Position numbers and translations under genes: made by a program. A stretch of 64,000 bases of DNA from Octopus vulgaris (lineage: Eukaryota). The DNA lies in the NCBI GenBank assembly GCA_951406725.2, contig OX597840.1:1054001-1118000 (forward strand), given 5' to 3'. The notes under the pieces are model-generated. The model worked only from the letters and a program-made list of their open reading frames with translations. It was not told the DNA's origin and searched no databases. Shown here piece after piece: positions 1 to 64,000 of this stretch (its first letter is position 1; every line of letters begins with the position of its first letter).

Positions 1-59
<59 letters not shown>

Positions 60-719
60 CACACACATATGTATGTATCTATGTATGTATGTATCGTTAT
101 TTTATTATAGATAAATGCATAAATTAATTATCGACTAATCATCCTCTGGATGGCTAATGACTTGTGACGTTGAATGCATTTGAAGCGAAAGAGATCTTTG
201 CATCGACGACCTCACTCTCTCGACCGTGACGATCTGCAATTCAGTACCAAGACCAGGTCAAGAGGACCGAGGATTAAGACAGATGTTTTACTTACCTCAT
301 CTTGCTCTCATCAAACTACAATTCGTTGCTGCAACCGCCCTTCCGTCCGCTGAACCACGAAATTTTCTTCAGCAGAGTTCGGCAGTTGCAGAATTTCAAT
401 GCAGATTTAGGGAAGCCTTAAAATGTTACTTAACATAGAGCTGAGAATTTAACAGGCGATGCTTCTGGGGATCAGAATAGACGTGGGAACAATAGTGGTT
501 AATTACTGGGCTGCATTCCTTAAAAATCTTCCGAAGAAAGGCCCATCAACGGGTGCAGTTAGGTCATACTCAGAACATCGACAGACAAGTAGGCAGATAG
601 ACTGAATGAGAAATATATACTCAGGGTTTTTGTTTAGCTTAATGAGCCAAAGCGCTCAGAGAGAACTTGACAGGTGCGAAGTTCGATTCCTTGTGGAGAG
701 TTTCTCGCCACTTTCACTT

Positions 720-1784
720 TAAACATACACGGGTCAAACAAGGACAGATAAAGGGATTAAATCGCTTACATCGACCCCCATGCGTATCTGGTACTTAATT
801 TATCGACACCGAAAGATATGAAAGGCAAAGTTGACCTCAGCAGAATTTGAACTCAGAACGTGACGGCAGGTAAAATACCTATTTCTTTACTAAACAGACA
901 GGAGACAAACAAGGACAGAGACAAGGATTAAGTCAATTACATCGACCCCAGTGCGTAACTGGTACTTAATTTATCGATACCGAAAGGATGAAAGGCAAAG
1001 TCGACCTCGGCGGAATTTGAACTCAGAACGTAGCGGCAGACGAAATACGGCTACGCATTTCGCCCGTCGTGCTAACGTTTCTGCCAGCTCGCCGCCTTTT
1101 GTAAAGATAGAGGAAATACCTATTTCTTTACTACTTACAAGGGGCTAAGCACAGAGAGGACAAACAAGGACAGACAAACAAATTAAGTCGATTACATCGA
1201 CTCCAGTGCGTAACTGGTACTTATTTAATCGACCCCGAAAGGATGAAAGGCACATTTGACACCGGCGGAATTTGAACTCAGAACGTAACACAGACGAAAT
1301 ACCCATTTCTTTATTACCCACAAGGGGCTAAACATAGAAGGGACAAACAAGGACAGACATAGGTATTAAGTCGATTACATCGACCCCTGTGCATAACTGG
1401 TACTTAATTTATCGACCCCGAAAGGATGAAAGGCAAAGTCGACCTCGGCGGAATTTGAACTCACAACGTAACGGCAGACGAAATACCGCTAAGCATTTCG
1501 CCCGGCGTGCTAACGTTTCTGCCAGCTCGCCGCCTTTCGGCAGACGAGATACCTATCTCTTTATTACCCACAAGGGGCTAAAGACAGAGGGGATAAACAA
1601 GGACAGACATAGGTATTAAGTCGATTACATCGACCCCAGTGCGTAACTGGTACTTAATTTATCGACCCCGGAAGGATGAAAGGCAAAGTTGACCACGGCG
1701 GAATTTGAACCCAGGACGTAACGGCAGACGAAATACCACTAAGCATTTCGCCCGGCGTGCTAACGTTTCTGCCAGCTCGCCGCC
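720..1784 (-). mobile_element. Tandem/nested array of tRNA-derived SINEs with MESC/Meta-type central domain (SINE family 1)
   Basis: Repeated ~190-bp units with GAGTTCAAATTCC (B box) and GGTCGACTTTGCCTTTCATCCTTTCGGGGTCGATAAATTAAGTACCAG on the minus strand; 5' heads GGCGGCGAGCTGGCAGAAACG end near 1097, 1535 and 1784. Confidence 0.85.
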
Positions 1785-2319
1785 CTATTGTTTTATTGTT
1801 TGGTAAACTTTTGTGCAAACGTAGATATAAACTAATGAACTGCCACAGAAACTTTTCTCGTACGATCACCCCTTTTAGTTTTACTAAGATTTTTTTTTCA
1901 ACCACCTCTTGCAACGATGCAACGCCTCCTAACAAAATCTATTAAATAACAAATACATAATGGATATGTATGTATATATATATACACACGTACATGTGTA
2001 TGGAATGTTTATTTTTAAAATTAAAAATTAATCTCTATTTAAAAACAGATTAACATAGATCTAACAGAAGATGTGAAAAGGATTATATTTATGTTTATAA
2101 CTTTAAAGATATTTGTAGATGATTTTTAATTAAAAATAAAATGTTGCACGATTATGGTTACTGTATGAAGAAAATCGTTTTAATTACACACACACACATA
2201 TATATATACTTAAAAAAAACAGACGCATATACATACGTATTCATATACGAATATACATAGACATGTGTATGTTCTACACCAGACGTCCATATACACACAT
2301 ATACGTATGTGTGTGTATG

Positions 2320-2462
2320 AAGGTGCATGGTTTAGTGGTTAGGAATATTCGGCTTACGGTCGTTAGGCTGTGGTTTCGATTCCTGTTTGCGCGCTGGGTC
2401 CTTAAGGAAAACACTTTATTTCACATCGCTCCTGTCCGATGAGCTGGCAAAATTGAGTTGAA
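2320..2462 (+). mobile_element. tRNA-derived SINE 5' part (family 4), degenerate
   Basis: A-box-like TGGTTTAGTGG, B-box-like GTTTCGATTCC, then CACTTTATTTCAC...GAGCTGGCAAAA; related minus-strand pieces at ~7370-7530 and ~60770-61010. Confidence 0.6.
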
Positions 2463-2465
2463 AGG

Positions 2466-3225
2466 GTTTAGTAGCATTTCGTCTGCCGTTACGTTCTGAG
2501 TTCAAATTCCCCCGAGGTCGACTTTGCCTTTCATCCTTTAGAGGTCGATAAATTAAGTACCAGTTACGCACTGGGGTCGATGTATTCGGCTTACTCCGTT
2601 TGTTTTTCCTTGTTTGTCCCCTCTGTGTTTACCCGCTTGTGGGCAATAAAGAAATATGTATTTCGTCTGCCGCTACGTTCTGAGTTGAAATTCCGCTGAG
2701 GTCGACTTTGCCTTTCATCTTTTTAGGGTCGATAAATTAAGTACCAGTTACGCACTGGTGTCGATGTAATCGACTTAACCCGTCTGTCCTTGTTTGTCCT
2801 GTCTATGTTTAGCCCCTTGTGGGCAATAAAGAAATAAGAAACGTTAGCACGCCGGGCGAAATGCTTAGCGGTATTTCGTCTGCGTTACGTTGTGAGTTCA
2901 AATTCCGCCGAGGTCGACTTTGCCTTTCATCCTTTCGGGGTCGATAAATTAAGTACCAGTTACACACTGGGGTCGATGTAATCGACTTCATACCTATGCC
3001 TGTCCTTGTTTGTTCCCTCTGTGTTTAGCCCCTTGTGGACAGTAAAGAAATAGGTATTTCGTCTGTCTTTACGTTTTCAGTTCAAATTCCACCGAAGTCG
3101 ACTTTGTCTTTCATCCTTTCGGGGTCGATAAATTAATTACCGTTTGCGTACTGGGGTCAATCTAATCGACTGCCCCCTACCCCAAAATTTCGTATCAAAT
3201 TTTGTATCAAGAGTAGAAAAGATTA
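2466..3225 (+). mobile_element. Four tandem SINE family 1 units
   Basis: Same MESC/Meta-type core repeated near 2500, 2680, 2895 and 3075. Confidence 0.85.
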
Positions 3226-3229
3226 AATT

Positions 3230-3925
3230 GGTTCCAAATTTTGGCAGAAGGACTGCATTTTCGGGGAAGGGTGCAACTTGATTACATCGAAGCCGCAGTT
3301 CCCATGTTATGTATTATATCGACCCTGAAAAGATAAATAAGAGCGTAGACCTTGGTGGAATTAGAACTAAGAAATATAAAGACGGATGAAATACCGCTAA
3401 ACATTTTATCTGGGGTGCAACCATTCTGGAAGCTCGTTGTCTTAATAATAATGCTTTCTACTGAAAGGACAAGACCTAAAATTTGGTAGGAGAGATCTTG
3501 TCAATTACATCTCTGACTTAATGATAATAACGTGGATTTAAAATTTTGACAGAAAGCCAGCAATTTCAGAGTGGTTAATTCGGTTATATCGAATCCAGTA
3601 CTCAAGCGGTACTTAATTTATCGAACCTCGAACGATGAAATGCAAAGTCAACCTCGGCGCGATTTGAACTCAGAACGTGAAGACAGACGAAATACCGCTA
3701 AGCATTTGGCCCGGAATGCTAACAATTCTGCTACCTTGCAGCTTTCGCTAATAATATTAATATTGCAAGTTCGTCTGCCTTTAGTTCAAATTCCGCCGAG
3801 GTCGCTATTGCCTCTAATTATTTCAGGGTCGATAAATTAAATTCCAATTGCATACTGATGTCGACCTAATCGACTAGCTCCCTACCCTCAAATGTCGGTC
3901 CCCGTGCCAAGATTAGAAAACAATA
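3230..3925. mobile_element. Three older degenerate SINE family 1 copies (-, -, +)
   Basis: Diverged cores at 3230-3445 (-), 3535-3750 (-) and 3770-3925 (+). Confidence 0.7.
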
Positions 3926-3993
3926 TTAAATTTGCAAGAGATACAAAACAAAATATTGTCTCTCACACACACAATCTCACATCTCTCTCTGTC

Positions 3994-4056
<63 letters not shown>

Positions 4057-4071
4057 GTCTATCTATTTATT

Positions 4072-4136
<65 letters not shown>

Positions 4137-4500
4137 ACGTAATAATTTAATAAAAATGCTATACACATCATATATGGAACTCGGCAATAAATGGAAACAC
4201 AAACACACAAAATACTCTAACACACAGACACACACACGCACATACAAACACGCATACACTTATGTGTACACATTCTATAATACGCAAAATTTCAAAAGTA
4301 AATACTTCAGATATAGAAGAAACAACGGAGATGCACTCAGATCTAACACAAAAAAAAACACGAAAGCAGAAATGAAACAAACCGAAAGAAAAAAAAAAAT
4401 TTATATGAAAAAACGATGCAAGAAAATTTACTACGACAAAGCAACACCATAAATATATACCTATATATATATATATATATATACAAGCTTTTGAAGCAAC

Positions 4501-4502
<2 letters not shown>

Positions 4503-4565
<63 letters not shown>

Positions 4566-4610
4566 TCATAATAAAAAAAAATAATAATAGTAATAATATT
4601 AATAATAATG

Positions 4611-4666
<56 letters not shown>

Positions 4667-4913
4667 CATAATAATAATGATAATAACAATAATAATAATA
4701 ATATTAATAACAATCATAATAAGAAAAATAGTAATAACAATAATAATAATAATAATAATAATAGTAATGATAATAATAATAATAGTAATGATAATAATAA
4801 TAATAATAATAGTAATGATAATAATAATAATAGTAATGATAATAATAATAATAATAATAGTAATAATAATAATAATAATAGTAATAATAATAGTAATGAT
4901 AATAATAATAATA

Positions 4914-4944
<31 letters not shown>

Positions 4945-4990
4945 TAGTAATAATAATAATAATAATAGTAATAATAATAGTAATAATAGA
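4503..4990. repeat. (AAT)n microsatellite, imperfect
   Basis: Directly visible; source of the poly-Ile ORFs. Confidence 0.95.
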
Positions 4991-5352
4991 GATAATGGTA
5001 TTAATAAGTAGGAGACTAGTAAGGATATAAGACTGTAAGAGTGAGCAAAATCTCATAATTTCTATCTTAATCGGTTTATCAGTGTTTTAATAGGAAAGCT
5101 AAATAGTTGAGTATTTAAACTTAAATACTAATTATAATGCGGAGAATTACATTAAAATTAAAGAAAAATATTATGAAACAAAAAAGCGAAAAGAAGATGA
5201 GAAAAAAATTAGCGGAAAATAGACGTTTGAATAGATTGTTTGTCTGGAAACGGTTATTGTGTTATAAAAGTCTTTACATATACGCGGGTATTTTTGTGTC
5301 TTTTCTTGTTTTGTTTATCAATATATGATATATTAATATATAAGTATATATG

Positions 5353-5446
<94 letters not shown>

Positions 5447-5455
5447 TGTGTATAT

Positions 5456-5529
<74 letters not shown>

Positions 5530-5833
5530 TTATATATACACATATATACATATGTACATATATACATATATACATACATGCCCCCAGACATACGTATCTA
5601 TATAAACGTTGATACATGTATATATATATTAAAACGTGTGTACAAGTAAGTGTGTATGTGAGTGTTTGTATGTGTGTGTGTGTGTGTATGCGTTTGTCTG
5701 TTTACGTCTTGAATTTATATTTATCTCTATGCTTATATTAGTAAATAAATATATATATACAATTATATTGTTATATATATGTAATAGCATTAGAAGCCTC
5801 AGCATGTTTTCTTCTCTTACACAAATCTGAAGA

Positions 5834-5889
<56 letters not shown>

Positions 5890-5982
5890 CATATATATGT
5901 ATGTGTACATATACGTTTATATGTATGTCTAGATATGTACATATATATATATATATATATGCATTCATGCAGACATAGATAC

Positions 5983-6035
<53 letters not shown>

Positions 6036-6560
6036 TGTATGCGTAGGAGCAGACACACAGTTATACATAAATGTGTGCGAATATATATCTATATATGTTT
6101 ATATGAGTGTATACTCAGAAGATTGTTTGTTCTATACATATATACTCATAGAGGAGCATGTTTAATATATATTAAGCATATAGATATACGTAATATGAAT
6201 GTTTACATGTATAATGAATTAATATACAATCATACACCTATATATATATATACTTACATTCATACATATATATACACACATATATATATATGTATGTGTA
6301 TTTATATATATATATATATGTATATAAATATATACTTACATACATATATATACACACATATATATGTGTATATATATATATTTCTTTGTGTATTCATTTA
6401 TTCGTGAGTATACATATAAAATATTTTATTCTGTTATATCTTTGAAGAATTTTTAGAAAAATAAAAATCTTTACAATATCTGTGTATATGTAAATAAAGA
6501 ATTAGCATATCAAAGTCAGGGAAGAAGGAATAAAAATCTAATGGAAGGAAACGAATAGTA

Positions 6561-6648
<88 letters not shown>

Positions 6649-7756
6649 TAATAATAATGATGCCAAGAATATTATAGAAACAATTGAACGAATGAATAGA
6701 AGATGGTAATCCTGGCAAATATATAGAAATTAATAAGAAAAACAATGGCATTCTGGGGGAAAAAAATCTGGCTACAATGTTCGTAAGTAAAAATTTTGAC
6801 ATGCGCAGACTTGTGTATGCTCTTTAATATATACGTCATGCACACGCACGCACAAACACGCATTCTTACACATGAACACCCACACAGGTGCATACGCATA
6901 CATACACACGCGTATATATAAATGTAAACTGAAACACGTAAGTACATACGCAGATTATTACACGTACACTTGCTTATACACAAACGCACATACATACACA
7001 GGAATTTACATACATACACACATACACACATACATACATACGTACATACATACATACATACATACATACATACATACATACATACATACACGTACACGCA
7101 TATGCACGCTCAGACAGAAACACGCGGAAACACATACACACATATATGGAAATAGGTGGACTGATATATGCGCAGGCATATGCACACATAGTCACATACA
7201 CACATACACACACACAGACATACAGACACATGCACAGGCGTTCATACGCTTTGAAGAACTATAAATACGCACAAGGACACGAGCACAAGTATACATATAC
7301 ACACAAAAGCACTTACAGACGGGCTGTTCGTCGGTTACGCCGACATATTTTCCAGCTGATTCGATCAACAAGTCAACCAGCTGGTGAAATTGAGGTGCAA
7401 GAGGTTGAGGACCACACAAACACGCGTACGCTCACGTAGATCTCAGGGAGATTAAGAGGAATACAGAATGTGATAAGGCTGGACCTTTGAATTACAGGTA
7501 AGACTCATTTTTGCCAGCTGAGCAGACTTGAATGGAAACAGACGTTAAGAAAGTCTGGTTTTCCATACCGTCTATTGCCATTAATAGCCGACGAGAATGT
7601 ATCGTAGCTCTTCGCTTCGACATTCGAAAATCCGAGTGCTATAATGACAACTTACTCTTTGTTCACAATTATAACACAGAAACATAAAAATTAACAGAAG
7701 GAAAAAAAAATCCTACGCTGTGATTAGTTTTCAGAATATTTATAATATGTGTGTAT

Positions 7757-8231
7757 GTCAGGTCACCTTCGAGTGCTACTGGTAACATGTAACCCAGTAC
7801 AACTTATTGCATGGTCGGGTCGTCGGCGACTAAACCGGCAACCCCACCAAGCTTGCTTGGTGAGGAGGGTGTTTATTGGTTACCCTGCGGGATGAAAAAC
7901 AAAACCCGTCAAAGGGCGGAGGAACTCTTGAGAGTCAACGGCCATCCAATAAATGTCTTAAGACATAGAAATAATCGGACAGAATACCCGATCGGGTGGT
8001 TAAACCATTGGGAGTGAAGGACTCCTAGCCTTTGTTAGGGCATCCTTCTAGGAGAAGATAACTCAGGTAACTGGGATAATTCCGACAGTTCTTCTTTTCG
8101 GATTGTGGCTGCTGTTGCTTAGTGAGAGGGATTGACTCAGTGTAGAGCCTTTCCTCACTTTAAAAATGTCTTCTTGCACAGACATTGCACGATAGCAAGA
8201 TTGATAACGAGGTGGCAGCCACCACGGGTGT

Positions 8232-8232
<1 letters not shown>
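7757..8232 (+). mobile_element. Non-coding, highly structured element resembling an RTE-clade 5'UTR-derived non-autonomous retroposon
   Basis: GC-richer island ending in (GT)n; GGGCATCCTTCTAGGAGAAGATAACTC resembles the RTE 5'UTR motif TCTAGGAGAAGGAAAACTC; many hairpins. Confidence 0.5.
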
Positions 8233-8305
<73 letters not shown>

Positions 8306-9514
8306 GTGTGTGTATATGTGTGAATCCATGTTCATAAATCATCAATTTTATGTTCACGAATCTTTAATCAAGCTTTGGGGTGATTTTTCAGATTTATTGT
8401 TACCTGGCCACGTACTTCCTTACCTACCTCTTTGCCTACCATCCTGCCTACCTACCTACCTACCTACCTACCTACCTACCTACCTACCTACCTACCTACC
8501 TACCTACCTACTTGCCTGCCTGCCTACCTAACATCATAGAATCCCTCTATCTTACCGGCCAAACCAACCCCTTACAAAACGTATTTGAAAGCTACCTACT
8601 TCTTGTATTTATTTAGCATAACTTTCTCTCGCTCTGTCTCTGTCTGTCTGCTTGTTTGTCCGTCTCTAGCTAGCCAGTTATACGTCCATCCAAAACTCAC
8701 TCCACTGCCACTGTTCATCTATTTATCTATCTATCTATATCTATCCATCTATCTATCTATCTATCTCTGCCTATCTATCATTCTGTCTCCTTCTTTCTCG
8801 CCCTCTCTCTTTCACTCTCTGTCTCTTTTCTCTCTCTGCCTCTCTGTCTCTCTGTCTCTTTCTCTCTTTCTCTATCTAATTACCACTAATATACTCTAAA
8901 ACCTCTTTCACTTATGTAGTTATATGTATATATGCAAGCATGCTTGTATGTATGCATGTATGTCAATATATGCATGTACGTGTGCATGTATGTGTGCATG
9001 TGTGTGATGTATTTAAGGCTGTATCTGTGCACCTATGTGAGTGTGCATGCAAGTATGCATATTATGAGAGTGCCTGTATATGCATATACATGTATGGTTC
9101 TGCTCGTTTCTGCCCCCACCCCCATTTCACACAAGAGTAAATATACACTCCGTACACTACAGAAAAATCTAAAAACAAAACAAAGAAAGACAGGGGCGTG
9201 TCCCTTCACCATGTTACCATATTCCCGTTATTGTTCATTGGGAATATAGAAAGAGGGAATCACGTGGAACGAAGAATGGTACAAGGAATTACGTCTTCGT
9301 GGCACTATTCATTAATAAAGAGGCGTTTAGGATGGATACTCCTACACTCTGCAGTGAAAACTGGCATCACCATGACCATCACGGCGATATCAATCGCTGC
9401 CGTCGACACCATTACAACCAGCAACATTAGTTTTATGATCATCATTTTTAAATAAACAACAATCTATATGTATGTATGTGTGTATGTATGTAGGTATGTG
9501 TTTATGTATTTGTC

Positions 9515-9554
<40 letters not shown>

Positions 9555-9747
9555 TACACATAATTTATATAATATATATATATTTGTATGCATGTATGTA
9601 TGCGATATGTATGTGTGCGTGTATGTATATAAATATATATAAAATAAATATATATACAATTATATAAATACATATATTTAATAAATATACATAATATATA
9701 TCTATTTGGGGGGTGAAGGTATATGTGTGTGTGAGTGTGTCGATATG

Positions 9748-9778
<31 letters not shown>

Positions 9779-9919
9779 ACAGAGAGGGAGAAGAGAAAGT
9801 GTCTTACATTGATAGAGGAATAGATATAGATATAGACAGATACACCCCCACTTATGAGTATATATAGACATACATATTATATATATATGTGTATATGTGC
9901 ATCTATATATGTATATATC

Positions 9920-9979
<60 letters not shown>

Positions 9980-10017
9980 TAAATATGTATATATGACTAT
10001 ACATATATATGTATATA

Positions 10018-10118
10018 TTACCCTCTTTCTTCCCTTCTTTCCTGAGCGTCCAATAATACTTTATTTGTTCCACGTCCTTGCGTTGTTGTGTTTTTTTGTT
10101 TTCGTGTTTGGATTAACT
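10018..10118 (+). mobile_element. 3' fragment of HHR element family A (ribozyme absent)
   Basis: CTGAGCGTCCAATAATAC...TTGTTCCACGTCC...TTTGGATTAACT matches the copies at 20.5, 31.2, 57.0 and 58.3 kb. Confidence 0.8.
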
Positions 10119-10405
10119 CTACACATATATATTTGTGCGTCGGTGTGTGTGCGTACGAGTGAGTGGGTGCTGATTAGTTCCTGGTTTGGGGTAAAAAAAT
10201 ATACACATAAATCATTCAATTAGGGTTTTATTGAACATGTTCCACTCCGAGATTCACGCATTTATTCCAGCGGTTCTTCTGCTTTTCCAATCCCTGTACA
10301 AGAAATCAGAATGTTCGGCCTCTCACCAGATATTTCCTGATACCCTGAAAGCAAGAACTTTTCCTACTCCTCTCGTACGTTTGTGTATATGTATGTATGT
10401 ATGTA

Positions 10406-10487
<82 letters not shown>

Positions 10488-10759
10488 CCTATCTATTTAT
10501 CTATATATCTCTCTCTCTCTCACTCTCTCTATATATATATGTACATACATACGCATAAATACATATAGACATATATATCTTTTATCTTTTACTTGTCCGA
10601 GTCATTAGATTGTGGTCATACTGGGGCTCCTTGTAGAACTTATGTAGTTGACTCCAGTACTTATTTTTTCAAATCCTGGTATATATATTCTTTAATTATT
10701 ATATTCTTTAATTTTGCCGAAGCGCTACGTGAAGGGGACGTAAGTACAGCAGTACAATA

Positions 10760-11453
10760 ATGCTGCATTAGAAAGGTCCACCTTCAAGAATAGCATAAAC
10801 TACATTAAACCAAATGTTGGTAGCCTAGAAAGACGCACTTAGAGGAAAATATTATGGTTTAACTCAACTTATAGCATGAATGGAGCCACTAACGTAGCTG
10901 GCAAATTCTTAAAATCAATATACAGTCACTTCCCATATTTAGACAAATACAATAAAATCTTCAACAGAAAGTCTATCAAAGTTATCTATAACTTCCTTCC
11001 CAATGTAGGGTCGGTAATACTAAACCACAATAAAAATAACCGCGCCAAGAATACCCCCGAAAGACACTGTAGCTTTAGATTTCCAAAACCGCCGTCCGCT
11101 AAATAATAACTGCCAAAATCATGGATGCGTACGGAGTAACAAAGGTGTGCAACTCGTTCAAAGACGAAAACAAAGCATGCAACATACCTGTCCCATATAA
11201 TATGACCATTGAAAGAAGGAGCAGTTAGTAAGCCTCAGATAACATGGAGTAATATCACTAAAGCTGCAGTCGGCCAAAACTTCGAATCACTCTCAAGAAT
11301 ATCTTTGCTTAAGAATAATAATACTGTAATCTACAAAAGTATACAGTAACCCATTAGATTAATATAATGTTAGTTTTTGTCCCATGCTTCTCAAAACACT
11401 GGAGCTATCAAACGAGAGCCTAGTTACTGGATCGACTGAAAAATCATATCGAG

Positions 11454-11457
<4 letters not shown>
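10760..11457 (+). pseudogene. Penelope-like element (Naiad-type) remnant: RT-EN linker, decayed GIY-YIG and 3' end
   Basis: RKILWFNSTYSMNGATNVAGKFLKSIYSHFP...KIFNRKSIKVIYNFLPNVGSVILNHNK resembles the WFNPP...KIFNR..KVSYS..N linker; frameshifted afterwards. Confidence 0.8.
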
Positions 11458-11500
<43 letters not shown>

Positions 11501-11513
11501 ATGTATGTATGTA

Positions 11514-11613
<100 letters not shown>

Positions 11614-11614
11614 A

Positions 11615-11656
<42 letters not shown>

Positions 11657-11660
<4 letters not shown>

Positions 11661-11762
11661 CTCGATATGATTTTTTAGTCGATCCAGTAACTAGGCTCTC
11701 GTTTGATAGCTCCAGTGTTTTGAGGAGCGTGGGACTAAAACTAACATTATATTAATCTAATA
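11657..11762 (-). repeat. Inverted copy of the 3' end of the 10.8-11.5 kb PLE
   Basis: Reverse complement of 11352-11457 across a TA tract. Confidence 0.85.
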
Positions 11763-12158
11763 AAAGCAAAGACTGGCAACGGCTCAAAGAGACATGGAAG
11801 GGTCAATGGTTGGTATCTCGTTGAGAGAGCACATAAGTAGCAAGACCATCAGAAAGAGGTCCGGCGTGAGAGATGTCATCGCAGAGTATTCACGCAGCAA
11901 GCATAGATGGGCTGGACACGTCGCCCGGCTCACCGATAATCAGTGGACGCACGCAGTTGTCGAGTGGTACCCGCGTGGCGGAAAAGACCACCCGGAAGAC
12001 CTCCACGACGGTGGAATTACGATTTCAGGAGGACGATTGGGATCACGTGGATGAGAAAGGCGCGATCCAGAGAGGAGAGGACAGCGTGCTGTGACCAGCG
12101 GTGTCAAATAGACGCCTGAAGGGACTGGTCGATCAAAGTGATCAGTGATCAAAGTGAT
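11763..12158 (+). mobile_element. RTE-clade LINE 3' fragment
   Basis: MEGSMVGISLREHISSKTIRKRSGVRDVI...KHRWAGHVARLTDNQWT..VVEWYPR; tail GATCAAAGTGATCAGTGATCAAAGTG. Confidence 0.85.
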
Positions 12159-12173
12159 ATATATATATGTTAG

Positions 12174-12485
12174 GGCGGTGAGCTGGCAGAATCGTTAGCA
12201 CGCCGGGCGAAATGCTTAGCGGTATTTCATTATGCTGTTACGTTATGAGTTCAAATTCCGCCGAAGTCGACTGTGCCTTTCATCCTTTCGGTGTCGATAA
12301 ATTAAATACCAGTTGCATACTGGAGTCGATCTAATCGACTGGCTCCCGAACCAAAAATTTCGGGCGTTGTGCCCAGAGTAGAAACTTCCAGTTACGCATT
12401 GGGTTGATATAATCGACTTAATCCCTTTCTCCTAGTTTGTCTCCTCTATTGTTTAGCCTCCCACTGTGGGCAATAAAGGAATAAA
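12174..12485 (+). mobile_element. SINE family 1, near full length
   Basis: GGCGGTGAGCTGGCAGAATCG head, B box GAGTTCAAATTCC, MESC/Meta-type core. Confidence 0.85.
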
Positions 12486-12783
12486 TACTTATATATATAT
12501 GAATATCTTTCTCTGTCGCCATCTCAGAGAACGTAACAGTGAGACTGAGGGAGAATGAGGGAGAGAGCGAGAGAGTGTCCTTACTGAAGAGACAACGCAA
12601 ATTGCCGTAACTGAATTGAGTATAAGGAACTCTCGTAAGATATTTTCAGATATTTATATTCCCTGGCTCTATATTTGTACACAATTATGTGCGTTGATAC
12701 AGCATTAGAGCATTTTAGCGCTTATTTCTAGCAATGTAGGTTTTTCTAAATCTAGTCACATTTAGTGACAATTACATATATGA

Positions 12784-12840
<57 letters not shown>

Positions 12841-12842
<2 letters not shown>

Positions 12843-13153
12843 TTAGAGTATCTACGAGATACCGCCATGCTGAAAATAACAGCTATGATCTGACTCTAAA
12901 ACCAAATTAAGGGTTCATATAGCACTCGGAGAAAGGACAAAAAGACAAAATAAAACTAGTCTTTTCTCCGTGTACTATATATAGACTTAAGGTAGTTTTA
13001 GAATCAGATCATGACCGCTATTTTCAGCATGGCGGTATCTCGTAGATACCCTAATTTATAATTTTAATAACAATTATTACCTTTGAAGGTTATTATTTCC
13101 ATGCAGGCCACTAGATAAGATCGTTATTGTATTTTAAATTAACGATCTTGTCC

Positions 13154-13156
<3 letters not shown>
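12841..13156. mobile_element. Fold-back short element (GGCCACT group) with ~90-bp inverted arms
   Basis: 12843-12935 is a diverged reverse complement of 12963-13056; GCAGGCCACTAG resembles a motif in the 18.8, 19.0, 19.4 and 62.2 kb elements. Confidence 0.6.
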
Positions 13157-13184
<28 letters not shown>

Positions 13185-13248
13185 AAGCATACAGCCATTC
13201 ACCTATATACACATACAGACGCATACACACATCCACACTCAGTTATAC

Positions 13249-13282
<34 letters not shown>

Positions 13283-13284
<2 letters not shown>

Positions 13285-13513
13285 CGGAGTAAACACATAA
13301 ATGTGAAGCAAGGGGGTAAAAAGAGTACTCAAATACCAGTGGTAGAGTTATATGCTTTATTTAAAGCAGCAGAAAATTCAACAAAACCTGTTACTCTGAG
13401 TTTCACGTTGCCGTTCATCGGACAGTTTTTTCTAGCAAAAACTGTCCGATGAAGGGCAACGTGAAACTCAGAGTAACAGGTTTTGTTGAATTTTCTGCTG
13501 CTTTAAATAAAGT
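13283..13513. mobile_element. HHR element family B: two overlapping copies facing outwards in (TA)n
   Basis: Minus copy 13283-13431 and plus copy 13436-13513; same family at 58519-58668 and fragment at 15739-15784. Confidence 0.85.
13388..13425 (-). ncRNA. Type I hammerhead ribozyme (U4C core variant)
   Basis: CUGU-CCGAUGA-ACG(GCAA)CGU-GAAA-CUC(A)GAG-UA-ACAG; second copy on + at 13442-13479 with one stem II mismatch. Confidence 0.8.
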
Positions 13514-13895
13514 ATATATATATATATGTATGTATGTATATGTGTGTTTTTAAATATGTATGGATATATATCCATCAGTTTGGGAACAAAGAGCTAGCTA
13601 CTTGTTTATCTATCTACCTACCTACGTGCCTATCTATCTACCGACATACCAACCTACATACCTACCTACCTACCTACCTACCTACCTACCTACCTACCTA
13701 CCTACCTACCTACCTACCTACCTACATACATACATACATACCTACCTACCTACCTACCTACCTACATAACTACCTACCTACCTACCTGCCTCTCTCTCTA
13801 TATATATATATATATCTGTGTATCTATCTATCTACCTATATATCTATTTATCTGTCACTATGTATATATATCTCAAATCCAGTTTCTTTCTCCCG

Positions 13896-13930
<35 letters not shown>

Positions 13931-14029
13931 GTCTCTCTCTTATATATAAACATATATATAAACACTCACACACATCAAATCCTATATGTATGGCTGTGCG
14001 AATATTTATGTGAGCGTTATGTATCAATA

Positions 14030-14250
14030 CATTGACCCATTTCTAACTATTGCTGGTCGCCATAGAATTGTCCAGAAGCTCTTTGAATTTCTTCCTTCAT
14101 CTTTCGTGTTTGGAATAAATCTCAAATGTGCAGCGACGTTCTCTAAACAACGGAGTGCCAAAGAGCAGTTATGTCAGAGCAGACAATTTTTTAATGCTTC
14201 TTCTGAGAGCTTACGAATCCGGTCGATTAAATTCTTTGTATGATGTCAAC
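14030..14250 (-). pseudogene. Possible highly decayed PLE reverse transcriptase fragment
   Basis: NLIDRIRKLSEEALKIVCSDITALW...GQFYGDQQ*LEMG loosely resembles the RT motifs DxxxLY and QxxGxxMG; contains stops. Confidence 0.3.
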
Positions 14251-14674
14251 ATAATAAACGAATTTATGCAATAAGTTTATTATGATACACAGAAATTCAC
14301 ACCTACACGCAGATATATATATATATACACAAACATATACATACATATGTCTGTATATATATATGGGTGTGTGTGTATACGTGGTTGTACGTACATGTAT
14401 CTAAACGTACGTTTACACATAAACATGGATATATACACACATAGGAACACATATTTTATCACTGAAGAATTACAGATATGTATACCACCACGGAGTAATC
14501 ATAGGCGTACGGGTATATAGATAACTGTATGTAACTGTGACTGCGTGTATATATATATATGATATGCCTGTATATGTATATATATGTACATACATATAAT
14601 ATGTCTTGATAAATATATATATATACACACACACACATATATATATATATATTTATATATATATTTTTTATATA

Positions 14675-14726
<52 letters not shown>

Positions 14727-14980
14727 CATACATACATAGACATATTTTCATGGACATGGACACGGTATACTTCCTAACATAAATACACTCTCTGTCTCTC
14801 TATTTATATCACGTATCTCTTCATACACAAATACATATATACTCATACCATATGTATGTTTGTGTGTATATATATATGTATGTATATATATATATATATA
14901 TATAAATACATATATAAATACATATATAAGTACATATATACATTGCTAAAAATATATATATTTATACACGTCTGAATAAG

Positions 14981-15019
<39 letters not shown>

Positions 15020-15027
15020 TTAATATA

Positions 15028-15084
<57 letters not shown>

Positions 15085-15089
15085 AAATG

Positions 15090-15157
<68 letters not shown>

Positions 15158-15262
15158 GATATGGACACAAACATACATGTACGTATGTTACAATATATTG
15201 CACAGACACGTGTAGACAGTGTGTCTGCACAGGTGTGTGTTTGAATGTGTGTGTATGTGTGA

Positions 15263-15297
<35 letters not shown>

Positions 15298-15522
15298 GTT
15301 GCGTTTGCATTGTGTAGCTTTAAAAACGCATTCGCCGATCTTTAACCTCTTTCCACTACATTTCGAAATCCTGGTTAAATAGATGTTGTTATCACTTAAC
15401 CTCGCCTTCGTTCTTTCTCAGTTTATCTTCAGCATAATGCCTGCACACGTATACACACAGCCACACATACATACTCACACAGAACACAACCTACACGTAC
15501 ACACACTTAAATATATATATAC

Positions 15523-15583
<61 letters not shown>

Positions 15584-15634
15584 TTTATATATACATATAT
15601 ATATATATATGTATCTATATATATTGATATATAT

Positions 15635-15686
<52 letters not shown>

Positions 15687-15690
15687 CATG

Positions 15691-15743
<53 letters not shown>

Positions 15744-15896
15744 GTAACAGATTTTGTTGAATTTTCTGCTGCTTAAAATAAAGTATATATATATACATAT
15801 ATATATATAAATATATATATACATATATATATATATGTATATATATATATTATATGTATATATATGTATATGTATACATATATATATGTATATTTA

Positions 15897-15972
<76 letters not shown>

Positions 15973-16353
15973 TATACACATATAATTGTTTGTATGTGAG
16001 CATCTGTGTATGGAAGAGGGAGCCTGATGAAAAAGATGAGGATGAAGATGCTTTGAGAGAGATAGCGAGAGAGATTGAGAGAGAGAGAGAGAGAGAGAGT
16101 TAAAGAAAGAGTGATGGAGGATAGAATGTACACGAGAGAGAAGGAAAACGAAAGATGTGTATGTAAAGAGTATATGTATATATGTGTGTATATAGTTATG
16201 AATATGCATGTGAACGCGTGTGAGAAACCTCTTCCATACCCCATCTCTCTCTTTCTCTCTCTCTCCCTCGTCCAAGCATACATGAATTTACTGCACTGCT
16301 ACATCATGCACATATGCATCTATATATGTATGAATACACACGCACACACACAC

Positions 16354-16409
<56 letters not shown>

Positions 16410-17083
16410 ATATGTATACATGTATGTATATATGAATATATGTATATATATACAGATATGTGTGCAGATGTGTATGCATTTCTATAAGCATGTGCATATA
16501 TATGTATGTGTATATATCAGTGTATATATGTATATATGTTTATATACACGCACATATATGTGTGTGTATATGTGTATGTACGTAACCGTATGTTCGAATG
16601 TGGATGTTATTGTACGAGTGTGTATGGATGTACGTTTTTGTATATGTATGCAATAAGTGTGTGTGTGTGCATGTGTGTGTCTTCTGTATACATGCATACA
16701 TAAAAATGTATATATATATACATGTGTGTGTGTGTCTGTATATAAACACGCACATATTTACATATAGACATGTATGCACACATATATACATATATGAATG
16801 TATGCATATTTGTATGTTGATATGGAAATAACTCTATGCGTATATGTGCATGTGTATTTTTCGTGGATATATAAATGTGTTTATATATTTGTCCTACTTC
16901 AGTAAAATATACTGCAGGCATCAGCACCTATGTACCTTACTAGATAACCTGCTGTTAATAATCGATACAGATCGATAATAGTTATTATATTGGAAATAGT
17001 TCATACAACCAGCACGCACGAAGATACATAGATATACAAATACATCCATACGTATCTATATGCGTGTGTGTATACATACACAC

Positions 17084-17175
<92 letters not shown>

Positions 17176-17689
17176 GTATGTACATATATCTATATACATA
17201 CACATATATTCATGTATGCGCGTGTGTTGTATATATATCCATGTTTCTGTATGTGTGTATATATATATATACTGCGTTTAATAATATAATATCTATTATT
17301 CCTACATCAGAGATATGATTGCGTTTTCCACGCACATGTTTTGGTAGTTAACTATGTGCTCTATGTATAGATATACACGCGCGTGTATGTATGTGTATGG
17401 GTGTGGGTGTGTATGTGTGTGTGCATCTGTGTGTGTGTATGCCTATAATGTTACTGTGTATATGTACTTAATCGACATATATCTACATTATCGCAGACTC
17501 GTACTCGCATCCGCACATATGCCATCATATAAATAGACATATACTTATACATACATATATACATATATATTTTATGCTATATACGTATGTAAATATATCT
17601 ATCTTTCTATCTCTTTATCTATCTTTCTTCTATCAATTTTTGTAGCTATAAGTATGCATATAGTTCGTGTGCTTGTTTGTGTGTGTGTT

Positions 17690-17765
<76 letters not shown>

Positions 17766-17802
17766 TCACTTTCTTTTGTTGTCTTACCATTTTTATCAAT
17801 AC

Positions 17803-17854
<52 letters not shown>

Positions 17855-17875
17855 GTATGAATATATATATATATG

Positions 17876-17932
<57 letters not shown>

Positions 17933-17934
17933 GC

Positions 17935-17986
<52 letters not shown>

Positions 17987-18764
17987 TACACACAGGCACA
18001 CACTCACTTGTACAACGTCTTAAATGTGGGCTTTATTCGAATGAAAGGAAACTCGTATTTAATGCGGTAATATAATGAAATATTCAGAACTAAACGAATA
18101 TTTATTCGAAGATGGAAATTCTGCTCTATAGGCCTCTGTTCTGGCGCTGCCAATCTAGGAAACAACCTCGTTAGATTTCCTTCGTAAGCGGAAGCTAATG
18201 CTGATGTTCGCCATATTTATAAATGCTTGTTTTCGTCCTCGCCTTTTCATATCACGAAATATTTAAACGGAAAATGTATTCTTAATAGAAATTTTATCTG
18301 CTATTTCTTATTCGTTTAAATGATTTTAACGCGACCAAACTGTGGCAGCGCCATCCATTTTGTTTTTCGTCCAATAGATTCAAGCTAGTACGTAATTTTT
18401 AAAGCTTCATGCCCACGTAATCGGTCTTTTGCAGAAATTACTAAGTGACGGGGACCTAGACAATCTAAAACCGTTTGTCAAGCACTGTGGGATAGAAACA
18501 CACACACACACACATACACACACACACACATACACACACATACACACACACAGACGCTTGCGGGAAAATACATACAAACATGCACACACACGCATACACG
18601 TCTCACTCTTTCACTGTTTTTCTCTATAACACGCAAAAACACACGCATACACATATATATGCATGTATATAAATAAATAATATATATATATATATACACA
18701 AATATGAGAGTGAATCCATTCTCTCTCATATTTGTGTATTAATAATATTTACTGTATCTCAGTC

Positions 18765-18834
18765 TTTTATGCGCTAGGCCACTTGGTGTTTAAATTGGTG
18801 TTATTATATCAATATCCAATTTTTCACCCTCGTT

Positions 18835-18907
<73 letters not shown>

Positions 18908-19075
18908 GATAGATACATATTCATACATATATATACCTATATATATGTATACACATACACACACATAAAATAATCAGGTTGAAAAATTGAATATTAATTT
19001 GATTAATATCAATTTAAGACCAGTGGCCTTGCACATCAAGACCTTAGCGGCTCTACTTCTAGCATAATGGTTGTC
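18765..19075. mobile_element. Two diverged 3' ends (GGCCACT group) facing each other across (TA)n
   Basis: TAGGCCACTTGG...CAATTTTTCACCC (+) versus GGTTGAAAAATTG...CCAGTGGCCTTGCA (-). Confidence 0.55.
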
Positions 19076-19136
<61 letters not shown>

Positions 19137-19151
19137 CTAACGTAACAGTTT

Positions 19152-19208
19152 AGAAAAAGACCAATTGGTTTCGTATGTAGTGTGAACTAGACATCTCTTC
19201 AGTTTCTA
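19152..19208 (-). ncRNA. Type I hammerhead ribozyme (family E)
   Basis: AGAAA-CUGAAGA-GAUGU...ACAUAC-GAAA-CCAAUUGG-UC-UUUUU; stem III is the palindrome ACCAAUUGGU; host element ~19130-19343 flanked by (TA)n. Confidence 0.75.
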
Positions 19209-19340
19209 TAAACGATAAACGTTCTTTGCAAAGAATGTTGTTTTAAAGCACAAGAACGCTGGTGATAGTTCAAGAAATATTCCTCTTTAAAAAGTATGTC
19301 CAGGCGAATTGTCTTCCTTCGCTTGATAGCTAGGTTTTCC

Positions 19341-19398
<58 letters not shown>

Positions 19399-19404
19399 CA
19401 ATAT

Positions 19405-19710
19405 AGGGTAGCAAAAAATTCAATAGAATTTTTTCGCCACCAGCGGTCTAGTGAGAAAGAGAAAATATTCAGAGACTATATATATAAATTCAACAACAAT
19501 TGAGGAACGGCCTGACCCATTAGAAAGAGCAGCCAGGACTCAAACCGCCAAGTAGTAGTAATTCAGAAGTTAAAGGAAAATTAAAAAACATTAATAGGGT
19601 AAATGTTTTTTAATTTTCCTTTAATTCTGAATTACTACTACTTGGCGGTTTGAGTCCTGGCTGCTCTTTCTAGTAGGTCGAATGGCCTATTGAGGCCGTT
19701 CCTCAATATC
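19405..19710. mobile_element. Fold-back short element with ~95-bp inverted arms
   Basis: 19499-19592 is the reverse complement of 19602-19708 apart from an indel; preceded by (TA)n. Confidence 0.75.
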
Positions 19711-20097
19711 AATATACATACATAAATATGTGTGTATGTATGTATACTACGGAATTCAAAATAATTACCGTTCCTCAAATCCATTCACAATACATTGGTC
19801 GGACTGTGGGTGTAATATAATTTCCTAGGCAAATGTGCTGCGCAGTGAGACTGAGTGCGCAGCTGCGTGGTTGTAAAGTTAGCATCTGAACCACATCGAC
19901 CTTGCGCCATTTGTATATTTCGAATTCTAACTTTATAACCACCATTTTTGTTATATAATTTAAAATCTCGTCTAGCTCAATTCACTTTATTAGATACATC
20001 AGTATGCTAAATCCCAATACAGCAAAACGTAATAATTGTTTTGTACTGTCTGTATTTTTCCTTCCCATCAATCACATCTCATTTATCTCTCTGTCTG

Positions 20098-20196
<99 letters not shown>

Positions 20197-20461
20197 CTCT
20201 CTCTCTCTCTATCTGTCTATCTATCTATCCACCTGATTACCTACCTACCAACCTACCTACCTACCTAATTACCTACCTACCTACCTAACTACCTAATTAC
20301 CTACCTACCTAATTACCTACCTACCTACCTACCTACCTAATTACCTACCTACCTACCTACCTACCTACCTACCTACCTACCTACCTACCTACGTACACTT
20401 CTGTCAGTCTTTCAGTTGTCTATCTGTATGTTTCTCTGTTCTGGGTTCAATACAAATGTAT

Positions 20462-20634
20462 TTCGTCTTCCCTTCCTTGGATCTTACCTTTTCTTATGTT
20501 TCTGACGAAGAGCTCCGCTCGAAACGTTATATCCTCCTTCTTTCCTTCCTTTTCTGAGCGTCCAATAATACTATACTTGTTCCACGCCCTCGCGTTGTTG
20601 TGTTTCCTTTTTGTGTTTCCAAGTTTGTATTAAC

Positions 20635-20636
<2 letters not shown>
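20462..20636 (+). mobile_element. HHR element family A with hammerhead at 20498-20532
   Basis: GUUU-CUGACGA(A)-GAGC(UCC)GCUC-GAAACGUU; ends in (TA)n. Confidence 0.8.
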
Positions 20637-20665
<29 letters not shown>

Positions 20666-21093
20666 ATATATGTGTGTGTGTATGTAAGTTTGTGTGCATG
20701 TGTGCATGTGTGTGCGCGCGCGTGTGTGTGGAATAAATTTTAAAGCGATGGTTTCTTTTACTCTCCCAGTCATATCACTTGGTAGGTCGCTGATGGTTTT
20801 TTCTGCCTAAAAGAACGGCCGTTGATAAATATGTGTTTCTGTACATATGCGAGTGTATGTGTGTCTGTACATGGGTATGTGTAAGTGTGTGTGTGTGTAC
20901 TTGTGTTTTGTGCATGTGTGTGTTTGAGTGTATGTATCTACGCGTCTGTGAGTTTGTGTCTACACGTTTACATCTATATCTATGCATGTATTTATCTCTC
21001 TCTATATATATGAACCTGCTTATCTATGTTTTATTTTGTGTACCTAAGTATCTTTCTATATATCCATGTAAATATTATGTATGCAGCTATATA

Positions 21094-21148
<55 letters not shown>

Positions 21149-22245
21149 CTATCTAACTATCTATTTATCTTTCTATGAATCTATATACCTATCAGGCAGT
21201 TTATCTGTCTATTTACATATATTTACATACACACAGATATGGACACATGCCTACATATAATACATATAATATATATTTATAGGGGTAGTGTAAGAGAACA
21301 AGAGGGAAAGTGAGAGAAATAAAGAGAGAGAGAGAGAATAAGCTAAAGACATCAAGTTACACAAATCGATAAAGTAAGACCAGGAGTGTATAAAATAAAA
21401 TATAATAAAACAAGTAAAAGAAAGAACAAAAACAACAGAATCTACCGCAACAACAACACACACAAATAAAATTCAACATTATATACAAACGAAGGAAAGA
21501 AAAGCAAACAAAGATGGCTACTGCAACAAAAGCTGTTGATCTTGCATGTTATAACGACAAAAGGAAGTAAGTTGGACGGATTGAAAAAGCCAGATGTTGA
21601 GAGTTTTAAGGCCAAACAAGGAAGGCAACATGGCGTACTGGTTTGAAATTATCCAGCTGTCTCCCGTGGCCATTTTGGTGAAGTTGATTTGTTGTTAATA
21701 TGTGTAGCTGTCGATGCTGGTTGCTTAATGCGTGGTTGTGTGGATATACGTGGCTATATGGGGGTATAAGTGGGTATAGGGTGGTATGAATGTACGTGAG
21801 TGTATTCGTAATCGATAACGTTGCTGGCTGGTTGTGTACATATATGTACATATTTATAAATGTGCGTATGCTTGTACTATGTACGTGTCTCTGTATGTGT
21901 GTAGCATGTGCGTGTCTATATATGTGTGTGTGTGTACCTACGTGTGAATCACTATATATATATATGTGTGAGTGTGTACCTACGTGTGAATCACTGCATG
22001 TGTGTGCATATATACAGATTTATATGTGCATATACACATGTTGTAATTGTGTTTGTGTTTGTAACTTTGTGAATATGTTGTCTACACGCAAGTAGGCACA
22101 TACACATAGACATGTAGTTATATATGAATAATATAACATACACACACACATACACACACATATATATAATATATGTAAGTATATATGTACATGTATATAT
22201 GTATTACATATATGTATATACACATATATATGTACGTATATGTAT

Positions 22246-22277
<32 letters not shown>

Positions 22278-22923
22278 ATATACATTTACATATATACATA
22301 TGTATATGTCTCTGTGTGCGTGTTTGTGTATGTTTAAGTACGTTGGCAAATATCGGCATATAACGTATAGAGATAGGAAAATATGAAATGAACGTATATA
22401 TAAATATATATTCTCACACGCACATATACACAGGTGTATGCTTGAGTTTAGCCTTAAGAAGTTCAGTTCGTCATTATGCGTGGGTATATTTCAGCTACAC
22501 ATGCATATTGAACATTCTTTTATACACTGTGTTTTAAAGAATAGAAAACCGGGAGACCACGGAGAATGTAGGAGGCTAAAATCTGTATTAGATACGGTTT
22601 CATTTATTAAAACTCTTCTCCATTTTGCCCCTGTTTGGCTGCAGCCTTGTAATACAGAAATGTCTTATCCATTGTTGGAAGAATCGTTGTAGAGTTGAAA
22701 AGATCGCTTTACAATCACGTGGTTTCAGGTTGGTTCCCATTATGCGACATCATGGGTAAAACACTTTTGCCATAGTGTCGGGTCAACCGATATGTTCTGA
22801 GACACTTTGGAAGACAGAAACAGCGGTGATGTGCGACGTGCATATATATATATATATATATATACGTGTGTGTGTGTGTGTGTGTTATATATTTATTTAT
22901 ATATATCAGTACATATATTTATG

Positions 22924-22964
<41 letters not shown>

Positions 22965-22988
22965 TTAGATATATATTTCTATATAAAG

Positions 22989-23019
<31 letters not shown>

Positions 23020-23024
23020 ATTTA

Positions 23025-23127
23025 TTATATAGAAGGAGCTTCTACAGGACTAGTACTGTTTCATTCAAGAGAAACTATGTATTGAGTACCTTACTTACTG
23101 TGGTTAACCCCGAATCAACCCGGGACC

Positions 23128-23130
<3 letters not shown>
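23025..23130. mobile_element. HHR element family H: inverted half-ribozyme plus 3' end
   Basis: Minus GAAUGAAACAGUACUAGUCCUGUAGAAGCUCC joined to plus 3' end ...CCCGGGACCTAC; same family at 61988-62172. Confidence 0.75.
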
Positions 23131-23166
<36 letters not shown>

Positions 23167-23188
23167 TTAGATATATATTTCTATATAA

Positions 23189-23239
<51 letters not shown>

Positions 23240-23632
23240 CATACATACATACATACGCGTGCACAGGCATATGTAGTTAAGGCAGTGCTCCAGCATGGCT
23301 GCAATCTAATGACTGAAAAAGTGCAAGAATAAAAGAATTAAAGAATATATAAATATTTTCATATGTATGCATAGACATGTATGTGAACATATAACAATTT
23401 ATCTCTCCTTGTGTGTATATATAAGTGTGTGTATGTGAGTGTATGTGTGAGTGTGTGTGTGTGTGCGTATGTATATATACATGCACATTTATATATATAC
23501 ATGTATACATACTTTCAAACATATATATATACATATATACATGTATACTCACATATATACATATATACGTTTCTATATATACAAATATATATATGTACAT
23601 GTATGCATACATACATATATATACATGTATAT

Positions 23633-23721
<89 letters not shown>

Positions 23722-24242
23722 TGTATGTATGTATGTATGTATGTATATATACTTGTATACATACATCAACGCACAATTCTTTCCTTGCTGAGTAGAAATC
23801 GATGTAAGACGATTTCTGCTGTTTCAAGCAATGCAACGCAGGTCATCAATCTTTTTGCAGACCTGCCTTCTCTTCTCTCACTTCCTTGATTTCAATCTTT
23901 CTCCCACTTACAACCACCCTCTCTGTGTCGCTATCACTATCTCTGTCCATCTATCTTTTACGTGAGTATGTCTATACAGAACTTTCGTCTTGTTTCTCTC
24001 GCTCCTCGTCTGCTTCTTTGCCCTCTTTATCTCTCTATATGTCCGTGTGTCTCTCCGCATGCTTCGCCCTGTAAATGTGCACTTCCATTTGTCTTTCAGA
24101 CGGTTAATCTTCAGAATATTATGCGTTCAATCGTTTCAGCGACCTACCTACCTGTCTGAGTATCTTTCTACACGTGTGTCTGTGCATGTATCTATATAGG
24201 TATTTGGTTGAACTAACGTAGATAGTTACTACGTCTCTCTAT

Positions 24243-24332
<90 letters not shown>

Positions 24333-24397
24333 GTCTGACCATCTCTCTCTCTCTATATATATATATATCTATCTATATCTATATCTATATCTATATC

Positions 24398-24460
<63 letters not shown>

Positions 24461-24508
24461 ATCTATCTATCTATCTATCTATTTATCTATATGTATATAT
24501 ATATATAT

Positions 24509-24550
<42 letters not shown>

Positions 24551-24851
24551 ATATATATATATATGTATATCTCTCTATATATAAATATATATATATTAAT
24601 CTGTCTCTCTCTCTCTCTCTCTTTATATATATATATATACATATACGCATGTATGTATGTATTTATATATATATATTTCTGTATGTGTATATTTCCTTCG
24701 TCTGGTCTTTCTCATATTCCTGTGAGTATTCATCCATTTATCTAGGGAATAAAACAGTACATTTTCCATGTTGCTCTCATAATCGGCATCGAAACACTTA
24801 TTGATTCCTACCTGAAATTCTTCTTGCTACATTCCTCTCTGTCTTTCGCCT

Positions 24852-24905
<54 letters not shown>

Positions 24906-25148
24906 TAACTATATCTCTATGGTTATGTGTATATATATAGACAAATATATACACATATATATATATACACACAGATATATATATATAGACAAATATATAC
25001 ACATATATATATATACGTATAATATGTTTACACACACGCACACAAACACATATACACACATAGACACACACAAATATCTATATCAATATCTATCTCTATC
25101 TCTCTCTCTATTTATCGATCTATCTATCAATCAGTCTCTTTGTGTGTA

Positions 25149-25221
<73 letters not shown>

Positions 25222-25494
25222 GGAGAGAGGGAGAGAGAGGGAGAGAGGGAGAGAGAAAGAGAGAGGGTGTATGTATGTATGTATGTATATATCTTGTGTA
25301 TATCTGACTGTCTTATTTCTCTTAAAGCTAGAATATTATATATAAGAAATATGAACTGACTGTACTTTTAGCTTGTATTTCAATATATAGGGGTTAAGGC
25401 ATCTCCGTTCTTCTATCCTGTATATCATATGTCTATGAAGGTTTCACACATCCACTCGTCGTTTAACTACGAGAGAGTTCATGAAAAATATACC

Positions 25495-25780
25495 TTAGCG
25501 TTCGTTTTTACATTCTGGGTTCAAATTCCCCCGAGGTAGACATTGCTTTTAATCAGTCTGGGATCGATAAAATAAGTACCAGTCGAGTACTCGGCTCGAT
25601 GTAATCGACTTACTCCCTTACCCTTACGGAAACTGCTGGTTTTGGGCTACTCAAGGCGCAAGGTCCGAAATTTTTGGGGAGGCGGTGGCCATTTGATTAG
25701 ATTGACCCCTTTATACAACTGGTACTTAATTTATGGACCCCGAAAGTATGAAAGGCAAAATCGACCGCCGCGGAAATGCC
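25495..25780. mobile_element. Two degenerate SINE family 1 copies (+, -)
   Basis: MESC/Meta-type core in both orientations. Confidence 0.7.
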
Positions 25781-25877
25781 TATTTGGGTTAAAATTTGAA
25801 ACCAATATTTACTCGGGCAAGCTAAATCCCATACAACTGAAAGAACAGCGTGGTATTCTTTGCAAGAACTGAATAAT

Positions 25878-25917
25878 CGCACATGCATATTTCAGCCGGT
25901 TAGGTCTCATCAGGAGA
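25878..25917 (-). ncRNA. Degenerate hammerhead motif
   Basis: UCUC-CUGAUGA-GACC(UAACC)GGCU-GAAA-UAUGCAUG-UG; core intact, cleavage site and stem I decayed. Confidence 0.5.
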
Positions 25918-26291
25918 ATATTATCTAAATTTCAGCTGCGGAATGGGAATTATGTTTTAGCATAGTCGAAAATGAATTAGGTATATTTTTATCTGGAGGT
26001 AATTTTCATAATTAAAAAATGAAACGAATATAAAGAAAAAAAGAGACCTTTAGGAAAATACCTAAGGGGTTTTGTGTCATTAAACTAGATAATGAATTCG
26101 AAAATTGTTTATAATGAAATTTTTCTGTTTTCATAACGTAATTAATTGGGAGACGAAAAGGCCAAAAACATGACGACAACTCTCCGTAACACGCAAAAAT
26201 AGGGAGAGTTAATTACAAAACGTATTGATTAAATTTTCATATATCGTTAGCAGCTTACACACACATATAATACATACATACATACATACAA

Positions 26292-26489
26292 ACCTATTTC
26301 TTTACTACCCACAAGGAGCTAAACACAGAGAGGACAAACAAGGGCAGACAAACTGGAACTTAATTTATCGACCCCGAAAGGATGAAAGGCAAAGTTGACC
26401 TCGGCGGAATTTGAACTAAGAACGTAACGGCAGACGAAATACGGCTACGCATTTCGCCCGGCGTGCTAACGTTTCTGCCAGCTCGCCGT
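26292..26489 (-). mobile_element. SINE family 1 with internal deletion
   Basis: Head and MESC/Meta-type core present. Confidence 0.85.
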
Positions 26490-26864
26490 CGTACATATAT
26501 ACCTACACACACATTGCAGTGAAGAGTTTCTCTCAAACTCCGAAGTACTTGTTACGTATTCTAACAGTATCTTTTGTCGAACTGCAAAGTAACAGAGACA
26601 CAAACAAACCAACGCCTACAGTCAAGCACATACAAAGAAACACACGCACATACACATACACACACACTCACAAACATGCATAATAAATACATACATATAT
26701 ATATACACACGCATACCAATATATAGAATATAATATAGAATATAGAAAGAATCTAGAGAGAATCTAGACAAAGAATATGCTGTCTCCTTAACTTCTTGGA
26801 GACTTTAGGTATAATTATACTAACGAGTACAGCTGTTCTAATTTTAATAAATTCTATGTCTTTG

Positions 26865-26951
26865 TGCAGCTGAGGATTGCTCTACATTTTAAATTGATGT
26901 AACAATTGCATTGTTCAATTAAATGAAGTTGCATGAAACGATCGTACTGCA
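26865..26951 (+). ncRNA. Type I hammerhead ribozyme (family F), long stem II insert
   Basis: UGCAG-CUGAGGA-UUGC...GCAU-GAAA-CGAUCG-UA-CUGCA; 5-bp stem I, palindromic stem III ACGAUCGU. Confidence 0.8.
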
Positions 26952-27028
26952 TTATGTCTGGATATCCTTGTTGCTTATTTTGATATACATACATACATAT
27001 ATATATAATTATATACATAAATACACAC

Positions 27029-27069
<41 letters not shown>

Positions 27070-27212
27070 ATATAGAGGGCATTATACATACATGCCAGAG
27101 GCATTATACATACATGCCAAACGTTAAGAGGGACAATTAGTCATTTCTACCAAAAATATTACTAATCCCACCGAATGCAATTTTTCAAAGTAAGACATTT
27201 AAAAAATATAGA

Positions 27213-27254
27213 CCTGTATCACAGTGATTTCATACTTACGTACTCATCAGCAGG
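27213..27254 (-). ncRNA. Type I hammerhead ribozyme (family C)
   Basis: CCUG-CUGAUGA-GUAC(GUAA)GUAU-GAAA-UCAC(U)GUGA-UA-CAGG. Confidence 0.9.
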
Positions 27255-27799
27255 CCTGAATGCATTATAAATAAACAACGACCCTGCCCCGCTTAAGTCG
27301 ATCAGCTAACTGTTCAACATCAACGAAGCACATGGGTGAGTTTACATATATTACATCCTGTTAAATGGCAAACTTTTACGAATTGCATTTCGGGAGAGGA
27401 AAAGTTTTTTCGGAATAAAAATTTAGCAATTAAGGACAACTACTTAATAAGGAAAACTTACCAAGAAATTGTCAGGTAGATAGCGTAAAAACCTCATAAG
27501 AGAAAAAAATTTCGAAAATAATTATTTCTTATTGAACATATTAATTTATATATAGAGGGCATTATACATACATGCCAGAGGCATTATACATACATGCCAA
27601 ACGCTAAGAGGGACAATTAGTCATTTCTACCAAAAATATTACTAATCCCACCGAATGCAATTTTTCAAAGTAAGACATTTAAAAAATATTTAACAGGATG
27701 TAATATATGTAAACTCACCCATGTGCTTCGTTGATGTTGAACAGTTAGCTGATCGACTTAAGCGGGGCAGGGTCGTTGTTTATTTATAATGCATTCAGG

Positions 27800-27841
27800 C
27801 CTGCTGATGAGTACGTAAGTATGAAATCACTGTGATACAGG
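27800..27841 (+). ncRNA. Type I hammerhead ribozyme (family C)
   Basis: Identical motif with canonical CUGAUGA/GAAA core. Confidence 0.9.
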
Positions 27842-28279
27842 TCTATATTTTTTAAATGTCTTACTTTGAAAAATTGCATTCGGTGGGATTAGTAATATTT
27901 TTGGTAGAAATGACTAATTGTCCCTCTTAGCGTTTGGCATGTATGTATAATGCCTCTGGCATGTATGTATAATGCCCTCTCTATATAAATTAATATGTTC
28001 AATAAGAAATAATTATTTTCGAAATTTTTTTCTCTTATGAGGTTTTTACGCTATCTACCTGACAATTTCTTGGTAAGTTTTCCTTATTAAGTAGTTGTCC
28101 TCAATTGCTAAATTTTTATTCCGAAAAAACTTTTCCTCTCCCGAAATGCAATTCGTAAAAGTTTGCCATTTAACAGGATGTAATATATGTAAACTCACCC
28201 ATGTGCTTCGTTGATGTTGAACAGTTAGCTGATCGACTTAAGCGGGGCAGGGTCGTTGTTTATTCATAATGCATTCAGG

Positions 28280-28321
28280 CCTGCTGATGAGTACGTAAGT
28301 ATGAAATCACTGTGATACAGG
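28280..28321 (+). ncRNA. Type I hammerhead ribozyme (family C)
   Basis: Identical motif exactly 480 nt downstream of the previous copy. Confidence 0.9.
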
Positions 28322-28587
28322 TCTATATTTTTTAAATGTCTTACTTTGAAAAATTGCATTCGGTGGGATTAGTAATATTTTTGGTAGAAATGACTAATTG
28401 TCCCTCTTAGCGTTTGGCATGTATGTATAATGCCTCTGGCATGTATGTATAATGCCCTCTATATATAAATTAATATGTTCAATAAGAAATAATTATTTTC
28501 GAAATTTTTTTCTCTTATGAGGTTTTTACGCTATCTACCTGACTATTTCTTGGTAAGTTTTCTTTATTAAGTAGTTGTCCTTAATTG

Positions 28588-28620
<33 letters not shown>

Positions 28621-28883
28621 CACACACACACACCGATGCTTTTTTCCAAGGAATCTAATGCTCTCAGCTTAGTTTTTCCGTGGGGCTGGCCAGATTGGAG
28701 CAATCTCAAGATTAATCAGCCGAAATTGCGAGGATGATCCGGTTCTTGACTGAGGATAAAAGGCTTCGAATGACCCGTCCTTGTCTTTTTTGTATCGTCT
28801 ATCTGGATGTTTTGTTGTCCCTTTTTGTATCACCTGGCTGTCCGGATACTTTGCCTTCTTGTCCCAATTTGTATCATATATAT

Positions 28884-28991
<108 letters not shown>

Positions 28992-29149
28992 ACATTTATT
29001 TATACATGTATGATATTGGTCAGTGATTGAGTTAACTACAGATGATCATGACATGCATATCTTGATACATAGACTAAATTCTCTCCTAGTCTGTCTTTCT
29101 CCTCCTCTCTCTCTCTCTCCCACTTTCCCTCTCTGTTACCCTTTCTCAC

Positions 29150-30540
29150 TCTATCTCACCGTCTCTGTCGTCACTCTTTGATCACTGCGATCACCAGCGC
29201 CAACAACACCATCACCAGCACCAGCACTCGCACCACAATCACCACTTCCATCGTCATCACCACTACCACTACAACCATCAACATCACCACCACCACTAAA
29301 TATAAGACGATGACTGTTACCGTCGCCACGACTCACATCCCGACAACCACCACGAACACAATCACTATCATCATCAGCATCAGTACCACCACTACCATCA
29401 CCAAAACCAGCATCACCTTCACCACCACCACCAGAACTATTACCGTTACCACCTCCACGAACATCACGACGACCATACCATCACCACAGGCACGATGATG
29501 ACGACTATTCCTGTCACCTCGTCCACTAGCACCACGACAACCACCACCGCCACCAATACCACCATCACCATCATCTCCATGATCATCTCCTTCATTACCG
29601 TCACCACCACCAAATCCACGATGACGACGACTTCTATTGCCGCCACCTCAACCACGACCACCACGACGGCTACTATCACCTCAACCATCACCATCATCTT
29701 CACCATCACCATGTTCATCACCACCACTACTACAATCACGACCACAACCACCACCACCACCACCACCACCATCACTACCACAACCACAACCATCACAACC
29801 ACCACCACCACCAGCATCATCACCACCACCACCACCACCACTACCACAACTACAACCATCACCACCAACACAACCACAACCACCACCACCACCACCACCA
29901 CAACCACCACCACCACTACCACCACCACCACCACCACCACCACCACCATCACTACCACAACCACAACCATCACAACCACCACCACCACCACCACCACAAC
30001 CACCACCACCACCACCACCACCACCACCACCACCACCACCACCACCACCACCACCACCACCACCACCACCACCACCACCACCACCACCATCACTACCACA
30101 ACCACAACCATCACAACCACCACCACCACCACCATCATCACCACCACCACCACCACCACTACCACAACTACAACCACCACCACCACCACAACCACAACCA
30201 CCACCACCACCACCACCACAACCACAACCACCACAACCACCACCACCACCACCACCACCACCACCACCACAACCACAACCACCACCACCACCACCACAAC
30301 CACCACCACCATCACTACCACAACCACAACCATCACAACCACCACCACCACCACCATCATCACCACCACCACCACCACCACAACCACAACCACCACCACC
30401 ACCACCACCACAACCACAACCACCACCACCACAACCACCACCACCACCACCACCACCGCCACCACCACCACCACAACCACCACCACCACAACCATCAACC
30501 ACCACCACCACCACCCTCACCACCACCACCACCACCATCA
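29150..30540. repeat. (ACC/CAC)n trinucleotide array with higher-order interruptions
   Basis: Directly visible; gives the poly-T/P/V/G ORFs. Confidence 0.95.
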
Positions 30541-30856
30541 ACACCGACCCATCGCCTTTTTGCCATAAGCTTGCCGAATCACGTTCAATGTCTCTGTAGC
30601 AGACTTCCCAAGTTTAACGCAGGATTTCGCGTTGGTTCTTTGTTGCAACTTCCTGTCCATGACAAAATCGCAGACTACAGCACACGCTTGATCACAAACA
30701 AACGATTTACGCAACTTGCGAAGTAAATACAGTGATGTCACTCGGTACACTGTCTCGTGAAGATCAGTGCAAGCCCTCACTCTGCACGCAGTCGTGTGCT
30801 GCCATCTGTTGGTGAATTACGGAACTAACCGGGGAACTTACTGGTAACAACTCGTA
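30540..30856 (-). mobile_element. Mariner transposon 5' end with transposase N-terminus remnant
   Basis: MDRKLQQRTNAKSCVKLGKSATETLNVIRQAYGKKAMGR; terminus TACGAG...AAGTTCCC. Confidence 0.8.
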
Positions 30857-30863
30857 TATATAT

Positions 30864-31069
30864 ATCACTTTCACTTTGATCACTTTGACCGACCAGTCCG
30901 TCAGGCGTCCATTTGACACCGCTGGTCACAGCACGCTGTCCACTCCTCTCTGGATCGCGCCTTTCTCATCCACGTGATCCCAATCGACCTCTTGTAATCG
31001 TCGTGGGGGTCTTCCGGGTTGTCTTTTCCGCTCACGCGGGTACCACTCGACGGCTGCATGCGTCCACCG

Positions 31070-31070
<1 letters not shown>
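30864..31070 (-). mobile_element. RTE LINE 3' end, same family as 11.8 kb
   Basis: RWTHAAVEWYPRERKRQPGRPPRR; tail matches 12000-12158. Confidence 0.85.
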
Positions 31071-31118
<48 letters not shown>

Positions 31119-31124
31119 ATGTGT

Positions 31125-31315
31125 ATGACCACGTGTGTATCTTTGGCGATTTTTTTCTTCCGTCTTCCCTTCCTTGGATCTTTCCTTTTTCTATCTTTCT
31201 GACGAAGAGCTCCGTTCGAAACGTTCCTTTCTTGAGCGTCCAATAACGCTATACTTGTTCCACGTCCTCGCGTTGTTGTGTTTTCTCTTTGCGTTTTCAT
31301 GTTTGGATTAACTTT
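31125..31315 (+). mobile_element. HHR element family A
   Basis: CTGACGAAGAGCTCCGTTCGAAACGTT at 31199-31225; the stem I 3' strand is deleted. Confidence 0.8.
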
Positions 31316-31322
31316 ATATATA

Positions 31323-31718
31323 CACGGTGAGTGAACTATTGTTTAAGTTATATACAAAAATAAAAATAACACAGACATCTCATTTTGACAGATATATTTA
31401 CCACATTTATAGAAAAATAATCACGGAATTATGTTTGTGAACAGGTCGCGGTCTCAATGCGACGAAAATATTTTGGCAAATTAAATTTAAATGTCGAAGT
31501 GAATCTAGCGGATTTTGTGTGTGTTTTGAATGGCTTATAAACACCTTCCACGCTGCAATTGTATATATATATATATATGTGCAGCACATATTTTTGTCAG
31601 TGAGCAAGTCGCGATCTCAAAGCGACGAAAATATTTTGGCAAATTAAATTTAAATGCTGAAGTTAATCTAACGGATTTTGTGTGTTTTTGAATGGCTTAT
31701 AAACACCTGCCACGCTGC

Positions 31719-31778
<60 letters not shown>

Positions 31779-32653
31779 CAGCAGAGAATTTTATCAGTGA
31801 ACAAGTCGCGATCTCAAAGCGACGAAAATATTTTGGCAAATTAAATTTAAATGTTGAAGTGAATCTAACAGATTTTGTGTGCTCTTAAATTGTTTATAAA
31901 CACCTTCCACGCTGTAATTATTTTTAAATACTAAAGAGTAAATTTATTCAATAAAATCACCATTGGTTTCAACCACGGTCTCCAGACGACTTCTGGATCG
32001 CCTGCAAATCTTCTGGACCGCCTCCTTGTTTATTTATTTTTGCTACAGTCCTTACCTTCAGTTCATCTTTGGTATTACAAGGAGTTGTGTTGGACAGTCG
32101 CTCAAATGCGCCCCACATATGATATTCAAGAGAGTGACAGTCTGGGGAATCTAGGGGTGATGTGGTTGCAGAAATTGTCTGACTTGGTTATCTTGCTTGT
32201 GTGGCATGGTACTGTGTCTTCTTGCCAGACATAGGTTCATCCAGCAACAAACCCTATTCACCCGGGGCAGCACTACCTCCTCCAGGCACTTGATGTAGGC
32301 CACTGTGTTGAGTCTAAGGCCGTGTGGGAAAATGAATGGAGGTATAACGTCGCCATCAATAGTGGCCACTCCAAAAACCTTGTATGTTTAATTTTTATCA
32401 CTCTCGGTACATATCCTCATGTACTGTCGACATATTGACACCCAAACACTCTGAAGTGTTCGTATTAGTGGCTCGCGGCGCAAATGCGAAGCAACACAGC
32501 ATGTCTTTTCCAAATTTTGGCAGAGTGAATTGCGTCATGGCGTTGTTTTATTTTTTGACGAAAGGTACCCATCAGACCCTACTATACTATGCGGTCGACA
32601 AAATCAAAAGCAAACAATGCGTAAAAGGGCGATAATTTACCCATCGCACCCTG
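31323..32653 (-). mobile_element. Internally deleted Tc1/mariner-superfamily (maT-like) DNA transposon
   Basis: DGDVIPPFIFPHGLRLNTVAYIKCLEEVVLP transposase remnant; terminus TA-CAGGGTG at 32653; three ~125-bp subterminal repeats at 31437, 31600 and 31797. Confidence 0.75.
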
Positions 32654-33429
32654 TATATGTATGCAGTGACCACTGCGACCCTCGCCGCCACCACGTCCAT
32701 AACCACCATGAACATCTCCACCCACAGCCACGACCACCACGACCACCACCACGACGACGACCACCAAACAACTACAACAACAAGGGCAACAATACAATGT
32801 CATTCATACCACTATGACAGCCAGCAACGCAATTGGCCTCCCCCATCAACATTCACTACAACCACCACCAACAACAACAACATTACCATTACCACCAACA
32901 CCACCACCGTCGCTACCACTAGCACAACCACTCCTACGGCCACTACGACCACGAAAGTCATCAACTATAGCGCCGTGAAAACCGCCACTATCCCCCACCA
33001 CCACCTCTATCATCGCAACCACCGCAATCAGAATAATCACCCATACCATTATTGTCACTGTGATCACGATGACATCTACCACCTTCCCAACAACAATCCA
33101 CCGCCATCACTGCTATAGTTTCCGTCACTATCGCCATTATAGCTATCTACCACCACCACCACCACCACCACCACCACCACCACCACTACCACCACTACCA
33201 CCACCACCACCACTACCACCACTACCACCACCACAACCACCGCCAAACCACCACCACCACCACCACACTACCGCCACCACAACTATTATTTCTACGTCTA
33301 TTACATTCTCCTTAATATCACATGACTGATTTAAAATGGCCTCCAAATCAATGGAACAGATTCTCCATTTTGGTGCTTTGTATAGACACCGCCGCTATTA
33401 AATAAACACGCTTACACTTTTGCGGTGTC

Positions 33430-34163
33430 GTCATAGCAACATCAACACTCTATCACGCACACATACGCACACACACATACACACACGGCCACACACACAC
33501 AAACAAACAAACGCGAGCGCACCTACAGACACGCACATACAGACACACTCACACATACACTTACAAGCACACGCACAAACACGGACACACACACATGCAC
33601 ATACACACATGCACACACACGGACACACACAATGCACACACGGACGCACACACACATGCACACACACACGCACACACACGCACACGCACATTCACAAACA
33701 TGCACTCACGCACTACGGACACAAACACCCATACACACACATGGACGCGCACACCGGTACACACTCGGGGATAGACACACTCACACATGCGCACACACAT
33801 ACGGACACAGACACATAAACACATATACCCACGCACACTAACGCACACACACGAACGCCACACACACACGACACACACCACACACACACACCACAAACAC
33901 GCACGCACGCACACATTCGTACTTGTGATAAACATACAAATACAGACGGCTGCTTACAGTAATACACACATACTTAACACACACACAAACACACACACAC
34001 ACACATACAGAAATTCACTCTCCTACTCTCATATTCAACACTTACACACACACATACGCACGCATACCCGTACACACAGAGACACACACGAACGCACGCA
34101 CACGTTCGTACTCGTGGTATACATACAAATACTGAAGACTGCTTACAGTTATACACACATACT

Positions 34164-34201
<38 letters not shown>

Positions 34202-34740
34202 AAATTCACTCTCCTACTCTCATAATCAACACTTACGCACACACACATGGACACACAGACATGCATACACGCACAACGGACAGGCACACCCATACAAGAA
34301 CACACACACACAGGTATACACACGGACACATAATCCACGCATGCACATATACACACGGACAAACACACATACGCAAGCATACCTACACACACAGTGGCAT
34401 ATACGAACGCACTTACGCACACATTAGTACTCGTGATACGCATACAAATACAGGCAGCTGCTTACAGTTATACACACATACTTAACACACACACATACAC
34501 AAACCAACAGAAATTTACTCTCCTACTCTCATAATCCATACTTACTCACGCATACACATACAAATATACACACATAAACACACCCTAACAGTTACAGACA
34601 CTTAAGTAATAACGTATACACACACACACACATACGTACTGAAACAAACTTACACATTCAAACGCATAACAACGCATACACACGCAAACTCTAACTTACA
34701 GTCGTACACACATATTTGACACAAAAGCACATGCAAACAC
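33430..34740. repeat. CA-rich low-complexity region with three copies of a ~130-bp unit
   Basis: GCTTACAG...CAGAAATT(C/T)ACTCTCCTACTCTCATA near 33950, 34140 and 34460. Confidence 0.8.
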
Positions 34741-34743
34741 ACA

Positions 34744-35083
34744 CAGGAGTGGCTGTGTGGTAAGTAGCTTGTTTACCAACCACATGGTTCCGGGTTCAGT
34801 CCCACTGCATGGCACCTTGGGCAAGTGTCTTCTACTATAGCCTCAGGCCGACCAAAGCCTTGTGAGTGGATTTTGTAGACGGAAACTGGAATAAGCCTGT
34901 CATATATGTATATGTATGTATATGTGTGCGTGTGTGTGTATGTTTGTGTGTCTGTTTACCCCCCTCCAACATCGCTTGACAACCGATGCTGGTGTGTTTA
35001 CGTCCTCGTAACTTAGCGGTTCAGCAAAAGAGAAGGATAGAATAAGTTCTAGGCTTACAAAGAATAAGCTCTGGTGTTGAACT
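34744..35083 (+). mobile_element. tRNA-derived CORE-type SINE (family 2)
   Basis: GGAGTGGCTGTGTGGTAAG head, GGGTTCAGTCCC B box, CCTTGGGCAAGTG CORE-like motif, internal microsatellite. Confidence 0.85.
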
Positions 35084-35252
35084 GAAACTGCGATCCTGCA
35101 ATCGCCAGTCCGCTGCCCTAACTACTGGGCCATTGCGCCTCCACAGATGCCTCTCTCTCTCTCCCCCCTCTCCCCCCCTCTCCCCCCTCTCTCTCTCTAT
35201 ATATATATATGAAATAAAAAACATGAAATAAAAAACAGAACACAAAGGATGT

Positions 35253-35345
35253 CGCGGTACACATGTTTCGAGCTTTATAAAACATCTTATTCTTACATCA
35301 ATGTATAATCGACATAACAGATAGTTTAAAGCCCTCTTCTGTCGC
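35253..35345 (-). ncRNA. Degenerate hammerhead with long stem II
   Basis: UGCGA-CAGAAGA-GGGCUUUA...UAAAGCUC-GAAA-CAUGUG-UA-CCGCG; element ~35210-35408 between TA tracts. Confidence 0.6.
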
Positions 35346-35434
35346 ATGCAATTGCTACACCAAAGACTTGTATCACATTATGAAAGGTTGAGAAAGAACA
35401 TTTGGTATTATATATATATATGTATATATATATA

Positions 35435-35501
<67 letters not shown>

Positions 35502-35989
35502 CATATATATATATATGTGCGTGTGTGTGTATGTATAAGTAACGTTGAATAATGATCTGTATCTATACGACAACATCCCTGGTTCATTACTTTTTAAAGA
35601 GTGTATTTCAGTGATAACCCTGAAAAGAATTAGAAGTTATTGCTCTTAATATCACATAAATGATAGAACGACTAAATCATAGAGATAATAAATGTAAAGT
35701 TAGTCATACCTAACTCTACAAGACCATATCTATTGCTCTGTACGTAAATGTCACCTGAACGAAATCTATATTATACTCTCTATTTAATGTGCGAATATGC
35801 TTTAATTTTGCTGGTTACATTTCAGAATCTTTCCTCACCGCACGCTCTTGGGTCCAGCTACTGTGTGCGGCACTGTGAGCAGGCGTCTGGATAATACCCT
35901 ACTAAATTCTGGTGCCTCAACTTAAGTACCATATTCATCTCAACCTAAATTTTTGCAGAACTCATATACCATACCCAATATCTATCTAC

Positions 35990-36089
<100 letters not shown>

Positions 36090-36095
36090 ATATAT

Positions 36096-36151
<56 letters not shown>

Positions 36152-37049
36152 CTATCTGGAATGTAACACCCGCGATAGTCGAGGGTTTACTGGAGAGAGA
36201 GAGAGAGAGGGGGAAGAGATAGGGAGAGAGAGGTGGAGAGAGTTAGACAAAGAGAAGACGATGTATATAGAGAGAGACAGACAGATAGATATATGTGTGC
36301 GCATGGGTGTGCGTGTGCATATGCCATTGCGTCCATCATTGTCCCATCTGACTGCTCTAAAACCGGTGTTGGTTTATTTACGCCCCAGTAAATTGGCGGT
36401 TCGGCAGTAAAAAGAAGCCGCTAAGAACCAGGTTAGAAAAAAAATATTGTGATTGATTTGAGAAACTAAGACATTTTAGGCTTTACTCCAGCACGAAAAC
36501 ATACAAATTCCATGAGATGTTTCCTTTTAAAGAGGGAATTGATGAGATAGCTATTAAAATGAACACAATTTCTTAGCCTTAATTTCAGGATAAAACCACA
36601 TAAATCCAATGCAGAGAGATGCTGAAAATAAAGTTAACTGTATCTAACTACTTCAAGCTAAATCGATGCTACCTTAAGTTGGAGCATTTTCACGGAACCT
36701 ATAGGCTTGGAGTCGCTATTTAAAATGATATATATATTTTAATTTTATCAGATGCATTTAAGGTTATAAGTAATGCTGAATAAAATAACGACATACTCTC
36801 CATCTCTAGGGCAAGGTCCCGAGCCGTTTACCTAAATTTATTGATCTTTAATTTCCAGAGAACGCATAAAATAAAGTTCTCTCTCCTTAAATACAGAACA
36901 CAAAATCGAAGAGCATTTTTTTTATTACTGCTTCTACTGGGCTTCATGTAGATCTCGGATGAAAACAAAAATTGTCGGCTATAATAGTGAGATTATATTC
37001 CTCATAGATTTATTCTCTCTGTATTATTTCATATCTTGGTGGAATCTTT

Positions 37050-37240
37050 TTCTTCCTCTGCGCAATATGAATAAGTGACAGAAGGAAAAGCTAGATGTGT
37101 TCGACCAAAGATGCTTCAGAAGGATTCTGAGCACGTACTGGCATGGTCACATATCCAACGGACACATTCTAACGAGTGACAATACAAGATTATTAAGCGA
37201 AATCTTCATAGGACGATGACCGAAACTTGAAGGTAACATA
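37050..37240 (+). pseudogene. Old RTE-clade LINE fragment, probably continuing at ~38146-38350
   Basis: KLDVFDQRCFRRILSTYWHGHISN; downstream KTLLKWTP. Confidence 0.7.
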
Positions 37241-37244
37241 CATA

Positions 37245-37652
37245 GGCGCAGGAGTGGCTGTGTTGTAAGTAGCTTGTTTACCAACCCCATGGTTCCGGGT
37301 TCAGTCCCACTGCGTGGCATCTTGGGCAAGTGTCTTCTGCTATATCCCCGGGCCGACCAAAGCCTTGTGAGTGAATTTGGTAGACGGAAACTGAAAGAAG
37401 CCCATCGTATATATGTATATATATATATATATGCGTGTCTGTGTTTGTGTGTCTGTGTTTGTCCCCCTAGCATTGCTTGACAACCGATGCTAGTGTGTTT
37501 ATGTCCCCGTTAACTAGCGGTTCGGCAAAAGAGACCGATAGAATAAGTACTGGACTTACAAAAGAATAAGTCCCGGGGTCGTGTTGCTCGATAAAAGGCG
37601 GTGCTCCAGCATGGCCACAGTCAAATGACTGAAACAAGTTAAAGAGTAAAGA
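37245..37652 (+). mobile_element. CORE-type SINE family 2, full length
   Basis: Head, CORE-like motif, internal (TA)/(TG), 3' GGCGGTGCTCCAGCATGGCC...GAAACAAG tail. Confidence 0.9.
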
Positions 37653-37914
37653 ATATACTACGACTGCCATGACAACACCATGCTAATACTGCTTTCAAAA
37701 AGAACACACGACTCCACTCCGAGTAAACATCACAGATTAAAAATTTAAAATTACCAACTCAAATACTCCGGTTGTCACAGGGTGTTATGTCGCACGTTCG
37801 GATGACCTCTACTCAACTCTGCACTACTACTACGACTCTGTTCTAGTCTGCTCTCACCGCTACTCAACTGTTCTCTGACGACGTCTAGACTTCTCCCTCT
37901 ATATCTACTTATTG

Positions 37915-38145
37915 ATTTCTTTATTGCCCACAGGGGGCTAAACATAGAGGGGGACAAACAAGGACAGACAAGGGGATTAAGTCGATTATATCGATCCCAG
38001 TGATTTACTGGTACTTATTTAATCGACCCCGAAAGGATGAAAGGCAAAGTCGACCTCGGCGGAATTTGAACTCAGAACGTAGCGGCAGACGAAACACGGC
38101 TACGCATTTCACCCGGCGTGCTAACGTTTCTGCCAGCTCGCCGCC
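37915..38145 (-). mobile_element. SINE family 1, full length
   Basis: Head to tail intact. Confidence 0.9.
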
Positions 38146-38985
38146 TGGGCTAGCCTATTTCATCGTCTGGTGGCGTCTACATAACACAGGGAAATACCAT
38201 TCTAAAACTCTTCTCAAATGGACACCACTAGAGAGAAAATGAAATAAAACGAAGATCAAGAACTTCAAGGCTCAGAATATTCATAACCAATAAGATGGGA
38301 CCCAACGGAAACGAACTTGCTGCGCCGTGTGCTCAAGAGCACAGATATATGTATATCCAACACCAAAAGCCAAACTTTTCTTTTCACTCTGACGCCATTT
38401 CATCGATGCCGCGAAACGGTTACGACAGACCTTATGTAGAAAATAATATCTCTCGTGGACTCTTAATTTCCATCCGAATTAAGTATGATAAACACTCTTA
38501 ACAGAATTTGTGGTAAACTGTCTTTACTTTTAAGCAATAAATACAGTATACAGAGAGTAAAATACGTCGGGGGTATTGATAGAGCGTCTAGAAGCCATTA
38601 TTAGAAAAAATAAAACTGTAAAGTGAATTTATGATTTATATCTGAATAAAAAAAGGTCTGAAGCATAAAATGGATAAACTATATTATTATTATTGGAAAT
38701 TGATATTATTATATACACACACGGAGATACATACATATATACATACATAAATATATATACATACTTACATAAATACATACAAACACAGCTGAACTTATAT
38801 ATATAATTATATATATATATATGTAGTAATATATATGTATATACCTATATATATACATATATATATATGTATGTGTGTGCGTACACGTATATATATATAT
38901 TTATATATATATACATATATATATGTATATAATCATGTCTGTGTGTATATATATCTATATCTATATCTATCTATCTATCTATCTA

Positions 38986-39088
<103 letters not shown>

Positions 39089-39182
39089 AAGTTCACAAAA
39101 TTTACATTCAGAAAAAAAAGCTTTCCGTACATGTTGTCATTTAAGGATATAAGTGCTCAAAGAAGATGAAAAAATGTGCAGA

Positions 39183-39213
<31 letters not shown>

Positions 39214-39367
39214 AACGAATGAATGAAATAGATGTATAAAGAAAGAAAGGCAAACTCTTAATAGCTTCAAAAGTGTGGGTGTCGAGGAGGGTGGGAGCAG
39301 AAAATAGATACGATTTTTTGAATTCGACACGACTAATAGCTTTATAAATACCTCTCTATATTACACC

Positions 39368-39410
<43 letters not shown>

Positions 39411-39502
39411 TTGTTTGTGTGTGTGTGTGTTTATGTGTGTGTATGTACGTGTATTTTACAAAATATATGCATGCGTAGATGTACTATATATATATATGTA
39501 TG

Positions 39503-39549
<47 letters not shown>

Positions 39550-40788
39550 CGAGAGAGTAAGAAGATTGAGACGGTTACTTATATACAGGTATTATATGCC
39601 TGTGTATAAGTGTGTATATATATTAATTTATTCATATATATATACATATGTGTGTGTACATATGAATATATATGTTTGTATATATTTATCTGTATTTCTA
39701 TCCCTCTATCCATATAAGGTGCGATTTAATTATATATACAGAGGTAGATTGTTACATAGAGATAGATGTTTGTGTATGTCACTACTCATATGTATATACT
39801 TACGTACATACAAACAAACACAGACACATATATACAGTATATGTATATATATGTATATATATGTAGACTTATGTATGAATGTATATATATATAAGCATAT
39901 ATATATATTTATCTGCGTATGCATATATATATGTATGCACAACTGCGCACACACACATGCACACATATATATGTCTCAGTGTGTGTGTTTGTACCTATGT
40001 GTGTTTGTGTATTTATGTAATGTATGTAGGTATACGAATAAAATCAAATTTTCGAACAGTACGGTCTTATCTATGAAGAACATCAAATAAATTCGTGTAG
40101 TATATAACTGACAAAATGTCTAGTATATAAATGTATATATATGTATATATATATATATATATATATCCTGGAGATCAGTTTCATGAATATTAATACTTCT
40201 CGTTCTTTATACACAATTAGTAGTAAATTGCTTTGGATATGATTCTACGTAAAGTCGATAAAAATAATAACTGTTTTTGAGAACCTTGGAAATTCTAGGT
40301 TTTCATAAATACAGTGTAGTTTCTATTTAGATGCACCGATTTACGCACACCTTGATAATGTTGGTTCATATACTTTGGACGTTATGACCTTGTTATGGAT
40401 TTTATTTCATCGTTGAGGATTTTTTTCTTTTCTTATTTTTTCCCCTTTCTTATGTAAATGTAATTCTCGAAGATGTTTAGTTTAGTCTTGAAATACATTT
40501 TATAGTAAAAATTATAAGAAGCGTAACGCTCGAACAGATGTCATGACCCACTGGATGAAAGCAACGACAACAGCAAAAATTACATCAGACTGCTTCAAAG
40601 GGAATGAGGATACTATCTAGTTTTTGCTCAAGGATAGCAGTTTTGAGTAGAGAGTGCAAATGCATTACTTCAATCTCACTATTTGACAAGTGCTTTCGTT
40701 TCTTATACTCTAAATGACTAAAATAATGGTTGGCTTCAGTTGCATAAATAATAATAATAATGATAATAATGATAATAATAATAATAGA

Positions 40789-40840
<52 letters not shown>

Positions 40841-40841
<1 letters not shown>

Positions 40842-41178
40842 GTGGGGGAGCATCATGACCGTGTGTTGAAAGGGGTTCTTGGAGGTTTGGATAATTCACC
40901 TTTGGAAACATGGGTGTTTTGTTCAACATCCTTAAACAATCCTTATTCAGAGACCTTTTGAGCGGGATGGGCTACTCGACCAGAAGAAAATTCTTACTGG
41001 GCCCCACCTGCAAGGTCATGTGCCGTTTATCTTGATATGAGATCACCATGTCGCGCACATATGGTTGTGATGCATGTGCCTGGTGTACCCTTATCTGACG
41101 GGTAGTCGTGATGGGTATACTGGGCTTCGTATATTTTACCCCAGTGTCACTTTGATGGCATGCACTGCTCTACCACTC

Positions 41179-41179
<1 letters not shown>
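40841..41179 (+). mobile_element. Non-coding element embedded in (AAT)n, possibly a Dong-mobilised non-autonomous retroposon
   Basis: GC-richer ~340-bp island with (AAT)n on both sides; no informative ORF. Confidence 0.55.
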
Positions 41180-41210
<31 letters not shown>

Positions 41211-41217
41211 TAATAGA

Positions 41218-41303
<86 letters not shown>

Positions 41304-41327
41304 TAATAATAATAATAATAATAATAA

Positions 41328-41645
41328 TCCCTTGCGATCACAATATAGCGGCGAAAGAATTTGACAAGATTAGTAAATATAAAATATAAAGACCTGCTAA
41401 TAGAAATTGAAAAAAATGTGGCATCTCAAGGCGACTACAGTACCGGTGATTTTAGGATCTCTAGGAATGATAAAAAAAGGTACTGAAACCTATTTGAATA
41501 TGATTCCAGGCCTACCATATTTTACCTATGAATTTGCGTGTGTAATCTGGGAATGCATGCAATGAGCTTCTCTGCCCTAGGTGTATATGTATAGAAAACA
41601 CTCTGCGAGAAATGGAAACAAAATTTGAAGAAAGAAGGAAAAAAC

Positions 41646-41648
<3 letters not shown>
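41328..41648 (+). mobile_element. R4/Dong-clade LINE 3' fragment (restriction-like endonuclease C-terminus)
   Basis: PCDHNIAAKEFDKISKYK/DLLIEIEKMWHLKATTVPVILGSLGMIKKG; flanked by (AAT)n, the known Dong target. Confidence 0.8.
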
Positions 41649-41732
<84 letters not shown>

Positions 41733-41734
<2 letters not shown>

Positions 41735-42031
41735 TGTAGGTGCATTAAGTATGATAAAAAAGAAAATATCAGAAAATCTAGATAACATCCCAGGAGAATC
41801 ATGTCTCAGAGAAATTTAAAAGATTGTTCTAACAAGTACTGCTCATATCATTAGAAAAACCCTATCCATTCAATTGTCTGTGTTGTATTACATGAAGATA
41901 TTCCGCTGCTGCTCTCGCCACTTCCGCTCCTAAGTTTTTAATGATACTCTAACATGGCTTATCATTCAATCCCCCTAGGACGAAGGGTGTGTCTCGGCAA
42001 GTAACTGTAACAAACATGCATATTAAAAGCA

Positions 42032-42107
<76 letters not shown>

Positions 42108-42402
42108 GGTGCACTAAGTATGATAAAAAAAGAAAGTTAGAAAGATCTAGACAACATCCCAGGAGAACTATGTGTCAGAGAAATTTAAAAGATTGTTCTA
42201 ACAAGTACTGCTCATATCCTTAGAAAAAATCTATCCATTCAATTGTCTGTGTTGTATTGCATGAAGATATTTCGTTGCTGCTCTTGTCAGTTCCGCTCCT
42301 AAGTTTTTAATGATACTCTAACATATCTTATCATTCAATCCCCGTAGGACGAAGGGTCTGTCTCGGCAAGTAACTGTAACAAACATGCATATTAAAAGTA
42401 AA
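41733..42402 (+). mobile_element. Two tandem 3' ends of a second R4/Dong family separated by (AAT)n
   Basis: IVGALSMIKK...IPGESCLREI*KIVLTSTAHIIRK; copies at 41733-42032 and 42107-42402. Confidence 0.8.
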
Positions 42403-43375
42403 TAATAATAATTTTAATAATAATGATAATAACAATCATAATGATGATAATAATAATAATGATAATATTATATCATAACTTTTTAACTGATTTGCTTCTT
42501 TTCCTATCATTGTAGCAGAATGAATTTAGAGAAGATAATACATAAAACCTACTATGATTTAGAGTGGCAGAAGGAAATAATGGTTGTCAAGAAAGAGGAA
42601 TGGTGATGTAGCTACATTCATCTTTATCCTTATCATATTCAAAAGACCTAATGCAGCAAGAAGTCTACATCCCCTTAGAATTAAAACCATTGGGAATTAA
42701 CAGTTAAGTTCTTGTAGTTGGTGATGAATTAATTAATATCAAATGCACTTCTCCACCCTTATTTCACTATGATCATAAAATCAGTCATACCTATATAAAA
42801 GAATATGTCTCAGAAGACGCTCGCAAGGTAATTATATATAGAGACGAAGTGATAACCAGAAAGGGGACGAGCGAGTGTGACTTACCATATTATGATTATC
42901 AACTAAAAGCGGGCCTAAGTGGAAAACAAGGGAGCTGACATTGAGATCTAAGCGTTGGAATTAAAAATACGGGGAAAATCTGCATCTAAACTTAGCAAAA
43001 TTTCTCTATTAAAATATTATCATTTAAAAAGGATTTAAGGACCCGGAGAAGAAGGATAGATAAAACAATCCAATCCATAAGAGTGGGGTACTTTTGTATA
43101 AAAGAAACCTCATAATGCTTTTTTCTAGCATAATGTTCAGGTGGTCCTGATAGAAATATTCAACAATGAGTCTATAATAAAATTCAGATATCATCGGAGT
43201 AGGGGTATACATTTTCTATTGAATCAAAACCATAGATTAAGGGCTAAAAAGTAAGTTAATTTTTTTCTATAACAAGTGCACTTATTTAAAAACCTTGGAA
43301 AAATTCATATATAAAAATATTACCAACATTTTGGAAAAATCTGAAAGGACATAAGAAGGTATAAAAATACCATAT

Positions 43376-43422
<47 letters not shown>

Positions 43423-44289
43423 CATACATGCATATACGTGTATATATATATATATATATATATATACATAAAACTATATATATATATATGCATATATATA
43501 TATCATATATATATAAACGAAGTATATAGTGAAATTATAAAATATGAATATAAACAAATATAAATACCGTATTGTATTATATTATGTCATGATTATTATA
43601 GAGAGAAGTTACAGGCTTCTTCAAATTCTATAGAAATTACACCAGTTTTTTATGAGCGTATATAGATATACAAAATACAATAATATAATATAAGATAAAA
43701 GAATATCTATGAAATGAAATAAAATAGAATGGAAACAAGGAGAAATAATATTTGTATAAAATTTCAATAAAGGATGTATAAAATGCGAAAAAGAAAGAAG
43801 CGAATATAAAAGATTTACATTGGGAATGCCATAAAATTTGTACCGGATATATAAAAGAGTGATAAAAGATGAAAAATAAGGATAAGTCATGGTATCCTAA
43901 CAAAAGCTAATTAAGAAATAATTTAAAAAGAAGTAAAGTAAAATAAAGATACGATTGGAAATGGTTTTAAAATATATTTGTAAGATATATTATGACAGGC
44001 ACAAATGTGTGTAGAATCATAACAATTCATAGAGGGTATATAATTAATGCAGGTGTAGGATATGGTAATACATTGTAAATATAGTTATATTGACTGATGG
44101 GGAAGGAAGTCTAAGAACCGAAGGGGAAATAGCGTAATCTATATATAGGAGAAATATAGGTTAAACAGGTAGGGATTATAAGAGGTCAATATTATATATA
44201 TTTCTATACAAGAGAGCGTGTGTTACGATACATTTTGTCACCAAATCATAGCATGATATGTACAATATTATTTGTTTCTAAAATATTTG

Positions 44290-44697
44290 AAGGTACGTGA
44301 GATCCTATGCACACAAGATACCCTAAGATCTAATCTATTATTAATTAGGTTATTTTTATTTCTATACTTAAAACTTTCGTAAATATCTATACAACATACT
44401 TCGCATCTATATCGGCTATCATTGTATGGCTGAGCTCCCCATATTATATTCCATTTAAGGCTAAATTTACTATTACTATCCTTAAGTTTTTACTAGATAA
44501 TGATGTACTATAAGCTTTAAGTGTAAGTCTAAACCATAAAAGATGGTTATTAAGGCGCTTCTTCATATTAATCGAGTACCCGATGTAAGTAAAGTTACTA
44601 CTTTCATTCATCACTGTACATTTGTAAACAACATTTTGAGCTAAACAACGACCTAATAACGGGCATTGGGATCCTACCCTACAATTGTAGCTGGGGA
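44290..44697 (-). pseudogene. Naiad-type PLE GIY-YIG endonuclease remnant
   Basis: YNCRVGSQCPLLGRCLAQNVVYKC...YIGYS...RLNNH, frameshift, then LKWNIIWGAQPYNDSRYRCEVC. Confidence 0.85.
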
Positions 44698-44722
44698 TAT
44701 TATTATTATTATTATTATTATT

Positions 44723-45088
44723 TTGTTTTTTCCTTCTTTCTTCAAATTTTCCTCCATTTCTCGCCAAGTGTTTTCCGTACACCTAGGGCAGAGAAGCTCA
44801 TTGTATTCATTTAGGATTACACACGTAAATTCACAGGTAAAATATGTATTTAAAAAATTATTAAATAAAAAAATTCATGAATGGACGTTGTTTTCACAGC
44901 GATAATGCTCTTCTCAGTACATGGGTCGTTCCAGTTAACACGATTTTTTGCACTTCCTGTAGGGATGTTAAACCTGGTATCATTTTCAAATAGCTTTCAG
45001 TACCTTTTTATATCATTCATAGAGATCCTACAATCACTGGTACTGTAGTTGCCTTGAGATGCCACATTTTTTTTCAATTTCTATTAGG
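44723..45088 (-). mobile_element. R4/Dong 3' fragment, same family as 41.3 kb
   Basis: Reverse complement homology to 41400-41648; (TTA)n tail at 44700-44722. Confidence 0.8.
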
Positions 45089-45152
45089 AATGAACCCGGT
45101 ACCATGAGGTTGGCAAGCAAGCTACTTACCGCACAGCCCCTCCTGCGCCTAT

Positions 45153-46005
45153 TAGGGAAGAATTCTACAAGTAATTTACGACAGCAGTTCTTGGTCGTTG
45201 CCTGTTGGTATCGGTGTGATTTTCAGTCCTTTTGACAGAAGTTGGATTTCCTCATCGTTAAGATCTCTTTTGGATAAATTAATTATTTTCGGATCTATAC
45301 GTTCAGTTCTTTTGGGTATGCTTCCTCTTGGATTTTTCTGCCTCCGGTGTATGTTGTCTGATGTTAAGAAATGTATTTTTTCTGTTTTTGATTTATGTTC
45401 CTGTTGATGTTTGCTTGATGAACTTGGCGACTTGGTTATGGTATTTTACTTGGTTTCGTTATATTTTCTGTCCTGGTTTTTGTGTTATGCCTATTATTTT
45501 TCAAGTTTTTGTTTTCAACAACCTGGGGAAATGATCTAGGGTCACTTTTTGATCTAGATCGGTTTTCACCTTGTTTTTTTTGTAGGTAATCTCTGTTGAG
45601 ATCTTGAAAATGATCTGTTATTTCTATTCCTAATGGTCTGATCAAATGAATATTTATCATGTTTCTGCTCTTTGTTCATATTGTGTGCTTTAGGGTGCTG
45701 GCGTACAAAAAGGGAAGAATTCTTACCGTAGTTTATCTTCTATTCATGGTGAAACGAGCGTTGATATTCCTACGTGTTCTAGCGTATGTTACATTGGTGA
45801 GATTGTCCAATTTTAATGCTATTTTTCTGGGTTCTAGAATCTTTACCGAAACTTGTAGCATATTTGTCGAGAGATAATTGTTCCAGCAGCCATAACATTC
45901 TTGATCTAGTTTCTTCTTTTGAGATATCTCCGATCCTCACTTCTCATATGATTTCTGCTATATTGCCAGTCGTTAGTTTTGATATTTCGTATCAAATTTG
46001 ACAAT
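45153..46005 (-). pseudogene. PLE N-terminal region remnant
   Basis: PKIINLSKRDLNDEEIQLLSKGLKITPIP resembles the PLE VxNLS..L...E..LL.KGL.F.P motif. Confidence 0.7.
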
Positions 46006-46024
46006 AGATAGCTTCGTATATATC

Positions 46025-46362
<338 letters not shown>

Positions 46363-47049
46363 AGATAAAGAGAACGAGAGAGTGAGAGAGTGATAACGAG
46401 AGAGGCACACACACATGCACGCACCCATATACATATATACGTGCATATATACAAACGCTTATGTATTAATATGGCCTCTCTTTATACGCTATAGTTAAGG
46501 ATATTTACATTATTCTCAATTAAAAGCTTCCGAAATGGACGCCACTCGGAAGTGTAGACATGTGTATATGCGTGCTTGCATGTATATGTGTATGTGTGTG
46601 TGCGTATCCATATATATACTTACATATACCCGCATATATATATACATATAGATACATACGTATATATTCATATAATATTTTGACGATGTCTGCTTCATCC
46701 TGTCAGCTGTTAGTCTTCTCATTGATATAACTATCTAAGCATTGATTCAACTATCTTTGAATTATCGTGGCCAATCTCTTGCGCGACACTTATATCATTT
46801 ACCAAATGTTAATGGTTAAATGTCTGCTGATATATGCTTCAATCCCGAGAAGACTGGAAACTGCTTGAATCGCAGATTTATATTAGCGTACCTTCCAGTA
46901 GGTTCTAATATGTTATGAAGTCTACAGTTACACTAAGTGGTTAATAATCTTCTGACTTTAAAAGATTGATTGTACAGGCTTTGTGTCTCTAGGTTTATGT
47001 ACAACTAAATATATATGTGTGTGTGTGTGTGTGTGTGTATAATAATCTT

Positions 47050-47290
47050 TTATTCATTTACTTGTTTCAGTCCTTTAAATGCAGCCATGCTGGAGCACCG
47101 ACCTAAAGGCTGCTTTTTAGTCGGAGACATCGATCCAAGGACTCGTGCTACCGAGTTCTTTTCCCGAACCGTTAAGTTACTTGGGACGTAAGCACACCAG
47201 CATCGGTTGTCAGGCGACGATGGTCGGGACAGCACAAAGTCATTCACAAAATTAGATACACACACACACACGTATGTATATATGTATGCA

Positions 47291-47349
<59 letters not shown>

Positions 47350-47660
47350 GGCGGGCTTCTATCTCCGAATTTCACTCACAAGGATTTGGTTGGACCGAGG
47401 CTATATCAGAAAACTGAACCAGACACAATATGGTTGGGAAGCAAGCGTCTTTTTTTTTCTACTCTTGTCACAAGGCCCGAAATTTTGGGGTAGGGCGATA
47501 GTCGAATAGTCGATTACATGGATCCCAGTACGCAACTGGCACTTAATTTATCGACCCCGAAAAGATGAAACGCAAAGTCGATCTCGGCGGAAATTGAACT
47601 CAGAACGAAAAGACATATGAAATACCTATTTCTTTATTGCCCACAAGGGGCTAACATAGA
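47050..47660 (-). mobile_element. Degenerate family 2 SINE followed by family 1 SINE
   Basis: Homology to intact copies elsewhere in the window. Confidence 0.75.
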
Positions 47661-48134
47661 AGGTACGTTCACAATATTGGGGGACTAAAATTATAATAAG
47701 GAGGCATAAAGAAAGAAGCAAAATTAAAAGAAACGAATGAATCATGAAAAAGATGATATAACGAGGCAGAGTGCACACTCGAGCCCCGAAGTCGTTGGTT
47801 ACATCGAAACCATGTTGCCGTTCAATCATACTTATCTTAACTCCAGCAGTTCAATACCGTGTTCATTTTTTAGTTCGGTACAACAGGTCTGTTTTGGCAA
47901 TTGCTCTCTTTCCCCGATCACCTTCCACAACTCAATACTCTTATCATACTTTTTTACTATTTCCATTTGTGCCTTATTTAACAATTGGCATATCATAGGA
48001 CCACCATCGACACCCCAGAATTCCACTTCAACCACATCCTTCCACTCGCTCACCCGGTTTACAACGTCATCCTCCGCGTCCGCATAAACCTGGATATGTA
48101 TGTATGTGAGAATTTATATATATATATATGTATG

Positions 48135-48167
<33 letters not shown>

Positions 48168-48213
48168 GTATGTATGTATGTATATATGTATGTATGTATG
48201 TATGAATGTATGT

Positions 48214-48559
48214 GAAGGCACATGGCTCAGTGGTTAGAGCGTCGAGCTTACGATCGTGAGGTTGTGAGCTCGAATCCCGGTCCGGGCTGCGTGTTGCGTT
48301 CTTGAGCAAAGCACTTTATTTTTCACGTTGCTCCAGTTCACTCAGCTGTAGAAATGAGTTGCGACGTCTCTGGTGCCAAGCTGTATCGACCTTTGTCTTT
48401 CCCTAGGATAAAACTGGTGGCGTGGAGAGGGGAGGCTGGTACGCATGGGCGACTGCTGGTCTTCCATAAACAACTTTGCCCGGACTTGTATCTTGGAGGG
48501 TAACTTTCTAGGTGCAATCCCATGGTCATTCGTGACCGAAGGGGGTCTTTACTTTACTT
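48214..48559 (+). mobile_element. tRNA-derived SINE (family 3), full length
   Basis: A box TGGCTCAGTGG, B box GCTCGAATCC, CTTGAGCAA..CACTT core, CTTTA repeat tail. Confidence 0.85.
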
Positions 48560-48562
48560 ATG

Positions 48563-48632
<70 letters not shown>

Positions 48633-49452
48633 CATACATACATACATCTATGCGTGCGTGGGTACACTATATACTACGAACTCTAACACAGTTTCGATTT
48701 AACTTATTCATACACAGTTTATCAGTTCATGTTTTTGATATACTATAAGACAGATGCCGCATGTGCCACGAATTGTTAATGATTCCCCGTATCATTTATG
48801 GAAGAAACGGCTTACTTAAATACACGCTCTACACTGCCCCTGCTTTCCCCTCCGTTCAAAACGCTTTCTTTTATTATGATATATTACACTAATTCGACAA
48901 TCTACGAATATATAGGAAAACACATAAAGTGAATGAATCCAATTCTGCTAAATAAATACGATGTACGATAAATTTATATTTCATTACATTCAATTGTGCG
49001 TAATTAAAATACGGTAAATACATCACCTGTAATTTCATCGCCTGGTAATTTAATGCCGTGGCGTTTAATTGAATGCCAAGCAAATAACAACTTTGGTAAA
49101 TTCTTCTCCGTGCCAAATATATTGTCGGTAAAAATCAACGCTACTCTTTTTGGCTGCAGAATATATACATCGCTAAACATCACTTAAACTTTTTGATCTC
49201 TGGAGGAACTGCGACATTAAGTATCATATAGATTCGTTATATATACATTAGATACATCACTAAGCCTCGTTAAAAAATTTTATTTTCAGATTAACTATAT
49301 TGCTAAAGATAATTTTATTCGCTGAGTGAACGTAGAGTCAACGAACGGTTCACCGTTCATACGGCCAGAGTATTTGCTCCTCTGAATAATATTTAAGCCG
49401 TTTATCTGCAAACTCAACGCATTGCTAATCATCTAATAATCTTATTCTTAAA

Positions 49453-49935
<483 letters not shown>

Positions 49936-50090
49936 AATGTGACAATAAAATTATTGTCGAAACAAAAATATATTTTCTCTATATATAGTTAATTTTAATT
50001 TAAGATTATATATAGATTATATGCCTTACTGAATATAATTTAGGCATTTTATCTGCAGTGCAAATACAACTTTAAATATAATTTAAACGT

Positions 50091-50256
50091 AGGCATAGGA
50101 AAGGCTGTGTGGTAAGTAGCTTGCTTACTAACCACATGGTTCCGGGTTTAGTCCCACTGCGTGGCATCTTGGGTAAGTGTTTTCTACTATAGCCTCAGGT
50201 CGACCAATGTCTTGTGAGTGGATTTGGTAGACGGGAACTGAAAGAAGCCCGCCGTA

Positions 50257-50332
<76 letters not shown>

Positions 50333-50763
50333 TTTGTGTGTCTATGTTTGTCCCCCCCCCAACATTGCTTGACAACCGATGCTGGTGTGTTTACGTCCCC
50401 GTAACTTATCGGTTCGGCAAAAGACAACGCTAGAATAAGTACTAGGCATACAAAGAATAAGACCTCGACTAAAGGTGGTGCTCCAGCATGGCCACAGTCA
50501 AGTAAAGAATGAAACAAGTAAAAGAGTAAAGAGAGTAGACGTAGGAGTGGCCGTGCGGTTAGTAGCTTGCTTACGAACTACATGGCCGACCAAAGCCTTG
50601 TGAGTGGATTTGGTAGACGGAAACTGACGGATTTGGTAGACGGCTTTGGTCGGCCCGAGGCTATAGTAGAAGACACTTGCCCAAGGTGCCACGCAGTGGG
50701 AATGAACCCGGAACCATGTGGTTGGTAAGCAAGCTACTTACCACACAGCCACTCCTGCGCCTA
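50091..50763. mobile_element. Family 2 SINE cluster: full copy plus rearranged +/- pair
   Basis: 50091-50535 (+), 50538-50640 (+, deleted), 50643-50763 (-). Confidence 0.85.
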
Positions 50764-52098
50764 TGGTCATTATTACTTGTAAGGGTCCGTAGTATCTATT
50801 TGTCCTTTCATCGAGCTGTTTATTTTCCCGTAGCCTGGGGAGACGTTTACGTTGGTTTATATTTATCGACTGTTTGATGTTTAGTTCTTCTTCTGCTTTT
50901 GTTATTTCTTCCGTCGATTCATCTCCGTCCTCGGTTACATCTGCTCTGTTATGGCGCCTATCTCATTATCTCATTCTTATCTACATGTTAGTACATCACT
51001 TAACATAATTTGATTGTTTACTGGCAAATCGAGCCCAGGAGTTATTCTTTGTAAGCGTAGTACTTATTGTATCGGTGTCTTTGCCGAAACGCTAGGTTAC
51101 GTGGAAGTAAACACACCACCATCGCTTTTTATTCGCCGGGTAAATGCATCGATAAATAACAGAAACTTTTTCTGCTGAGTAAATACACCGTTACACATTG
51201 AAACTTTTTTCCAACGGATTTTATATGATATTAAGCATATTTGAAGCTTTTTATCTTTAGAATAATTACATTTATAAACTTCATTTAACCTTTTCACCTA
51301 CAGAGTGTATACGTCGCTGAAAGTTGTTAAACTTTTATGTAGAGATTAAAGAACATATCGAACTTAATTCAAGTCCTTTGTTCTCTGAGTGTGTAGATCG
51401 ATAAACATCATTGAAGTTTTCTGATTAACAGAGTAAACACATTGATAGATAATATTACATAATCATTTGATTTGAAAATGGAGTACATCACAAAATATTA
51501 TGTCATCTTTTGAAACCCAATAAAAATACATCGCTAACCATCATTTAAGCTTCATTTTTTTTATGTACATATTAAATACATTGCAATAGCTATTATAAAA
51601 GGCACTTTTATCTGCAGGGTAAATACATCGCTAAGCATTATTTAATTTTTTTTTTTACCTGCAGTGTCGATGCATTAATAATTGCGTGCAACTTGCGAGA
51701 AATGTGTTTGATATGTAAAATATGAATATCTAAACTTGCTACATCGCTACATTTGATGATTATTTCGGTGGATGCAAGGCTAAAGTGGAAACAATAATCT
51801 CTGATATATATAGGGAGAGTTTACGAAAAACAACAAAAGACGAAGACAGGTGGTGTACAAAACAGATGTACTAGTATATATATATATATATATTATAAAA
51901 TGAGATAGGGGTTGAAAATTCTATTGTATTATATGGGTAAAGGTAATAATATTACCGTAAATTAATACTACAAAATTAGAGAATGGAGAAACATACTTAA
52001 ATCAGTAAAACATGAACTATCTGATGGTACTCAATCCATACTTTAATACACCATTACATATGAGTGAATTAAATTAAATTTGTTATAATAGTGAAGTA

Positions 52099-52139
<41 letters not shown>

Positions 52140-52281
52140 TATATTAATAATAAATATTAGGGAATAAATCCAAACTTACAGGGAAAAATCAGATTTAGGA
52201 TTGAATCCAATTTTATAGTAAAATATTATATTATATTATATTATATTTGCCTAATAGTGGTTTTATCTCTAATTTAATATA

Positions 52282-52366
<85 letters not shown>

Positions 52367-52375
52367 TGTATATAT

Positions 52376-53104
52376 AGTGAGAATTTATAAAAAGAAGCAA
52401 AAGAAGAAGATGGATGTGTAGACAACAAACAGATGTATTGGTTTAACATTCTGGAAGTGAGAAAGTCTTTTATGTCTCGAGCCTACGCCCTTCGACTGAA
52501 AGGAACACAGAAATGAAAATAGAAAAGGTTTTTAGGCTAGCAATGTATCATAGCGAATGCCGGACAGAGAGGCCATACAGGAGAGGTAGGAAGAAGGGGA
52601 AATAATAAAGTAGTGGTGATCCCAAAACGAAGGTGCGCGTGAGTAAGTATGTGAGAGCATGTGTGTGCGTGTGGAAGGGCGCTGATGACCTTGACGTGCG
52701 CTAGTGTGCATGTGTAGGTGTGTGGATGATGGTGTAGGTGCTGTGAAGTGGTCAGTTCTAGTATGTGCGCTTGTGTGGGTGCTGAGATGTGGTCAGAGCT
52801 AGTGTGTGCGTGGTAGTGTGATGTGGTGTGGTATGGTGGTGCGTGGTGTGGTTGGGGCGTGGGGAAGGCGAGAGTGGGGAACGCCAGGGTGGCGTCTAAG
52901 GGATGGGATGTATAGTGATGGTGGGGTTAGAATGTGTAGGGTGGGGTAACGAGGGGATGAAAATGAAGAGAAAGGGTGGTAGGGAGTAGGTGTGTAGGAG
53001 TGAAGAGAGGAAATAGGTACCAGAGCAAGGGAGAAGAGGTGGGTGGGAGGACGTAGGTGTGAGGGTAAGACAGGAGCGAGGACGATGGTTAGATGAAGAG
53101 GGGA

Positions 53105-53107
<3 letters not shown>
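52376..53107 (-). mobile_element. PLE-like 3' region with degenerate hammerhead at 52467-52502
   Basis: CUUU-CAGUCGAA-GGGC(GUAG)GCUC-GAGACAUA-AAAG; long pyrimidine-rich sense tract; related 3' end at 51810-51875. Confidence 0.55.
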
Positions 53108-53187
<80 letters not shown>

Positions 53188-53266
53188 TCTGATACAGATA
53201 TGAATGTACGTATGTATGTATGTATGTATGTATGTATGTATGTATGTATGTATGTATGTATGTATG

Positions 53267-53297
<31 letters not shown>

Positions 53298-53321
53298 ACA
53301 TGTATATATACACACACGTGT

Positions 53322-53632
53322 GGAGGCGCAATGGCCTAGTGGTTAGGGCAGCGGACTCGTGGTCGTAGGATCGCGGTTTCGATTTCCAGACCGGGTGTTG
53401 TGGGTGTTTATTGAGCGAAAACACCTAAAGCTTCACAAGGCTCTGACAGGGAGTCGTGGTGATCCCTGCTGTACTCTTTCGCCACAACTTTCTCTCACTC
53501 TTGCTTCTGTTGGCCTGCTCGCTTAGCCAGCGGGGTGGCGTCATTTGAAGGCTAAAACAAGGGGAAGCGCATTGTGACCAGCGATGTGTAATAACATCTG
53601 ATAGCCTGGTCAGTCACGGTGATCACGGTGAT
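53322..53632 (+). mobile_element. tRNA-derived SINE (family 5) with RTE-like 3' tail
   Basis: TGGCCTAGTGG A box, GTTTCGATTTCC B box; tail TGTGACCAGCG...CTGGTC...GTGATC resembles the RTE at 12.1 kb; head fragment also at 35084-35143 (-). Confidence 0.8.
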
Positions 53633-54427
53633 ATACACACATTACGTATCTTCCTATCATCAAGCGCATTATTTACATAAACTTATTCGTATACGAAAAG
53701 ACTCATCTTTCACAACTGGCTCTATTTTCAATAGATATTTTATAGAGATTGCTCTAAAACGTGAAGTTATTTACAATGTTTATCTGCAAATTAAGTACAT
53801 CGATCCAAACATTATTCAAAGGTTTTGGTCCGTATAGGAAATGTCATTTCAATATATATGCACGGTAAATGTTTCGCTATACGTCATTTGTAGTTTCTTT
53901 TTTTCTCACGAAAAATCCATCCTTAAGCCGCATTTATACATTTTATCCGCAAACTCTCTAAACATGATTAAAATTTATTAGCTACCCAGTAAATAAAACC
54001 TTAACCATCATTTTAAATTTTTTGCCTCTACAGATGAAATACATCGATCTGTAATGTATTTAATCCGTTTTTTATCCGCGAGCAAATTCATTTCTATCAT
54101 TTAAGCGTCTTATCCGCAGAGCAAATACCTCGCTAAACGTCATTGAAACCTCTTATCCGCAGAATAAACGCATCACTTAACGTCATTTAAATTTCCTTAC
54201 TCCAAGGAAATACCTCACTAAACATCACTTAATTTTTTTATTCTCCTAGCCAATACTTTGTTACAAAGATAAAAAATTATTATTAAATTTGCTTAACATA
54301 TACATGAAACAGAAAATAAAAAAAAAAATTTATTTAAAAAAAAAATAGAACCACAAAACATGCAGCCAACAGATCATATAAAGCAGTTATTTTGAATGTG
54401 AAGAAGAAAGAAACATCCTCAAAAGAG

Positions 54428-54660
54428 TTAATTATGAGCCATGCCTCTTAAATAATCCAGTATGCAAGGTTTTTGATGTTTCTTGACGATCCGTGTAATT
54501 CTTGCTACATAAACTGTATAGTGTTTTTTTTTTATTTTTCACCATGTTCGATTTCTGCACCAGTGATATGCAGTTTGATCATTGCATCGCTTCTTGTTTG
54601 ATTCTTTTCCAAGATTTTTCTCAAAATCTAAAAATTTCCAGTTCACAGAATGAAATATTA
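54428..54660 (-). pseudogene. Mutator-like (MULE) transposase C-terminal remnant
   Basis: HSVNWKFLD ... KHYTVYVARITRIVKKHQKPCILDYLRGMAHN* resembles the H..IWKF...LDYLRxIAHN terminus of animal MULE transposases. Confidence 0.7.
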
Positions 54661-56014
54661 TTTTTATCTCTTTGAATTTCGTTTTCATTGCTCATGAAAT
54701 GAAACGTATTTATTCTGCAAATAAAGATCTTTTATGTGATGTTTAGCGATGTATATACTCTGCGGATAAAAAGTATGACGATGAATTTATTGACGATGCA
54801 TTCTTTCACCAGATAATTACAAAGCAGTGATATTCAGGCGATGGACTTACTACATTGTAATTACTCGTGATGGCTTTAGAACAAACTTAAGAATTTATGC
54901 TGGTGAACTTATTGACGTCTGAATTAAAATCGTCTGGTCGTTAAATAATAAAACGTATTAGTCATTCCTGTTACCATATAATTTCAACTCAACGCGACAA
55001 AACTAAATTTTATAAAGCTTATGTTATGGCGGGTTTTACGGTTATGTTTTACGGTCTTTCGTGTTTCGTTTGCAATGTTGCTATCAACGAAGAGAAGATT
55101 TGAATACATGATAAGGAAAGTCACATTTTAATTAATCTCCTTGTTCTTGTCAGACATGACTAATCGAAAAGTCATCATCATTATCAGCAATGTCATGGTC
55201 GTCACCATAAACACCCCCTTATGATCATCCACAACAACAACGTCACCATCATAATTCCCACCACCACCACCAACACCACCACTACCACCGCCGCCGCCAC
55301 CACCAACACCATCACCAACACCATCATCATCATCATCGTCATCATCATCATCATCATCATCATCATCACCATCATCACCATCATTACCCTCACCACATCA
55401 TCATCGCCATCATCACCACCACCACCACCACCACTACCATCATCATCATTATCATCTTCATCGTCATCATCATCAACATCATCATCATCGTCATCAACAT
55501 CATCATCATCGCTAAAAGTCAAAAACATATTGACGGCCGTCACGTTTGAGCGAGTAAGTCTTACTAATATTTAACATGATTTTCCTAAATGCTTCTGTTC
55601 AGGTGACTATGCAGTCCCTAAGAAATGCATGCACACACTTGCCCTCACAATCCCCCCCACACCTTAAAACACCGCTTGACAACCTGTCTTTGTTTGTTTG
55701 CGTCTACGTAGCAACGTTTCGGCAAAAGAAACGCATTACTAAACATAAAACGAAAAAGTCCTGGGTTCGATTTCTTCCAAACACTGAAACAAGTAAAAAA
55801 TGAAAGGGATAAAAAGATAAAAGAAGGGGGCTGTGAGGTAAGAAGCTTGCTTCCCAATCACATGGTTCAAGGTTCAGTTTAAAGCGTGGCATGTTGGACA
55901 AATCTCTTCTATTATAACCTCGAACAAACCAAAGTCTTGTGAGTGGGTTTGGTGGACGGAAACTGAAAGACGTCCGTTATATATATATATATATATGTAT
56001 ATATAATACTTTAC

Positions 56015-56710
56015 AAATTGGACCAATACGGTAATAACGAATTTTTTAGAGATTTCTATCGGTTTGTTTCGAGACGCATTAATTTAATTGTTATCGACAA
56101 TTTTTTTGTTTCGGCGTATCTGTCATTTGAATTTTTCTTCTGCCCTCATCTTGTAAATTATGTATAAATTTTACCTTTAAAGGCATTTTTTGATATGCTG
56201 GCCATTGATAAAAATTTTTTCCCGAAAAAATTTTTATCCTATATCAATTATAAATAGATTAGTGTTTCACTCTCGGATTCTATCACTCTGTGAAAGTTTC
56301 TAGTTCGAATCACACGTGTCCCGAGGTGCGCCTAAGATTTTTCTATTTGGATATATTTGGGGTACTTAAGTCTGCTCGAGGCTTGGTGCTTGCTTCTTCC
56401 GTGGGTATGAATAAGTACTTCATTTATATCTCGCGTATGTGCCGCTGAAGAGGGGAGAATTTCTTGTGAATTAACCCCGAAATTGGGCCAATACGGTAAT
56501 AACGAATTTTTTAGAGATTTCTATCGGTTTGTTTCGAGACGCATAAATTTAATGGTTATCGACAATTTTTTTGTTTCGGCGTATCTGGCATTTGAATTTT
56601 TCTTCTGACCTTATCTTGTAAATTATGTATAAATTTTACGATTACAGGCATTTTTTGATATGCTGGCAATTGATAAAATTTTTTTCCCGAAAAAAATTTT
56701 ATCCTATATC

Positions 56711-56716
<6 letters not shown>
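56015..56716 (+). mobile_element. Retrozyme-like tandem, 465-bp monomer x1.5 (family D)
   Basis: 56015-56250 is repeated at 56480-56716; (TA)n flanks; HHR at the monomer junction. Confidence 0.85.
56441..56497 (+). ncRNA. Type I hammerhead ribozyme (family D)
   Basis: GCCG-CUGAAGA-GGGG...CCCC-GAAA-UUGG(G)CCAA-UA-CGGU. Confidence 0.88.
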
Positions 56717-56750
<34 letters not shown>

Positions 56751-56786
56751 CGAAACTAACTATGACTTAATTTTTCCTCTCACACC

Positions 56787-56837
56787 GTCTCGATGTAGGT
56801 ATATTATTAATTAATATCCTAGAAACAGCTGTAAGAC
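56787..56837 (+). ncRNA. Degenerate hammerhead (core deletions)
   Basis: GUCU-CGAUG-UAGG...CCUA-GAAA-CAGCUG-UA-AGAC; all three stems retained. Confidence 0.6.
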
Positions 56838-56897
56838 CTATCTATAAATGCTCTAATATCTATAAAGCCTTGGATTTTATCTTATTACGCAAAAAAT

Positions 56898-56950
<53 letters not shown>

Positions 56951-56954
<4 letters not shown>

Positions 56955-57142
56955 TAATCCAAACATGAAAACACAAAGAGAAAACACAACAACACGAGGG
57001 CGTGGAACAAGTATAGTATTATTGGACGCTCAGTAATGAAGGGAAGACGGAGGGTTTAACGTTTCGAGCGGAGCTCTTCGTCAGAAACATGGGAAAAGGA
57101 AAGATCCGGAGAAAGGAAGACGGAGGAAAAAAATCGCCAACG

Positions 57143-57145
<3 letters not shown>
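56951..57145 (-). mobile_element. HHR element family A with intact hammerhead at 57054-57088
   Basis: GUUU-CUGACGAA-GAGC(UCC)GCUC-GAAAC-GUU-AAAC; stem I GUUU/AAAC. Confidence 0.85.
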
Positions 57146-57200
<55 letters not shown>

Positions 57201-57901
57201 GTAATGTTTGTGTGTTCTTGTCCTCCCACCATTGCTTGACAACCGATGATGGTGTGTTTACGTCACCGTAAATTGGATGTTCAACTAAAGGGCAAGTTCT
57301 AGGCTTACAAACAACAAGCCCTGGCGTCGATTTGTTCAGCTGAAACCATTTAAGGCGGTGCTCCTGCATGGCCACAATGCCTGAAACAAGCAAAAGAATA
57401 CAATAATAAAAGAATACATACTATGAAACCAGTAAAATCTGCAATCTCAAAATATTTCCCATTTGCGTTACCATAGTATTTCATTTGTCTATTATCAAGA
57501 TGAAGTCCTTTTATGACATAAACTAGTTTATATACAGTAAAAACCCAACAATTATCTGTCCTATTGATCTTCCATAACGCTAACATAAAAAAATATATTT
57601 AGTTCACATTTGTTAAATCTTTGTCGTTGTACTTCGTTGTAAACGAAACCCTTTAATATAACCAAACGGTTGTGATATCTATTTAATTATTATTTTTGTG
57701 TTGTTGCTATTGTCGTATTATTATTCAATTATGAATTAGCTAGAAAATATTGAATGTAACCTCTTTGTCATTAACAGTTATTAATGTTTTGAAACGAATG
57801 AAATAACAATGATTCACATGAAATATTAATATTAATTATAAATATTAAAAATATGTATTGCTCTCCACTACATGTGTTTGCTATATAAATTGAGACACAC
57901 A

Positions 57902-57947
<46 letters not shown>

Positions 57948-58089
57948 TTGCTCTCGACTACATGTGTTTGCTATATAAATTGAGACACACACATATTTAT
58001 ATAGGAATCGAACTTTCTTCAATGCAGTTAAACTCACACCCTCATTTGTATCTACCCCTTTTGATGTTTGGGAATCTCTGATGTTTTTT

Positions 58090-58173
58090 TCGGCTGACGA
58101 GTACGAGCCATCTATATTTACTGCATTTTTTGTAGCTTATTAAATATGTCCTCGTACGAAACAATTGTACCGA
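58090..58173 (+). ncRNA. Type I hammerhead ribozyme (family G)
   Basis: UCGG-CUGACGA-GUACGAG...CUCGUAC-GAAA-CAAUUG-UA-CCGA; element ~58003-58205 ends in (TA)n. Confidence 0.9.
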
Positions 58174-58223
58174 GATTTTAATCCATTCTTGTTGCTTTTT
58201 TCCTATATATATATATATATATA

Positions 58224-58440
58224 TAGTTAATCCAAACAAGAAAACACGAACAAACAAAAACAAAACACAACAACGCGAGGACGTTGAACAAATAAAGTAT
58301 TATTGGACGCTCAGGAAAGAAGGGAAGAAGGAAGGTCTAACGTTTCGAGCGGAGTTCTTCGTCGGAAACATAGGAGAAGGAAAGATCCCGAGAAGGGAAG
58401 AAAGAGGAAAAAAAATCGCCAGCAGTACTCACGAGGTCAC
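58224..58440 (-). mobile_element. HHR element family A (CCGACGA core)
   Basis: Hammerhead motif at 58335-58369; homology to the 57.0 kb copy. Confidence 0.8.
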
Positions 58441-58442
58441 AC

Positions 58443-58518
<76 letters not shown>

Positions 58519-58521
<3 letters not shown>

Positions 58522-58668
58522 GGAGTAAACACATAAATGTGAAAAAGGTGGAAAAAGAGAGTACTCAAATACCAGTGGTGGAGTAATATGCTTTATTTAA
58601 AAACAGCAGAAATTCAACAAAACCTGTTACTCGGAGTTTCACGTTCCCGTTCGTCGGACAGTTTTGTT
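58519..58668 (-). mobile_element. HHR element family B with hammerhead at 58624-58661
   Basis: CUGU-CCGACGA-ACG(GGAA)CGU-GAAA-CUC(C)GAG-UA-ACAG. Confidence 0.85.
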
Positions 58669-58708
58669 AAAATTTCAAATATATATTATATATATATATA
58701 TATATATA

Positions 58709-60643
58709 TTAGCAGGCATACCCGGCGTTGCTCTGGATTAAGTAGCATAACTGGTAAGTCGCGAAATCCCCCAATCGTGATATTTTACTGTTCCTCTGTG
58801 GTAACTCCTTCCTTGCAAATATTGGGTTGTCCGGAAAGTTCTTGCCGATTTTTAAAGGAAATAAAAAGGTCAATAAATATTTGCCATTACATTTTTAATC
58901 AACCAAATCTGAACCATTTTGTTGCACAATGCGATGCGTCTCTATCTTTCCTTTAACCTGAAAATACCCTCTTCCCAGAATTGAGATGGTTTCATGGCAA
59001 AGAATTCATCAAGGTATCTTTTTACGTCATCCAAGGAATTGAAATTTTTACTATTAAGACAATTCTAGAGAGACCTGAATAACTGGAATTCCAAAGGAGC
59101 GATATCTGGTGAATATGGAGGGTGGGGTAAGACATCCCAGCCGAGCTGCGGCAATTTTTGTCTGGTCCCCAAAGCATCAAGTGCTGAAAATGAACTTTGT
59201 TAACTTCCATTTTAAAGGGTTACAGAATTAACACAGGTTATAGGAACATAAACCTTCTTCCATGAAAAGATAGCTTAAACTGTGCTCTAAATGGAGGTGT
59301 AGTCAAATCCTATTTTATGGACTCAACCATGTTCTAAAATAAGTCGAAAGGTAAGCTACTATAAATCGGTACGAACTTTCCGGACAACCCAATATATGTG
59401 GTACTCATCTGTTCCATATGGGAAAATAAATCAATGGATACATCAAACGATCTTAGGATCGCTGTAACTCTGAAATTCTCAATCCACCTTGTTTCAAGTG
59501 ACGAACAACATCTTTATTTTCTGTAGGCTCATTTCACATTATAGCTGCACCTTCAACCCTTGTTGGTTCATTGAAACGCCGAGCATGTTCTCCCTTGGCA
59601 CGCTTATTTTCTCGAAGTCCATGATTAATTTGACCTTGGATTCTTACAGATGGATTCCAACCTTGGACACATGCATCCATCTTTGTGACCAAAGCTGGTC
59701 AGGGCAAACAGAGAGTTGTACTCCCTGGGCCTTGATAAAAAATGTGGAGCCTGTGTAACCTTTCCATTTGCACAGCACACCCCTGGTGATTCTCCAGTAA
59801 ATTTCTGCAGCACTGTCAAAATTTGGTCGTTTATCCAATTGCAACCATGTTACATAGGTCAGTTTTGTCATACAGTAATGCAGGACGTTTAGCATTTTGA
59901 ATCTCACGTTGTCTTAAATTTTGATACCTGTTTCTATCCGCAATAAAACGCTGTTGTCTCTCTTCTTGCAACCATATTGCGAAATCTATCAACAATCAAA
60001 TGTTTGTTTTTCTCTCTTCTTCAGGCTCACTCCTTGCAACTATCTGGCGAAATATAACTTGTCCCTGTCTTTCTTGGCGCTCACCAATGGTTTCATTTTG
60101 CCGAGACTCTGTTTGCTTCTGTCTTTGACTAGAAAGTCGTTCGTCCCTTGCATCACAGGTTTCAGATTGGCGAGACATTCTTTGTCTTCGGCTTTGCCTA
60201 GAAATTCGTTCTTCCCTTGCATTACAGATATCAGATTGATGATGTAGCTTCATCCTTTGTACATGTGGATTATTAGCATAAGTGGACTTCATTTTCTGTG
60301 GCATAATGGGTGTCTGAAGAGAGATTAATAAAAAGAAAATTCTAAAAGATTAGCGTCATCCACTAATAATTTTTCATGCCATAATTCTTGTGAAATTTTG
60401 TGATAGATAAAAATATATAAATTCGCAGACTTTTTCTATGAAAGACGGGTAAGTCCTGCTCCAGAGCGACGGCTGCGGGGTCACTCCGAAAAGCTCTATC
60501 TGCGACGATTTCATCTCAATCGAAGCAGAGGGGCTTTCTCCGTCCGGGTTGCGGATCCGTGGAATAAGCTGCCGGACGAGATAGTGACCTTGCTTTTTGC
60601 TTTTTGAGCCAAAAAATTAACTTAACTTAACTTAATTAATAGA
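58709..60643 (-). mobile_element. Internally deleted Helitron
   Basis: 3' hairpin and CTAA|T end at 58709; Rep N-terminal R..ET...R..RL repeats (59996-60304); KFTGESPGVCCANGKV and REYNSLFALTSFG; 5' end approximate. Confidence 0.8.
58822..59392 (-). mobile_element. Non-autonomous mariner nested in the Helitron
   Basis: TIRs TTGGGTTGTCCGGAAAGTTC / GAACTTTCCGGACAACCCAA with TA duplication; DVLPHPPYSPDIAP remnant. Confidence 0.9.
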
Positions 60644-61035
60644 AAAGCCCCTGATAATAGAGATTCAAATACTCAAGTTATGGGCTTCCAAAATTTGTCA
60701 ATATAAGGGGGTTTATACAAACACACATACAGGCAAGTTCTGTCTTATAAAATTTCCACTGGTTACGACAACATGTGATCCAGTTGAACCGATCAACAGA
60801 ACAGTCATCTCATGAAATTACCATGCAAGTGAGTAAGATTTGTTGGGACACTGAATGCGATAAGGCTGGTCCTTTTAATTACAGGTACAACTAATTTTTG
60901 CCAACTTAATGAACTGAAGTACCGAGAAATAACGTGCATTGCTGAAGGATATAATGCGCCAATGGCAATCGAAATCACTACGGTAGGATCGCGATGGTTA
61001 GTATTTAAGCATATAATATGTATAAATATTAAACT

Positions 61036-61442
61036 CTCTTTACCCTTTACTCTTTTACTTGTTTCAGTCATTTGACTGCAGCCATGCTGGAGCACCGCTT
61101 TCAGTCGAGCAAATCGACCTCGGGACTTATTCGTTGTAAGCCCAGTACTTATTCTATCGGTCTCTTTTGCCGAACCGCTAAGTGACGGGGACGTAAACAC
61201 ACCAGCATCGGTTGTCAAGCAATGCTAGGGGGACAAACACAGACACACAAACATATACACACACATAAATATACATATATATACATATATACGATAGGCT
61301 TCATTCAGTTTCCGTCTACCAAATCCACTCACAAGGCATTGGTCGGCCCGAAGACACTTGCCCAAGGTGTCACACAGTGGGACTGAACCCAGAAGCATGT
61401 GGCTGGTAAGCAAGCTACCTACCACACAGCCACTCCTGCGCC
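61036..61442 (-). mobile_element. CORE-type SINE family 2
   Basis: Near full-length reverse complement of 37245-37652. Confidence 0.9.
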
Positions 61443-61754
61443 TAGAAACTATTTCTAGATAATTTCTATTCGTTCCTCTATTGTCGTAAAAGTTTGGTAT
61501 ATACTCAAAAGTCTTCAAAAAATTTTTATCCTTTTTTTTCATCCATCTATTAGGGAGATAGGCTTATAGATTTTAGCGTCTGCTCTGCTTCCTCCTTTAA
61601 GGATGGGGCATATTATTCCCTCCTTATGGTCACAACATATCATCTGAACCTACAAGGAAGCTTACTAAATAGATGACTGTTCACTGCAATGTGCCAATTA
61701 GAGATTTGATTCTCTAACACACACACACACACGCACACATATGAATATATATAT

Positions 61755-61948
61755 CAGTAAAATAATATGTGATAATTGTTCAATAGCCAAGATAAAACTC
61801 TGAGTTGTAGATTTTCAACCTCGGCATCCGAAACTCAGAGTTCTATCTTAGCTATTGAATAATTGTCACATATTATTTTACAGATAAATTTCTTCTATTT
61901 ACATAATATTGAGGTCTCTTTCTTTCTTTTGTTATCTTACCGTTTTTA

Positions 61949-61953
<5 letters not shown>
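61755..61953. mobile_element. Short fold-back 3' end related to the 62.5-63.7 kb PLE family
   Basis: Half HHR CATCCGAAACTCAGAGTT; 3' end homologous to 62474-62600; inverted arm 61755-61806. Confidence 0.8.
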
Positions 61954-61987
<34 letters not shown>

Positions 61988-61990
<3 letters not shown>

Positions 61991-62172
61991 GGTCCCGGGT
62001 TGAGTCGGGGTTAACCACAGTAAATAAGGTACTCAATACATAGCAGAGTAAATTAATTTATTTTATACAAGGAGCTTCTAGAACTGCTTCATTCAAAAGA
62101 AATCATCCACCTAGCTTCCTGATGATTTCTTTTGAATGAAACAGTTCTAGAAGCTCCTTCTATAAAATAAAT
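61988..62172. mobile_element. HHR element family H, outward-facing pair; hammerhead at 62113-62155 (+)
   Basis: AGCUUC-CUGAUGA-UUUC(UUUU)GAAU-GAAA-CAG..UA-GAAGCU; stem III partly deleted relative to the 23.0 kb copy. Confidence 0.75.
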
Positions 62173-62378
62173 ATATATATATAAATAATAAAATAGGGTA
62201 ATAATAAATTATTATTACCAGTGGCCTAGCACAAAAAACGAATTAGTCATTAGACTATATATTATTCATATAGAAATACAATAAGAGGCTATAGTTGAGA
62301 TGGTAAATGTTTTTAATTTTCATTCCTTTCATGAATTTATGTGTTCTAGCACAACGCTTCCCTACTTGGAAGCCTCTT

Positions 62379-62475
<97 letters not shown>

Positions 62476-62862
62476 ATAAAACGGTAAGATAACAAAAGAA
62501 AGAAAGAGACCTCAATATTATGTAAATAGAGGAAATTTATCTATACAATATGTTACATTACTCGGTAGTCAAGATAAAACTCTGAGTTTCAGATGCCGAA
62601 GTGGAAATCCACAACACCATCTCTTCGGTTATCTGGCTATTTGAAAACGTTATGAAAAAATACCGTTAAATAAAGGGAAATTACTCTGTTATAACTCTGC
62701 TTGCCTGCGTACTTATACATCGCTCGCATTTTTCGTCATAAAAATTATATAAAAATACATAAAAAATATATAAAAATATATAAATTCTTCTTGGGACATA
62801 ACATAGAAAGCTTGTTCTATCTGTTTTCTTTAGGGGACCAAAAACGTAACAGAAACTTAGTC

Positions 62863-63390
62863 ACATGTTCAACTACCAATTTTGAAAACATAATCAAACA
62901 TAACATACAAGAAACACAAGAGGAAAACAGCTGTTCATGCAGGAATAAAGAATTGTGCCCGCTAAATGGAGCTTGCATGTCCAAGACCATCATATATGAA
63001 GCTACCGTAAACTCTATAACCACTAAAGACACCATTTCGACGAAGAAATACGTGGGCCTTACAGAGGGTAATTTCAAGGCCAGGTTCAATAACCACACTT
63101 TGAGCTTTAGGCACTGGAACAAAAGAAAAGCGACACAATTGTCTAATCATATTTGGTCTTTAAGAGATAAAGGTGTCGATTATAACATACAATGGAAGAT
63201 TTTGGCCAGATGTAAGCCCTATACTAACAGCAGCGGAAGGTGCGGTCTATGCGACATGGAGAGATGGCTTATCTGGAAAAGCAGCTTAGACCCTACTACA
63301 TGTCTAAATACAAGGACAGAGCTTTTCGGATCATGCCCACATGTGACTAAGTTTCTGTTACGTTTTTGGTCCCCTAAAGAAAACAGATAG
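62863..63390 (+). CDS. GIY-YIG endonuclease domain of PLE (5'-truncated, uninterrupted)
   Basis: CSCRNKELCPLNGAC..IIYEA...YVGLTEGNFKARFNNH..SFR...T.LS.HIW...W.I....PY.....CGLC..E...LN.RTELFGSCPH. Confidence 0.92.
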   Translation, partial: TCSTTNFENIIKHNIQETQEENSCSCRNKELCPLNGACMSKTIIYEATVNSITTKDTISTKKYVGLTEGNFKARFNNHTLSFRHWNKRKATQLSNHIWSLRDKGVDYNIQWKILARCKPYTNSSGRCGLCDMERWLIWKSSLDPTTCLNTRTELFGSCPHVTKFLLRFWSPKENR

Positions 63391-63583
63391 AACATGCTTT
63401 CTATGTTATGTCCCAAGAAGAATTTATATATTTTTATATATTTTTTATATATTTTTTATGTATTTTTATATAATTTTTATGACGAAAAATGCGAGCGATG
63501 TATAAGTACGCAGGCAAGCAGAGTTATAACAGAGTAATTTCCCTTTATTTAACGGTATTTTTTCATAACGTTTTCAAATAGCC

Positions 63584-63646
63584 AGATAACCGAAGAGATA
63601 GTGTTGTGGATTTCCACTTCGGCATCTGAAACTCAGAGTTTTATCT
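63584..63646 (+). ncRNA. Hammerhead ribozyme in PLE pseudo-LTR (U4C variant)
   Basis: AGAUAA-CCGAAGA-GAU...CAUCU-GAAA-CUC(A)GAG-UU-UUAUCU; 6-bp stem I; stem II register ambiguous by 1 nt. Confidence 0.72.
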
Positions 63647-63675
63647 TGACTACCGAGTAATGTAACATATTGTAT

Positions 63676-63747
<72 letters not shown>

Positions 63748-64000
63748 GTATCTATATGTATATATATATATATATATATGTCTGCGTATGTGTGTCTGTG
63801 CGTGTATGTATTTTTATCTTTGTGGTTTTTTATGGACCTCCCTATCTGCCTATCGGTGATGGTTCGTTTACGTCCCCTCATCGTCTTGTTTCGGCCGTAA
63901 ATGGGAGCCAAACAGAAAGTGCGCGACTCGAAATAAAAGTAAATAAGCACTGGGTTGCGATAGCTTGACTAAAAATCTGCCACACGGCGCCATAGCATGA

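What the first reader, a model, noticed from the sequence alone, without database searches (positions are those of the whole stretch)
62474..63680. Candidate mobilising enzyme: Naiad-type PLE with intact GIY-YIG domain, HHR and TA target
Seen: an uninterrupted ~175-aa endonuclease region with CxC-x5-C-x4-C before the IYxA/YVG motifs, a 3' region with an HHR, a near-identical inverted duplicate, and (TA)n on both sides. Established: this cysteine-flanked GIY-YIG architecture marks Naiad/Chlamys PLEs. Inference: a recently active family whose endonuclease may nick (TA)n and mobilise the non-coding HHR elements in trans.
Basis: partly seen in the sequence, partly recalled or inferred. Interest (0 to 1): 0.72.

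Follow-up and report, generated by a model that had tools for sequence, protein, structure and literature searches.

The report
Truncated young Hydra-type Penelope insertion
This is a broken two-armed copy of a known kind of jumping gene (a Hydra-type Penelope-like retroelement, not a Naiad) that has lost its reverse transcriptase, and the two arms of its sister copies almost always end at two different fixed sites, likely because both cut DNA strands copy one RNA.

Summary
The sequence features are real; the classification is wrong. 62472-63679 is a two-armed insertion in (TA)n. The forward arm holds the last 173 of 708 codons (GIY-YIG endonuclease), the 3' UTR and a hammerhead-like motif; the inverted arm repeats the 3' end. 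This copy has no RT and no start codon ahead of its Cys motif, so it is not a mobilising enzyme. Thirteen intact 708-aa relatives place the endonuclease after the RT and carry RWK, DKT, CxCx5C and no CCHH: Hydra clade, not Naiad/Chlamys. The family is young (2,014 exact 3' ends), and 65 of 65 position-chosen ends abut (TA)n (control about 8%). Two-armed insertions carry one end with a 67-nt tail and one without (23 of 24 position-chosen pairs), and the arms share alleles. This fits twin priming at the two start sites shown in vitro for a lizard Penelope; the scan noted this rule before on other DNA (e1-9505445). The family's short hammerhead 'mini-elements' are its own truncations, stopping just 5' of the ribozyme. 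No sequence support for trans-mobilising other ribozyme elements. New member of a known kind.

The parts
62383..62471 (.). left (TA)n flank (target microsatellite)
   Evidence: sequence
62472..62868 (-). inverted arm: 3' end of the element (unit positions 2181-2589), ending at the long end L
   Evidence: blastn to the natural unit L063:1423-4011; arm alignment
62472..62538 (-). 67-nt tail, present on this arm only
62572..62634 (-). type I hammerhead-like motif, family allele (core CCGAAGA, stem III ACUC-A-GAGU)
   Evidence: layout compared by eye with Hydra hammerheads in File S2 of PMC8557442
62867..62868 (.). inversion junction with 2-nt overlap of the two arms
   Evidence: family junctions mostly overlap by 0-5 nt (17 of 24)
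62867..63679 (+). forward arm, 5'-truncated (unit positions 1709-2522), ending at the short end S without tail
   Evidence: 97.1% to L063 unit
62869..63390 (+). last 173 codons of the 708-aa RT-EN frame: CxCx5C linker (62932), GIY-YIG core (IIYEA 62989, YVG 63049), CxxC (63241), CxH (63334); no RT, no upstream ATG
   Evidence: all 17 invariant alignment columns are kept
63584..63646 (+). hammerhead-like motif of the forward arm, with a private G>A change in stem II; predicted cut after 63640
63680..63737 (.). right (TA)n flank
   Evidence: sequence

Best explanation
The locus is a 5'-truncated, RT-less, two-armed insertion of a young Hydra-clade Penelope-like element, likely made when the protein of an intact copy nicked both strands of a (TA)n tract and each strand primed reverse transcription of the same element RNA at a different fixed site. 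Shown here: the 2,589-nt unit with one 708-aa frame in the order RT then endonuclease; intact copies; (TA)n at the ends; two fixed 3' ends (S, and L = S plus a 67-nt tail); one L and one S per two-armed insertion; arms that share alleles; short overlaps at the junction. From the literature: a Poseidon-clade protein nicks and extends both strands of AT-rich DNA and starts at two internal RNA sites that bracket the tail (PMC11167929). Inferred: one strand primes at L and the other at S, both cDNAs stop early and are joined head to head through microhomology. This copy is a product and would not make a working enzyme.
For: Domain order and motifs. The predicted fold of the full protein (mean pLDDT 86.3) has a telomerase as its best PDB match (E 1.4e-9, TM 0.37). 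Hydra definition; the published octopus Hydra-1_Obim has a similar N-terminus by eye. Youth: 2,014 exact 49-nt 3' ends, reversed control 0; mean 0.57% difference among 12 near-full units. Target: 65 of 65 ends against 8.5% and 7.7% of control positions. L+S: 22 of 25 in the first set and 23 of 24 in a set chosen by position after the prediction was noted (binomial p 1.5e-6 against one half). Both exceptions have other causes. Arm alleles: 14 of 1,196 comparisons discordant against a mean of 18% in random re-pairings, and 13 substitutions private to both arms of one locus. In 13 of 54 pairs the S arm reaches further 5' while only the L arm has the tail, so neither arm can be a copy of the other.
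Against: No tree with labelled PLE clades was built, so Hydra membership rests on motifs and domain order. The re-pairing null mixes subfamilies, which inflates the contrast. Shared alleles fit one RNA, two RNAs from one source copy, or gene conversion between arms; 64 substitutions are private to one arm. Priming twice on one RNA needs strand displacement, which has not been shown. No empty target sites were compared, so (TA)n could partly be added or expanded after insertion. One of four near-full units compared in a tandem array differs from the others at 6 sites. Copies were picked by similarity or by an exact 49-nt match, which favours young copies. The RT has unusual motif changes (YKDD, GAG, FYAS where 27-28 of 28 homologues have YRDD, GAE, F/YYPS), and activity is untested.
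Confidence: 0.8

Rival explanations
1. Naiad/Chlamys element whose N-terminal endonuclease is preserved here and acts as the mobilising enzyme.
For: A Cys-rich motif precedes the GIY-YIG core, the target is (TA)n and the structure is inverted, all of which Naiads share; Naiads are reported from octopus.
Against: RT lies upstream of the endonuclease in one frame in 13 intact copies; no CX2-5CxxC or CCHH; DKT rather than DKA; a hammerhead-like motif is present; this copy has no RT or usable start.
Confidence: 0.02
2. Same Hydra-type element, but the L+S pattern arises after copying: both arms start at one site or come from two RNAs of one source, and the endonuclease or repair trims or moves the tail when the intermediate is resolved.
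For: [quoted passage not shown] The S end is itself TA-like and could be cut. Allele sharing does not separate one RNA from two RNAs of one source.
Against: In vitro start sites bracket the tail without any resolution step (PMC11167929). Trimming must hit exactly one arm almost every time. One locus has a tail-only partner arm (L103), as expected if L primes and stops early.
Confidence: 0.15
3. The inverted arm forms by fold-back (self-priming) of the first cDNA or an antisense template, as proposed for rotifer Penelopes.
For: PMC3846280 proposes self-priming from palindromes at inverted junctions. In 28 of 54 pairs the L arm reaches further 5', which fold-back allows; arm 5' ends are weakly correlated (Spearman 0.30, p 0.027).
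Against: In 13 of 54 pairs, including this locus, the S arm is longer yet lacks the tail that the other arm has.
Confidence: 0.06
4. The family's protein also carries unrelated non-coding hammerhead elements (retrozymes) in trans.
For: Retrozymes are argued to derive from PLEs (bioRxiv 10.64898/2026.07.22.740005, abstract and part 1); trans action of pLTRs is described (PMC3846280); a 480-bp tandem unit with a canonical hammerhead lies at 27062-28599.
Against: No sequence shared with that unit or with three other hammerhead elements of the window beyond one 19-nt match. The family's own short elements have differing junctions and are truncations. Other Hydra-like families in this genome are equally good candidates.
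Confidence: 0.1

Closest known systems
Hydra clade of C-terminal EN+ Penelope-like elements, including Hydra-1_Obim of Octopus bimaculoides (PMC8557442)
   Same: Single frame RT then GIY-YIG, under 3 kb, RWK, DKT, CxCx5C linker, no CCHH, CxxC and CxH, (TA)n targets, 3' hammerhead; stem III ACTC-A-GAGT-T matches Penelope-3_HM in File S2; N-terminus similar to Hydra-1_Obim by eye.
   Different: A distinct family: RT motif YKDD against YRDD, a different hammerhead from Hydra-1_oBim, U4C core where every listed Hydra hammerhead has CTGA, tail 67 nt against the usual 30-40.
Poseidon of Anolis carolinensis (PAc), the PLE studied in vitro (PMC11167929)
   Same: Two fixed 3' ends bracket a tail; AT-rich targets; hammerhead just upstream of the ends; head-to-tail units (147 exact junctions).
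   Different: Different clade; in PAc the frame starts inside the hammerhead, here 105 nt after L. The parts read do not report that the two sites are used one per strand (they see no strand difference in start sites).
Naiad and Chlamys (PMC8557442)
   Same: Pseudo-LTRs, inverted 5'-truncated copies, tail, microsatellite targets.
   Different: N-terminal endonuclease, CxC domain, insertion in fingers, mostly no canonical hammerhead; Naiad endonuclease has CX2-5CxxC and CCHH.
Minimal hammerheads of PLE pseudo-LTRs (PMC4209133)
   Same: Type I layout, long stem II, short near-palindromic stem III; pairs on opposite strands 100-700 bp apart were already noted.
   Different: Core has C at position 4, a variant said to lower activity in vitro but to suffice for a viroid in vivo (PMC3088659, passage).

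Membership tests
Naiad/Chlamys | GIY-YIG endonuclease N-terminal to RT | tested here: not met
   13 intact frames have RT first and the endonuclease last
Naiad | CX2-5CxxC motif before, and CCHH within, the GIY-YIG core | tested here: not met
   CxCx5Cx5C; 0 Cys between IIYEA and YVG
Naiad | DKG motif changed to DKA | tested here: not met
   SDKT in the intact frames
Naiad/Chlamys | Insertion in fingers domain | tested here: inconclusive
   No insertion relative to 28 homologues, but no Naiad reference was aligned
Naiad/Chlamys | Lack of canonical hammerhead | tested here: inconclusive
   A Hydra-type hammerhead layout is present but with a non-canonical U4C core; Rfam gives no hit
Hydra | C-terminal GIY-YIG in one frame with RT, element under 3 kb | tested here: met
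   2,589-nt unit, 708 aa
Hydra | RWK motif and DKT motif | tested here: met
   MRWK and SDKT in the 12 frames; related motifs in 28 of 28 homologues
Hydra | CxCX5C linker, CCHH absent, CxxC and CxH around the conserved E and N | tested here: met
   CSCRNKELC, CGLC, CPH in the window
Hydra | Insertion into (TA)n | tested here: met
   65 of 65 ends against about 8% of control positions
Hydra | Canonical hammerhead near the 3' end | tested here: inconclusive
   Position and stems fit File S2 examples, but the core is C4 in 3,518 exact matches against 87 with U4; cleavage untested
Hydra | Placement in the Hydra clade of an RT tree | not tested
   Labelled reference proteins were visible only as cut rows of the supplement and were not available to the tree tools
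Active autonomous copy | Complete RT-EN frame with upstream pseudo-LTR at this locus | tested here: not met
   Only codons 536-708 are present; first ATG lies after the Cys motif

The most novel reading that the evidence does not exclude
Penelope-type integration is an obligately asymmetric twin-priming reaction: one ribonucleoprotein holds a single RNA with two fixed start sites 67 nt apart and gives one site to each nicked strand of (TA)n. When the start sites of the upstream pseudo-LTR are used, both cDNAs run off the RNA's 5' end just before the ribozyme, which mass-produces 200-bp two-armed hammerhead mini-elements with no separate non-autonomous family. This family, with at least 13 intact frames and a U4C ribozyme core kept across several families, would be the first Hydra-clade system for testing this.
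Probability: 0.4. Interest if true: 0.6.

Novelty: new member of a known kind. Interest (0 to 1): 0.3.

Why it matters
The locus itself is an ordinary dead fragment. The family matters a little more. How Penelope-like elements make their inverted, tailed insertions is still open, and only two have been studied biochemically according to the papers read. A young family with intact frames, a simple (TA)n target and two sharply defined ends gives a direct test of twin priming. It also warns annotators that short two-armed hammerhead repeats in this genome can be truncations of a coding element.

Tried and rejected
Pfam: no hit for the window endonuclease or two intact proteins. PDB sequence search with the alignment profile: 5 weak prion-protein matches at E 0.04-0.13, taken as chance. 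Rfam: no hammerhead. A suspected shared insertion or intron between RT and endonuclease in several copies proved to be mostly a recurrent 1-nt loss in a C run, or small deletions. Exact repeat finding over the whole window was swamped by microsatellites. Expression: no RNA holder listed on record as RNA; four runs guessed to be RNA were laid as contigs and cannot show a start, an end, a circle or a level; one contig runs round the unit, which head-to-tail genomic copies would also give; no splice-like joint of note. No dimer prediction was obtained, so dimer formation of this protein is open. My first end classifier mis-typed short ends and crashed at the end; one search replaced it but still typed 3 ends as short that are tandem or long (L033, L042, L030; none among the outer ends of the inverted pairs); its tally was 76 of 86 ends at (TA)n. 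A clonal MITE was rejected because the short two-armed copies have differing junctions. Look-ups of earlier findings near this place and by sequence returned nothing.

Full report
Observation. The frame 62869-63390 gives 173 aa with CxCx5Cx5C, IIYEA, YVG, CxxC and CxH. The 3' region is repeated in inverted form (331 of 345 columns), and (TA)n lies on both sides. The copy has no RT, and its first in-frame ATG (62977) comes after the Cys motif. Pfam and Rfam give no hit on it.

The family. The window lies in a 2.8-Gb genome, probably an octopus; that is inferred from the likeness to Hydra-1_Obim and from other agents' notes, not determined. A search with the endonuclease DNA scored 40 of 1,865 candidates, at 98-99% identity apart from the window itself. 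Longer copies run upstream into an RT in the same frame. A search with the 5' end (42 matches from 40 scored of 488 candidates) led to 37 fetched regions, holding 12 unbroken RT-EN frames; with later loci the count is 13, all 708 aa. The unit is 2,589 nt: 105-nt 5' UTR, frame, 3' UTR, hammerhead-like motif at 2427-2489, short end S at 2522 and long end L at 2589. There are 2,014 exact 49-nt 3' ends and 147 exact head-to-tail junctions. Twelve near-full units differ by 0.57% on average. A protein search found 489 relatives at E<=1e-10 among 7,991 scored, the best at 52%. I aligned 28 of the 120 listed; all 17 invariant columns lie in the endonuclease and the window copy keeps them. The model (pLDDT 86.3) matches telomerase and other RT structures.

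Clade. PMC8557442 (read: parts 1-4 of 10, section 20, found passages, supplement parts 2 and 7 of 59; figures not seen, protein rows cut at about 400 letters) defines Naiad and Chlamys by an N-terminal endonuclease and notes that they mostly lack canonical hammerheads. It defines Hydra by a C-terminal endonuclease, RWK, DKT, CxCX5C, no CCHH, CxxC and CxH, size under 3 kb, (TA)n targets and hammerheads. This family meets the Hydra protein, size and target features. It is related to, but distinct from, Hydra-1_Obim by eye. No tree with labelled clades was built.

Target. Among ends chosen by position on contig 1, 65 of 65 (35 L, 30 S) are followed within 3 nt by at least (TA)3, against 8.5% of window positions and 7.7% of positions in 14 loci. 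Empty sites were not examined.

One tail per two-armed insertion. In the similarity-chosen loci, 22 of 25 two-armed insertions have one L and one S end; 2 were cut by the locus edge and 1 is L+L. That exception is a 1,494-bp, 100% identical palindrome that includes host flank. I noted the prediction and then classified 24 pairs taken from the first 100 listed matches. Of 27 opposed pairs there, two were already in the first set and one is a multi-unit array whose outer ends are L and S. Of the 24, 23 are L+S; the last is an L+S pair with a separate L copy beside it. Of 14 apparent singles (the first 14 listed), 5 were L+S pairs, 1 had a tail-only partner and 8 were one-armed (7 L, 1 S). The window is L (inverted arm) plus S (forward arm). 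Across 54 pairs, arms differ at 14 of 1,196 comparisons at segregating sites, against a mean of 18% (minimum 9.9%) in 300 re-pairings; 13 substitutions are shared by both arms and no other sampled locus, and 64 are in one arm only. The null mixes subfamilies and the set includes the palindromic exception. The L arm reaches further 5' in 28 pairs and the S arm in 13; in those 13 neither arm can be a copy of the other. Junction overlaps are 0-5 nt in 17 of 24.

Mechanism. PMC11167929 (read: parts 1-2 of 4; supplementary figures not seen) shows that a Poseidon protein nicks and extends both strands of AT-rich DNA, starts at two internal RNA sites that bracket the tail, does not need hammerhead cleavage, and is predicted to be a dimer. 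I infer that here one strand primes at L and the other at S on one RNA, or on RNAs of one source, and that the cut-short cDNAs join by microhomology. That paper saw no strand difference in start sites, which neither shows nor excludes one site per strand within a product. A tail on one arm only is already described in words (PMC3846280, 8 passages read; PMC8557442 Fig. 2 legend). Searches for Penelope-like with internal initiation, with pLTR/tail/inverted, with twin priming, and for octopus/Penelope/hammerhead (listings and abstracts, apart from the papers named) showed no count of this rule and no twin-priming model for PLEs; subscription journals are not covered. An earlier unreviewed note of this scan states the same rule on other DNA (e1-9505445); I saw it.

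Short hammerhead elements. Of 67 arm 5' ends in the position-chosen loci, 22 fall at unit positions 2395-2445, just before stem I, against 0-4 per 50-nt bin upstream and 1 downstream. Their junctions differ, so they are separate truncations. An RNA 5' end in the pseudo-LTR or an RT stall at the ribozyme would explain this; neither was tested. Of five other hammerhead elements in the window, only 61739-61990 resembles the unit (87%, a sister family).

The ribozyme. The layout matches Hydra hammerheads in File S2, but the core is CCGAWGA in 3,518 exact matches against CTGAAGA in 87. Nine of the 10 U4 loci examined belong to a sister family, and in 3 of the 10 the partner arm has C4, which suggests CpG decay. 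U4C is said to lower activity in vitro yet allow viroid infectivity (PMC3088659, 3 passages), and PLE hammerheads are weak in vitro (PMC4209133, parts 1-2 of 4). The hammerhead fold is not the minimum-energy fold: -13.0 against -17.1 kcal/mol for the family allele, and -7.7 against -12.4 for the forward arm, which has a private stem II change. Activity is unknown.

Verdict. A dead fragment of a young family of a described clade, already known from octopus. The label Naiad is wrong. The family statistics add support to a mechanism that published in vitro work already points to. Interest 0.3.

Noticed in passing
window 27062-28599: 480-bp non-coding unit in tandem and inverted copies, each with a canonical CUGAUGA hammerhead, flanked by TA-rich DNA: retrozyme-like; no similarity to this family.
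   Followed up: partly
window 13150-13560 and 58520-58690: Another family of hammerhead ends with the same C4 core; the copy near 13.4 kb is two-armed, both arms stop about 12 nt before the core and only one carries a tail.
   Followed up: partly
window 61739-61985: Short two-armed insertion of a sister family (87% to the unit), tail on one arm only, 500 bp from the finding.
   Followed up: partly
window 44444-44782 (-): A second, more decayed Hydra-type endonuclease fragment (CNC-x5-CPL; weak Pfam GIY-YIG hit, E 5.7e-4, below cut-off) of another family.
   Followed up: no
window 56950-57140 and 58230-58440: Related 3' ends of a further hammerhead-like family (CTGACGA core at 57084, - strand) next to TA or CA runs.
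   Followed up: no
window 62064-62164: Near-perfect 100-nt hairpin inside a TA-flanked element; only sub-threshold miRNA-family matches.
   Followed up: no
L100, L074, L101 (G000:C1:57208400-57226000): One insertion with at least four minus-strand and one plus-strand full units, outer ends L and S; three compared units are identical over about 2,450-2,500 nt and one differs at 6 sites. Fits repeated copying of one circular or tandem RNA.
   Followed up: partly
L063:1528-3651 and 12 other intact frames: RT motifs depart from the homologues: YKDD, GAG and FYAS against YRDD (28 of 28), GAE (27 of 28) and F/YYPS (28 of 28), in a family that is still young.
   Followed up: no
L056 (G000:C24:19246433-19251933): 1,494-bp perfect palindromic duplication that includes host flank: a genomic fold-back or an assembly artefact.
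   Followed up: partly
L036:1007-2128 (-): Fragment of another Hydra-type family (YRDD, C-terminal endonuclease) 3 kb from a copy of this one.
   Followed up: no
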